64,000 bases of DNA from Eledone cirrhosa (taxonomy: Eukaryota). A program made the translations under genes and the position numbers. A model generated the notes under the pieces. That model had not been told where the DNA came from. It saw nothing but the letters and a program-made list of their open reading frames with translations, and ran no database searches. The stretch is taken from NCBI GenBank assembly GCA_964016885.1, contig OZ024763.1, positions 4,712,001 to 4,776,000 of the forward strand, read 5' to 3'. Shown in pieces: positions 1 to 64,000 of this stretch (positions are counted from its first letter, which is position 1; every line of letters starts with the position of its first letter).

Positions 1-575
1 CCACCACCACCACCACCACCACCAACTACACCACCACCACCACCACCAACTACAACACCACCACCACCACCACCAACTACAACACCACCACCACCACCAC
101 CAACTACAACACCACCACCACCACCACCAACTACAACACCACCACCACCACCACCAACTACAACATCAACACCACCACCACCAACTACAACACCACCACC
201 ACCACCAACTACAACACCACCACCACCACCACCACCAACTACATCACCACCACCACCACCACCAACTACAACATCAACACCATCACCACCACCAACTACA
301 ACACCACCACCACCGCCACCACCAACACCACCACTACCAACACCACCACCACCAACACCACCGCCACCACCAACACCACCACCGCCGCCGCCACTATCAC
401 CACCACCGCCGCCGCCACTATCACCACCACCACCACCACCGCCGCCACTACCACCACCACCACCACCACTACCACCGCCACCACCACCACCACCGCCGCC
501 ACCGCCACCAACACCACCACCACCACCACCGCTACCACCGCCACCGCTACCACCGCCACTACCACCACCACCACC
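1..575. repeat. (CAC/CCA)n-based minisatellite (CCACCACCACCAACTACAACA-like units)
   Basis: Direct reading; explains the poly-Val ORF 296-634. Confidence 0.95.
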
Positions 576-1186
576 ATACTCCCGGCGTCTATACATTGGT
601 AGAGACACGTTGAACAGGTTTTTTTCTTTCTCATTAAAACTTAAAACATTAACTCGCACACGTTTTTTTTATCACAGGGAACAATATATGTGTGTATGAG
701 TCTCTGTGTGTGTGTATATGTACAACATACCCCCACACGCACACACATATATATATATATATATACACACATACATATACATATATATATATATATATAC
801 ATGTCTGTGTGTGTGTGTATGCGATTATTGGGTATGTGTATTGGGTGAATGAAAATCTAACGACGCCATAATGTCGAAAGGAACGGCTATTATTCCCATG
901 TAAAACAACCGACATTATGTTTATGGCGAAAATATTTCTGAAATGCTCGGAAACAAATGAAAACAACGTATAACAATAATATAAACAGGTATTAATAAAG
1001 GATAATGGCTATCATAATCATTTATGGTTTCTGATTTAGGGACAAGGCCAACAATTTGGAGGGGAAAGTTAAGGATATCGACTCAGTGTGTTACTGGTAT
1101 TTTAGCAACTAAACAAATATGAAAGACAACATTAACTCTGTTAACACTGAAGAATCCCGAAGCTTACAGCGACCGAAACTTTGTAG

Positions 1187-1363
1187 TAATTGTTTCTACT
1201 TGTTTAACCAGTGCATTACTGGTACTTTATTTTATCGACCCCCCCGTAAGGATGAAAGGCAAAGTTAACCTTGGCGGGATTTGAACTTAGAATGGAAAGG
1301 GCTGTAACTCTATGCGTCAAAGCATGGCGTCCGACCCTCTACCGATACTGCCAATCAACCGCC
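1187..1363 (-). mobile_element. tRNA-derived SINE family 1 (octopus-type), with an internal deletion near the tail
   Basis: Reverse complement of GGCGGT-GATTGGCAGTATCGG (A box)...GAGTTCAAATCCC (B box)...GGGGTCGATAAAATAAAGTACCAGT...GTAGAAACAATT; many copies in the window. Confidence 0.85.
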
Positions 1364-1368
1364 ATCGT

Positions 1369-1423
1369 GACAAATGTCCATTGGAATTTAAGTCCAACGC
1401 CTTAACCACTTGGCCATCGTGCT
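1369..1423 (-). pseudogene. 5' fragment of tRNA-Leu(UAA)
   Basis: Minus strand AGCACGATGGCCAAGTGGTTAAGGCGTTGGACTTAAATTCCAATGGACATTTGTC gives acceptor 5' strand, D-arm, anticodon stem TTGGA/TCCAA with TAA and variable arm; T-arm and 3' end missing. Confidence 0.75.
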
Positions 1424-2276
1424 CAATAACAAATATAGCGAATTATAGTCACATCAACATTGTTGGCTATGATTGGTCAAACTGACATTGAGGTCAGATT
1501 GACATAAAAAAAAAAAAATTGGTTTATCGGAAATGAACGAAGAAAAACGGTTCTGAAATACGTCAGCTGCGAAATTTTACACAGGATGACAAAAATGTCT
1601 TCCACGTTAAGATTTTGTTTTTCAACATCAGCTTAACCTAATGAAAATATGGATTATATATATGAGGGGGGGGGGGGGGGGTTAATAATAATTGTTTCTA
1701 CCTTTGGCACAATGCCAGCAATTACTGGTTCTTTATTTTATCGACCCCGTATCTTCTCCATTTCAATAGGACAGTTATAGGACCTATATTTAATAAATAA
1801 ATAAAATTAAATTAGAAGGTGTGATGTGAGAGGGTGTATTGCCGGTCACCTTGTAAAAAAAAAATGGCGTCACTCTCTTAGAGGTAAACTCGTCAACCCT
1901 TAACAAAATTACAGGTCAGCGGCATATCTTACAACACCGGAAACCAGGCGAATGTAATCAGGTCTGCCAGTTAATTAACTGCAATCAGATATCCGAACGA
2001 AAATAGCTTTATCTACATGGGTTTCAAATACACATTACACATTACACACTACACATTGTGTTTATCTTGAGCTGTGAACCCCAAACCTTTCTTTATTTTT
2101 ACTCACGGTGCATTTAAGAACAAGTAAAAATATCTGGCACATTTCGTACGTAAATTGAAAAATGTATTCAAAAGAGGTATTTATATACATATTAGCAGAG
2201 CGTGTAGTAGACATATAGATAATTAAAAATATAGAAAAATGTTTGTACTTCCTTCTTTAGTCAACATCTACATAAT

Positions 2277-3004
<728 letters not shown>

Positions 3005-3061
3005 GAGTAAAATGACAAGAGGTCGGACATGTTGAATTCCCTTAATTATTCATTTCTGCGA

Positions 3062-3119
3062 ACACTATGCACATTTCTGTGGCCAGGTTACGTATGAACC
3101 TGGTGACATCATCAGGTGT
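3062..3119 (-). ncRNA. Type I hammerhead ribozyme motif (PLE-type)
   Basis: Minus: ACAC-CUGAUGA-long stem II (CCAGGUU/AACCUGG)-GAAA-UGUGC-AUA|GUGU; stem I ACAC/GUGU. Confidence 0.55.
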
Positions 3120-3429
3120 ATATTACATAATAGTTATATACCAAAGGAATGATGGTAAACACATTCCAAAAGACTTTATGGAAAAAAGCAAAAAAAAGAT
3201 GTTTTTTTTTTTGTTTGTTTTTGAATCAAAGGCCATCGTGGTAGCCTGTTGTTCTCAGTTTGGCTCGTCGCCTTTGACGTATATATAATATAATGTACAT
3301 CCAGTCAACATCTACATACTGTGTCTCTATATATAGCCAACACTTACCCACTGTCAGTATTGAATATGTGGACAGACAGACAGATTGGTATACAGGTTGT
3401 CAACATTATTGTAACCATATTTCTAACAG

Positions 3430-4270
3430 AACACCTCAGCAGCTGCCTAGTTGGGCTTGATAGTAGCACCGGCCCTTTAAGTATGACATACAAATATGTG
3501 ATCCTTTAAGGTTTAGTTATGAGTCTCTCTGAGCTCTGTGCCCTAAATGACTGCTTAGTTGGCTTTAATAGTAGCACATATCCAATATGTATGATATAAA
3601 ACAAGGATCCTTTAAGGTTCAGCAATGCATCTGCCTGAAGTCTGAGCCCTAGTTGGCCTTAATGGTGGCGCTGGCCCTATATAAAACAAGGATCTTTTAA
3701 GGTTCAGTAATGCATCTGCCTGAAGTCTGAGCCCTAGCTAGCTTCCCTAGTTGGCCTTAATGGTGGCGCTGACCCTATATAAAACAAGGATCCTTTAAGG
3801 TTCAGTAATGCATCTGCCTGAAGTCTGAGCCCTAGCTAGCTTCCCTAGTTGGCCTTAATGGTGGCGCTGGCCCTATATAAAACAAGGATCCTTTAAGGTT
3901 CAGTAATGCATCTGCCTGAAGTCTGAGCCCTAGCTAGCTTCCCTAGTTGTCCTTAATGGTGGCGCTGACCCTATATAAAACAAGGATCCTTTAAGGTTCA
4001 GTAATGCATCTGCCTGAAGTCTGAGCCCTAGCTAGCTTCCCTAGTTGTCCTTAATGGTGGCGCTGGCCCTATATAAAACAAGGATCCTTTAAGGTTCAGT
4101 AATGCATCTGCCTGAAGTCTGAGCCCTAGCTAGCTTCTCTAGTTGGCCTTAATGGTGGCGCTGACCCTATATAAAACAATGATCCTTTAAAAGGTTCAGT
4201 AATACATCTTTCTGAGCTTTGTGCCCTAAATGGCTGCCTAGTTGGCTTTAATAGTAGTGCCAGTCCTGAC
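3430..4270. repeat. 98-bp tandem minisatellite (~6 conserved units plus diverged flanking units)
   Basis: AAAACAAGGATC recurs at 3683, 3781, 3879, 3977, 4075 and 4173 (last copy with one mismatch). Confidence 0.9.
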
Positions 4271-4345
4271 TGCTACGTAGAACATTCTATGAAAATGACC
4301 TCACATCAGAAGGTCTATTCTTTTTAGTCATATTCAGCTTTATCG

Positions 4346-4695
4346 ATGTTGTTGTCGGGCCTCTGTTGGTTTCGACGACGATTCTTCTAATTGTTTGACC
4401 AACGGAACACCCTGTTCATGAAATTGACGTGCAAGTGGCTGAGTATTCCACAGATATGTACCATAAAAGCAATTCTCAGGGAGATTCAACATGAGACAGT
4501 GTGCGACACGGCTATCACTTTGACTTACAGGTACAGTTCATCTTGTATTAGAGTGTAAGTGACTGAGTATTCCATGGACATGTGTTCTCTTAACGTAGTT
4601 CTCAGGGAGAATCGGCGTGAGTCAGTGTTTCTTTTTGAATTACAGGCAAAACTCTTCTTTTTTTTCAGTTGAGTGGATTGGGGTAGCGTGAAATA
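4346..4695 (-). mobile_element. Diverged SINE family 2 body and tail, with an internal duplication
   Basis: GTGGCTGAGTATTCCACAG...GTAGTTCTCAGGGAGA...GAATTACAGG motifs; related to 14346-14625. Confidence 0.55.
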
Positions 4696-5133
4696 CCACC
4701 ACCACCACCACCACCACTGTACCCCTCGACCACCACCACTACCACTACCACTACCACTACCACCACTAGCACCACTACCACCACCACTGTACCCCTCGAC
4801 CACCACCGCCACCACTACCACCACCACCACCACCACCACCACTGTACCCCTCGACCACTACCACCACCACCACCACTACTACCACCACCACCACCACCAC
4901 CACTGTACCCCTCGACCACTACCACCACCACCACCACCACTACTACCACCACCACCGCCACCACCACCACCACTGTACTCCTCGACCACCACCGCCACCA
5001 CTACCACCACCACGACCACCACCACCGCCACCACTACCACTACCACCACCACCACCGCCACCACTACCACCACCGCCACCACTACCACCACCACCACCAC
5101 CACCACCGCCACCACTGTACCCCTCGACCACCA
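4696..5133. repeat. (CAC)n minisatellite with recurrent TGTACCCCTCGA
   Basis: Direct reading. Confidence 0.9.
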
Positions 5134-5910
5134 CATCGTGAAGAAGCTCTCCCTTCACCATCTTTGAGGCCCGACACTTCCGGGATAGGTAACTAAATCC
5201 TAATTCTATTCAACAACAAAACAACATTTATCCCGGAGCACTAATTAATTACTCTTCTTAACTTAATGTCTAAAAGGTACAATGGATGGGGGTGATGGGG
5301 TGGGCAGGGAAAGAAGATCGAAGGGAAAATTGAACGATTGACCTTACGATGGAGAGCCAAACACCTTAAACACTAAACCACTAGTTCTCACACCAACGTT
5401 GATGTCCACAAGCTGTTACGCCTACGAGCTTAATGAGGTCTGGCATTGCTGTTTTGATCTACAGATAACAGAATTATGATTTCATTTGTTTTGAAAGATA
5501 ACGGTTTATAACCTCTGTCCATCCCCACGCTCGGGGGGGGGGGGGGTAGCGACTTCTCAATTCTGTCCTCCGCTAGGACCGTGGGGCGGCATACGCGTGG
5601 GATTCTGCACGTCGGGTAGACAGAGGGAGAAAAGGGGGTTGAGGCGAGGCAACCTTTCATTAACTGGTTCCTACTGTCACTGTTGGTCACAACGCGTTCA
5701 CATACATAACACTGCTAAAGCTAAATTGTGTTGGTTTAGAACCCTGATTCTCCAAGAAAGCACCGGGAAAACTCACGAAAGACATATGCAGAGAAGGGAT
5801 ATGTAGGGGGGGGGGGGATCGTTGGGAAGTTAGACATGTGAATATAAGCACACACGCATATATATATATATATATATTCATAGAGATCTGGGACTTGTCT
5901 ATTTCTTCTC

Positions 5911-6113
5911 ACTTTCCGTTGCTTAAACTTTTTTGTTTGTTACCCTGGCGTCCCCTTTGTTTACGTGTCCCAACGACTTTTTTTAGCCGTTGTTCGCACC
6001 AACCTGAGGCATATGGCCCTTAAAGCGATGAAATGCCTGGGACGGTTGGAGGATCACTGATGAAGGACCTACTTTTTCACATGCCCCACCATTTGCAACG
6101 GGCAGCCTATTAT

Positions 6114-6120
<7 letters not shown>
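5911..6120 (+). mobile_element. Dispersed repeat family G (second copy at 30046-30257, minus strand)
   Basis: ~200 bp of clear similarity between the two loci; contains CTGATGAAGGAC but no complete HHR. Confidence 0.6.
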
Positions 6121-6149
<29 letters not shown>

Positions 6150-6623
6150 GTACGTACGTCCTCACATACAGACCAAAAGGCATACACACGTGTACACACA
6201 CACAAATACATACACACAGAATTATCCAAAGAAACCCTCTTTTAAGTCCATAAACAATAGGAAGTAGCGATAATAAGGAAAAAAGGGAACCGCAAATTGC
6301 TCGGGTTTCTCACTAAAGACGGCATTCCTCAGCAAATATTTTCCGTATCAATGATTATCGATTAAAGAACAAAACATCTGGCCATGAATGATTTGCCAGT
6401 GGTTCTCAGAGCTCTTTCATGGTCAGTGACCAATTACCTCTGGTTTTAAATCACTTTTCAATACTGTTCTTGTTCACATACATTAATGTGTGCGTGTGTG
6501 AGTGCGCGTGCGCGCCTGTTTTACACCTGTATATAAATATATACATGTACATATACATATATATATATATGTGTTTATATATATATGTATATATATATAT
6601 ATGTGTATATATATATATATGTG

Positions 6624-6671
<48 letters not shown>

Positions 6672-6705
6672 CACACACATATATATGTTTATATATAGAT
6701 ATATG

Positions 6706-6798
<93 letters not shown>

Positions 6799-6819
6799 TA
6801 TGTTTATATATAGATATAT

Positions 6820-6860
<41 letters not shown>

Positions 6861-6895
6861 TATATATGTTTATATATAGATATATGTTTATATAT

Positions 6896-6940
<45 letters not shown>

Positions 6941-6968
6941 TATATATGTTTATATATAGATATATGTT

Positions 6969-7008
<40 letters not shown>

Positions 7009-7033
7009 TATATATGTTTATATATAGATATAT

Positions 7034-7071
<38 letters not shown>

Positions 7072-7074
7072 ACA

Positions 7075-7273
7075 TAGGTCCCGGGTTGAGTCGGGGATAA
7101 CCACAGTAAGTAAGGTACTCAATACATGGCAGAGTAAAATTTTTTTATTTTATAGAAGGAGCTTCTACAGGACTAGTACTGTTTCATTCAGATGAAATCT
7201 TCAGGAAGCACTGAAGGCTTCCTGAAGATTTCATCTGAATGAAACAGTACTAGTCCTGTAGAAGCTCCTTCTA
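7075..7273. mobile_element. Family B fold-back HHR element (two inverted ribozymes plus a one-sided tail) in (TA)n
   Basis: Arm 7152-7209 is the reverse complement of 7217-7273; tail extension 7075-7150 on one side only; TA tracts on both flanks. Confidence 0.8.
7217..7265 (+). ncRNA. Type I hammerhead ribozyme (inverted twin on minus strand at 7161-7209)
   Basis: GCUUC-CUGAAGA-U UUCA UC UGAA U-GAA ACAG UACUAGUC CUGU A|GAAGC; predicted GUA cleavage after 7260. Confidence 0.75.
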
Positions 7274-7290
7274 TATATATATATATATGT

Positions 7291-7890
7291 TGCTGTGAGC
7301 CACCGTGGACTCTTTCGGCCTCCACCCGCTTTCCTGTCGCCACAGGGCCGGCCGCCTTCCACGCCATGCTGTCCCCAAGGAGGTCATAAAGAATGGCCTG
7401 GACGTTGCAGGCTTCCCCCTCCAAGTTCGAGCCGGTGGGGCTGGACAGAGGGGACGGCAAAAGGCCAGACAGTATGACCATCTTCCCGTTCCGCGGTGGC
7501 AAACCCCTCGTCTGGGATGCCACTTGCAGCGACACTTTCTGCAGCCGCAACCTGGTGCAGTCTGCGACTGACCCAGGTTCTGCTGCACACCGGTCGCTCT
7601 TCGACGGGTTCGCGGTCGTGCCGTTGGCAGAAGGAGACTTCTGGTGTCCTTGGCCCTAGGGCTGCCTCCCTACTCACCACCATTGGCGCTGAGCTGGCCA
7701 GCCAGCCGCAGGTGTGAGCCTCGCGAGTTGGAATGGCTCTTCCAGCGCGTCTCCCTTACCATCTTCTGGGGAAACGCCTTCTCCATTCTGTCCGCCCGGA
7801 TTGTGGGGAGGTCACCACGTGGGACCCCATTTGCTCACCATACGGAGAGATGGGGAGTGCGAGAGAGATGGAGGCGATGACAGTGGGAGT
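7291..7890 (+). mobile_element. CRE-clade non-LTR retrotransposon 3' fragment (restriction-like endonuclease domain), frameshifted
   Basis: HPLSCR..GRLPRH; EPVGLDRGDGKRPDSMTIFPFRGGKPLVWDATCSDT; TSGVLGP; FQRVSLTIFWGNAFSI. Confidence 0.8.
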
Positions 7891-8142
7891 TCGTCTGTTC
7901 TTTCATGTTTACTTAGGTTATTATTTTCTATTGCTTATAGTCTCAATACTCTTTTATATCAACGGGTTAAAGACATGTAAAATCAATTAGTGGTCAGTTC
8001 TTCAGTCTCAAGTACCCAGGGATAATGAGTCTAATAATGTTTATACAAGTTGCAAACATGTATGTATACATATATATAAATCTATATATACATGTACACA
8101 CATACACACACTTCCAGATATATATATATATATATATATATA

Positions 8143-8321
8143 TAGGAACCAGTAAGATCCCGACAGCTGAGCTCAAGCCGTTTCGACGGCTAATTAGCCG
8201 TCGAAACGGCTTGAGCTCAGCTGTCGGGGTCTTACTGGTTCCTATTACCCACTCTACTACCTCAAGTATTGAGTACTTTGGTGCGTTATGGTCCACCTGG
8301 TTCCTTACCACATTTCCTTCG

Positions 8322-8324
<3 letters not shown>
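8143..8324 (+). mobile_element. Family A fold-back HHR-derived element in (TA)n
   Basis: ~100-bp palindrome 8143-8244 plus ~80-bp tail ending TTCCTTCGTTA; contains GAAACGGC-TTGAGCTCA-GCTGTC. Confidence 0.85.
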
Positions 8325-8355
<31 letters not shown>

Positions 8356-8894
8356 AGTGAGTGTGAAAGACCAAAGGTCATTCTTGAAAGTCTCTGGATT
8401 TCGGAAGTTACTTTATACTCTTTATTGTAGAAGGTAAGATATTATCACTTTATGATTTTTACGGTCACTTGCACACTCTACTCTAAATTACAGTATACTA
8501 TACATTCACAATTATCTAAAAATTCAATTATAACATTCTGTATTAACATTTAGTATACACATTTCGCCCCGCAAAAATTTGATTGTACTGTTTTGTTTTG
8601 ACTTATTTATTTTTTGAAAATGTTATTTATTCATTATAAAAATTAAATGATAGCATTCTATATATGGGTGGGCCCTCTTTATCCCCTGGCAACCAATATT
8701 TTTAGACCCAGTTTAGACACATATATATACAATATATATATATATATTTGTGTGTATATATATATATATGCAGTAATAGATTGACCGTGAATGCAGTTTG
8801 GTTCCCATGGTTTTGATTTCTGGTTGGTATTTCACTGTATTAACACGTGCAAAGTTTAGCTTTACATTGAATCACACACATCCACATGTCATTT

Positions 8895-9044
8895 TACACA
8901 CACACATATATATATATATATGTATGTATGTATACACATGTGTGTGTATATATATATATATATGTATGTATATATATATATATATGTATATATGTATATA
9001 TGTATGTATATATATATATATGTATGTATATATATATATATATG

Positions 9045-9076
<32 letters not shown>

Positions 9077-9084
9077 TATGTATG

Positions 9085-9115
<31 letters not shown>

Positions 9116-9400
9116 ATATATATATATATATATGTATGTATATATATGTATATATATGTATATATATATATGTATGTATATATATATATATGTATGTATA
9201 TATATGTATATATATGTATATATATATATGTATGTATATATATATATATGTATGTATATATATATATGTATGTATATATATATATGTATGTATATATATA
9301 TGTATGTATATATATGTATATATATGTATATATGTATATATATGTATATATGTATGTATATGTATATATGTATATATATGTATATATATGTATGTATATG

Positions 9401-9431
<31 letters not shown>

Positions 9432-9452
9432 GTATATATATGTATATATATG

Positions 9453-9501
<49 letters not shown>

Positions 9502-9574
9502 GTGTATATATATATATATGTATATATATGTGTATATATATATATATATGTATATATATGTGTATATATATATG

Positions 9575-9605
<31 letters not shown>

Positions 9606-9691
9606 ATGTATGTATATATGTATGTATATATATATGTATATATATATGTAGTATATATATATATATATATATAGTAGGCGTATATATAAAC

Positions 9692-9725
<34 letters not shown>
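8895..9725. repeat. (TA)n/(TATG)n microsatellite
   Basis: Direct reading. Confidence 0.95.
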
Positions 9726-9727
<2 letters not shown>

Positions 9728-9953
9728 CTAATATAATAATTGTTCCTACTTTGAGTACAAGTCCAGCAATTACCTCAGTGTATTTCACCGACCCCTTAAG
9801 GATGAAATGCAAAGTTAACCTCGGCGAGATTTGAACTCAGAACGAAAAGCATGGAGCCTGATGCTCTGCCAATCCTAATATAGTAATGTCAATGAAAGCA
9901 AATATATTCTTTACCAGGTGTTTTTTACCTATATATATATATATATATATATC

Positions 9954-9992
<39 letters not shown>

Positions 9993-9993
<1 letters not shown>

Positions 9994-10209
9994 CAGTCGA
10001 TCGACTTTCGTCAAATCGGACCGAAGAAACAATGTTTCCGTCGGTCTTTCCAATTGCTAATACTATCTATCGGTCGCAACTGCAGGTAGAAGGAGCAACG
10101 TGAAATAAAGTGTCTTGCTCAAGGACATAACGCATCGCCTGGTCCAGGAATCGAACTCACAACCTCACGATTGTGAATCCAATCCTCTAACCACTCAGCC
10201 ACGCGCCTC

Positions 10210-10211
<2 letters not shown>
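9993..10211 (-). mobile_element. tRNA-derived SINE family 2 (CORE-like central block)
   Basis: Minus: GGCGCGTGGCTGAGTGGTTAG (A box)...GAGTTCGATTCC (B box)...GTCCTTGAGCAAGACACTTTATTTCAC; inverted copy at 11452-11646. Confidence 0.8.
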
Positions 10212-10253
<42 letters not shown>

Positions 10254-10266
10254 TTATTATATATAG

Positions 10267-10309
<43 letters not shown>

Positions 10310-10323
10310 TTATTATATATAGT

Positions 10324-10360
<37 letters not shown>

Positions 10361-10362
10361 CT

Positions 10363-10395
<33 letters not shown>

Positions 10396-10628
10396 GTTAT
10401 ATATATATATATATATAATATATATATTATATATATATATATATATATAATATATATATTATATATAATATATATATTATATATATATATATATATATAA
10501 TATATATATTATATATAATATATATATTATATATATATATATATATTATATATAGTTATATATATATATATATTATATATAGTTATATATATATATTATA
10601 TATATATATTATATATATATATTATATA

Positions 10629-10671
<43 letters not shown>

Positions 10672-10695
10672 TTATTTATTATTATTATTATTATG

Positions 10696-11060
10696 ATTTG
10701 AGTTCAAATTCCGTCTGGTTTAACTTTATCTTTCACCCTTACGGGATCGATAAAATAAAGTACCAGTAATATACTGGGATAATTTCTGGCCTTGTGCCAA
10801 AAGTAGAAACAATTATTATTATTGTTATAAGGATGGTGCATTGGCAGTATCGGTAGAGCGTTGTGACATTGAGTTAAGGCCCTTTACGTTCTGAGTTCAA
10901 ATCCCGCCGAGGTTAGCTTTGCCTTCCATCCTGATGTGCTGGGGTCGATTTAATCGACTTTCTCCTCTCCCTAAATTGCTGGCCTTGTTCTAAAGAAATA
11001 ATTGTTTCTACTTTTGGCACAAGGCCAGCAATTACACAGTGTATTACTGGTACTTTATTG
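10696..11060. mobile_element. Cluster of three SINE family 1 fragments
   Basis: Match to the family consensus in both orientations. Confidence 0.75.
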
Positions 11061-11400
11061 TTGGTAGTAGGTGTGGCGGTGTCCGTGGTTTTGGTGGACG
11101 TGTTTGATACTGATGAAGCCAATTCTTAAGTGATCTACGTAATTCAAAGAAATATATTACTACACAGATATATAGACACACACACATATATACATATACA
11201 CACCTGACCCTGTTTTTTCCCCCAAAACAGGTGTAAACGTAATTCTATAGCAAGATGGCCGACACAGCGATATAGTGCACACACGGTTTACGCTAACGAT
11301 ACATAAACCTGACACCTGTGTATCTAACTCATTTTTACTCGAATATCTCTTGTGATTAAGCGTTCGTAATCACACACCCAGGGTCCCGGTGTGTGGATGG

Positions 11401-11449
<49 letters not shown>

Positions 11450-11451
11450 AA

Positions 11452-11646
11452 GGCTGAGTGGTTAGAGAATTGGCTTCGCAATCGTGAGTTCGATTCCTGG
11501 ACCAAGCGATGCGTTATGTCCTTGAGCAATACACTTTATTTCACCTTGCTCCTTCTACCTGGAGTTGCGACCGATAGATAGTATTAGGAATTGGAAAGAC
11601 CAACGGAAACATTGTTTCCTCGGTCCGATTTGACGAAAGTCGATCG
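11452..11646 (+). mobile_element. tRNA-derived SINE family 2
   Basis: Same sequence as 9993-10211 in the opposite orientation. Confidence 0.8.
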
Positions 11647-12364
11647 CTCCTTAAAATACGTGTGTGTAAACTCCCACACATATACACTCACACATATCAT
11701 CAATCATCAGATATCTATATGTATGTGGAGATGTGTATGTGTGTTTAATTCTCTGTGTATCTGATTAAATATTTACGTGAAGATGTGTGTGTATGTAACT
11801 TACTAAGGCCTAACGTACGTAACGAACACGCAAACACACACTCAGAAACCCACTCGTATACAAAATATGCCGTCATCGTGGTGGTGTTATAAAATGTCCG
11901 TTTACTTATAGTTGACTTTAGTAGATTATTTTAGATAAAATGTGAATGCGTGACCCCTTGCATACCATACCATAAGAAATGACATCCTTTTTCCTGAAAA
12001 AAGGTAACAGCTATTCTTTTATTGTTTTACTCATTTCGGTAATTCCATTATTCATCCAAATTTGTATAAAACTGCTGTTATTTAACTCTTAACATCCTGT
12101 AATTGTTTAGCAGAAAATATCTAAAAGTGCCGTTGGGAATTCAAATGTTTATAGTAGTTTTACTAGTGGACAGATTGTTGTGAACATTTGAAGTAGAGTA
12201 AATACTTTATTTTTTATATGATGCACCCATAGCGCTGTTTTTCACTTTTCAAGAATATCTTGCCAATGTGGTTTCATGTGTTGTTTTTAATTCAGTTGTA
12301 GGGCAGATAATTGTGAATACTTGCAATATTAGAGAAAATACTTAACTTTAATATGGAGCAGCGA

Positions 12365-12445
12365 AGATCAGTGCTGCGAAAACTGAGACAGTCGTCCTCT
12401 CGAGGAAGCCTGCGCAGTGCACGCTACATGTGAATGAAGGTTCAC
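12365..12445 (+). mobile_element. Short RTE-clade LINE RT fragment
   Basis: Translates KISAAKTETVVLSRKPAQCTLHVNE, resembling RTE/Expander RT. Confidence 0.45.
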
Positions 12446-12825
12446 CAATGCACGCTAGTCGACTGCCTGGTTGGTCTTAATGGTAGCGTCGGCCCTGGTT
12501 ATGGTACGCTGTAGTAAGTTGTGGTATGTAGTGTGATGTAGTAGGGTTAAGACAAGGCAGGGGTAGATACTGGAACAAAGGCAAACAGTGTTATTGTGAC
12601 AAATAAGGGCTCAGAGAGAATAAAACCTCGGTTGAATAGTTTCGGACAACAAGCCCATTTTATGTGACAATCCACTGTGTCCCCCCCCCCCCCCCCCATG
12701 GGGCCCATTGCCACACCCACCCCAAAGTATACGTTGAAATCCTTACAACGTAATAATCGATGTAACTAACACACCTTGATTTCTATTTTGTTTTTATTAT
12801 CTTGTCATCTACTTACTATAGGAAG

Positions 12826-12913
<88 letters not shown>

Positions 12914-12994
12914 ATTTATTGGAAAATCGTGTATTCAATGCGTGTTTGTTTTGGGGGTGGGTGTTTGTTACACGCACACACACACACACACACA

Positions 12995-13074
<80 letters not shown>

Positions 13075-13144
13075 TGTATGTATGAATTGTGTATGTATGT
13101 ATTATGATTCGTATGCACGAAAAGATCAGCAAGGTGAAACAGCT

Positions 13145-13227
<83 letters not shown>

Positions 13228-13339
13228 GAATTCCAACTTTGCCTGATTTACTCGTTTTATTTACAATCCTTTAAAATGTATAATGGTATTAGAATGAAAT
13301 AGTTGAAAATTGCAAACTTGACTGTCACCACAGAATATA

Positions 13340-13374
13340 AACCTGAAGATTGCGAAAGCATGAAAGTACTTGTT
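13340..13374 (+). ncRNA. Minimal type I hammerhead ribozyme between 22-bp inverted repeats (13282-13303 / 13407-13428)
   Basis: AAC-CUGAAGA-U UGC GAAA GCA U-GAA AGUACU U|GUU; palindromic stem III AGUACU, CUU cleavage triplet. Confidence 0.7.
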
Positions 13375-14039
13375 CAATTAACACTTAACATTTAATATTC
13401 TACCATACTATTTCATTCTAATACCATTCATTATACATGGGATCTTGAGCATTTTGAAACCTGGTGGAGCCCATCCCCTTTCCAGGTTTGAACACAATGG
13501 ATTTCTTCCAGAGAAGGAGACAGAGAGAGGGGATGAGAAAGAGATAGAGGAAGAATCAACCCCCACTACTGGACTGGTACTCTTTCTACCGACTTGGAAA
13601 GGATGAAAAGCAAAGTCGACCCCGGCAAGATTTGAACTCGGAGAGCGGAATTCATTCTAGCCGACGGTTTAACGATTCTGCCGATTGCTCCTGTAAGAGG
13701 ATGTAAGAGGATGTAAGAGGATGTAAGAGGATGTAAGCAAGTGCAAAGAGAAAAAATAAATAGATAAAGCGTGGGAAAGTTTGTTGACATAATATTGCAA
13801 AAGAGCTTCTACAAATGTAGACATTTGCAGGTGCGAGGTTAGAAAATACCTTGGAATCGATCAAATTTTACCTGGATTAAAATTTTATGGCACATCTTAC
13901 CTGTATCAGAGACACCACAGGACCGCACCCTTTGAAATTCAAAACCACCGATCTCACCGGCTCAGCTATTACTCTCACCCCTTCCAACACCCAAAGCTAC
14001 TGTTACCTTCACTACATGCCTTTACGTACACAAAACCTA

Positions 14040-14345
14040 CCATCCCATCAGCATCACAATCACCACCACCACCACCACCACCACTACAACAACACAATCA
14101 CCATCACCACCACCACCATCGACACCGCAACTCCCACGATCACCAACAACACCACCATAACCACTACCACTACCGACAACGACAATACTACCACCACCAC
14201 CACCACCACTACAACAACACGATCACCATCACCACCACCACCATCGACACCGCAACTCCCACGATCACCAACAACACCACCATAACCACTACCACTACCG
14301 ACAACGACAACAACAATACTACCACCACCACCACCACCATCAACA
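14040..14345. repeat. (CAC/CAA)n repeat with an internal duplication
   Basis: Direct reading. Confidence 0.85.
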
Positions 14346-14625
14346 GTGAAGGCACGTGGCTTAGAGATTTGAGCTCTCAACTAACGATGGTGAGGTCGTG
14401 AGTTAGATTTCATCACCTGGCGTCTCACTTCACCCTGGGCAAGAAACTTTATTTCACTTTGCTCCATTCTACTCCAAAATGGCGGCTTTCTCACACAGTG
14501 TACCACACTGAATATCTCCGAGAACTACGTTAAGTGATCACGTGTCAATTTCACGAGCAGAGGTTCCATTGATTGAATTAACTGGAATACTCATTGTCAG
14601 AATCAATGGCGGCCCAACAACAATA
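14346..14625 (+). mobile_element. Old SINE family 2-related copy
   Basis: GGCACGTGGCTTAG head; CTGGGCAAGAAACTTTATTTCAC; GAGAACTACGTTAAG. Confidence 0.55.
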
Positions 14626-15565
14626 AAGATATATTAGAAATAGCACTGATATAGCGTAGAGATGTATATGAACGCATATCTTTATGTATAATAGACATAT
14701 AAGTCTCACTATGAATGTTTTAAACCGTGATCATGTCACAGCTCTCTCGGTAGTCGGTGAGAATGCCAGGCAGCTGTTTCTTGATTTTTATCCGTCGACA
14801 CACACATATATATATATATATATGTGTGTGTTTATGTGTGTGTGTGTATATATGTATATATGTATATATGTGTTGGTCGGAAAACGCCCTTCTAAAGACC
14901 TTTCTCTCCCCATCATCACACCTCACTCTCCAAACAAACAAAATACTGAAACGTGGTCAACATTTATAATGACATGGGCGTGGTAGTGGTACGGTGTGGT
15001 ATGGTGTGATGTGGTGCGGTGGTAGTGTTAGTGAAAGTGCTGCGGTTGATGATGGTGGTGCAATGGTGAGGGTGGTGGTTGTAGTCGTGATGGTGATAGT
15101 GGGGTGATGTGGTGGTGGAGCAGCTTTCAGGCGTCATGTCTACGGCTCACTTATCTGACTCTAATTATTATTCAAGGTCGGCCTTTCTTAAATGAATACA
15201 AACTTAATTGCTGTTGACTTGGACTTACAGGCTTTTGCTTCCCTCAGCCTCAATATAGTCATCCGAACTGCGAGAAGACGCAGCCAAATCTCCTTCATTT
15301 ACCATATTTCTAACGAAATCTCACTGCTTATGGATTACAAATCGGTGGTGGTGGTAGTGTTGGTGGTGGTGTTGTTGTTGTTGTTGTTGTGGTGGTGGTG
15401 GTGGTGGTGCTGCTGCTGGTGGTGGTGGTACGCTCGTTCTATTGCTTTTTTCAGTTCAAATCTATCCATAAACATGTGTGACATAAGAAACTCTACCACC
15501 AACAATAGCAATAAGACTGCCATTACTATTTATATATTTGTATATATATATATGTGTGTATACGT

Positions 15566-15677
<112 letters not shown>

Positions 15678-16167
15678 ACACACACAAATGATATTTTTGT
15701 ATAAGCATATAACTAATAATTGAGATAAGGGGAGCAAGCAAGATTCAAACAATTTTTTAAAATAAATTAAAAAATATAATTTAAATATTTACCTATTCCA
15801 ATTCCTGTTACCGACGGTTTCACTTCACAAAAGATTGGAGATCCCTAGCGACCTCCAATGGAAAAGTTTAGATCATCAGAAAGCATTTTCCTTTCCTAGG
15901 ACAAAAAAGTCCCAGGAACGGCAAAATATATTGCCATCTGCCAGCTAGCACAGGATCGAATGGGGCCGAAAATTTGGCCTATGCATGAACCAGCCCATAG
16001 TAGAAGCGGAAGTAAACATAGACGTGTTGTCTACCTCGCCACTAAAAATAGCAGCTAAATAGAACAACAGATTTGTTCTCTACATAACGGAGAATATTAA
16101 AAGAAGTTAATATCCCCACAGGTACTAAGTACCCCTGGAAATATATAGGGTGTCTATGATACAGTGG

Positions 16168-16217
<50 letters not shown>

Positions 16218-16254
16218 TGTGTGGATGTAATATTTAGTACATGGATGCATGTAT

Positions 16255-16325
<71 letters not shown>

Positions 16326-16328
<3 letters not shown>

Positions 16329-16516
16329 CGAAGGAAATGTGGTAAGGAACCAGGTGGACCATAACGCACCAAAGTACTCAATACTTAGGGTAGTAGAGTG
16401 GGTAATAGGAACGAGTAGGACCCCGACGGCTGAGCTCAAGCCGTTTCGACGGCTAATTCTGGACGCGAATTAGCCGTCGAAACGGCTTGAGCTCAGCCGT
16501 CGGGGTCCTACTCGTT

Positions 16517-16520
<4 letters not shown>
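16326..16520 (-). mobile_element. Family A fold-back element
   Basis: Same palindrome plus tail in reverse orientation, TA flanks. Confidence 0.85.
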
Positions 16521-16565
<45 letters not shown>

Positions 16566-16813
16566 TGTGTAGGGTAGAATAGGTAGGTCGGGTAATTAGT
16601 ACCCTCCACTCACAAAATATATAACAAGGCTGCTCCATTGTATTACTAGAACAGTTTATTCGATGGATTACCAAACGTTTCCGTCTCCCAAACTCTACTT
16701 ACATTGGTTGGTGTGATCCGAGGCTATGGTCATACCCACAGCTGTAAAGACATTGCCTATAATCATTAGGTCTTTGGTTCGATCCCACCTCATGGCATCT
16801 TGGGCAAGTGTCA

Positions 16814-17745
16814 CTTACCTACCTTCCTACCTTCCAACCTACCTATCTATCTAACTTTCTCCCTACTTACTTACCTACCTACCTATCTATTTACCTACCT
16901 ACCTTCCTACCTTCCAACCTACCTATCTACCAACCTACCTATCTATCTAACTTTCTCCCTACTTACCTACCTACCTACCTACCTACCTACCTACCTATTT
17001 ACCTACCTACCTACCTATTTACCTACCTACCTATCTATTTACCTACCTACCTTCCTACCTTCCAACCTACCTATCTACCAACCTACCTATCTATCTAACT
17101 TTCTCCCTACTTACCTACCTACCTACCTACCTACCTACCTACCTACCTACCTACCTACCTATTTACCTACCTACCTACCTATTTACCTACCTACCTACCT
17201 ATTTACCTACCTACCTTCCTATCTACCAACCTACCTATCTATCTAACTTTCTCCCTACTTACCTACCTCCCAACCTACCTATCTATCTACCAACCTACCT
17301 TATCTATCTAACTTTCTCCCTACTTACCTACCTACCTATCTATCTACCTACCTACCTACCTACCTACCTACCTACCTACCTATTTATATACCTACCTTCC
17401 TACCTTCCAACCTACCTATCTATCTAACTTTCTCCCTACTTACTTACCTACCTATCTATTTACCTACCTACCTTCCTACCTCCCAACCTACCTCATATTT
17501 TCCTCCCTACCTACCTAATATACCCCATATAAACGACAGTGTTGACCCTGTCAAATATCTAGCTGGATAGATAACTACCTGCCTATCTATCAACCTACCT
17601 ACCTAATTACCTCTCTATCTATATATCTATCTACCTGTCTACCTACCTTCCAACATAGATAGCTACCTGTCTACCTACCCCACCTGCCCAATACAAACGG
17701 CACTATCTCCCCTGTCACCCAACTAACTAGATAGATATCTACCTG
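16814..17745. repeat. (TACC)n-based minisatellite
   Basis: Direct reading. Confidence 0.9.
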
Positions 17746-17891
17746 CTGGCCAGCAACTTCTCTCTATGCTTTATATTCTCCAATTTCTTGTCAGTTGACC
17801 CTAATTTAATTAAATCAAGGTGTGTAATTGGAGTTTAAATGTTCCGGGAGTAAAGTAATTGTGGGGGTGGGAGTGGGAGTTCCCTGTGAGT

Positions 17892-17944
<53 letters not shown>

Positions 17945-18434
17945 TGTATGTGTGTGTATGAGGGAATGGAGGAAGTGTGACATACAATCTCTAAAAATAA
18001 TCAAACGGGGAGTCAGATTAAAAGATAAACATACAAGCATACAGACGGATGCACACACGCATAAACACACAAAGGCACTGCACTACACTACACTACACTA
18101 CACTACACCACATGCACATAAACAGGTGCACACGCATACACACACACACACAGGCACTACACCACATGCTAATAGATGGATGCAAAGAAGAAAGGTCTCC
18201 TGGTGAGGCTTGTGTGAAGTAGTGCTAGTTTGTACATAAGCGCTGGTTCTGTGTTTATTTCTGGGTTCAATTAGAGTCTGCTATTGAATTTTATTTGGAG
18301 TTTTGCTCGTTTGTGCGTTTGTGCTATGTAGACCTGGGAATGTATTTGCCAGTTTAGATACGCAATTGTTTCTACGTTAGGCACAAGGCCAGCAAATTAC
18401 CCAGTGCATTACTGGTACCCAGTGCCACACTGAT

Positions 18435-18759
18435 ACTGCTTGGGAGTTAGGTTAAGGGTAATGTTCAGCTACTTGATAAAATATACCTGTAATTACAGTT
18501 ACTTGTAATTCAAATGTGCCATCTCGTTACACAATTTATAACGTCCATTCTACCCTAGACCAATACAATAACTGTTTCTACTTCAGGCACAAGGCCAGCA
18601 ATTACCCCAGTGCATTACTGGTACTTTATTTTATCGACTCCGTAAGGATGAAAGGCAAAGTTAGCCTCGGCGGGATTTGAACTCAGAATGAAAAGCGCCG
18701 TAACTCTATGCGTCAAAGCATGGTGTCCGACCCTCTACCGATACTGCTAATCCTCCGCC
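18435..18759 (-). mobile_element. SINE family 1 with a ~135-bp 3' extension (inverted copy at 21783-21996)
   Basis: Extension 18435-18570 is the reverse complement of 21863-21996. Confidence 0.8.
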
Positions 18760-19617
18760 CCAGTTTAAATACATAATAGTGTGTGTAAATGTATTTATGA
18801 TAACCGAGGGTGTCTATTGCAGTGTGTTTATGTACAATGTATGTTGGGTGGCTTACCCTCCTGGATGGTGAGGTCTGAAGTTGAGGTATGTTTTGTAAGT
18901 TCGGTGTTTGCACGAAGTCACGAGTTCGTTTCTTTTTATTTAATAGTCCTTCTTTGGCGAACAACATTTGGATTGTCTCCTCCTCGGAGCATGCTGTGGT
19001 GGCGTAGTGGAGATATAATGGTGGCGTAGTGGTTAGGTGACGTATTGGAGATATAATGGTGTGGTGTTGTGGTGGCGTAGTGGAGATCTAATGGTGTGGT
19101 GTTGTGGTGGCGTAGTGGAGATGTGGTGGTGGTAGTGTGGTGGAGGTGGTGGTGGTGGTGGTGGTAGTGTGGCGGTGGTGGTGTGGTGGAGGCGGTGGTG
19201 GTGGTAGTGTGGTGGCGGTGGTGGTGTGGTGGTGTGGTGGTGTGGTGCTGGTAGTGGTGGTGGTGGCTATGGTAGAATGGCGGCATGGTCGCATCGTGTC
19301 GTATTTTTCTGGACAGAAAGCGACAATAGTAGAGTGTGGTGTGTTGGTGGCGGACGGAAGGTACGCAATGAAAGGAAAGACAACCGAAGGTATTGTGTCG
19401 CTCTCCTTTGATGTTTTCACACTGATATAGGTGAGGTAAAGAAGGTATTGTGAAATTAGGGTGGGGTGTTAGGTTGGAATGTGGGATCGGTGGTGGTGGT
19501 GGGGGAGGATTGCATAAAAGATGATAAGACTTGGAACTACAGTGATAGGAAAAAAGCAATGTGAGACAGACAGAGACGTAGAGAGAGAGAGACAAATAAT
19601 TAGAGAGAGTGCGGTAT

Positions 19618-19847
<230 letters not shown>

Positions 19848-19865
19848 GTGTGTATATATATATAC

Positions 19866-19996
<131 letters not shown>

Positions 19997-20141
19997 ATCA
20001 AAAGATGGTTAAAGGAGTTCCATGTATTTTATTATGCGCATTTCAAAAACAAACATCATCATGCAATAATATTTGTGTTTTCATCAGATAAAACAGGAGG
20101 CCATGATATGAAGGCTAAAAAAACACTTGTGGATAGTGCAG

Positions 20142-20180
<39 letters not shown>

Positions 20181-20189
<9 letters not shown>

Positions 20190-20634
20190 AATTGTGGTAA
20201 GGAACCAGATGGACCATAACGCACCAAAGTACTCAATACTTAGGGTAGTAGAGCGGGAAATAGGAAAAAGTATGACCCCGACGGCAGAGCTCAAGCCGTT
20301 TCGACGGCTAATTCTGGACAAAAAAAAAAAGAATTTTTAGCATGGTAAATAAATAGCCGAACTTCTCAGTGGGTAATTCCATATATGGGAAGATGTTAAT
20401 TGTCAATTTTGACAATTACTATCTTCCCATATAAGGAAGTACCGCCTGAGAAGTTCGGCTATTTATTTACCAGGCTAAAAATTTTTTTTTTTTTTGTCCA
20501 GAATTAGCCGTCGAAACGGCTTGAGCTCTGCCGTCGGGGTTATACTTGTTCCTATTACCCACTCTACTACCCTAAGTATTGAGTACTTTGGTGCGTTATG
20601 GTCCACCTGGTTCCTTACCACATTTCCTTCGTTA
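20181..20634. mobile_element. Longest family A copy: ~450-bp imperfect palindrome with two full HHR-like folds
   Basis: Axis at 20407-20408; + arm ACCGC-CUGAGAA-G..CGGCUA...UAGCCG UC-GAAACGGC...GCCGUC|GGGGU (20441-20540). Confidence 0.85.
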
Positions 20635-21233
20635 TATATATATATATATATTGTACATATATATCAAATGTAAACAAAACTGTAATTACACCACCACTAC
20701 TAACAACAACAACAACAACAACAACACTATCACGAAGTTTTAAGTTTCGGATCACTGGGTTCAAATGAAAGTAGATCCGATGGTGTGATGGCAGTGACAG
20801 AAGTATGTGTGACCAGAAAATGGATATGGACACAACACACACACCACACACACCCACACTCACACACACACTCACACACACACCACACACACACACCACA
20901 CACACTCACACACACATACATACATACACACACACCCACACCCACACACACCCACACACCCACACACTCACACCCACACACCCACACTCACACTCACACA
21001 CCCACACTCACACACACACACACTCACACACTCACACACACACACTCACACACACTCACACTCACGCGCGCGCGCGCGCACACACACACAGAGACAGACA
21101 GACAGACTCACTCACTCAATATTATTTATATGTGGGGGAAGACAACTGATATAGGACCGGGTCTATGACTCAGTCAGCTGGGTAGCTGACAAGGGCGCAG
21201 GCCTCATTACTGAGCGTTATTGTATTGTTCTAG

Positions 21234-21422
21234 GGCGGTGGATTGGCAGTATCGGTTGAGGGTCGGACGCCATGCTTTCCAGCATAGAGTTACGTCCCTT
21301 TACGATCTGAGTTCAAATCCCGCCGAGGTTGACTTTGCCTTTCAGCCTTACGGGGTCGATAAAATAAAGTACCAGTAATGCACTGGGTAATTGCTGGCCT
21401 TGTGCCAAAAGTAGAAACAATT
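21234..21422 (+). mobile_element. Full-length SINE family 1
   Basis: Consensus match, A and B boxes. Confidence 0.9.
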
Positions 21423-22366
21423 ATTATTATTATTCACCGATTTTTTTTTTCAAGTTTCACCTGGAAAGGAAGGCGAGGGTGGAGAGGGAAGTACTCTCAC
21501 CCAAAGGTAGATAAAAGTCACAAAAATGACAAAAGTGGATGGGACAGACTACTGCATGATCCTGAAGGTGGGACAACAAATGTTGGGAAAGGGCTCAGAG
21601 TGATTGTGTGGGTCTGTAGTATTCAGCTCTCTCTACCAGGGGACTGAATGTCTTATATAATTGTATGCTAAGTATAGTTAAACTGTATACTATTTATATT
21701 TGTTAGCCATTTTCCCACTAGTTTCTGCGTAAAACTCCACCTTCAAGTTGCATTTAGTCTTTGTAATGACCTCCAACCTCCTCCCTACGGGGGTCGATAA
21801 AATAAAGTACCAGTAATGCACTGGGGTAATTGCTGGCCTTGTGCCTAAAGTAGAAACAGTTATTGTATTGTTCTGGGGTAGAATGGACGTTATAAATTGT
21901 GTAACGAGATGGCACATTTGAATTATAAGTAACTGTAATTACAGGTATATTTTATCAAGTAGCTGAACATTGCCCTTAACCTAACTCCCAAGCAGTGTGA
22001 AACGATATTTGACTCCCTCGCAGGCACCCCTCTCTCCACATTTTCCCGTCCCCAGATGGAGCAACACGTTGTGTTTCTTCAGTAAAATACTTTCTTTTTC
22101 TGGCCTCTGCCAATAGTCGCTGCCGGCAGCTAGTATCAGCAATGGAAAGAACAATGAAGACTTTGTTCCTTGGTCAAGTCTATGAATTAGCTCCTTTCCT
22201 CTTCCTTTTATATTCTAATGATGAGGGAGGTGAATATATATATATATATATATATAACGGCTGCGTTCACATCTGGAGAGGGGATGGGCCGGGCCCCGCA
22301 AGGTTTAAAGTGCGCAAGACAGTATATCACGAGGGCACGTCTACGACGCCATCAGGGGTTGTGGGT

Positions 22367-22451
<85 letters not shown>

Positions 22452-22558
22452 GGGAGTGTAACTTGGAGTTACTGCAGGTTCACCCGGGTGAGCACTCGAT
22501 GTTTCGGTTCACTTCTGTGTTGAGGTGTAGAGCATATATATATATATATATATATATA

Positions 22559-22891
22559 TAGGAACCAGTAAGACCCCGACGGCTGAGCTCAAGCCGTTTC
22601 GACGGCTAATTCTGGACGCAATTCAGTCAAGAATTAGCCGTCGAAACGGCTTGAGCTCAGCCGTCGGGGTCTTACTGGTTCCTATTACCCACTCTACTAC
22701 CCTAAGTATTGAGTACTTTGGTGCGTTATCGTCCACCTGGTTCCTTACCACATTTCCTTCGTTATGTATATATATATATATAGGAAAAAGTATGACCCCG
22801 ACGGCAGAGCTCAAGCCGTTTCGACTACCTAAGTATTGAGTACTCTGGTGCGTTATGGTCCATCTGGTTCCTTACCACATTTCCTTCGTTA
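22559..22891 (+). mobile_element. Two adjacent family A elements (22559-22764 and deleted copy 22781-22891)
   Basis: Consensus match, separated by a short TA tract. Confidence 0.85.
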
Positions 22892-23659
22892 TATATATAT
22901 ATATATATAAAGAGAAAGAGAGAGAGAGAGGGGGGGGGGGAGATGTATGGTAGATTAACGAAAGTGAAGTCTCTAGGCTTAAGAAACTGCCGGAACAGAA
23001 TGTAGGTCGGTGTTTGTTGTGAGAAGAGAGAGAGTGTGATGGCAGTGGAGTAGGGTGGGGGCCAGTGGAGCAGGGATGGGGGAAACAGGTTGATAGATTA
23101 AACGATAAGTGTGATTGTAATAAGGCGAGTGTGACTCTAAGTGTGAGGGTGTGAGTGAGAGTATGATGGGAGGCCAGGCAGGTAGATTAAACGATAAGTG
23201 TGATGACACACGAAGAAAGGCATGGTTATCTGTCATTTTTTCTACTTTTCCTTTTAACATTTTTACTTTTTTTTATGGGGGGGGGGGGGGGGGGGCAGTT
23301 TTTCTTTTTATTGTCTCCCTTGTTTTTCTTATCACTGGTATGCCAGACAGCCTCATCGTGTGATTGACTGGTTATTGAACTCGCACTGCCCTCCAGTGAT
23401 TATGCTGACATCGTTTGAGGATGTGAATGGCATGGGGTTAGTAAAAAAAGAGAGGATATATATACATATATATATATGTATATATATATATATAGAGAGA
23501 GAGAGAGAAAGAGAGGGGGGGGGCAATATGGCAGCCGTGATATGACAAACGCTTGATTATCACAGCAGACACACAGACAGACAAGGACGTTTAACTTGGT
23601 AATTAATTGACGTCTGATATATAGGGATATGTTGATATCTGGTAATTATACCTTTATAT

Positions 23660-23713
<54 letters not shown>

Positions 23714-23722
23714 CTTTATATG

Positions 23723-23765
<43 letters not shown>

Positions 23766-23807
23766 CTTTATATATATAAAATGCCAGCACCAATAGTTTT
23801 GCAAGAG

Positions 23808-24024
23808 ATGTCAACATGAATGGATGGACCTGTCATTTTTATCTAAAGACATTTTTCCAATTCCATCCCGCCCGTTCCCTCAATGTATTTTATTTCTCAT
23901 TCTTTCTTCTGATGAAGGACTAGCGTCCGAAATGTTAAGACCCTCTTCCTGCTATATTAAGCGTTAACCTAATATATACCTTCCATATACTGTACCGATT
24001 GTGTTGTTATTTCTGTTTACCTTT

Positions 24025-24028
<4 letters not shown>
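23808..24028 (+). mobile_element. Family C PLE pLTR-like fragment with minimal HHR at 23905-23940 (second copy at 39833-40046)
   Basis: UCUU-CUGAUGA-A GGAC UAGC GUCC-GAAAUGUU|AAGA; the other copy has GAAACAUU, so the inferred consensus is GAAACGUU. Confidence 0.7.
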
Positions 24029-24064
<36 letters not shown>

Positions 24065-24145
24065 GAAACACACAGATATATGCGGACACACACATATATA
24101 CATGAATGCATCCGCACCCAACTGTGAGTTACTATATATATATAG

Positions 24146-24259
24146 TACGTTATTCCGGGTTGAATCGGAGGTAACCACAGTAAGTAAGGTACTCAATACA
24201 TTGCAGAGATTCCTGATGATTTCTAAAGAATGAAACAGTTCTAGTCCTGTAGAATCTCA

Positions 24260-24263
<4 letters not shown>
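24146..24263. mobile_element. Family B element with intact HHR at 24206-24258 (+)
   Basis: GAGAUUC-CUGAUGA-U UUC UAAA GAA U-GAA ACAG UUCUAGUC CUGU A|GAAUCUC; 7-bp stem I; inverted tail upstream; TA flanks. Confidence 0.8.
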
Positions 24264-24317
<54 letters not shown>

Positions 24318-24376
24318 AAAAAAAGAAAATGGCTGAATACAATAAATGTAATCTGTGTTTTTCGAATATTAATAAT

Positions 24377-24560
24377 TGTTTCTACTTTTGGCACAAGGCC
24401 AGCAATTATCCAGTGCATTACTGGTACTTTATTTTATCGACCCCCGTAAGGATGAAAGGCAAAGTCAACCTCGGCGGGATTTGAACTCAGATCGTAAAGG
24501 GACGTAACTATGCTGGAAAGCATGGCGTCCGACTCTCTACCGATACTGCCAATCCACCGC
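24377..24560 (-). mobile_element. Full-length SINE family 1 with 18-bp TSD
   Basis: TTTTCGAATATTAATAAT at 24359-24376 and 24562-24579. Confidence 0.92.
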
Positions 24561-24620
24561 ATTTTCGAATATTAATAATAACATTCGATTCGTTTGCAAT
24601 TATGCAAACAAGCCTCAATG

Positions 24621-24720
24621 TTATAGCCATGTCAGTAGAATGAACACTTCATTCTTGCTCTTGTTCGCATACCAACACAAGAGTAAGAATGAAGTGTTCA
24701 TTCTACTGACATGGCTATAA
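24621..24720. repeat. Inverted repeat with 44-bp arms (1 mismatch) and a 12-nt spacer
   Basis: 24621-24664 is the reverse complement of 24677-24720. Confidence 0.9.
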
Positions 24721-25269
24721 AATTGATGACCATATTTTCTTTACTCTCCTGTTATTGGTGGCACAATGATCCTGGACTTCTCGCCAGTGTTCACTTATCA
24801 TTTCTCCTATGCTATGGGCTGTCTCACCTATGTATGTTGTATTCTTATTCCTACACTGTCCCTCAGTACATCTTACATTATATACTACGTTTCTAGTTTT
24901 GCAGCTAGTTTGCGGACTTACTTTTCAGACTATGCATTTCCTATCAGTGCAGGGGGTTCTTTGAGACGGATTTGTTTTACTAATTAGGGTTATTTATTGC
25001 TATTATACCATAAGAATTCTTTCTATCTTATTCCAAAATGTGCTCCTGTACATGGGGCAAGTCCTATTTGCATAATTTTCTACAATTTTTGCCCATTTGG
25101 CCCTGGTTCCTTTATATACTCTGATCTTGTCTCTCTTTCAGATAAGAAATCTTGCAAAACAAATTCAAAAAACGAAGTATCTATGTATATATATATATAT
25201 ATTGTTATATTTGGGGAGGCTCATATTGTTATAATATTGCCAGAAATAATAAGAGAACACACTCACTGT

Positions 25270-25367
25270 TTGGTTTGGGTTGGTTTTCGCTTCTGTATCT
25301 TTTATATCTCCACAGTTAATTTATCTGGCAATCAATGTTTATCATTGATTGACCAACGGTTAAAAAT

Positions 25368-25450
<83 letters not shown>

Positions 25451-25529
25451 ATCAAAGTTCTTTCGTCACACATCTGTGACATCATCAGTGGTACTATTAT
25501 GTTTCCTCCCGTTGTATTGTAATGTCTAT
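25270..25529 (-). mobile_element. Family F repeat with degenerate HHR (second copy at 56580-56776, +)
   Basis: Minus: CCA-CUGAUGA-U GUCACA GAUG UGUGAC-GAAA; both copies carry an internal TA tract at the same position. Confidence 0.6.
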
Positions 25530-26606
25530 GCTATTTATATATATATATACAGAAGCAAAGCGTGCTCGATCATAGAGATGCGATGTTAAATATTATAGCG
25601 GAGTTAATATTTAAGGAGAGTTAAGTGCTGAAGGTGAGCAGAGCGGATATAATAAAAAAAATATATGGAGGAGAAACCAAGAAAAAAATAAAGGGCCGAT
25701 CATGAATCTCTTCTTATACCTCCAACCATTTTTCTTAAAGAATAAATGTATCATGAATGTGTAGCCTTGCTTTGCTGTCGTACGAACTTGGACTTTCCAT
25801 CCAGCAACATCTTTAAGGACAATAATTTATCGCTGATGAGTCTTATAAGTACATCTCTACTGTAGTATGTATACACACATATATGTCTACCTGTTGTATC
25901 ATAAATGTACTGGAAGACGAAACACGTGTAAGAATTAAATCTTGTTTTTAGATGTTTTGCTTTCTCCTGTGTGTGTGTGCATATATACATATACCTATGT
26001 ATATATGTATATATATATATATATATATTTATATGTGTACACAACAGAATAAATAGCTGGAATGTCTGGCATATTTCCACAGTCCTATTAATGGGATGTT
26101 AGTCGAACTTTCTTATTTATTTAGTTTATCAACTACTGGAGTCAGTGTAGGCTACTGCCATTTTCCCAGCCCCGGCAACCATAGCTACTTATACACACAC
26201 ACACACCATACGCACGCCCTTAGACATACACCCTTACACGCACACGCATCCTCACACACACCCATTACATACACTCTCTTACACACGCATTATCACACAC
26301 ACATCCTCAGACTCATCCTCACACGCCCTCACTAACACATACTCACAGGCTTCCTTACACAAACCCTCACACATATTCTCTTTGCCCCTTACACTCATCC
26401 CCACACTCGTACCTCACAAATGAAACGGAATCATCATAACTGCAATGACGCCACAACTGGACGTGTACTTTTTTTTTTTATCAACTTTGAAAATTATGCA
26501 AAGCAAAGTTGAACCCTTCAGGATTTGAACCGGGGACGCTGGACTGAACAACTCAGAGCATTCTATCCGACGTTCTAACAACTCCACCAACTTATATCGT
26601 CTTATA

Positions 26607-28880
26607 ATGATTGTTTCTACTTTAGGCACAAGGCCAGCAATTACCCCAGTGTATTACTGGTGCTTTATTTTATCAACCCTGTAATACTTGTTTCTACTTT
26701 TGGGGGCACAAGGCCAGCAATTAACCCCAGTGTATTACTGGTACTTTATTTTATCAACCCTGTAATAATTGTTTCTACTTTTGGCACAAGGCCAGCAATT
26801 ACCCCCAGTGTATTACTGGTGCTTTATTTCATCAACCCTGTAATAATTGTTTCTACTTTTGGGGGCACAAGGCCAGCAATTAACCCCCAGTGTATTACTG
26901 GTGCTTTATTTTATCAACCCTGTAATAATTGTTTCTACTTTAGGCACAAGGCCAGCAATTACCCCAGTGTATTACTGGTGCTTTATTTTATCAACCCTGT
27001 AATAATTGTTTCTACTTTAGGCACAAGGCCAGCAATTACCCCAGTGTATTACTGGTGCTTTATTTTATCAACCCTGTAATAATTGTTTCTACTTTAGGCA
27101 CAAGGCCAGCAATTACCCCAGTGTATTACTGGTACTTTATTTTATCAACCCTGTAATAATTGTTTCTACTTTTGGGGGCACAAGGCCAGCAATTACCCCA
27201 GTGTATTACTGGTGCTTTATTTTATCAACCCTGTAATAATTGTTTCTACTTTTGGCACAAGGCCAGCAATTTCCCCAGTGTATTACTGGTGCTTTATTTT
27301 ATCGACCCTGTAATAATTGTTTCTACTTTAGGCACAAGAGGCCAGCAATTACGCCAGTGTATTACTGGTACTTTATTTTATCAACCCTGTAATAATTGTT
27401 TCTACTTTTGGGGGCACAAGGCCAGCAATTAACCTCCAGTGTATTACTGGTGCTTTATTTTATCAACCCTGTAATAATTGTTTCTACTTTAGGCACAAGG
27501 CCAGCAATTACCCCAGTGTATTACTGGTGCTTTATTTTATCAACCCTGTAATAATTGTTTCTACTTTAGGCACAAGGCCAGCAATTAACCCCAGTGTATT
27601 ACTGGTACTTTATTTTATCGACCCTGTAATAATTGTTTCTACTTTTGGGGGCACAAGGCCAGCAATTACCCCAGTGTATTACTGGTGCTTTATTTTATCA
27701 ACCCTGTAATTATTATTTCTACTTTTGGCGTGGTGGATTGGCAGTATCGGTAGAAGGTCGGACGCCATGCTTTCCAGCATAGTTACGTCCCTTTACGATC
27801 TGAGTTCAAATCCCGCCGAGGTTGACTTTGCCTTTCATCCTTACGGGGTCGATAAAATAAAGTACCAGTAATGCACTGGGTAATTTGCTGGCCTTGTGCC
27901 TAAAGTAGAAACAATTATTTCTACTTTTGGCACAAGGCCAGCAATTACCTCCAGTGTATTACTGGTGCTTTATTTTATCAACCCTGTAATAATTGTTTCT
28001 ACTTTTGGCACAAGGCCAGCAATTACCCCAGTGTATTACTGGTGCTTTATTTTATCAACCCTGTAATAATTGTTTCTACTTTTGGCACAAGGCCAGCAAT
28101 TACCCCCAGTGTATTACTGGTGCTTTATTTTATCAACCCTGTAATAATTGTTTCTACTTTAGGCACAAGGCCAGCAATTACCTCAGTGTATTACTGGTGC
28201 TTTATTTTATCAACCCTGTAATAATTGTTTCTACTTTTGGCACAAGGCCAGCAATTACCTCAGTGTATTACTGGTGCTTTATTTTATCAACCCTGTAATA
28301 ATTGTTTCTACTTTAGGCACAAGGCCAGCAATTACCCCAGTGTATTACTGGTACTTTATTTTATCAACCCTGTAATAATTGTTTCTACTTTTGGGGGCAC
28401 AAGGCCAGCAATTAACCTCCAGTGTATTACTGGTGCTTTATTTTATCAACCCTGTAATAATTGTTTCTACTTTAGGCACAAGGCCAGCAATTACCCCAGT
28501 GTATTACTGGTGCTTTATTTTATCAACCTTGTAATAATTGTTTCTACTTTAGGCACAAGGCCAGCAATTACCCCAGTGTATTACTGGTGCTTTATTTTAT
28601 CAACCCTGTAATAATTGTTTCTATTTTAGGCACAAGGCCAGCAATTATCCCAGTGTATTACTGGTGCTTTATTTTATCAACCCTGTAATAATTGTTTCTA
28701 CTTTTGGCACAAGGCCAGCAATTACCCCCAGTGTATTACTGGTGCTTTACTTTATCGACCCCCGTAAGGATGAAAGGCAAAGTTAACCTCGGCGGGATTT
28801 GAGCTCAGATCATAAAGGGACGTAACTCTATGCTGCAAAGAAGGGCGTCCGACCCTCTACCGATACTGTTAGTCCACCGC
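26607..28880 (-). repeat. Minisatellite of ~25 x 76-80-bp SINE 3' ends, ending in a full SINE (28690-28880)
   Basis: Unit TAATAATTGTTTCTACTTTAGGCACAAGGCCAGCAATTACCCCAGTGTATTACTGGTGCTTTATTTTATCAACCCTG. Confidence 0.92.
27730..27913 (+). mobile_element. SINE family 1 inserted antisense into the SINE-tail array, with 18-bp TSD
   Basis: ATTATTTCTACTTTTGGC at 27712-27729 and 27914-27931. Confidence 0.88.
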
Positions 28881-29138
28881 TCTATCGTCTTAACATAATA
28901 CATACTATGTTGGCCTTTCTCTGTAAGACACAAGCCGCATATCTCGCTACACACTCCGCCATTACACACACACACACACGTACACATACGTACACACACG
29001 TACACATACGCTGTGATACAATAAAGGTCTCGTAATGTATTTTGTCACCTCACAATGCCGGATTAAGTTTCAAAACGATTCTCATGCTGGGATAACACAG
29101 TCGCCATATTGTCTTCGTCTTCCGTTTCAGCTTAGTAT

Positions 29139-29186
<48 letters not shown>

Positions 29187-29187
29187 G

Positions 29188-29276
<89 letters not shown>

Positions 29277-29291
29277 GTATATATATATATA

Positions 29292-29335
<44 letters not shown>

Positions 29336-29501
29336 ATTTCTGTAGGTAAAATAAAGAAAAAGAGAGTGCTCTATGTAGGCTACAGAGCTTTTTAGTTATG
29401 TAATAAACAACATAAGACAACTATTTCATTTACCAGTGGTTTCTTGAAGAAATAGTTATCTTATGTTGTTTATTACATAACTATATATATATATTTATAT
29501 A

Positions 29502-29563
<62 letters not shown>

Positions 29564-29568
29564 TGTGA

Positions 29569-29707
29569 GTCCAGAATTAGTCGTCGAAACGGCTTGAGCT
29601 CAGCCGTCGGGGTCCTACTTGTTCCTATTACCCACTCTACTACCCTAAGTATTGAGTACTTTGGTGCGTTATGGTCCATCTGGTTCCTTACCACATTTCC
29701 TTCGTTA
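29569..29707 (+). mobile_element. Family A element, single arm plus tail
   Basis: Consensus match. Confidence 0.8.
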
Positions 29708-29855
29708 TATATATATATATATTTATATATGTATATATACATCCATATGTATACATATATATATATATATATATATGTATATACATATATATATGTGTAT
29801 ATATATATGTATATACATATATATATATGTATATATGTATATATACATCCATATG

Positions 29856-29886
<31 letters not shown>

Positions 29887-29894
29887 CCATATGT

Positions 29895-29926
<32 letters not shown>

Positions 29927-30008
29927 CCATATGTATATATATATATATATGTATATATACATCCATATGTATATATATATATATATATGTGTGTATATAT
30001 ACATCCAT

Positions 30009-30042
<34 letters not shown>

Positions 30043-30372
30043 AAATATGATAATAATGGAGCTGCGGCGTTGCAAATGGGTTACATATGAAACAGTTTGT
30101 CCTTCATCAGTGGTCTTCCAACCGTCGTAGGCATTTCATCGCTTTAAAGACCATATACCTCAGGTTGGTGCGAGCAACGGCTAAAAAAAGTCGTTGGGAC
30201 ACGTAAATAAAGGGGACGCTAGGGTAAACAAACAAAATGGTTTAAGCAACAGAAAGTATATATATATATATATATATATAAACAAATAGTAGAAAGGAGA
30301 AAGATTCTTTCAGTAGAAATGTTGAAGGGAGTTTTTTCAGAGAGATATGAAAACATTAATTAATTTACCATA

Positions 30373-31190
30373 CGGTGGATTGGCAGTATCGGTAGAGGGT
30401 CGGAGGCCATGCTTTGACGCATGGAGTTACGGCCCTTGCCATTCTGAGTTCAAATCCCGCCGAGGTTAACTTTGCCTTTTATCCTTACGGGGTCGATAAA
30501 ATAAAGTACCAGTAATACACTGGGTAATTGCTGGCCTTCTGCCAAAAGTAGAAACAATTGCTACAAAGTTTCGGTCGTTGTAAGCTTCGGGATTCTTCAG
30601 TGGAAATCTCATTATTATAACTTGATTTATTCGGACTAATGTCTTCATCTTGATTGTTATAGCCAAAAGTAGAAACAATTTATTTACAATACCGTGTTAT
30701 TCGCGGAATTTTCCTTAACTGATGATTGTTAAACACCGCTTATTCGCAGAATCGTCAATATCTTACGCGATTTTCTTTAATGGCTTTTTTCGTGGTAATA
30801 TATGGGTCGGACGCCATGCTTTCCAGCATAGTTACGTCCCTTTACGATCTGAGTTCAAATCCCGCGGAGGTTGACTTTGCCTTTCATCCTTACGGAGTCG
30901 ATAACATAAAGTAAGTACCAGTAATGAACTGGGTTATTGCTGGCCTTGTGCCTAAAGTAGACACAAATATATATATATATATATTTTTAACGCTAAATTA
31001 TTAATTGTTTCTACTTTTGGCAGAAGGCCAGCAATCACCCAGTGTATTACTGGTACTTTATTTTATCGACCCCTGTAATGATGAAAGGCAAAGTTAACCT
31101 CGGCGGGATTTGAACTCAGAATGGCAAGGGCCATAACTCTATGCGTCAAAGCATGGCGTCCGATCCTCTACCGATACTGCCAATCCACCG
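30373..31190. mobile_element. Three SINE family 1 copies: 30373-30558 (+), 30803-30966 (+), 31006-31190 (-, with TSD)
   Basis: Consensus match; CGCTAAATTA(T/C)TAAT flanks the third copy. Confidence 0.85.
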
Positions 31191-31364
31191 CTAAATTACT
31201 AATAACAATATACTGTACTTGCCGGTCTATTGGACGCACCTTCGCATAAGATACTCCTTCTTTTATGGACCACGTCCAATATTCGCGATTTTTCACTCCT
31301 GATGGATGATCTAGAAACGTAACCCCCGCCCGCGATTACCGGGGCGGGGCGGGGGGGGGGCAAC

Positions 31365-31399
<35 letters not shown>

Positions 31400-31499
31400 T
31401 GATTCTGGTCATGATGATAATGATGGTGGTGGTAGAGGTAATGACAGTGGTGGTGATGACGATGCTGGTCATGATGAAGGTGTTGGAGGGGGGGGGAAC

Positions 31500-31533
<34 letters not shown>

Positions 31534-31939
31534 CACATGCACATTAACTATGTGTAGGCACACATCTCTTTACAGCGTATCAAATGGACAATGATATGAG
31601 TTTCACGGAGAATATTTGCAATGTTATCTGGTGTTGAACAAAGTGTCTAATATCACTCTTTCTCTCTCTCTCTCCCTCTCTCTCACACTCTCTTACTCTC
31701 CCTCTCACTCTCTCTTGCTCTCCCTCGCACTCTCTTTATATATATATGTGTGTGTGTGTGTATGTATATATGTATATATGTATATATGTATATATGTGTA
31801 TATGTATATACATACATGTATATATATATATATATATAGCCACACACACATATATATACATACGTACATATATACATATATATATGTATACATATATATA
31901 TATGTATATATATATACACATAAATAAATATATATATAG

Positions 31940-32010
<71 letters not shown>

Positions 32011-32079
32011 CATATATGTATATATATATATAGCCACACACATATATACATACGTACATATATATATACATATATATAT

Positions 32080-32138
<59 letters not shown>

Positions 32139-32599
32139 CACATAAATAAATATATATATACATATACACACACATATATATATATATACACGCACACGCA
32201 CGCACACATACACACACACACATATATATATACATATATATATATAATGTACGTCTTTGTCTCTTCTTATCTTTCTGTCTATTTCTCCTTCTCTCCGTTA
32301 CTCCCCCCTCTCTGTCTCTCCCCCTCCCCCTCTGTCTCTCCCCCTCTCCCCCCTCTATGTCTCTCCCCCTCCCCCTCTGTCTCTCACCCGCTCCTCCTCT
32401 GTCTCTAATACCCCTCTCTCTCCCTCCCCCCTCTCTCTCACCCTCCCCCTCTCTCTCTATCTCTCTCCCTATCATATCTCATTGATTGATTTACTATATT
32501 CAGTCATAGAGTAACCGGAGAGAGGAGTGATTGGTGATTGATTGGATCTGAACTGGCAGAAACCTGAACTTAACGCACCTGAAGTTCAACTTAATAATG

Positions 32600-33250
32600 A
32601 TTTCTTTATTAACCACAAGGGTTTACATAAAGTAGACATTCAGGACACTGCAGGACAATACAGGACGGTACAAATGGGCATTTCTGCGTGTAAAGAACAA
32701 AAACAGAGGATGTAACAAAAAAATAACAATGAAAAATTCCCCAATAGGGGGGAGACTTCGGAGGGACATTTGTGGAGAAAGCCCAGTAAAAGGCCACAGT
32801 TACCCTGACCACCAAGGCAAGTGCCCTCTCCCAGTTTTCCACCTTTAATTTACAGATACGTACTTAATAATGTTTTCTTTATTAACCACAAGGGTTTACA
32901 TAAAGTAGACATTAAGGACACTGCAGGACAATACAGGACGGTACAAATGGGCATTTCTGCGTGTAAAAAAAACAGAGGTTGAAATAAAATAACAAAGAAA
33001 AATTCCCCAATAGGGGGGAGACTTCCGAGGGACATCTGTGGAGAAAGCCCATTAAAAGACCACAGTAGCCCTGACCACCAGGGCAAGTGTCCTCTCCCAG
33101 TTTTCCACCTTTAATTTACAGACACATACTCAGAGAAGGCCCATTCATTCGGGCCATACTTGCTTCTCTCACCCATCTTTCAACAAAATGCTGGGAAGAG
33201 AGCACTTCCCTCTCTACCCTGATTTTCCTTTTCAAATGAAATACGTACTT
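32600..33250 (-). mobile_element. Tandemly duplicated 3' end of a Tx1/L1-like LINE
   Basis: Two ~255-bp copies beginning TTTCTTTATTAACCACAAGGG; 33130-33245 is similar to the Tx1 ORF2 end at 37360-37480. Confidence 0.65.
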
Positions 33251-33324
33251 AATAATAATAACAATTGTTTCAGCTTTTGACACAAGGCCAGCAATTATCC
33301 CCCAGTGCATTACTGGGCGAGATC

Positions 33325-33530
33325 TCGGAGCTGCTACTTCTCCGTATCGAGAGAGCACAGCTTAGAATGTCTCAACAAATCGGCAGCAAATCCAGAACTT
33401 GACCACAAGTACAGCGGGTCACACAAGAGGTGGTCCAGCAGGATTATTTGGAGACGGTTTCTTTCGCTAGGACCCTCTGCAAAGCAGTCTGATGACCCCA
33501 CGGCTCTCTAGAGAGTAAGTGGAAGAAGAT
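33325..33530 (+). mobile_element. RTE-clade LINE 3' fragment
   Basis: Similar to 53770-54070 (CTACTTCTCCG..TTAGAATGTCTCAA). Confidence 0.55.
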
Positions 33531-33605
33531 TATGCCGTTTACAGCAGTTGTAGTGATAGACGTGGTCGAAGTTCGCTTATTAATGGTGCAGATGATATAG
33601 CAGTC

Positions 33606-33706
33606 ATCACAGTAAGTAATGTACTCAATACATAGCAGAGTATAAATATTTAATATAGAAATGGATTCTACAGGACTAGAACTGTTTCATTCGAAGGAAA
33701 TCACCA
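33606..33706 (-). mobile_element. Family B element, single arm with degenerate HHR core
   Basis: CACAGTAAGTAA.GTACTCAATAC...TTCTACAGGACTAGAACTGTTTCATTC. Confidence 0.7.
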
Positions 33707-33884
33707 TCGCATTAATGAATAAGCCGCCTTGACGAACAACTAGCAGTAGTAGCTGCTGGGTTGTAGGCCGACCCGACAGAGATTTGACCGAATACAACAG
33801 AATAAATACAGTGATCACAAAATCCTTTAACAGAGTCTGGCAGCATAAAATAATGAACCGGGATAAATATCCAACCACTCTTAG

Positions 33885-34412
33885 ACGCGAGTTAAGAGAC
33901 AAAATCTACAGGCACGGACGCCCTGGCAGAGATCCTGCCGAAAGGACCTGTCCAAGATGCGAGCAGGACATCGAAACCGTTCTGCACGCAATTGTTCAGT
34001 GCCCAGGGCTGACCGACCTGTGGAATTATGTCGAACAGCTACTGTCACGTGTGGGGCGCATCCAGTTGTCAGCCGAGTCCATCGTGAGGATCACCCCGCC
34101 GCCTTCATTTAAGAATGAAGGAGAGGCGGTCTTCCTCTGCCTGGTGGCTATGGCGAAAGGGGTAATGTGGTGGACGAGGTAAAAAGGACTGAGGGCAAAC
34201 ACCTTTCACTCCGGACAACAACTCATCCTCTTCTTTAAGTATCACTTCAGAAGGAAGGTGAGAGTGGAGAGAGAGAGAGAGGTGCTACACCCCAGTAAAT
34301 TCGCTGAAAGGTGGGAGAATGTGGCGAAAATGGCCCGAGTGAATGGCCCTTCTCTGTATATAAACCTGTAGGTTGAAGAAGATAAACAGAGGGAAGACGG
34401 AAACACCTACAA
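33885..34412 (+). mobile_element. Tx1/L1-clade LINE ORF2 C-terminal fragment (CCHC zinc knuckle)
   Basis: TCPRCEQDIETVLHAIVQCPGLTDLW...MWWTR; second copy at 37290-37722 (-). Confidence 0.8.
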
Positions 34413-34419
34413 CACATAT

Positions 34420-34564
34420 CTGAGGAGCTTCCGCCATGTCGAAACGGCCGGAGCTCAGCCGTCGGGGTCCTGACTCTTTTTCCTATTTCCCACTCTACTA
34501 CCCTAAGTATTGAGTACTCTGGTGCGTTATGGTCCACCTGGTACCTTACCACACGTCCTTCGTA
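34420..34564 (+). mobile_element. Family A variant retaining a canonical CUGAGGA core
   Basis: CUGAGGA-G...C-GAAACGGC CGGAGCUCA GCCGUC|GGGGUC plus family tail. Confidence 0.7.
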
Positions 34565-34641
34565 TGTGTATATATATATATCATCATCATCATCATCATC
34601 ATACGTCCGCTTTTCCCTGCTTGCAAGGGTGGGACGGGAAC

Positions 34642-34689
<48 letters not shown>

Positions 34690-34762
34690 GGGAATTTCTA
34701 TCTCTATGTTTGCGTTACCTTTATTCTATACACTCGTAACCACACAGCCTTGTCCCTTTCAA

Positions 34763-34799
<37 letters not shown>

Positions 34800-34968
34800 A
34801 AGGCCGGTAAAATTCCCGAGATCCATGGACGAGTTCTCTCCAGCGGTCTCTGTCCCTCATTATCGCTGCCATATCCTGCATCTCCAACAGACCAGTGTCT
34901 GTCCTTAGGGCATCAACATATGTTACCCTTGGTCTTCCTCTTCTAATGTGTCCATGTAAGGGCTCCCA
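34800..34968 (-). mobile_element. RTE-like LINE ORF C-terminus
   Basis: Minus translation WEPLHGHIRRGRPRVTYVDALRTDTG...MRDRDRWRELV. Confidence 0.7.
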
Positions 34969-34974
34969 ATATAT

Positions 34975-35325
34975 ACGTTATTCCGGGTAGATTCGGAGGT
35001 AACCACAGTAAGTAAGGTACTCAATACATTGCAGAGTATAAAAGTTTTAATATATGATTTCTAAAGAATGAAACAGTTCTAGTCCTGTAGAATCTCATCT
35101 ATATTAAAACTAAATATATATATATATTTATATAAAAGGAAGTGTGGTAAGGAACCAGATGGACCATAACGCACCAGAGTACTCAATACTTAAGGTAGTA
35201 GAGTGGGAAATAGGAAAAAGTATGACCCCGACGGCAGAGCTCAAGCCGTTTCCACGACTATTTCTGGACTAGAAATAGCCGTCGAAACGGCTTGAGCTCT
35301 GCCGTCGGAGTGATACATTTTCCTA
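34975..35325. mobile_element. Family B element (34975-35110) next to a family A element (35133-35325, -)
   Basis: Consensus matches, TA spacer. Confidence 0.8.
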
Positions 35326-35705
35326 TATATATATATATATAGTCACACTCAACAAACGTGGCTTCACAATCTTCTCGTGACACGGTGGGGTTATGTACAT
35401 AATTGATGTGCGGGAGTAAATATATGTTATAGGTGGGTCTACCTATATGTGTGTATGTGTGTGCGTGAGTGTGAAGTGTGTGTATGTGTGTGCGTGAGTG
35501 TGAAGTGTGGTATGTGTGTATACAAGCAGTACACACGGATCCAATCCACATATATGAGGACATACATGCGTACAAACACATATATATATATATACAGGCA
35601 TACATACATACATACATACATACATACATACACACATACATATATATATACATATATATATATACATATATATATATACATATATATACATATATATATA
35701 TATAC

Positions 35706-35754
<49 letters not shown>

Positions 35755-35785
35755 TATATACATATATATGTATACATATATATAC

Positions 35786-35821
<36 letters not shown>

Positions 35822-35954
35822 GGGCAGGGTGGCGGAATATAAAATATCCCTGAAGTTAATGCATGAATACACACACACACATACATACATACATACATAC
35901 ATACATACATACATACATACATACATACATACATACATACATACATACACACAC

Positions 35955-36001
<47 letters not shown>

Positions 36002-36608
36002 TACATACATACATACATACATACATACATACATACATACATACACTCACACAAGCCAACATATACGTGCGAGTATATATTGGATGTATACTATACAAAT
36101 AATATAGAGAAACATCGCATACATACACACCGTCCCTCCCTCACGCGCTCTTTCTCTTTATATCGTATATATATATATACATACATACATACATATACAT
36201 ATATTGTATATATATATACATACATACATATACATATATTGCACATAACTAAAGACACCTGTGTACACAAAATGGCAGGACTCACATAAACACACGTACA
36301 AAAAATGCACACATACAAGCGTATATACACACATGGAAACGCATATATACACGTACGCCTACAATCCCATATATATATATATATATATATATACATACAT
36401 ACATACATATATATATATGCATGCGTATATATATATGTGTATATATATATATATATATATGCATGCGTATATATATATGTGTATATATATATATATATAT
36501 AAATGTATATATGTATATATATATATGTATGTATATATATATATATATACATATATATACATATATATATATACATATATATATACATATATATATACAT
36601 ATATATAC

Positions 36609-36675
<67 letters not shown>

Positions 36676-36790
36676 TATACATATATATATATGTATATAT
36701 ACATATATATACATATACATATATATATATATATACATATATATACATATATATACATATACATATATATATATATACATATATATATAC

Positions 36791-36821
<31 letters not shown>

Positions 36822-37289
36822 CATACATACATATATATACATATATATAGAGAGTGTGAGAGAGATCAACAGAGAGAGGAAAAGAGTGGCTGCGCGCGCG
36901 CACACATATAAATATTTGCCACTTTATATACGCACCTCCATACCAATACTTATACAAATACACACCTGTACCAATGTATGTACCTGGGAAATCTTTGCCT
37001 CTTCAGGTGTTTGGGGACATAATGTACATAACGATAGGTAGGTAGGAAGCCAAATGGATGGCTGGGTGGATAGATATGTCTCTTTATTTGCCACAGGGGC
37101 GCACATAAATGGGAAATTACAAGACGTGACGGCCGGGTTTTACATGAAATCTTTAACAATGATAAATAACAATAAACTATATAAAAATAAAACAATTGAA
37201 ATCCCCATTAGGGGGAGGGGGGGGGGGGGGGGGGGTAACGCTACTGTGGGGGTGTTTTACACCCCATGGATAGAACAACCCTCAACACC

Positions 37290-37722
37290 AGGAACACGTT
37301 TTGTAGGTGTTCCCGTCTTCCCTCTGTTTATCTTCCTCAACCTACAGGTTTATATACAGAGAAGGGCCCATTCACTCGGGCCATTTTCGCCACATTCACC
37401 CACCTTTCAGCGAATTTACTGAGGTGTAGCACCTCTCTCTCTCTCTCCACTCTCACCTTCCTTCTGGAGTGGTACTTAAAGAAGGGGATGAGTTGTTGTC
37501 CGGAGAGAAAGGTGCTTGCCCTCAGTTCTTTTAACCTCTTTCGCCATAGTCACCAGACAGAGGAAAACCGCCTCTCCTTCATTCTTAAATGAAGGCGGCG
37601 GGTTGATCCTCACGATGGACTCGGCTGACAACTGGATGCGTCCCACACGTGACAGTAGCTGTTCGACATAATTCCACAGGTCGGTCACCCCTGGGGACTG
37701 AACAATTGCGTGCAGAACGGTT
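37290..37722 (-). mobile_element. Tx1/L1-clade LINE 3' fragment
   Basis: TDLWNYVEQLLSRVGRIQLSAESIVR; near-identical to 33885-34412. Confidence 0.8.
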
Positions 37723-37724
37723 CG

Positions 37725-37935
37725 TGACTTCTGGTGTCCTTGGCCCTAGGGCTACCTCCCTATTCACCACCATAGGCGCTGAGCTGGCCAGCCGTAGGTG
37801 TGAGCCTCACGAGATGGAATGGTTCCTCCAGCGCATCTCCCTTACCATTCTCCTGGGAAACGCCTTCTCCATCCTGTCCGCCGGGGCTGAGGGGAGCCCA
37901 GCACGTGAGACCCCCCCATTTGCTCACCATACGGA
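37725..37935 (+). mobile_element. CRE-clade LINE 3' fragment
   Basis: [52 protein letters not shown]. Confidence 0.8.
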
Positions 37936-37980
37936 TTAATAGGCAAAAATGTATATATATATCATATACTGTATATATAA

Positions 37981-38082
<102 letters not shown>

Positions 38083-38087
38083 TTATA

Positions 38088-38130
<43 letters not shown>

Positions 38131-38183
38131 GAATACACATATATATATATATATATATGAATACATATATATATATATATATA

Positions 38184-38236
<53 letters not shown>

Positions 38237-38245
38237 TACATATAC

Positions 38246-38300
<55 letters not shown>

Positions 38301-38336
38301 TACATATATATACATACATATACATATGTATATGTA

Positions 38337-38419
<83 letters not shown>

Positions 38420-38426
38420 TGAATAT

Positions 38427-38460
<34 letters not shown>

Positions 38461-38597
38461 GTATATATATATATACATATATATAAAGAGAGATATAAGT
38501 TGTTTGAAATACTTCTGCGTCTACAGATTAATTTTTCCGTTTCGTTAAACTTTTATTCAGTACTAACAATAAACATTTTCTCTACTGGTTTATATAT

Positions 38598-38741
<144 letters not shown>

Positions 38742-38932
38742 TTGTCCAAGCACTACGGCCATTGCCAATACAATTTGTTTTTGTTGATTTATGATGTATT
38801 ATCTTAAGTCATGATAGGCAAACTGTAATATTATTATTAGTATATTTCTATCTAGCTAACTTGGTCATTTACAATACAAACATAAATATGAGGATATTTG
38901 TGTTTATCAAATATATTAATTTTGTGTTAACC

Positions 38933-38963
<31 letters not shown>

Positions 38964-39089
38964 ATTAGAGTTAAAACTCAATTGGAACCCTGTAACTATT
39001 AAGCTCCAAGTATAAATACTAAGCCGATTAATAATATATAGTAAGAAACACAGTAAACCGTGTGTCTAAAATTACAAGGGTTGAAAGAC

Positions 39090-39173
<84 letters not shown>

Positions 39174-39199
39174 ATCCCTATCGAATCTTCGTCGGCTTT

Positions 39200-39300
39200 T
39201 GATCTTTCAATTCAGAGAAGTAGCGGCTCTACCTGGAGTGACTCTCTGATCTCCGAGCAACTAACTCTATCGTGTAAGGTTACTCCAAAGACCAATTCGG
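39200..39300 (-). mobile_element. RTE-clade LINE fragment
   Basis: Reverse complement of roughly 53715-53815. Confidence 0.6.
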
Positions 39301-39615
39301 AGGGACATCATTTCGGCTGCTTTTATTCGTGCATGCATCAACTATCACACCCGCACACACAATTACTCGCACAGACACAGACGCACATTCCTCCATACGC
39401 ACGATAAAATGGCCACTGTCCAACAGCACGAGTCTTTTGTGTGTTTTAATTGATTGACACATCTCTGCTGTAGTGTTTACTTCCGTTAGCATTGGAGACT
39501 CACTTTACATACATCTACATACATGTAGTTACATAGATTCATACATACATACATACAGACACACACATGCATACCCACATACATACACATAAACACACAC
39601 ATGTACACGTGTGTG

Positions 39616-39646
<31 letters not shown>

Positions 39647-39752
39647 ATATATATATATATATATATATAAACACACTCAAACATACACAGTGTTACATAC
39701 CATGCTTAGACTATCATACGCATATATACACAGTTATAGATATGTATGTGTA

Positions 39753-39808
<56 letters not shown>

Positions 39809-40043
39809 AATAATATATATATGTGTGTGTGTGTGTCAACATGAATGGACCTGTTATTTTTATCTAAAGACATTTTTTCCAATTCCAACCCGTCCGTCCC
39901 CTCAATCTATCTTATTTCTCATTCTGTCTTCCGATGAAGTACTAGCGTCCGAAACATTAAGACCCTCTTCCTGCTATATCAAGCTTTAACCTAATATATC
40001 CCTTCCATATATTGTATTGTGTTGTTATTTCTGTTTACCTTTT

Positions 40044-40166
<123 letters not shown>

Positions 40167-40825
40167 GTAATAATAATAAATTTGAAGACTAAAATCCAAA
40201 GAGGGCTTGATAAGGATAAATATATATCAAATATATAAGAACCGTAGAGCAAATATAAACTTTAATCTGTTATTTTAATAAATATATATATGTATATATA
40301 TACATATATGAGTTCGAAGCTCGAGAATTTATCCTTGATAGGATATTTCCGAAAACGAACGAAACCCTAAAGGGTAGAAACGTAATCCTGGTATGTGTAT
40401 ATGCATTTTTTCTTCTAACTTTAATTTTATACCTATGTGTGTATGGTTGACGATAAATTTAATCGATTTCCACGTGCTATTTAAATGGTGGGTAAATATT
40501 CTATAGCTGTTGATCGCGAATAGGTGGCTATCGTTTATTTATCTATTATTTCTTCACAGGTGCCTTTTAATCTTATAGCCTGGTTTAATTGTTTTTTTTT
40601 GTGTGGTTGATTATGCTAATTGGGAGAGAAAATTGAGTATATATCTTATCAAATGATTCTAAGGACATAATTTATAGTATATATATATATATATATATAT
40701 ATGAATATAGACATAGAATATTCGAAAATATTCTGTATGTTTATAATAAACATTTTGAAGACCTAATCGCTATAGAATAGAATACGTCACGTATTACAAT
40801 TAGATTCTCGATAAAAGCAAGGGAA

Positions 40826-40868
40826 GTAATCTACGCGTTTCATTCTCGTTAGAAATCATCAGGACTAC
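40826..40868 (-). ncRNA. Same HHR on the minus strand (also starting at 41136, 41446, 41756, 42066 and 42376)
   Basis: Exact reverse complement of 42682-42724. Confidence 0.85.
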
Positions 40869-42681
40869 ATATCCAGTGCTTTTATCGAGAATGACACAGC
40901 TAGAGACTTATAGAATACTTAGCTGTGTACAGGAACTGGTTTGAAAGAGCGGTTGCCGGTCCGGCAGAAATTAGAAATTGGAATAAATGCTCTGAAATAG
41001 CGATATATATGTGAATATAGACATAGAATATTCGAAAATATTCTGTATGTTTATAATAAACATTTTGAAGACCTAATCGCTATAGAATAGAATACGTCAC
41101 GTATTACAATTAGATTCTCGATAAAAGCAAGGGAAGTAATCTACGCGTTTCATTCTCGTTAGAAATCATCAGGACTACATATCCAGTGCTTTTATCGAGA
41201 ATGACACAGCTAGAGACTTATAGAATACTTAGCTGTGTACAGGAACTGGTTTGAAAGAGCGGTTGCCGGTCCGGCAGAAATTAGAAATTGGAATAAATGC
41301 TCTGAAATAGCGATATATATGTGAATATAGACATAGAATATTCGAAAATATTCTGTATGTTTATAATAAACATTTTGAAGACCTAATCGCTATAGAATAG
41401 AATACGTCACGTATTACAATTAGATTCTCGATAAAAGCAAGGGAAGTAATCTACGCGTTTCATTCTCGTTAGAAATCATCAGGACTACATATCCAGTGCT
41501 TTTATCGAGAATGACACAGCTAGAGACTTATAGAATACTTAGCTGTGTACAGGAACTGGTTTGAAAGAGCGGTTGCCGGTCCGGCAGAAATTAGAAATTG
41601 GAATAAATGCTCTGAAATAGCGATATATATGTGAATATAGACATAGAATATTCGAAAATATTCTGTATGTTTATAATAAACATTTTGAAGACCTAATCGC
41701 TATAGAATAGAATACGTCACGTATTACAATTAGATTCTCGATAAAAGCAAGGGAAGTAATCTACGCGTTTCATTCTCGTTAGAAATCATCAGGACTACAT
41801 ATCCAGTGCTTTTATCGAGAATGACACAGCTAGAGACTTATAGAATACTTAGCTGTGTACAGGAACTGGTTTGAAAGAGCGGTTGCCGGTCCGGCAGAAA
41901 TTAGAAATTGGAATAAATGCTCTGAAATAGCGATATATATGTGAATATAGACATAGAATATTCGAAAATATTCTGTATGTTTATAATAAACATTTTGAAG
42001 ACCTAATCGCTATAGAATAGAATACGTCACGTATTACAATTAGATTCTCGATAAAAGCAAGGGAAGTAATCTACGCGTTTCATTCTCGTTAGAAATCATC
42101 AGGACTACATATCCAGTGCTTTTATCGAGAATGACACAGCTAGAGACTTATAGAATACTTAGCTGTGTACAGGAACTGGTTTGAAAGAGCGGTTGCCGGT
42201 CCGGCAGAAATTAGAAATTGGAATAAATGCTCTGAAATAGCGATATATATGTGAATATAGACATAGAATATTCGAAAATATTCTGTATGTTTATAATAAA
42301 CATTTTGAAGACCTAATCGCTATAGAATAGAATACGTCACGTATTACAATTAGATTCTCGATAAAAGCAAGGGAAGTAATCTACGCGTTTCATTCTCGTT
42401 AGAAATCATCAGGACTACATATCCAGTGCTTTTATCGAGAATGACACAGCTAGAGACTTATAGAATACTTAGCTGTGTACAGGAACTGGTTTATTATAAA
42501 CATACAGAATATTTTCGAATATTCTATGTCTATATTCACATATATATCGCTATTTCAGAGCATTTATTCCAATTTCTAATTTCTGCCGGACCGGCAACCG
42601 CTCTTTCAAACCAGTTCCTGTACACAGCTAAGTATTCTATAAGTCTCTAGCTGTGTCATTCTCGATAAAAGCACTGGATAT

Positions 42682-42724
42682 GTAGTCCTGATGATTTCTA
42701 ACGAGAATGAAACGCGTAGATTAC
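42682..42724 (+). ncRNA. Minimal type I hammerhead ribozyme of the 310-nt unit (also 42992-43034 and 43302-43344)
   Basis: GUAGUC-CUGAUGA-U UUCU AACG AGAA U-GAA ACGCGU A|GAUUAC; stem I GUAGUC/GAUUAC; palindromic stem III; predicted GUA cleavage after 42718. Confidence 0.85.
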
Positions 42725-43595
42725 TTCCCTTGCTTTTATCGAGAATCTAATTGTAATACGTGACGTATTCTATTCTATAGCGATTAGGTCTTCAAAATGT
42801 TTATTATAAACATACAGAATATTTTCGAATATTCTATGTCTATATTCACATATATATCGCTATTTCAGAGCATTTATTCCAATTTCTAATTTCTGCCGGA
42901 CCGGCAACCGCTCTTTCAAACCAGTTCCTGTACACAGCTAAGTATTCTATAAGTCTCTAGCTGTGTCATTCTCGATAAAAGCACTGGATATGTAGTCCTG
43001 ATGATTTCTAACGAGAATGAAACGCGTAGATTACTTCCCTTGCTTTTATCGAGAATCTAATTGTAATACGTGACGTATTCTATTCTATAGCGATTAGGTC
43101 TTCAAAATGTTTATTATAAACATACAGAATATTTTCGAATATTCTATGTCTATATTCACATATATATCGCTATTTCAGAGCATTTATTCCAATTTCTAAT
43201 TTCTGCCGGACCGGCAACCGCTCTTTCAAACCAGTTCCTGTACACAGCTAAGTATTCTATAAGTCTCTAGCTGTGTCATTCTCGATAAAAGCACTGGATA
43301 TGTAGTCCTGATGATTTCTAACGAGAATGAAACGCGTAGATTACTTCCCTTGCTTTTATCGAGAATCTAATTGTAATACGTGACGTATTCTATTCTATAG
43401 CGATTAGGTCTTCAAAATGTTTATTATAAACATACAGAATATTTTCGAATATTCTATGTCTATATTCACATATATATCGCTATTTCAGAGCATTTATTCC
43501 AATATATATATATATATATACATATTAATTCAAAATATTAATAAATATAGACATTCACTTAATCAAAATATATTATATATATATATATATATATA

Positions 43596-43720
43596 TAGGA
43601 TCAAGTATGACCCCGACGGCAGAGCTCTGCTTTTCGGTTCCTATTACCCACTCTACTACCCTAAGTATTGAGTACTCTGGTGCGTTATGGTTCTTCTGGT
43701 TCCTTACCACATTTCCTTCG

Positions 43721-43723
<3 letters not shown>
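43596..43723 (+). mobile_element. Family A element with a central deletion
   Basis: Consensus match. Confidence 0.75.
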
Positions 43724-43759
<36 letters not shown>

Positions 43760-44262
43760 GGAAAAATTTGAACAGGAACAAAACAGAGAGGCAGTACAAC
43801 GAATGTCTATTAATTTCACGCTCTGGAGAGTGGGGTGGTGGTGGGGAACGACGTTTCGGGCATAAGCCCTTCCTCGGGTGAGAAGTGTGTGGGAACAGAG
43901 TTCAAAGGGTGTGTAGGGGAGTGGTGGAGACACATATAGCGAAAGGAAACGGTGCGAATGATATATATATAGTCACATGCTTACTGAGATATATACATAC
44001 ATATGCAAATATACTTGCACAGATATATACATACATGTGCAAATATACTTGCACAGATATATACATACATATACATACATGTACACATATACTTGCACAG
44101 ATATATACATACATATACATACATGTACAAATATACACATACTTACACGTATGACGATCTCGTTGCTACTACTCTTGTTGTTGCTGATATTATTGTTGTT
44201 GTATATCTGTGTTAGTATGTATAGACATACTATAGATATATACGCCCATATATATATATATA

Positions 44263-44460
44263 ATAATTGTTTCTACTTTTTGGCACAAGGCCAGCAATTA
44301 TCTCAGTGTATTACTGGTACTTTATGTTATCGACGCCCCGTAAGGATGAAAGGCAAAGTTAACCTCGGCGGGATTTGAACTCAGATCATAAAGGGACGTA
44401 ACTCTATGCTTCAAAACATGGCGCCGCCCGACTCTCTACCGATATTGACAATCCACCGCC
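44263..44460 (-). mobile_element. Full-length SINE family 1
   Basis: Consensus match. Confidence 0.88.
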
Positions 44461-44469
44461 TTTTATGTA

Positions 44470-45127
44470 TAATAATAACAACAGCAATAATATCAACAAC
44501 AGCAATAATAACAATAACAACAACAATAGCAATAACAACAACAACAGCAACAATAACAACAACAATAGCAATACCAACAACAACAACAGCAACAGCAATA
44601 ATAACAATAACAACAACAATAGCAATAACAACAACAACAACAATAGCAATAACAACAACAACAACAACAAAAGCAACAACAACAATAGCAATACCAACAA
44701 CAGCAACAACAACAACAACAATAGCAATACCAACAACAGCAACAGCAACAACAATAGCAACAACAACAAAAGCAACAACTACAACAACAATAGCAATACC
44801 AACAACAACAACAACAACAATAGCAATAACAACAACAAAAACAACAACAACAACAATAGCAATAACAACAACAACAATAACAACAAAAACAACAACGGCG
44901 GCAACAGCAACAATATCAACAACAGCAGCAGCAATAACAACAAAACTAAGAACAACAACAACAGCAACAACAACAACAACAACAATAACAACAAAAACAG
45001 CAACGGCGGCAACAGCAACAATAACAACAACAGCAGCAATAACAACAAAACTAAGAACAGCAGCAATACCAACAACAACAACAACAACAACAATAGCAAT
45101 AACAACAACAACAACAACAACAACAAC
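44470..45127. repeat. (CAA)n/(CAATAG) microsatellite
   Basis: Direct reading; explains the poly-N/T/L/V ORFs. Confidence 0.95.
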
Positions 45128-45612
45128 GTAATTAAAAAGCACAATTGGGAGAATCACCTGAAATTGACAAGACGGTGGAGGGATATCCCCGGGTGGTGAC
45201 CAGCTGGAGCTCAATGGAAGGTAATACAGCCGAGGATAAAAGACTGAGAGAAGCGGGTGGGAGAGGTGTGGACGTGGGTGGGAGATTCGTTTGGGGTCGC
45301 ACAGGGGTTATAAGTGCGCCCCTTCTGGTCACTGAAGCATGGCAGGGTAATTTGGGCCTCTTGTCCCCTTCAATTTTTTTTCTGATCTTTCTACGTGTGG
45401 GAGGGGGACTGTGTAGGGGGGGGGGGGCGTGTGTGGGGGGAGGTCTGGGGTGATGTTATATTGTGTTGTTGGGGATTTGTATATAAATATTGATAGATAG
45501 ATTTCTTTATTAGCCACAAGGGCGCAACAAGAAAAGGGGACAATACAAAGACATGCCGGGGATTTTACATACAGTCGTGTAAAAAATATAAAAACAAACA
45601 ATTTCAACAATC

Positions 45613-45614
<2 letters not shown>

Positions 45615-45697
<83 letters not shown>

Positions 45698-45738
45698 ATA
45701 TATATATATACATAGAGAGAGAGAGAGAGAGAGAGATG

Positions 45739-45771
<33 letters not shown>

Positions 45772-45773
45772 TG

Positions 45774-45812
<39 letters not shown>

Positions 45813-45870
45813 TGATATATATATATAGAGAGAGAGATGATATATATATATATAGAGAGAGAGAGAGATG

Positions 45871-45903
<33 letters not shown>

Positions 45904-45965
45904 TTATATATATATATATAGAGAGAGAGAGAGATGATATATATATATATATAGAGAGAGAGATG

Positions 45966-45998
<33 letters not shown>

Positions 45999-46136
45999 TT
46001 GTGTGTTGAATGTGTGTATGTATATGTGTGGTTGTATGTTGTGTGTTGGGAGTATATATGTGTATGTCAGTGTAGTTGTATGTATGTGTGCGTTGGTGGT
46101 TTATATATATATATATGTATGTGTGTGTGTTGGTGG

Positions 46137-46173
<37 letters not shown>

Positions 46174-46586
46174 TGGTGGTATATATATATATATGTGTGT
46201 GTGTGTATTGGTGGTATATATATATATGTATATATATGTGTGTTGGTGGTATATATATATGTGTGTGAGTGTGTGTTGGTGGTATATATATATGTGTGTT
46301 GGTGATATATATATGTGCGTGTGTATGTCAGTGTAGTTGTATGTGTGTGTGATAGTGGTATATATATGTGTGTGTGTATGTCAGTGGTTGTATATGTGTG
46401 TGTGTGTTGGTGGTTGTATGTGTGTGTGTGTGTTGGTGGTATATATATGTGTGTGTGTATGTCAGTGGTTGTATATGTGTGTGTGTGTTGGTGGTATATA
46501 TATATGTGTGTGTGTATGTCAGTGGTTGTATATGTGTGTGTGTGTGTCAGTCTGGTTGTATATGTGTGTGTGTGTGTCAGTCTGGT

Positions 46587-46627
<41 letters not shown>

Positions 46628-46663
46628 TGGCGGTATATATATGTGTGTGTGTATGTCAGTGGT

Positions 46664-46694
<31 letters not shown>

Positions 46695-46700
46695 TGGTGG
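45615..46700. repeat. Compound (TA)/(GA) then (TG)/(TA) minisatellites
   Basis: Direct reading. Confidence 0.9.
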
Positions 46701-46742
46701 TACAATAATTGCTGTCACTGTGTCTAAATTATAAGCAATTAA

Positions 46743-46933
46743 TAATTGTTTCTACTCTTGGCACAAGGCCAGCAATAACCCCAGTGTATTACTGGTACTT
46801 TATTTTATCGACCCCGTAAGGATGAAAGGCAAAGTTAACTTCGGCGGGATTTGAACACAGAATGGCAAGGGCCGTAACTCTATGCGTCAAAGCATGGCGT
46901 CCGAACCTCTACCGACACTGCCAATCCACCGCC
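46743..46933 (-). mobile_element. Full-length SINE family 1
   Basis: Consensus match. Confidence 0.88.
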
Positions 46934-47231
46934 TATAATAATAATAATTTCATTTATTGGCCACAAGGGCCGACGTATAGGGGACAGTACAAAGGCAGGG
47001 ACAGTTGGGGGGGGGGGGGGGGGGGGTTACAATAAAATTGAGGGGAAATACGCATTAACAAAGAAAAAATAATAAAATATAAAATATAATAATAATTTCT
47101 TTATAAAATATAATAATAGTAGTGTTTTCTTTATTAATTACAAGGGTTGACATAAAATATAACATTAAGGACAGCACAGGATGGTGCAAATGCGCATTTC
47201 TGCATGTAAAAAAAATTATATATATATATAA

Positions 47232-47541
47232 TTGGTGTTGGATGCAGTAGGCCGTATGGGCACTCGATGCTCGCATAGAGCAGAGTATGATGTCACAGAA
47301 AAAAAGAGAATCAGTGTTACGACGAATAGGAATTTATTGGATATATTACAATCGTTTCTCTGGCGACCAGCTCGAGGCACGATCAAGACGTAGAATCAAA
47401 ACGTATCTGAGGACCTTGCGATTTTCAGAGTCAGGTTCCATCATCACATCGATCGTGACTCGAGCTGGTCGCCAGAGAAACGATTGTAATATGTCCCATA
47501 AATTCCAATCGTCGTAACACTGGTTCTCTTTTTTTCTGTGA
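47232..47541. mobile_element. Family E fold-back element (~92-bp inverted arms, one-sided tail) in (TA)n
   Basis: 47292-47384 is approximately the reverse complement of 47451-47541; CUGG UCG CCAG-A-GAAACGAUUGUA half-ribozyme. Confidence 0.7.
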
Positions 47542-48680
47542 TATATATATATATATATAAATAGGAAACGCTCCACGAGAATGTCAGAATAAATTCTTTT
47601 CATGGGGTCCTTCGATAGCCTCCAAATGCCGCGGGGAACCTTTTCTTTAATGTTGTGTAATTTCATCTGACAGATTTCAATTATTTTTCGGTAGTTTGTA
47701 TGTAATTTCTTTCTGTGATGTTGGTGTGGTGTTAAATGAAATTTATGAGTTTTTGTTCCCTGTCTATAGCTGTATATTGTTACTGCTTCTGTGATGTTGG
47801 TGCTTTCTGCGTTTGCTGTGGTGTTGCTGGACGTGACGATGGAGTAGATGATAATAATGGCGGTCGTGGTAGTGTCGGTGGATGGAAGAGGGGGCTGTTG
47901 ATGGTGATGGTAGTGGGGTCGTTGACTTTTAAAATTTTTTTGCTTTTTGCTTTTTCCTTTTCTATTTTGGAGGGCGAAGGTAGGGAGTTCTTTCTTTTTT
48001 TTTTTTTGTTTTTACTTCTACAGTTTTCCACCCTTCGGTGTCATCACACACTCTGTCCGATTTCGTGATATCGAAGGGGTATGCTCTCCATTGGTCTTGT
48101 TGGTGGTGGTGGAGTGGAGATGGTGTTTTTATCGTTGGTGTTACCGGTGCTGGTAGGTTTTCTGTCACTGCGGCTTCGGGTGGTTTGATCATTCCAGTCG
48201 CGGGAAACGGCGAAAGGAGAAGAGGGGAATGCGTGCCCGACTTGTTGAGTTTGGGATCAAAAGGTGCGTTTTGTCTCCGCTCCCCCGTGACACCCTGGCT
48301 GTCTACCTTCAACAGTCACGGATAGATGGCTGCCGTCGTCCAGGTCGATCACTTCGGGGATGGCCTCTTTGCTTTCATGGTTTGATTGAATGATTAACTC
48401 CATCCCCGAGCCAGACCAGTTTTCTTGTCTGATGCGCATGACGTCTAAGATTGTTGTTGTTTCTTAAGCGTCTTCGAGGATCTTCAAGCGATCTCCGCTG
48501 AGGGCGGAAGCTGGGTCACTCTGACCCTCACAACTCTCTGGCCGCAGTATGTCGGCTGCCAGAGTGAAGGGTACGGAGGTGTCATGGGGGTGGTTGTGTG
48601 TGTGTGTGTACCGAAGAGAAGAAATTGGTAGATCTGAGTGGCTTCAGTCTATGTGGGCACATTGGTATCTGTGAGTATGC

Positions 48681-48847
48681 GTGTGGGGCCTTTTCTGCAG
48701 TTTCAATGTATGTGAGTACGATTGTGTGTGTGTGTGTGTGTGTGTGTGTATTATCACGTGTGTGTGCGAGTGTGTTTATTCGCGGGTGTATATAGGTGAT
48801 TTCTTTATTGTTTCTGTGAACATGAGTGTGTATGTATGTGTGCGCGC

Positions 48848-48884
<37 letters not shown>

Positions 48885-49123
48885 TGTGTTGATGACTGTG
48901 TATTATCTGTTGAAGGATGCATTTGTGTGTGTGTGTGTGTGTGTGGGGCCTTTTCTGCAGTTTCAATGTATGTGAGTACGATTGTGTGTGTGTGTGTGTG
49001 AGTGTATGTGTGTGTGTGTGCGTGTATTATCACGTGTGTGTGCGAGTGTGTTTATTCGCGGGTGTATATAGGTGATTTCTTTATTGTTTCTGTGAACATG
49101 AGTGTGTATGTATGTGCGCGCGC

Positions 49124-49175
<52 letters not shown>

Positions 49176-49264
49176 TATCACGTGTGTGTGCGAGTGTGTT
49201 TATTCGCGGGTGTATATAGGTGATTTCTTTATTGTTTCTGTGAACATGAGTGTGTATGTATGTA

Positions 49265-49333
<69 letters not shown>

Positions 49334-49400
49334 CTGTGTTGATGACTGTGTATTATCTGTTGAAGGATGCATTTGTGTGTGTGTGTGTGTGTGTTTATGT
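48681..49400. repeat. Local tandem duplications of a (TG)n-punctuated unit (three copies of TATTATCACG...GTGAACATGAG)
   Basis: Direct reading. Confidence 0.8.
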
Positions 49401-49456
49401 TTGGGTATGTCTGCGTGCCCGTCCGTGTCTATGTGACTTCGTTCTATTGTGTTTAC

Positions 49457-49487
<31 letters not shown>

Positions 49488-49567
49488 CACATGTGTGTGA
49501 GATGATTGTGAGTATGTGTGTATGGAGGTGAGTGTTGTGGTTGTATTTGGTCACTTAGCGGAAAGAT

Positions 49568-51605
49568 ATGTACATGAGTGCCGTGGATTGGCAGAATCGG
49601 TAGAGGGTCGGACGCCATGCTTTGCAGCGAAGAGTTACGGCCCTTTATGGTCTGAGTTCAAATCCCGCCGAGGTTAACTTTGCCTTTCATCCTTATGGGG
49701 TCGATAAAATAAAGTACCAGTCACGCACTGGGGTCGATTTAATCGACTTTCCCCTCCCCCAAATTACTGGCCTTGTGCCTATATAAGAAGCCATTATGTA
49801 CATGAGTGCCGTGGATTGGCAGAATCGGTAGAGGGTCGGACGCCATGCTTTGCAGCGAAGAGTTACGGCCCTTTATGGTCTGAGTTCAAATCCCGCCGAG
49901 GTTAACTTTGCCTTTCATCCTTATGGGGTCGATAAAATAAAGTACCAGTCACGCACTGGGGTCGATTTAATCGACTTTCCCCTCCCCCAAATTACTGGCC
50001 TTGTGCCTATATAAGAAGCCATTATGTACATGAGTGCCGTGGATTGGCAGAATCGGTAGAGGGTCGGACGCCATGCTTTGCAGCGAAGAGTTACGGCCCT
50101 TTATGGTCTGAGTTCAAATCCCGCCGAGGTTAACTTTGCCTTTCATCCTTATGGGGTCGATAAAATAAAGTACCAGTCACGCACTGGGGTCGATTTAATC
50201 GACTTTCCCCTCCCCCAAATTACTGGCCTTGTGCCTATATAAGAAGCCATTATGTACATGAGTGCCGTGGATTGGCAGAATCGGTAGAGGGTCGGACGCC
50301 ATGCTTTGCAGCGAAGAGTTACGGCCCTTTATGGTGTGAGTTCAAATCCCGCCGAGGTTAACTTTGCCTTTCATCCTTATGGGGTCGATAAAATAAAGTA
50401 CCAGTCACGCACTGGGGTCGATTTAATCGACTTTCCCCTCCCCCAAATTACTGGCCTTGTGCCTATATAAGAAGCCATTATGTACATGAGTGCCGTGGAT
50501 TGGCAGAATCGGTAGAGGGTCGGACGCCATGCTTTGCAGCGAAGAGTTACGGCCCTTTATGGTGTGAGTTCAAATCCCGCCGAGGTTAACTTTGCCTTTC
50601 ATCCTTATGGGGTCGATAAAATAAAGTACCAGTCACGCACTGGGGTCGATTTAATCGACTTTCCCCTCCCCCAAATTACTGGCCTTGTGCCTATATAAGA
50701 AGCCATTATGTACATGAGTGCCGTGGATTGGCAGAATCGGTAGAGGGTCGGACGCCATGCTTTGCAGCGAAGAGTTACGGCCCTTTATGGTGTGAGTTCA
50801 AATCCCGCCGAGGTTAACTTTGCCTTTCATCCTTATGGGGTCGATAAAATAAAGTACCAGTCACGCACTGGGGTCGATTTAATCGACTTTCCCCTCCCCC
50901 AAATTACTGGCCTTGTGCCTATATAAGAAGCCATTATGTACATGAGTGCCGTGGATTGGCAGAATCGGTAGAGGGTCGGACGCCATGCTTTGCAGCGAAG
51001 AGTTACGGCCCTTTATGGTCTGAGTTCAAATCCCGCCGAGGTTAACTTTGCCTTTCATCCTTATGGGGTCGATAAAATAAAGTACCAGTCACGCACTGGG
51101 GTCGATTTAATCGACTTTCCCCTCCCCCAAATTACTGGCCTTGTGCCTATATAAGAAGCCATTATGTACATGAGTGCCGTGGATTGGCAGAATCGGTAGA
51201 GGGTCGGACGCCATGCTTTGCAGCGAAGAGTTACGGCCCTTTATGGTGTGAGTTCAAATCCCGCCGAGGTTAACTTTGCCTTTCATCCTTATGGGGTCGA
51301 TAAAATAAAGTACCAGTCACGCACTGGGGTCGATTTAATCGACTTTCCCCTCCCCCAAATTACTGGCCTTGTGCCTATATAAGAAGCCATTATGTACATG
51401 AGTGCCGTGGATTGGCAGAATCGGTAGAGGGTCGGACGCCATGCTTTGCAGCGAAGAGTTACGGCCCTTTATGGTCTGAGTTCAAATCCCGCCGAGGTTA
51501 ACTTTGCCTTTCATCCATACGAGGTCGATAAAATAAAGTACCAGTAATACACTGAGGTAATTGCTGGCCTTGTGCCTAAAGTAGAAACAATTATGTTCAT
51601 GAGTG
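49568..51605 (+). repeat. Tandem array of 9 full SINEs, period 228 bp, each separated by TATGTACATGAGTG
   Basis: TACATGAGTG at 49571, 49799, 50027, 50255, 50483, 50711, 50939, 51167 and 51395. Confidence 0.93.
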
Positions 51606-51685
51606 TGTGGGTGGATGTGTCCGTGTGTGTGGGGGGGGGGGTATGTGTGTGTGTGTCTGTCTGTGTGTGTGTGTATGTGTGTGTG

Positions 51686-51721
<36 letters not shown>

Positions 51722-51728
51722 GGAGTAT

Positions 51729-53087
51729 TTACGTAAAATCCAGGATAGAGATGTGGTCGAATACTCGCAGAGCGAAGCCAAGGAAGGTTTTGTCAGGGCG
51801 GAAGTGGAGGGGAGGGGTAGGTGGTGGCGTACGCAGAACGGAAGTGAGTTGGAAGAGGGCTGTGGTGGTAGGGGGTGTGTGTGTGTATGTGTTTAGTGGT
51901 AGGTTCAGTGGTGGTAGAGAGCAAAGTATGTCTGCGTGGTGGGGTGCGGAGCGAAGGATGATGGCCGGTGAGGTAGGGGGGGGGGTTAGTGGGTTTAGTA
52001 GGGGTGATGGGTTAGTCAGCGATGTAGATGGGGTGAATGGAGGGTCAAAGGGAGGGACAGGTGAACTGTTAGTGTGTGAGAGGAGTGTGTGACTGTTCCC
52101 CATGCTTCTAGCTATACGAGCGTATACGTTAGTATGTGTGTGTGTGTGTGTGTGTGTGGTAATGTCGTGATTGTAAGTGTTGGGTGTGTGCGGAGGTGGG
52201 GGTGCGGGTTAGTAGTATTATTGGTGAGTGGTGGTCCGTTAGTAGATTACCGGGTGCTACGTAAAGGAGAAGTGGGGCTAGGTAGTAACGGGTGTAGGTG
52301 TGTGGGATGATGGAGAGGTGGAACGTGTGGGTGTGTAGCGGTGTGCGGGGGATGGGGGAGGGGGGGGGTGAGCTAAAGGAAGATAGGGTGCGGCGGAGTG
52401 TAGATCGTTGCCGGGGTCCGGGTTTGGAGACAGAACATCGTGCGCTGCTCATGTCCAAGGCGTGAGTTCGACACTCCGGAACACGCAATAAGGCTGAGAG
52501 GGTGCGTCGGGCGGAGTGTCCGGCGGAGAGGAAGTGTCGGGCGAACGTTGATTGGCTGCCAAGCCAAATGTTCTGGAGGTACTTGGTGAACTGGTCCGCC
52601 AATCGTTGTCCTGTCTGTCCGATGTTGGCAGCTCCACATAGCGGGCAATGGAGAAGGTGCAGCGCGGAAGGAGTATTGAACTCGGAGGGATTTGGCTGTT
52701 GGGCCCAGGGAAGGTGTCGGTTGGTGGTGGTGGTGTTGGTGGTGTTGGTGATGTGAATGCATGTGTGGCAGTGGGATCGGGAGCATGGAAAGCATGCGGG
52801 GGTAGGAATTGGGAGAGAGGAAGGGCTCTAAGGACGAGGAGGTTCCGGAGGTTGCGTGAGTTGAGTGCTCGAAGGTCGATGGAGACACAAAGATGTCCTC
52901 GAGGTGAACAGAGGTTGTGGGGATGGAGGTGGAAAAGAGTGAAGCTGTTCTCGGGTGAGTGAGATGGCGCTGATGCAGTCGTCAATGTAACGGCTGTATA
53001 GCTCGGGGATGGGGGCCAGTGTATTAGACAAAGATTTGGGTCTCAACGTAGCCGACAAATAGGTTGGCGTAGTTAGGGCCCATTCTT

Positions 53088-53089
<2 letters not shown>
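51729..53089 (-). pseudogene. Degenerate Penelope-like retroelement, Neptune type (RT, Zn finger, GIY-YIG region, probable pLTR)
   Basis: TRMGPNYANLFVGYVE...PELYSRYIDDCISA (RT); NLRNLLV; CFPCSRSHCHTCIHI (Cys linker); ADQFTKYLQNI..STFARHFLSAGHS and RLGHEQRTMFCLQT (GIY-YIG C-terminal half); stops, frameshifts and an internal deletion. Confidence 0.8.
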
Positions 53090-53137
<48 letters not shown>

Positions 53138-53245
53138 TAAACGGAAAAGAAAATGCTGACAAATTGTTCCCAGTGAAAAATAGTTTAATTAGGAATAAGT
53201 AAAAATTAGTAATAGTATTGGTTAGTATTCAGTTTTAGTTTTAAG

Positions 53246-53281
53246 TTTTACCGGTTGCGCATTTCCAATGCTTTTCAAAAA
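53246..53281 (-). ncRNA. Minimal HHR, UUGAAAA-core lineage, with GAAA changed to GCAA
   Basis: UUU-UUGAAAA-GCAUU GGA AAUGC-GCA ACCGGU A|AAA, inside a TA-flanked ~325-bp insert. Confidence 0.5.
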
Positions 53282-53455
53282 TAATTTTGAGATAGACCGC
53301 CCGTGATGTTTGCTCTAATCTGATTAGTTTTGGAAATTCTACCTGTTTTATGTGAAAAGAGTGGCTCCAGATGTATTAAAATAAGTTTCGCGCCAATTCG
53401 TGTTGCAAAAATTCTTGTTTACCTATATATCATAACTCGTGTGTTACACCTCTAT

Positions 53456-53506
<51 letters not shown>

Positions 53507-53508
<2 letters not shown>

Positions 53509-53605
53509 AGGAAGTTCAAGACCCCGACGTCATAGTTCAGGCCGTTTCGATGGCTATTTCTGATTTCTGTCCAGAAATAGCCGTCGAAAAGCTAAACTCG
53601 CTGTC
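53507..53605. mobile_element. Degenerate family A fold-back
   Basis: AAGACCCCGACG...CCGTTTCGATGGCTATTTCTG...CAGAAATAGCCGTCGAAA. Confidence 0.6.
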
Positions 53606-53617
53606 TTCAATTGGGTT

Positions 53618-54070
53618 TTGGGGTTTTCGTGCCAACCCTTACTTACTCTCAGGAATCTTGGGTAATGACCGAAAGAATACGATCGCGAATACAAGCGACT
53701 GGAATGGGGTTCCTCCGACGGGTCTTTCGAGTAACATTACTCGATACAGTACGTAGCTTTGAGATCAGAGAGTCACTCCAGCAAGAGCCGCTACTTCTCC
53801 GAATTGAGAGATCACAACTCTGATTCTATGGACATGTGGTTAGAATGTCTCAAGAAAGAATTGCTGGACAGATTTTACGGGCAAAACCGATTGGTAGGGG
53901 ACCCAGGTGTAGACCCTGAGCAAGATGGTTGGATAACATCCATGGGCTTGGTTGACCACTTTTGGGGATCCAGCAGAATCAGTTGGAGACGGTTGGAAGG
54001 AGTGTTTGAAGATTCTCCCCCCCCCCCCCCATGACCCTCTCGGGAATAAGTGGGCGAAGTAACGAAGACG
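53618..54070 (+). mobile_element. RTE-clade (Expander/Rex3-like) LINE 3' fragment
   Basis: FVPTLTYSQESWVMTERIRSRIQATGMGFLRRV...EPLLLRIERSQL*FYGHVVRM. Confidence 0.8.
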
Positions 54071-54866
54071 GTGGCGGCGGCGATGGCGACGACTGCAGGA
54101 CTAGAAAGGATTGTCATTCATTTGAAATCATTTTCCTGATGAATGGAACAGTTCTAGTCCAGTAGAAGTCACACAAGCCGAAACCGATTTGGTGCCGTGG
54201 TAAGGATTTTAACTTTTTCTCTCTTTATATATATCTGTGAGTGGATGTGTGTTTGCGTATAATATATTTATAAATGCGTGAGTGTGAGTGTATGTATGAA
54301 TACATTTATTTTTGATTGAGGAAACAGTGTCAGTACAAACATTGCTTCTGCGCATGCGTTGTGTTTAACTGCCATAGGAAAGAAGCAGAGTATGCATTGT
54401 GTGCGTGTTTATGTACGCTCACGTATGTGTGTCTATATATGTACGCGTCTCTGGGTGGGTATATCTGTGCGTTTGTATGTAATATATGAGAGAGTGAGAG
54501 AGAGAAGGAAGGTGGGGTAAAGGAAAGAGGGAGGGGGGAGTGTACCATGACTGAGCTGAGGTAAGCCGACTAATTTCAGGTGACAATACAGCAGTTTGGT
54601 GATTTGTTGTCCACTTAATAAATGGTGTTATAATCCAAGACATGGTCACGGTGGTGTGGGGTGGCGTGCTGTTGTGTGTTGAGGTGTGGTGTGCTGTGTT
54701 ATTGTATGGTGTAGGGTGTTATTGTGTGGAGTGGGGGGAAAAAGAATGATGACTGAGACAAATGTGTATAGATATATATATATATGTAGGGTTGTGTGTG
54801 TGAGTGGTGTTATTTTAAACAAAGACATCTACACAACAACACTTATTAATAGCTACCTACATATGC

Positions 54867-54904
<38 letters not shown>

Positions 54905-55149
54905 GTAGAAGTTTTATTTAAATTGTTGGGATACAACAAGCAAATATTTTTATAACTGATATAAAGCACTCAACAAATTATTGGAGTAAAAATACCATCC
55001 GGGAGCTTCCAACTGAAATGGTCGCATTCTTTAAGGGTATGTCAATATTTATTTATAAAACTGATCTATATTATATTTTATCTGATGAAAGCACACCATA
55101 ATTTAACTTCTAGTATTGGCCCAGGCCATGTCTAACTTAATAGCACCAC

Positions 55150-55582
55150 CTAGCGAAGTCTTTCAAATCAGGATTTGGGCACCATGGCCCACCCAAGTAG
55201 AGAGTTTTTGTTTACGGAGGCATATCCGGGATTCCTTGAAGGAATTTGTCCAAAGACTTCTTGAACTTGATGGGGTCTGTTTCTGTTTTAATGTGTTTTG
55301 GTGAAATGTTAAAGAGAGCGGAGCCAATTGAGGTGAAATAATTGTGCCGTATTGTTGTTATCCGATGCGAGTGAGATTTTTGTCGAGGGCGGATAGCACG
55401 GGGCCCAAGACTTGGGTGCACCTTAAAGGTGATACCAACATCATTTCGGCAATGCTGATGGAATATTTTCCACATCATGCAGATAATGTAGCGCTCACGG
55501 CGACGTTGGAGAGAATAAAAGTTGAGCTTTTCTTGTCGACTCCAATAGTCAAGGCCTGTCATGCCATCTATCTTTTTTGTAA
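55150..55582 (-). mobile_element. CR1-clade LINE ORF2 C-terminal fragment
   Basis: TKKIDGMTGLDYWSRQEKLNFYSLQRRRERYIICMMWKI...LFNISPKHIK...FKKSLDKFLQGIPD. Confidence 0.85.
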
Positions 55583-55606
55583 TTGTTGTCGTCGCTATCA
55601 TGTATG

Positions 55607-55935
55607 TATTTGAGTCCCTCCTTGTGGCCTGCCTTACGTAAAGCTGTTATAGTAGTTTGTGTATTCCTTAAATATTTTTAGATTAGAGGACAAGCGGGAT
55701 ATTCTAAGGGATATACTTTTGATTTAATTACGAAGCAAGGGTGGTTGGAGTTATAACTAATGTAGGCTAGATTTTCCTTATTTTAGGTTCACCTAGGCCC
55801 GTGTTTGAGTTGAGTGTTACATCTAGGAAGTTCGCTTTTCCAAATTTCAGCTCGAAAATAATATCTAGGCCTAGTCTACTAAAGAAAACTCTGTTTTTCC
55901 GTAACCTTTCCATGCTTTGATCGTTCATGTTTTAG
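55607..55935 (-). pseudogene. Degenerate Penelope-like RT fragment, Naiad/Chlamys type
   Basis: Minus translation GLDIIFE..ANFLDVTLNSNTG..; SNHP-like segment (frameshifted); KIFKEYTNYYN.. ..LRKAGHKE. Confidence 0.6.
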
Positions 55936-55982
55936 CTAATATATATATACATAAGTATATACATACATAGGTATATACATAC

Positions 55983-56019
<37 letters not shown>

Positions 56020-56190
56020 ACAGATTAAAGTTTAAGCAAAGAATCGGTGCTTTCACCAGTAACAGGATCTTATATATATATATATATATTTATATATAAT
56101 GGATCAAAGCATATCAAATATGTTTAGAATATTGTGTTTCTCAATAAGCAAGCTCAATAGACAATATCCAGAGCCATAATAACCAAATAA

Positions 56191-56286
<96 letters not shown>

Positions 56287-56776
56287 CCATATATCGCAGG
56301 TAGGCAAATCAGAGAAGCAACTGAAATAGAACTAAGAAAACCAAAGCTGAACAGAAAAAAATGACTGGAATAACGACAACAACCATACACAAGCACACTA
56401 TACTGACTGAAGATAAATATAAATAAATATATACACAAGTACAATAACAACAACCACTAGTGAACAAAGATAGAATACAAACACACAGAGACTCAGACAC
56501 AAACGCGCACACCAAACGGAAAACACACACACACAAACGCATGCGCAAACAGATACGACAAGAAAAAATGAATAATAGAATAGACATTACAATACAACAG
56601 GAGGAAACATAATAGTACCACTGTTGATGTCACAGGTGTGTGCTGAAAGAACGTTGATGGACTATATATATATATATTTTTTTTTTAACCGTTGGTCAAT
56701 CATTGATAAACATTGATTGCCAGCTAAATTAACTATGAAGATATAAACGATACCGAAGCGAAAACCAATCCAAACC

Positions 56777-57298
<522 letters not shown>

Positions 57299-57747
57299 AA
57301 TGCATGTATACAAATGTATACTTGTAAACAGTCATATACACACCTTCTGAGGGGAAATTATATAAAACTAAAACCAACTATTTTCCCACCTTGGTTTTGT
57401 GTGAAGGTGTGTGTGTGTGAGTGTGCATGTGTATATATATATGTGTGTGTGTGTGTATATATATATGTGTGTGTGTGTGTTTATCTGTGCGCGTGCACGT
57501 GAGTGTGAGGTCGAGAGAATGGGAGGTGTTTTAATAGAATTAATGGCTTCTCCTCTGAGAAGATGAGGTGACAACAATGGCGGATGTTGTTTAAAGTTGA
57601 GAAATATAAAGGAACAACTATATATTTCCTTGACATCTTCTTCTGGCCTCGCTGCTTTCATTAAGTTGGCTTGTTTTGTTTTGTTTTGTTATTTTTATTT
57701 TATTTATTTTTTTTTTTTTTGGCTGTGATACCGTAATTATGTATGGC

Positions 57748-57819
<72 letters not shown>

Positions 57820-57925
57820 TTGAAGGGAGGGACACAGGACAAAGACAACGGAAAAAAAAAACAGTGGAAACAAACAAACCATTGTTCTCATCAGTTAACC
57901 TGGAAATCGCTATAGTTTCATTGTA

Positions 57926-57981
<56 letters not shown>

Positions 57982-57985
<4 letters not shown>

Positions 57986-58221
57986 AACGAGTAGGACCCC
58001 GACGGCTGAGCTCAAGCCGTTTCGACGGCTGATTCTGGAAAAAAAACAAAACAAAAAACAAACATTTTTTTTTTTTTTAATAGTCCAGAATTAGCCGTCG
58101 AAACGGCTTGAGCTCAGCCGTCGGGGTTCTACTCGTTCCTATTACCCACTCTACTACCCTAAGTATTGAGTACTTAGGTGCGTTATGGTCCATCTAGTTC
58201 CTTACCACATTTCCTTCGTTA
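57982..58221 (+). mobile_element. Family A fold-back element
   Basis: Palindrome with A/T-rich centre plus tail, TA flanks. Confidence 0.85.
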
Positions 58222-58412
58222 TATATATATATATATATTTACTTGATCGTTTATTTGGCTATGCGAATGATTGTTTAACCATCGTCTCAGTGTGTTTGGC
58301 GTTTAACGTTTGTTATAGCTCTGGTTCATCTGAACCATTGAGCACTTGCCTCACATCTCGGAGGTTGTTTTTCGTTATTTCGTGGGCCGAAATGCGAATC
58401 TCGATAATTTAT

Positions 58413-58458
<46 letters not shown>

Positions 58459-58464
<6 letters not shown>

Positions 58465-58821
58465 GTGAGGTTTTTTTTACAAATTGAAAAATAACCGAGG
58501 TGTCCTACACGAGTGAAAGTATAAAGAAAAAGAGATGAAATCGAAAATGCAACTGGAGTCTTATTTTAAAAAAATATATATATATTTATTTGGTTCCTTT
58601 ACCGGTTTCGCAGTTCTTCTGCTTTTCAAAAGTACAGTTGAGATGAAGGGTCTGTGGTTTTTCTCACATCTGATGTGAGAAAAACCACAGACCCTCCATC
58701 TCAACTCTACTTTTGAAAAGCAGAAGAACTGCGAAACCGGTAAAGGAACCAAATAAATATATATATTTTTAAAAAAAATAAGACTCCAGTTGCATTTTCA
58801 ATTTCATCTCTTTTTCTTTAT
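58459..58821. mobile_element. Family D fold-back element (~300-bp palindrome, axis ~58671, one-sided tail) with two inverted HHRs
   Basis: + arm 58710-58745: CUU-UUGAAAA-GCAG AAGAA CUGC-GAA ACCGGU A|AAG; minus twin at 58597-58632; TA flanks. Confidence 0.8.
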
Positions 58822-59371
58822 ATATATATATATATATATATATATGCAGAGAGGGGGTGGGGGTGGGGTGGCGGTAGAGTGGGAGGGAGTGAGAGAGCGA
58901 GATTGGGAGTTACCTGTTTTGACTAATAAGACTATTGTTGAACTAACTCCTCAATACTTGGGAAAGTAGGGAGTAGGCATTGTAAAGATTTAGTGCCCGA
59001 CGGCTGAGCGCTTGCCTTTATATATAGAGGGGTGTATACGAAAGCATATACTATATGGCAGCTATACTATGGAAGAAATATTTTCTCTGAATACTTAACA
59101 GGATCAGTACGGTCGACAATGCCAGTCAGCGCTGTTTCAAGATATTTCTCTGTATGTGTGCTTGTCAGTATACGTGTTACTATGTCTGTCTGTGTGTGTG
59201 TGTGTGAGTGTGACACGCTTGTATGCGTCTTTTCGTGTGTGCGTTTATGCGTGTGCTTATATGTATGTGCGTACTTGAGTGAGTGTGTGTGTTTATGTGT
59301 TTATGTGTGTGAGCCTGTGTGTGTATTATATACATACCCTACACATATCAAATACATACATGCACACCATT

Positions 59372-59432
<61 letters not shown>

Positions 59433-59790
59433 CATATCTATACACACATACACGGTTCACAAAGCTATGTTGAAATCGTGACTTCACTGAGAGAAAACGG
59501 AATGAGGATACAGGTGAAGGGGGGGGGGGGGGGGCTAATGTGTATTGAAAGACGTGTATGTGTGTATGTGTGTATGTGTGTATGTGTGTATGTGTGTATG
59601 TGTCTGAGAGGACATAGGTTTGTTTTGTGCATAGGTGTGTATGTGTGTAGGTAGGTGTGCGGGGTGGTAGGTGTGAGGAATTCCACATTGTTGACCGATG
59701 GGTGTCTTGGAGATAACATTGGTCAAGAAGAGCGGTGACCTATTTACATAGTGTGTATATATATGTGTGTGTGTGTTTATAATACAGACA

Positions 59791-59873
<83 letters not shown>

Positions 59874-59882
59874 TAGTATTGG

Positions 59883-60152
59883 TGCTCTGAAATAGCGATA
59901 TATACATGAATGTATGTACAGTATATTTGGCAATATACTGTATGGTTAATTAAAAACATTTAGAAGACCATTCACTATGAGTTTTAAAGTAGTGACTACG
60001 TCACTTACTTATTCTCGGCAAAAACAAAGAAGAGTGATCGACAGTCTGTTTCTCGCTCGTTATTGGTTATCAAGACCACTCACCCTTTTGCTTCTGTATA
60101 ATAGAATTCAAGTAATATTTAAGAGCTGATTAAAAAGATAGTTTGCCGGTCC
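59883..60152 (-). mobile_element. Diverged monomer related to the 310-bp retrozyme-like unit; HHR-like fold at 60032-60081
   Basis: Shares TGCTCTGAAATAGCGATATATA, AAACATTT.GAAGACC, TACGTCAC, ATTCTCG and TTGCCGGTCC in the same order. Confidence 0.7.
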
Positions 60153-60629
60153 AGTTAAATATTAGCTCCACTTTAATATTTAATATTGCTTCTTTAGGCA
60201 TTGAGCACGCTTCGCGCTATTTAAGGCATCTAACATAATGTATCATAATATCTTCTCCTCTGAACTTACGATGTATTCTATTTTTAACAAGAATCTGAAG
60301 CCCCTTACAGTAGTGTTTAACTAAACGGTCGAATTAATTAATTTGGTAAATCCTGTGGTAGTTCCACTAAAGTTTCCAAGTGTAACAATTTACGGAGTAT
60401 ATATAGAAATTTACAAAATTATTATTTAAAACATTACATTCCAGAAGAGTGAAAATAGCATTTATTGCATAACACTGACGCGTGTTTCTCCGTATGTGTT
60501 ATATATATCAGTCTAGGATCGCTAATATTTGACTATTTCCATCAAATTAAATCGTATCTAACTACTTTAAAAAAATCATATGTAGACACAACAAATTTTC
60601 AAAGTGGAATAAGACATTTTTCACATAAA

Positions 60630-61330
60630 ATATGACTCTTCGGAAGACAGAAAGTGGTTCCAACGTTTATTCATTGACCGTAACATTACTGGAAATTATT
60701 TTCTGTGAGTCCCTTTAGCTTGTCGGTTACAATTTTTTGTACGATTTTCGCAGTCCCAAAATGATGCTCCTTCAACTTTGATTTCAATTTAAGGAAGAGG
60801 TAGGAATTACACGGAGCTAGATTTGTAAAGTGGATGTGAATGAGAGGAAAGGTTTTACGTCGCCAGAAATTCTCTAATTGAAAGTGCTGTGTAAGCAGGC
60901 ACATTATCTATTATATATGGCCGTGGATTGGCAGTATCGGTAGAGGGTCGGACGCCATGCTTTCCAGCATAGTTACGTCCCTTTACGATCTGAGTTCAAA
61001 TCCCGCCGAGGTTGACTTTGCCTTTCATCCTTACGGGGTCGATAAAATAAAGTACCAGTAATGAACTGGTGATTGCTGGCCTTGTGCCTAAAGTAGAAAC
61101 AATTATCTATTATATATGTGCAGTACCCAATCTCCTGTAATGTCCTTTCGACTCGTCGGACTTGTTTTCGAAGTCGTTCCAAAACAACCCTGTAGAAGGT
61201 ACGATTATGTATCTCTCCTGGAGTAAAACATTTTTTGTTGTCGAAAAGAAGTGATAATCATCGTTTTCACCCTGGATCTGTACATGCATGCTTTCTTCAG
61301 ACGAGGAGAAATTTTTTGCCATTCCTCACT
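60630..61330 (-). pseudogene. Mariner-type transposase relic interrupted by a SINE
   Basis: ERLRKQVRR; DNVPAYTA (DNAPAH motif); NLAPCNSYLFLKLKSKLKEHHFGT (DLAPCDFFLFPKLK motif). Confidence 0.75.
60920..61101 (+). mobile_element. Full-length SINE family 1 with 17-bp TSD
   Basis: ATTATCTATTATATATG at 60903-60919 and 61102-61118. Confidence 0.92.
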
Positions 61331-62072
61331 TAGCAGTTTTGTCTCTGGAGCATACTCAAGCACCCACTTTATTTTTCCCTAGCATTTTTCTCTCCCCATG
61401 TGTGTATGTGTATGATTACAGTCAATAGGTTGTTTTATCATGTTTGTACCCCTAGACTGACACTTATGTCTAACACAATTATCAGAGTATAACTTCGCCA
61501 CACTATATTATATTATATTTTTACTTCATATTGTTACATCACATCTTATTCTTGATGCCACGTTTTACATATAATATATTTGATATCTTGATGTATACAT
61601 TTCACTTACCCCACCCATTATACTACAATTCAATTATTCATTTATTCGCAGGTTTGACAAAGTACCAGATTGGTGAGTAGCGCGAATAAGACCACTGAAA
61701 CTGAAACATGATGAGGAAAAAAGAAGAACCATACAGCATCGTCCTTCGTACGAGTTAACAAGAGATGTGTTCAGACCTTAGGTAGAGGAGCCTGTTCGAA
61801 AAATATATTGCAGTCCTCCATTTCATGCCACAAAAACAGGCGATGGGCCTGCGACCTGTATTGGAAGGCGTGGGATGGACGTACAAAGGTCACGTATCCC
61901 GAGACCCCAAAGAGGGTCCGAGAGAGGGGGGGGGGGGGTAAACCTTGACAGTTGTAACCTGGAACATCTTATTCTTGACAGTTAATAATAGATGTATATG
62001 CTCCTTCATTAACATTTGGTCTAACGAAGCATATAATATCAAATGAATAGAAGTAAACATACACACACGTGT

Positions 62073-63250
62073 ACACCAGGTCCGAACACAGAGGAGCCAA
62101 ACTCCCACTGTCATCGCCTCCGTCTCTCCCGCCCTCCCCACCACACACATACACCAGGTCCGAACACAGAGGAGCCAAACTCCCACTGTCATCGCCTCCG
62201 TCTCTCTCGCCCTCCCCACCACACACATACACCAGGTCCGAACACAGAGGAGCCAAACTCCCACTGTCATCGCCTCCGTCTCTCTCGCCCTCCCCACCAC
62301 ACACATACACCAGGTCCGAACACAGAGGTACCGAACTCCACTGTCATCACCTCCGTCTCTCTCGCCCTCCCCATCTCTCACTATTATGAGCAAATGGGGT
62401 CCCACGGGCTGGCCGCCCCACGGCCCCGGCAGACAGAATAGCGAAGGCGTTTCCCCGAAGGATGGTGAGGGAGATGCGCTGGACGAGCCATTCCAACTCG
62501 CGAGGTTCACACCTGCGACTCGCCAGATCAGCGCCTATGGTGGTAAGTAGGGAGGTAGCCCTAGGGCCAAGGACACCAGAAGTCTCCACTGCTAGGGGTA
62601 GTCAGCTCTGCACCTATGGTGGTAAGTAGGGAGGTAGCCCTAGGGCCAAGGACACCAGAAGTCTCCACTGCTAGGGGTAGTCAGCTCTGCACCTATGGTG
62701 GTAAGTAGGGAGGTAGCCCTAGGGCCAAGGACACCAGAAGTCTCCACTGCTAGGGGTAGTCAGCTCTGCACCTATGGTGGTAAGTAGGGAGGTAGCCCTA
62801 GGGCCAAGGACACCAGAAGTCTCCACTGCTAGGGGCTCGACTGCAAACCTGCTTGAGAGCGACCGATACTTGGAGAGTTTACCCTCCTCAATCGGAAGTG
62901 CAGCAAAGCCTGGGTTATTCGCAGATGCACCAGGTTGCCGCTGGAGAATGTGCCGCTGCATGTGGCATCGCAGACGAGGGGTTTACCACCGTGGAACGGG
63001 AAGATGGTCAAGCCGTCTGCCCTTTTGCCGTTCTCTCTGTCCATCCCCACTGGCTCGAGTCGGGAGGGGATGCATGCGGCATCCAAGCCATGCTTTAAGA
63101 CCTTGTTGAGCGCAGCATGACGTGGAAGGTGGCAGCACTGTAGCGACAGGAAAGCGGGTGGAGGCCGAAAGAGTCTTCGGTGGATCGGCGGCGACATTTG
63201 TGTGGCTCGCAGATCCGGAGACCGACCCTCAAATTATAGTAGGTGACACT
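62073..63250 (-). mobile_element. CRE-clade LINE 3' region with two internal tandem expansions (4 x 78 bp at 62073-62373; 4 x 79 bp at 62534-62835)
   Basis: RVGLRICEPHKCR..DSFGLHPLSCR; EPVGMDRENGKRADGLTIFPFHGGKPLVCDATC; KLSKYRSL..VEPLAVETSGVLGP; [16 protein letters not shown]. Confidence 0.85.
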
Positions 63251-63602
63251 TATGCAAGGTGCCGCGTGGTGGTACTGAACCCCTAAACCCACAAGCTTCT
63301 TTGGCGACCTCTTTAAACTATACAGCCTTGCCTGTTCCCCTTGTGGTCTACCGTTACACCTGATGATGCTCTGGTCTGTGGTGACTGGTGGGTGGGGGGT
63401 CTATACGCCCACTTTAACCTCTGACCTAGCAAACCTAGCAAAAAAGGCCGTCATTTGTAAATTAATGATGGTGAGTTTTATGGGGGGGGGGGGGGTGAAT
63501 GATAGTTAAAGTTTCTGGAATGGCAGTGGCAAGGGCTGGGAGATGGGGTTGACCTTTCATCACTTTTATTATTGTGATGGGATTATATCGGGACTACGAC
63601 TC

Positions 63603-63640
<38 letters not shown>

Positions 63641-63642
63641 TG

Positions 63643-63677
<35 letters not shown>

Positions 63678-63706
63678 TATATATATATATGTATATATAT
63701 ATATAC

Positions 63707-63778
<72 letters not shown>

Positions 63779-63803
63779 GTATATATATATGTATATATAT
63801 ATG

Positions 63804-63870
<67 letters not shown>

Positions 63871-64000
63871 GAATATATATATATATGTATATATATATAT
63901 ACATATGTATATACATATATATATATATATATATATACATACATATATATATATATGTATATATATATATACATATGTATATACATATGTATATATATAT
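63603..64000. repeat. (TA)n/(TACA)n microsatellite
   Basis: Direct reading. Confidence 0.95.

What the first reader, a model, noticed from the sequence alone, without database searches (positions are those of the whole stretch)
40702..43503. Head-to-head concatemer of a 310-nt hammerhead-ribozyme RNA: probable genomic imprint of a retrozyme-type circular RNA
Seen: exact 310-bp period, apparently identical units, no ORF, and one complete type I HHR per unit (CUGAUGA, stem II, GAAA, palindromic stem III ACGCGU, GUA site, 6-bp stem I). There are 6 on the minus strand and 3 on the plus strand, and the array is flanked by (TA)n. Known: metazoan non-LTR retrozymes are tandem repeats a few hundred nt long whose HHRs release monomers that circularise. 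Minimal HHRs with palindromic stem III work as dimers, and PLE machinery is the proposed mobiliser. Inference: a recent single insertion made by rolling-circle reverse transcription of a 310-nt circRNA. I do not recognise this family, so it may be undescribed.
Basis: partly seen in the sequence, partly recalled or inferred. Interest (0 to 1): 0.92.

Follow-up and report, generated by a model that had tools for sequence, protein, structure and literature searches.

The report
Ribozyme RNA-circle repeat with two-armed insertions
This is one copy of a young, high-copy mobile repeat whose 310-letter unit carries a self-cutting ribozyme, and its insertions follow such a strict two-armed pattern that they look like DNA footprints of a borrowed reverse transcriptase running round a small RNA circle from both cut ends of the target.

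Summary
Observation confirmed: 9 identical 310-bp units, 6 minus then 3 plus, each with a type I hammerhead, inside (TA)n. It is one of about 1,500 loci of a young non-LTR retrozyme family, a known class.

What looks new is the anatomy of 94 insertions. All 82 two-armed ones are head-to-head. In 77 of 77 with both ends seen, one arm ends at unit nt 130-139 and the other about 35 nt further on, the Penelope-like-element (PLE) 'tail'. An autonomous PLE here follows the same rule. Both arms carry the same haplotype in 51 of 52 (16% across loci). 850 crossings of the cleavage site show no indel. Locus-wide ribozyme variants are 9 of 9 tolerated; single-unit ones are 8 of 9 damaging.

Best reading: self-cleaved monomers circularise, and a PLE enzyme primes twice on one circle and rolls. 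Cleavage, circles and the partner PLE are not shown. The scan noted similar ribozyme-free arrays in another genome (e1-7881736, unchecked).

The parts
40678..40701 (.). left (TA)n target tract
   Evidence: sequence, TRF
40702..42492 (-). arm 1: 5.8 units, outer end at the 'short' start site (unit nt 130, numbering from the cleavage site), inner end at unit nt 200
40826..40868 (-). type I hammerhead 1 of 6 on minus; the others follow at +310: 41136-41178, 41446-41488, 41756-41798, 42066-42108, 42376-42418
42489..42492 (.). inversion junction, 4 letters shared by both arms (microhomology)
42489..43503 (+). arm 2: 3.3 units, inner end at unit nt 81, outer end at the 'tail' start site (unit nt 165)
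42682..42724 (+). type I hammerhead: 6-bp stem I, core, 4-bp stem II with U.U at its base, palindromic stem III, cleavage after 42718; also 42992-43034 and 43302-43344
42719..43028 (+). predicted monomer (310 nt) between two cleavage sites; rod-like fold, z -3.9 linear, -4.5 circular
42777..42863 (+). structured domain conserved with the older sister family: closing helix 42777-42782 with 42858-42863, hairpin 42816-42835; candidate binding site of the reverse transcriptase (inferred)
42848..42857 (+). short start site (unit nt 130-139), 9 of 10 letters able to pair with a (TA)n primer
42881..42890 (+). tail start sites (unit nt 163-172)
43469..43503 (+). 35-nt tail, present at this outer end only
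43504..43520 (.). right (AT)n target tract
   Evidence: sequence

Best explanation
A young non-LTR retrozyme family that parasitises PLE machinery. (1) Tandem arms are transcribed (inferred; promoter unknown). (2) Neighbouring ribozymes pair through the palindromic stem III as double hammerheads and release 310-nt monomers (structure computed, activity inferred). (3) Monomers are ligated into circles (inferred from the class, PMC7229834). (4) A PLE RT/GIY-YIG enzyme, probably a dimer, binds the conserved domain at nt 59-145 and cuts both strands of a (TA)n tract. The two DNA 3' ends prime at two fixed sites about 35 nt apart on the same RNA (sites shown; enzyme and single template inferred). 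(5) Each RT copies round the circle for a variable number of turns. (6) The two cDNA ends are joined by microhomology, giving a head-to-head array with a tail at one end (junctions shown). The longest arrays have grown further afterwards by local duplication (shown for 4).
For: All 82 two-armed elements of 94 are minus-then-plus; 77 of 77 with both ends seen pair a short end with a tail end. One end was preselected by the search pattern in 83 of 94, so the other end is the test. Divergent pairs of an autonomous hammerhead-bearing PLE here follow the same rule in 12 of 13 (ends about 21 and 89 nt after the cut, pairs counted by hand). PMC8557442 describes the inverted copy, one-sided 30-40-bp tail and (TA)n bias for PLEs. 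PMC11167929 shows a PLE protein cutting and extending both strands and starting at two adjacent internal RNA sites. One template: same majority haplotype in both arms in 51 of 52, against 16% across loci; 13 of 19 of those haplotypes are private. Monomer bottleneck: differences from the window's unit are in all units of an element 136 times and in a subset 17 times; in the 67 elements with at least 4 units and no arm of 14 or more, 54 of 59 minority variants are single. Closed template: both start sites lie within 172 nt of the cut, yet 160 of 171 arms are longer than 175 nt; only 2 of 124 inner ends lie within 5 nt of the cut; 0 of 850 crossings carry an indel. Ribozyme under selection: 9 of 9 element-wide substitutions are tolerated, where 34 of 129 possible ones are (p 6e-6); 8 of 9 single-unit ones are damaging. 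Sense-strand fold under selection: 9 of 13 element-wide variants at paired sites keep the pair, where 77 of 456 possible ones do. Junctions share 2 or more letters in 33 of 49 without filler (18% for random joins); 13 have filler. Two ribozyme pieces co-fold as a double hammerhead, -22.3 against 2 x -8.1 kcal/mol.
Against: No RNA, cleavage or circle shown. 8 of 9 predicted Xenopus retrozyme dimers did not cleave in vitro (bioRxiv 10.64898/2026.07.22.740005). In PMC11167929 ribozyme cleavage was not needed for insertion, start sites did not differ between strands, and priming needed no homology, whereas the short site here can pair with (TA)n. The partner PLE was not found: best terminal match p 0.029 in 12 tests. 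L104 and L160 carry one variant in the same turn of both arms and in no other turn, which fits a multimeric template or gene conversion better than a monomer circle. L091 switches allele inside one arm; L096 has one discordant unit. Four long arrays (M112, M081b, M080, L082) show recurrent subset variants, i.e. local duplication. Sibling circles cut from one transcript would also give matching arms. All 93 comparison loci come from the first 164 Mb of one contig.
Confidence: 0.68

Rival explanations
1. Same PLE double priming, but the template is an uncleaved linear multimer, or a terminally redundant RNA copied reiteratively in a telomerase-like way; the circle is a by-product.
For: L104 and L160 share a one-turn variant in both arms. 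Cleavage was dispensable for insertion in PMC11167929. Axolotl accumulates multimeric retrozyme RNA (PMC7229834).
Against: Multimer templates should pass on unit-specific variants turn by turn, but only 4 of 53 testable calls (2 events) do so. Variants are instead swept to all units, 136 against 17. An intact ribozyme is selected, which an uncleaved template would not need.
Confidence: 0.12
2. One priming event on a circle; the cDNA folds back, is copied into the second arm, and the endonuclease resolves the hairpin at the second fixed site.
For: Explains identical haplotypes without a second RT. Some junctions use internal inverted repeats, with overlaps of 16-48 letters in 4 of 62. PMC8557442 suggests that the tail comes from endonuclease resolution. 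Short-end-only elements (10) outnumber tail-only ones (2, one at an assembly gap) (sampling partly enriched for them).
Against: Arm lengths are uncorrelated (rho 0.15, p 0.24) and neither class is the longer: short-end arm longer in 28 of 63. Only 2 of 61 testable minority calls (1 event) are mirrored about the junction. Two start sites were seen directly in vitro (PMC11167929).
Confidence: 0.11
3. Short PLE-type insertions that grew afterwards by unequal crossover (satellite model favoured in the discussion of bioRxiv 10.64898/2026.07.22.740005).
For: Local duplications are visible in the longest arrays, up to 45 units in one arm. Very fast early expansion would also look homogeneous.
Against: Minority variants are star-like: 54 of 59 single, p 6e-8 against a 60% share. 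28 of 67 elements, up to 18 units, have no internal substitution. Inner ends are near-uniform round the unit, p 0.25. The older sister copies seen are short, about 1-2 units per arm. It does not explain selection on the ribozyme.
Confidence: 0.07
4. Assembly or polishing artefact.
For: Perfect inverted tandem arrays are hard to assemble; one locus (L078) abuts an N gap; no public contig spans the array.
Against: Locus-private haplotypes (23 of 33), fixed end registers and identical rules in 94 elements; the unit is held by runs of 4 studies.
Confidence: 0.01

Closest known systems
Metazoan non-LTR retrozymes (Cervera and de la Pena 2020, PMC7229834; mussel, coral, axolotl)
   Same: Non-coding tandem unit of 150-450 bp, low GC, one type I hammerhead per unit, self-paired predicted circle, co-occurring PLEs. 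The ribozyme joins the 1-bp palindromic stem III of axolotl HHR_Amex1 with the U.U at the base of stem II of HHR_Amex2.
   Different: No inverted two-armed insertion, fixed start sites, tail or microsatellite target in the main text ('inverted' and 'microsatellite' 0 occurrences; supplement unreadable). No sequence comparison with those families was possible.
Xenopus and other vertebrate non-LTR retrozymes (bioRxiv 10.64898/2026.07.22.740005)
   Same: Proposed non-autonomous derivatives of PLE pseudo-LTRs.
   Different: Link rests on homology and co-occurrence; tandem growth is discussed as local amplification; 'tail', 'octopus' and 'mollus' have 0 occurrences (supplements closed). Here the link is the insertion anatomy; homology to a PLE is limited to 26 of 28 ribozyme letters.
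Endonuclease-bearing PLEs (PMC8557442; PAc in PMC11167929)
   Same: Inverted 5'-truncated copy, 30-40-nt tail at one end, (TA)n or AT-rich target, two internal start sites.
   Different: No ORF; endless 310-nt repeat instead of partial tandems; short site can pair with the target.
Twin-primed L1 insertions (recalled, no call)
   Same: Two primings on one RNA give head-to-head arms joined by microhomology.
   Different: L1 primes at a poly(A) end and at a variable internal site; here both sites are fixed and internal, and both arms are multimers.

Membership tests
non-LTR retrozyme | tandem unit of 150-450 bp, dimers to multimers | tested here: met
   310 bp; 845 units in 94 elements
non-LTR retrozyme | type I hammerhead motif in each unit | tested here: met
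   9 of 9 in the window; fits the canonical description in PMC4209133; below Rfam's gathering score
non-LTR retrozyme | low GC, no protein, no LTR | tested here: met
   GC 34.5%, longest ATG frame 30 codons; ends abut microsatellite. PBS and PPT were not searched for separately.
non-LTR retrozyme | dispersed copies at many loci | tested here: met
   760 forward tail ends, 619 forward short ends
non-LTR retrozyme | highly self-paired monomer | tested here: met
   z -3.9 (1 of 100 shuffles as good); circular z -4.5
non-LTR retrozyme | self-cleavage in vitro | not testable with these tools
   indirect only: selection on the motif, double-hammerhead co-fold
non-LTR retrozyme | expressed as linear and circular RNA | not testable with these tools
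   only contigs of runs of unrecorded kind were available
non-LTR retrozyme | large target-site duplication when present | tested here: inconclusive
   ends lie in (TA)n, so duplications cannot be read
non-LTR retrozyme | co-occurrence with autonomous PLEs | tested here: met
   several young RT + GIY-YIG families
autonomous PLE | ORF with RT and GIY-YIG endonuclease | tested here: not met
   no ORF in the unit
PLE-type insertion (works like) | inverted 5'-truncated copy and 30-40-nt tail at one end | tested here: met
   82 of 94 two-armed; 77 of 77 short plus tail
PLE-type insertion (works like) | microsatellite target | tested here: met
   153 of 171 outer ends run into TA-type repeats (one end preselected in most); all 11 unselected loci by eye
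derivative of a PLE pseudo-LTR | homology of the unit to the terminal repeat of an autonomous PLE | tested here: inconclusive
   only 26 of 28 ribozyme letters shared with one PLE; no significant match to 6 termini; not all PLE families were sampled
viroid-like RNA replicon | no DNA form; RNA-to-RNA replication | tested here: not met
   thousands of genomic copies; RNA replication itself not testable

The most novel reading that the evidence does not exclude
About 1,500 haplotype-barcoded insertions record an undescribed integration pathway. A dimeric PLE enzyme opens both strands of a (TA)n tract, primes at two fixed sites on one 310-nt circular RNA, and runs two rolling-circle reverse transcriptions whose ends are then joined. 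This would be genomic evidence that retrozyme arrays arrive ready-made from circles, and it would explain the inverted and tailed structure of PLE insertions in general as obligate double priming on one RNA.
Probability: 0.55. Interest if true: 0.82.

Novelty: new variant of a known kind. Interest (0 to 1): 0.66.

Why it matters
How retrozymes are copied into genomes (rolling circle or local amplification, and by which enzyme) has been a hypothesis since the class was named. How PLEs make their inverted, tailed insertions is called undefined in PMC8557442. This family addresses both. It is very young (0.03% single-unit differences) and abundant. Its natural haplotypes tag which RNA made which arm, and its start sites are mapped to a few bases. 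A 310-nt circle, a (TA)n target and several young intact PLE ORFs in the same genome make the model testable with the existing in vitro PLE assay. An RT that writes kilobase concatemers from a small circle into microsatellites is also of interest as a tool.

Tried and rejected
DNA search of the own genome with the unit found nothing, not even itself, because common words are skipped; patterns were used instead.

Expression: no RNA holder listed. The 4 runs laid are contigs of unrecorded kind, and a 340-nt closed contig arises from tandem DNA as well, so this is no evidence on circles.

Rfam gave no hit at gathering level.

An apparent excess of T>C among single-unit changes (12 against 2 A>G) did not hold after removing clusters and adding 20 loci (10 against 5); dropped. 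A-to-I editing as the source of element-wide A>G changes (8-9 sites against 3 T>C): 0 of 3 new sites in the replication set were A>G, and G.U tolerance explains the rest; not claimed.

Partner PLE: no significant match of the unit, beyond the ribozyme core, to 46 GIY-YIG loci, 16 loci of the hammerhead PLE, one further PLE locus or 6 termini. More distant PLE families were not read. A genome-wide count of divergent against convergent junctions was not obtained.

An ORF next to L078 is an unrelated element behind an N gap. A 272-bp filler in L082 was read by eye only. No tRNA gene in the window. Host taxon was not established (uninformative); 'octopus-like' is recalled from repeat content and genome size.

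PMC5785218 is not held; only its title was seen.

Full report
Observation. The array is as described. A minus arm (40702-42492) and a plus arm (42489-43503) match one 310-bp unit at every base, share 4 letters at the junction and sit in (TA)n. Each unit has a type I hammerhead with a 6-bp stem I, a 4-bp stem II with U.U at its base, and a stem III of 1 bp closed by a palindromic tetraloop. Rfam gives only HH9 at E 0.5. PMC4209133 (passages read) describes this architecture as the canonical metazoan type that cleaves as a dimer. PMC7229834 (parts 2-4 of 6 and passages read; supplement unreadable) reports both weak features, in separate axolotl ribozymes that cleave well as dimers. Two ribozyme pieces co-fold as a double hammerhead. 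The monomer folds as a rod, z -3.9 linear and -4.5 circular.

Family. The window lies on contig C24 of a 3.0-Gb genome. The exact 43-nt ribozyme occurs 4,033 times. End-anchored patterns give 760 forward tail ends and 619 forward short ends; reverse matches are counted several times each. The listing shows 53 distinct tail ends in the first 106 Mb of C1 (counted by hand). Both figures point to about 1,500 loci (inference). I read 94 elements: the window; 10 from the first 100 ribozyme matches; 46 chosen by a tail end; 17 by a short end (7 of them because no tail partner was listed); and 20 further short ends taken in order as a replication set. All 93 come from the first 164 Mb of C1.

Anatomy. 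82 of 94 are two-armed, all minus-then-plus. In all 77 with both ends in view, one arm ends at unit nt 130-139 and the other at 163-172. 12 are single arms: 10 short-ended (one with an 11-nt tail stub) and 2 tail-ended (one at an N gap). Inner ends are near-uniform round the unit (p 0.25). They share 2 or more letters in 33 of 49 unfilled junctions (18% expected); 13 have filler (first 74 elements). Arm lengths (median about 1.1 kb, longest 14 kb) are uncorrelated. The short site can pair with a (TA)n primer over 9 of 10 letters; the tail sites over 1-4.

This is the PLE signature. PMC8557442 (passages read) describes an inverted truncated copy, a 30-40-bp tail at one end and (TA)n bias. PMC11167929 (parts 1-2 of 4 read) shows a PLE protein, predicted to be a dimer, that cuts and extends both strands and starts at two adjacent internal sites whose spacing is the tail. 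The genome holds several young PLE families with RT and C-terminal GIY-YIG. One of them carries a hammerhead that shares 26 of 28 core and stem II letters with the unit (4,855 exact copies). Its PLE status rests on weak GIY-YIG hits, an RT motif seen by eye and 36% identity to a second family; clade names would be recalled. Its divergent pairs show short plus tail in 12 of 13. A second PLE (L117) has the same form with a 39-nt tail.

Template. 84 elements with enough cover fall into 33 haplotypes, 23 private. Differences from the window's unit are in every unit of an element 136 times and in a subset 17 times. Both arms agree in 51 of 52, against 16% across loci. In arrays under 14 units per arm, 54 of 59 minority variants are single. 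So each insertion went through one unit-length sequence and reached its length at or near birth. A cleaved linear monomer would give arms of at most 172 nt ending at the cut; instead 160 of 171 arms are longer, 2 of 124 inner ends lie near the cut and 0 of 850 crossings have an indel. An uncleaved multimer would not need a ribozyme, yet element-wide ribozyme changes are 9 of 9 tolerated (26% expected) while single-unit ones are 8 of 9 damaging. My tolerance table is structural, not measured, and haplotypes are related, so sites rather than loci were counted. Element-wide changes at paired sites keep the pair in 9 of 13 (17% expected), mostly as G.U, which points to the ribozyme strand as the folded molecule. 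A circle is the simplest template that fits all of this.

Results against. L104 and L160 share one variant in the same turn of both arms only. L106 and L081b share one in different turns. L091 switches allele within an arm and L096 has one odd unit. These fit multimeric templates, a second template or gene conversion. Four long arrays show local duplication. In the literature, 8 of 9 Xenopus dimers did not cleave (bioRxiv 10.64898/2026.07.22.740005, parts 1-3 of 5 read; supplements closed), and PLE insertion in vitro did not need cleavage (PMC11167929). No RNA evidence was available and the partner PLE was not identified.

Sister family. An older family of about 320 nt, 65% identical over most of the unit, has a different ribozyme and the same two-armed form. 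The region around the start sites is the best conserved part (75-82%). It holds a closing helix and a hairpin with 2 pairs changed on both sides (3 cells; covariation score reached by 1 of 500 shuffles, a control that ignores relatedness). I infer that this is the binding site of the enzyme.

Comparison and novelty. The element meets every testable feature of non-LTR retrozymes and fails as an autonomous PLE; it works like a PLE insertion. Paper searches found no report of two-armed, tailed retrozyme insertions or of a cephalopod retrozyme. Most were judged from listings; PMC7761336 was read as passages; PMC5785218 is not held. Unread supplements of PMC7229834 and of the 2026 preprint may list this host or such loci. 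The host taxon is not established; octopus-like is recalled. The scan's index had nothing on this sequence or genome and one analogous ribozyme-free case elsewhere, which I did not check.

Verdict. Real, a new family of a known class, with an insertion anatomy not found in print that turns the rolling-circle and PLE-partner hypotheses into precise tests. Shown: unit, ribozyme motif, family size, fixed start sites, end pairing, haplotype sweeps, selection. Inferred: cleavage, circle, enzyme, single template. Interest 0.66.

Noticed in passing
window 59870-60160 (-); L033 5370-5725; L042 2433-2864; L144 3881-4189; L167-L172: Older sister retrozyme family, about 320 nt, 65% identical, with a different hammerhead and the same two-armed short-plus-tail insertions.
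   Followed up: partly
window 24146-24265; L126 4125-4330; L132 878-8182: Terminus of an autonomous PLE family (758-codon frames common) whose hammerhead shares core and stem II, including the U.U, with the unit; tail about 70 nt.
   Followed up: partly
window 23800-24030 and 39840-40045: Decayed pseudo-LTR-like repeat with a minimal hammerhead-like motif, ending in (TA)n.
   Followed up: no
L118, L119, L124, L127, L130, L193 (3' ends): Another PLE family carries a hammerhead-like motif with U.U at the base of stem II and a 6-nt palindromic stem III, the same design as the unit's.
   Followed up: no
window 49567-51545: 8.7 tandem copies of a 228-bp SINE-like unit, identical but for one site in 4 of the first 8; no ribozyme, one orientation. 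A ribozyme-free concatemer of unknown origin.
   Followed up: partly
window 3647-4252, 26605-28761, 32589-33130: Further tandem arrays of 98, 77 (from the 3' part of the same SINE-like repeat) and 266 bp.
   Followed up: no
L144 3881-4400: A sister-family arm is joined by 3-4 shared letters to an inverted arm of a PLE; a chimera or a nested insertion, single case.
   Followed up: no
L082 1170-1441: 272 bp of GC-rich foreign sequence captured between the two arms.
   Followed up: no
L112 + L147 (G000:C1:97461509-97476480): Longest array seen: 45 units in one arm with recurrent variants, a locus turning into satellite DNA.
   Followed up: partly
L091, L096 (unit nt 276): One stem I position varies on several haplotype backgrounds and switches inside arms; unexplained.
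   Followed up: partly
L168 about 1050-1500: A further two-armed repeat with a hammerhead-like core, unrelated to the unit.
   Followed up: no
window 20030-20095 (-): One more match to the generic type I hammerhead scan, also seen in L125 and L126.
   Followed up: no

Follow-up and report, generated by a model that had tools for sequence, protein, structure and literature searches.

Retrozymes are known from many animals, including corals, mussels and amphibians. The assumption since 2020 has been that Penelope-like elements (PLEs) copy the retrozymes of animals from circular RNA, on the basis of co-occurrence and shared ribozymes (PMC7229834, PMC7761336), and a review of that year notes that such repeats show no motif identifying the mobilising element (PMC7761336). 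Endonuclease-bearing (EN+) PLEs leave a recognisable signature at their insertions, namely an inverted 5'-truncated copy, a one-sided tail of 30-40 bp and a bias towards (TA)n (PMC8557442, PMC3846280). In vitro, a lizard PLE (PAc) nicks and extends both target strands, with two internal starts bounding the tail; insertion does not need cleavage by its hammerhead, and the RNA used is mainly unprocessed (PMC11167929).

The locus described here lies in a stretch of 64,000 nucleotides of the Eledone cirrhosa genome (contig OZ024763.1, positions 4,712,001 to 4,776,000), the whole of which is referred to as the window. It contains a tandem array with a period of 310 bp and a GC content of about 0.34-0.35 (over 41001-44000). 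An initial annotation had taken one unit of this array to be a retrozyme monomer with a branched, viroid-like fold. The most informative feature was overlooked there: the array is a two-armed PLE-type insertion. The element is probably a young, non-autonomous non-LTR retrozyme that is copied in trans by an endonuclease-bearing PLE from one RNA, which would itself probably be circular.

Anatomy of the 310-bp insertions

Features of the array are collected in Table 1, with unit positions 1-310 counted from 42719. No stop-to-stop frame of at least 120 aa overlaps the array and the unit is non-coding; an open frame for RT and GIY-YIG is absent from the element, which is non-autonomous. No tRNA was found in the window. 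An assembly fold-back artefact was considered and rejected, as neither the length nor the outer end nor the inner break is the same in the two arms, and their flanks differ as well.

Table 1. Coordinates of the 310-bp array, its predicted RNA structure and its ribozyme within the window
Feature	Position	Strand	Remarks
Left arm, 5.8 tandem units	40693..42492	-	outer end is the short site and runs into (TA)n
Right arm, 3.3 tandem units	42489..43503	+	outer end is the long (tail) site, unit position 165
Microhomology, 4 bp	42489..42492		joins the two 5'-truncated arms
Left (TA)n target half	40673..40702
Right (TA)n target half	43502..43520
Putative RT start 1, 'short end', unit 128-139	42846..42857	+	AUAUAUAU tract able to anneal to (TA)n
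Putative RT start 2, 'long end', unit 163-170	42881..42888	+	mostly unpaired in the predicted fold
PLE-type 'tail', about 35 nt, between the arm ends	42849..42883	+	compared with PMC8557442, PMC11167929
Retrozyme monomer, 310 nt	42719..43028	+	predicted hammerhead cut 42718/42719 to next cut 43028/43029
16-bp helix, 5' strand	42731..42746	+	pairs with 42968-42983
16-bp helix, 3' strand	42968..42983	+	pairs with 42731-42746
Hairpin 37-51	42755..42769	+	specific to the 310-bp family
Helix strand AUAGCGAU	42777..42784	+	partner 42856-42863; nearly invariant in sisters
Hairpin 79-95	42797..42813	+
Hairpin 98-117	42816..42835	+	UUCG loop in this unit
Hairpin 176-188	42894..42906	+	5 bp with a 3-nt loop
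Helix 214-222/240-248 with loop	42932..42966	+	in-register form specific to the 310-bp family
Type I hammerhead	42986..43038	+	core match; Rfam without call
Hammerhead stem I	5' strand 42986-42997, 3' strand 43029-43038	+
Hammerhead core	CUGAUGA 42998-43004; GAAA 43019-43022	+
Hammerhead stem II	43005-43018	+	U.U at base, loop AACG
Hammerhead stem III	CGCG 43023-43026	+	1 bp, within palindrome ACGCGU; then UA, predicted cut after 43028
Upstream hammerhead copy	42676..42728	+	core match 42688-42713; would free the monomer 5' end

The window array was compared with two further sets of arrays on C1, ten chosen by the ribozyme core alone and 20 chosen by one end, with TA selected at that end. Among the core-chosen arrays and the window array, 10 of 11 consist of two divergent arms in TA-rich tracts. 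At L033 there is a single arm only. The 30 loci on C1 have unrelated flanks. The outer ends of 310-bp arrays lie in (TA)-rich tracts, and target-site duplications cannot be discerned inside (TA)n.

The two outer ends of an insertion are not equivalent. Every two-armed locus with both outer ends in view (28/28) has one end at unit position 128-139 and the other at 163-170. Similarly, all 48 divergent end pairs found in C1:1-162 Mb are mixed (short plus long), the strict patterns used for this pairing leaving 16 of 64 long ends and 29 of 77 short ends without a partner. When genome copies were counted by sequence patterns, at least 1,220 long (tail)/(TA)n junctions were found genome-wide and 636 short ends on the forward strand; for the reverse strand, double matches inflate the number. 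A crude end classifier applied to the sister families described below gave four distinct mixed loci and two short-short calls, at least one of which is false and lies on an expanded internal TA tract; therefore, the long/short rule is established for the 310-bp family only and not for its sisters.

The inner ends of the arms follow another pattern. In 31 stretches, 29 inverted junctions were present, and the 58 inner arm ends are spread around the unit, and none comes as close as 5 nt to the cleavage site. Of 29 inner junctions, 20 are blunt or have an overlap of 1-5 bp, and unit-to-unit junctions are seamless in block alignments. The median arm length is 4.4 units, and the longest arm has at least 24.

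Two inner junctions are of a different kind. At L052:2598-2871, 272 bp of foreign sequence is caught between the arms, and at L041:4343-4527 the junction is complex, with short back-and-forth template jumps. Additionally, a second small element with short inverted arms occurs in (TA)n (L140:7000-7200 and L147:4130-4330) and is also present in the window (7081-7297, 24148-24279, 33603-33706 and 34976-35111).

The hammerhead ribozyme

Each unit carries CUGAUGA and GAAA, which we take to match the hammerhead core consensus. Stem I has 6 bp plus 3 bp and, as had been proposed, is extended by the 16-bp helix, which is present with a mean pair probability of 0.95 and is conserved by covariation. Stem II has 4 bp with U.U at its base, and the predicted cut falls after GUA; the annotated 310-nt monomer runs exactly from one cut site to the next. 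All nine hammerhead cores in the window array have the sense orientation of the unit, and the hammerhead pattern found no antisense core in the array (other ribozyme classes were covered through Rfam only). Across the window there are 16 core matches, compared to 0.12 expected. The window's 43-nt core has 4,033 exact copies in the genome (3.0 Gb), and a slightly relaxed core gave 16,968 matches and no control matches. The exact ribozyme pattern had no match in the viral and metagenome contigs searched.

The ribozyme is weak on paper, with a U.U pair at the base of stem II, a predicted stem II probability of 0.14 in the circular ensemble and no Rfam match. Rfam at gathering scores gave no match in the whole window, and in E-value mode only chance matches over 42900-43150; in two sister loci Hammerhead_HH9 was matched, though short of its threshold (E 0.002 and 0.08). 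For PLEs, type I hammerheads with a weak or short palindromic stem III have been described (PMC4209133), and in animals the usual hammerhead has a short palindromic stem III and works as a dimer (PMC4209133, PMC7229834). The computed energy of an ACGCGU self-duplex is -7.5 kcal/mol. Conservation of the core is an indirect sign that the predicted ribozyme would cleave itself. In Xenopus, eight of nine retrozyme dimers were without cleavage (bioRxiv 10.64898/2026.07.22.740005).

Other hammerhead-like sequences are scattered through the window as cores or decayed remnants (1147-1179, 6305-6332, 30568-30600 and 34420-34445), and further remnants were seen by eye at about 39925-39960 and 43850-43885. 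In the second small element the hammerhead is nearly identical to the unit's in its core and stem II (U.U base, GUA cut), with a stem III of 3 bp. The 310-bp family may have taken its ribozyme from this element while keeping the body of its sister families.

RNA folding of the 310-nt unit

The ten helix strings named in the initial annotation each occur once in 42719-43028, at complementary places. Compared with shuffled sequences, the circular fold of the unit is clearly unusual (MFE -67.8, z -4.3, 0/300 shuffles as good; z -3.8 in a rerun with 40 shuffles), as is the linear fold (MFE -72.5 kcal/mol, z -3.9, 1/100 shuffles equally good). Four other tandem units of the window (228, 98, 77 and 266 bp) have z-scores of -0.9 to +1.5 on both strands, and the fold is thus unusual for a satellite in this window, as had been claimed. 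Two of these repeats, with 77-bp and 228-bp units and no folding signal, form the arrays at 26605-28761 and 49567-51545, which we take to be SINE-like sequence.

Much of the folding signal comes from the 16-bp helix, as shuffling one of its strands in three trials lowered the z-score to -1.1, -1.5 and -2.2. In the circular ensemble, the mean pair probability is high for hammerhead stem I (0.92-0.97), helix 214/248 (0.98) and hairpins 176-188 (0.93), 37-51 (0.89) and 98-117 (0.89), and lower for helix 59/145 (0.57) and hairpin 79-95 (0.42). Two of the annotated hairpins differ in detail from their first description. The hairpin read as UGCCGG-A-CCGGCA exists, but its one-nucleotide loop cannot close and it has 5 bp with a 3-nt loop instead. 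The UUCG-loop hairpin is likewise present in the unit, but not as a conserved stable tetraloop, because its closing pair is U-A and the loop is GCCA or GCAA in most sister copies.

The reverse strand of the unit folds equally well or better (z -4.5 linear, -5.2 circular) because the helices are Watson-Crick, and energy alone therefore cannot name the strand. The paired fraction of the circular MFE structure is 0.60, compared to 0.56 in shuffles, and is 0.46 for the named helices together with hammerhead stems I and II; the energy per nucleotide is -0.22 kcal/mol.

Sister families and selection on the fold

Older sister families, identified with a search pattern built to exclude the 310-bp family, have 5,263 matches genome-wide, with units of 313-322 bp that are about 66% identical to the 310-bp unit. 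One old copy lies within the window itself (59901-60165, minus strand) and is 73% identical to the L033 sister copy. Nine variants of the 310-bp family were aligned with 29 near-full sister copies (alignment A1); these came from 36 stretches, the seven left out being shorter, rearranged or redundant. The pairs scored were those of the annotated helices and of hammerhead stems I and II, with slid helices as controls.

In this alignment 84% of cells are paired, compared to 34-44% in the slid controls, and both sides have changed in 33 of 73 pairs, compared to 9-14 in the controls; these figures are not probabilities, because the structure comes from one row of the alignment and the relatives are not independent. 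Five of the seven named helices are kept in the sister copies. The 16-bp helix is kept with double-sided changes in 9 of its 16 pairs, hammerhead stems I and II are kept and covary, and helix 59-66/138-145 is nearly invariant. Among the hairpins kept, 79-95 has changed from U-A to C-G in 11 sister copies, 98-117 has two compensatory pairs and 98% of its cells paired, and 176-188 has changed from C-G to U.G in 27 of 29. Among the 29 sisters, pairing in register is not preserved for hairpin 37-51 or for helix 214-222/240-248, and by eye the region of the former apparently holds a shifted hairpin. When RNAalifold was applied to A1, it found stem II, 98-117, 176-188 and the core of the 16-bp helix but not stem I, 79-95 or 59/145, and it suggested pairs of its own; the named pairs were therefore counted instead. 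G.U cells outnumber A.C cells by 138 to 64, which indicates the plus strand.

The ribozyme core covaries too. By eye, core positions 3 and 8 in the 29 sisters are C-G in 14, U-A in 13, U-G in one and A-G in one, and never C-A; a link between these positions of the hammerhead core has been described (PMC11167929). Sister families split into those with CUGAUGA and those with UUGAUAA cores, a concerted change of 3 and 8, and their stem III has 2-4 bp (A1; L061-L130), longer than in the 310-bp unit.

Within the young family, substitutions were collected from 261 full copies at 28 loci. None of the 14 that are fixed at a locus, and had thus been propagated, breaks a named pair or the core, compared to 15 of the 31 private ones (Fisher p 0.0014); the RNA fold thus acts as a filter on the copies that spread. 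Eight of these 14 are unpaired and six preserve a pair, one of the six restoring the base pair of stem II. Taken with the compensatory changes among sisters, by which helices are retained, the sequence comparisons argue that the fold is selected at the RNA level.

An ordinary AT-rich satellite, whose palindromes are due to chance or have a role in the DNA itself, would share the low GC content, the AT-rich helices and a paired fraction near that of shuffles. This explanation is largely refuted and hardly tenable given a z-score of -4.3 against about 0 for other window repeats, the compensatory and G.U changes, a full hammerhead core with 3-8 covariation and more than 1,200 dispersed insertions with fixed ends. 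An endogenised viroid-like replicon, copied from RNA to RNA and leaving the DNA arrays as footprints, would fit the size of 310 nt, the better-than-shuffled folding of both strands and the selection on RNA structure. Such a replicon is nevertheless very improbable. The arrays are chromosomal and lie in unique flanks, the insertions are separated by very few differences, and sister families together with PLE-type insertions explain the element without RNA replication. The branched fold and the retrozyme monomer of the initial annotation are supported, whereas its term 'viroid-like' goes too far: pairing is modest (60%, -0.22 kcal/mol per nt), the hammerhead core occurs in the sense polarity only, and what spreads is a repeat in the chromosomes, by insertion of DNA.

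Sequence variants shared by the two arms

Twelve loci were informative, meaning that each arm had full copies and that the locus differed from the window at least once. In 11 of them the set of variants is identical in both arms, including variants unique to one locus. Private differences amount to at most 51 in 80,910 bases, and the 310-bp family is therefore very young. The fixed rare variants, the seamless junctions and the lack of run-off at the cut site are what copying of one circle predicts, although they are not proof of it; identical RNAs of one dominant parent locus, or conversion from arm to arm, could mimic part of this pattern. At L060:376-4394 the array is a mosaic in which the outer ~4.5 units of the minus arm are without 276A>G, while the inner units and the whole plus arm carry it. 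One circle alone cannot give this arrangement, which may reflect switching between templates or conversion at a later time. At L050, L051 and L052, a few private variants are found more than once within arms.

The chief rival retains the same element and PLE machinery, with the uncut linear read-through transcript of a parent array as the template and any circles as a by-product. It would accord with the in vitro behaviour of the PAc element, for which the hammerhead is dispensable and unprocessed RNA is the chief substrate (PMC11167929), and with a unit ribozyme that looks weak (stem II probability 0.14). Uncut RNA would explain the lack of inner ends at the cleavage site no less well than a circle does, and the L060 mosaic, like the private variants that recur, would be in keeping with heterogeneous templates. 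However, rare variants are fixed in all units of both arms at 11 of 12 loci, which under linear copying needs a bottleneck of one unit in each generation, and in the four loci itemised by individual copy no private variant is mirrored between arms. Since every arm is 5'-truncated, arrays copied from a linear template would become shorter with each round, and yet arms reach 24 units. There are also no propagated substitutions in the ribozyme core. A linear template is therefore considered unlikely.

Alternatively, a short PLE-derived unit may have been inserted and then grown locally as a minisatellite by unequal crossover, a model proposed for vertebrate retrozymes (bioRxiv 10.64898/2026.07.22.740005). 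The few variants common to neighbouring or periodic copies (L050 and L052) would suit this model. It is improbable here, in that the youngest family has the longest arrays and the older sisters (30 loci examined) have mostly one to two units per arm, private variants are mostly singletons, and both inverted arms are long and identical.

In the preferred reading, the template is one 310-nt RNA, which judging from the DNA pattern is probably circular. In two of four sequencing runs of unspecified kind (X1 and X2), one 340-nt contig each was obtained (310 nt plus a 30-nt overlap), which fits a circle or a collapsed tandem equally and is therefore no evidence for a circle. Caution is warranted more generally, as collapsed arrays give circular-looking contigs of 340 nt (310+30) that viroid-mining pipelines could misread as a replicon.

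A candidate PLE partner

The genome carries PLEs with RT and with GIY-YIG at the C-terminus, some with long open frames, as found by scoring 150 of 10,595 candidates of a GIY-YIG search. BLAST of the unit's body against 20 PLE loci found AT-rich noise and neighbouring small elements only, and no homology. One of these elements, L133 (840-6170), is a young PLE in (TA)n with an open frame of 1,096 codons, an inverted pLTR and a 37-nt tail. Its family has inverted arms and 783 tail matches genome-wide, and its ORF stretches are mostly 97-98% identical (82-86% in two loci).

The final seven letters of the L133 tail are the same as those of the unit, and 25 of 50 end-anchored letters match, a score attained in 21 of 5000 shuffles (p about 0.004 before correction). 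The corresponding matches are 11-21 for other PLE families and 20 for the sisters, L133 being the best of five families and chosen post hoc. The L133 family is thus put forward as a tentative candidate for the partner PLE of the 310-bp retrozyme, a weakly supported lead from tail similarity that is judged somewhat less likely than not.

The L133 pLTR also has a hammerhead-like core. Other PLE families (L131, L134/L138/L146, L137/L143/L147, L148 and L150) have by eye minimal hammerhead-like motifs at the 3' side with a palindromic stem III, and the L134 family likewise has U.U at the base of stem II. PLE end fragments occur in the window at 13301-13435 (L146), 53091-53420 (L143) and 58416-58822 (L131, inverted pair).

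Proposed mechanism and implications

We infer the following course from the insertions and their RNA-level conservation. Read-through transcripts of an array would cleave themselves after GUA, probably as a double hammerhead because stem III has 1 bp yet ACGCGU is self-complementary, and the 310-nt monomer would be ligated into a circle. A PLE protein, probably a dimer, would nick both strands of a (TA)n tract, and each of the two 3' ends would prime at its own internal site, the sites lying ~35 nt from one another, with AU microhomology as an aid. Both cDNAs would circle the same template several times, stop at random and be joined at microhomologies of 0-5 bp. The fold would keep the RNA fit for cutting, ligation and recognition.

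Stated in its strictest form, this would be twin-primed rolling-circle reverse transcription in vivo, in which a PLE dimer uses one ribozyme-made circle and two fixed (TA)n-primed starts ~35 nt apart, strictly one per strand, for up to two dozen rounds, and the family may also have acquired its ribozyme from the second small element and shifted its tail towards the active L133 PLE. The chances that this whole account is correct appear to be about even. If the twin-primed reading is true, the mobiliser of animal retrozymes would be named, the circle would be their transposition intermediate, and the reaction would be a natural case of microsatellite-targeted DNA writing from a circular RNA template.

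The PLE fingerprint in the 310-bp insertions makes the question of how retrozymes spread directly testable. The family is young, and over a thousand insertions retain the footprint of the PLE tail, inverted arms, one template variant each and selection on the fold. A defined in vitro system follows, consisting of an RNA, two start sites, a DNA target and a candidate enzyme. Additionally, the PLE mechanism itself is sharpened, since the two start sites known in vitro are apparently used one per strand in every insertion examined.

Comparison with known systems

The 310-bp element shows each DNA feature of non-LTR retrozymes that was tested, being repeated, non-coding, dispersed and self-paired, with a type I hammerhead. 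It resembles the metazoan non-LTR retrozymes (PMC7229834) in having a tandem unit of 150-450 bp, a GC content under 50%, one type I hammerhead per unit, no apparent LTR, PBS, PPT or coding frame, thousands of copies and a predicted self-paired circle. Two axolotl designs meet in its ribozyme, which has a 1-bp palindromic stem III as in HHR_Amex1 and U.U at the base of stem II as in HHR_Amex2 (PMC7229834). Circles and cleavage were demonstrated for those retrozymes, whereas the 310-bp element is known from DNA alone; conversely, divergent two-armed arrays, a tail or (TA)n targeting are not described in the accessible part of that report. In the openly accessible literature, supplements aside, we found no description of retrozyme arrays with two divergent arms and a PLE tail, and this anatomy may be general in retrozymes and simply unreported.

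Vertebrate retrozymes have been presented as derivatives of PLE pLTRs (bioRxiv 10.64898/2026.07.22.740005), and the link between retrozymes and PLEs is common to both studies. The evidence given there is co-occurrence and pLTR homology, and the authors lean towards local satellite growth; in the available text of the preprint 'tail' and 'orientation' are absent and 'inverted' occurs in a reference only.

With EN+ PLEs the element shares an inverted 5'-truncated copy beside a direct copy, a tail of 30-40 bp at one end, microsatellite targets and two internal RT starts (PMC8557442, PMC3846280, PMC11167929), as well as a type I hammerhead with a weak palindromic stem III (PMC4209133). Unlike them, it is without an RT/EN frame, its helices beyond the ribozyme are conserved, and in both arms one 310-bp unit is repeated in a long tandem array, where EN+ PLEs have partial tandems. 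In Chlamydomonas, non-autonomous PLEs such as MRC1 have 3' sequence in common with their autonomous partners (PMC8557442), whereas the 310-bp unit has only a weak 50-nt resemblance to one PLE family, together with a full hammerhead.

Hammerhead viroids and viroid-like circular RNAs are similar to the unit in size, branched fold and hammerhead. Unlike them, the unit is a chromosomal repeat with a ribozyme of one polarity, modest pairing and no sign of RNA-to-RNA replication. The 310-bp element works like a non-autonomous PLE and is not a viroid.
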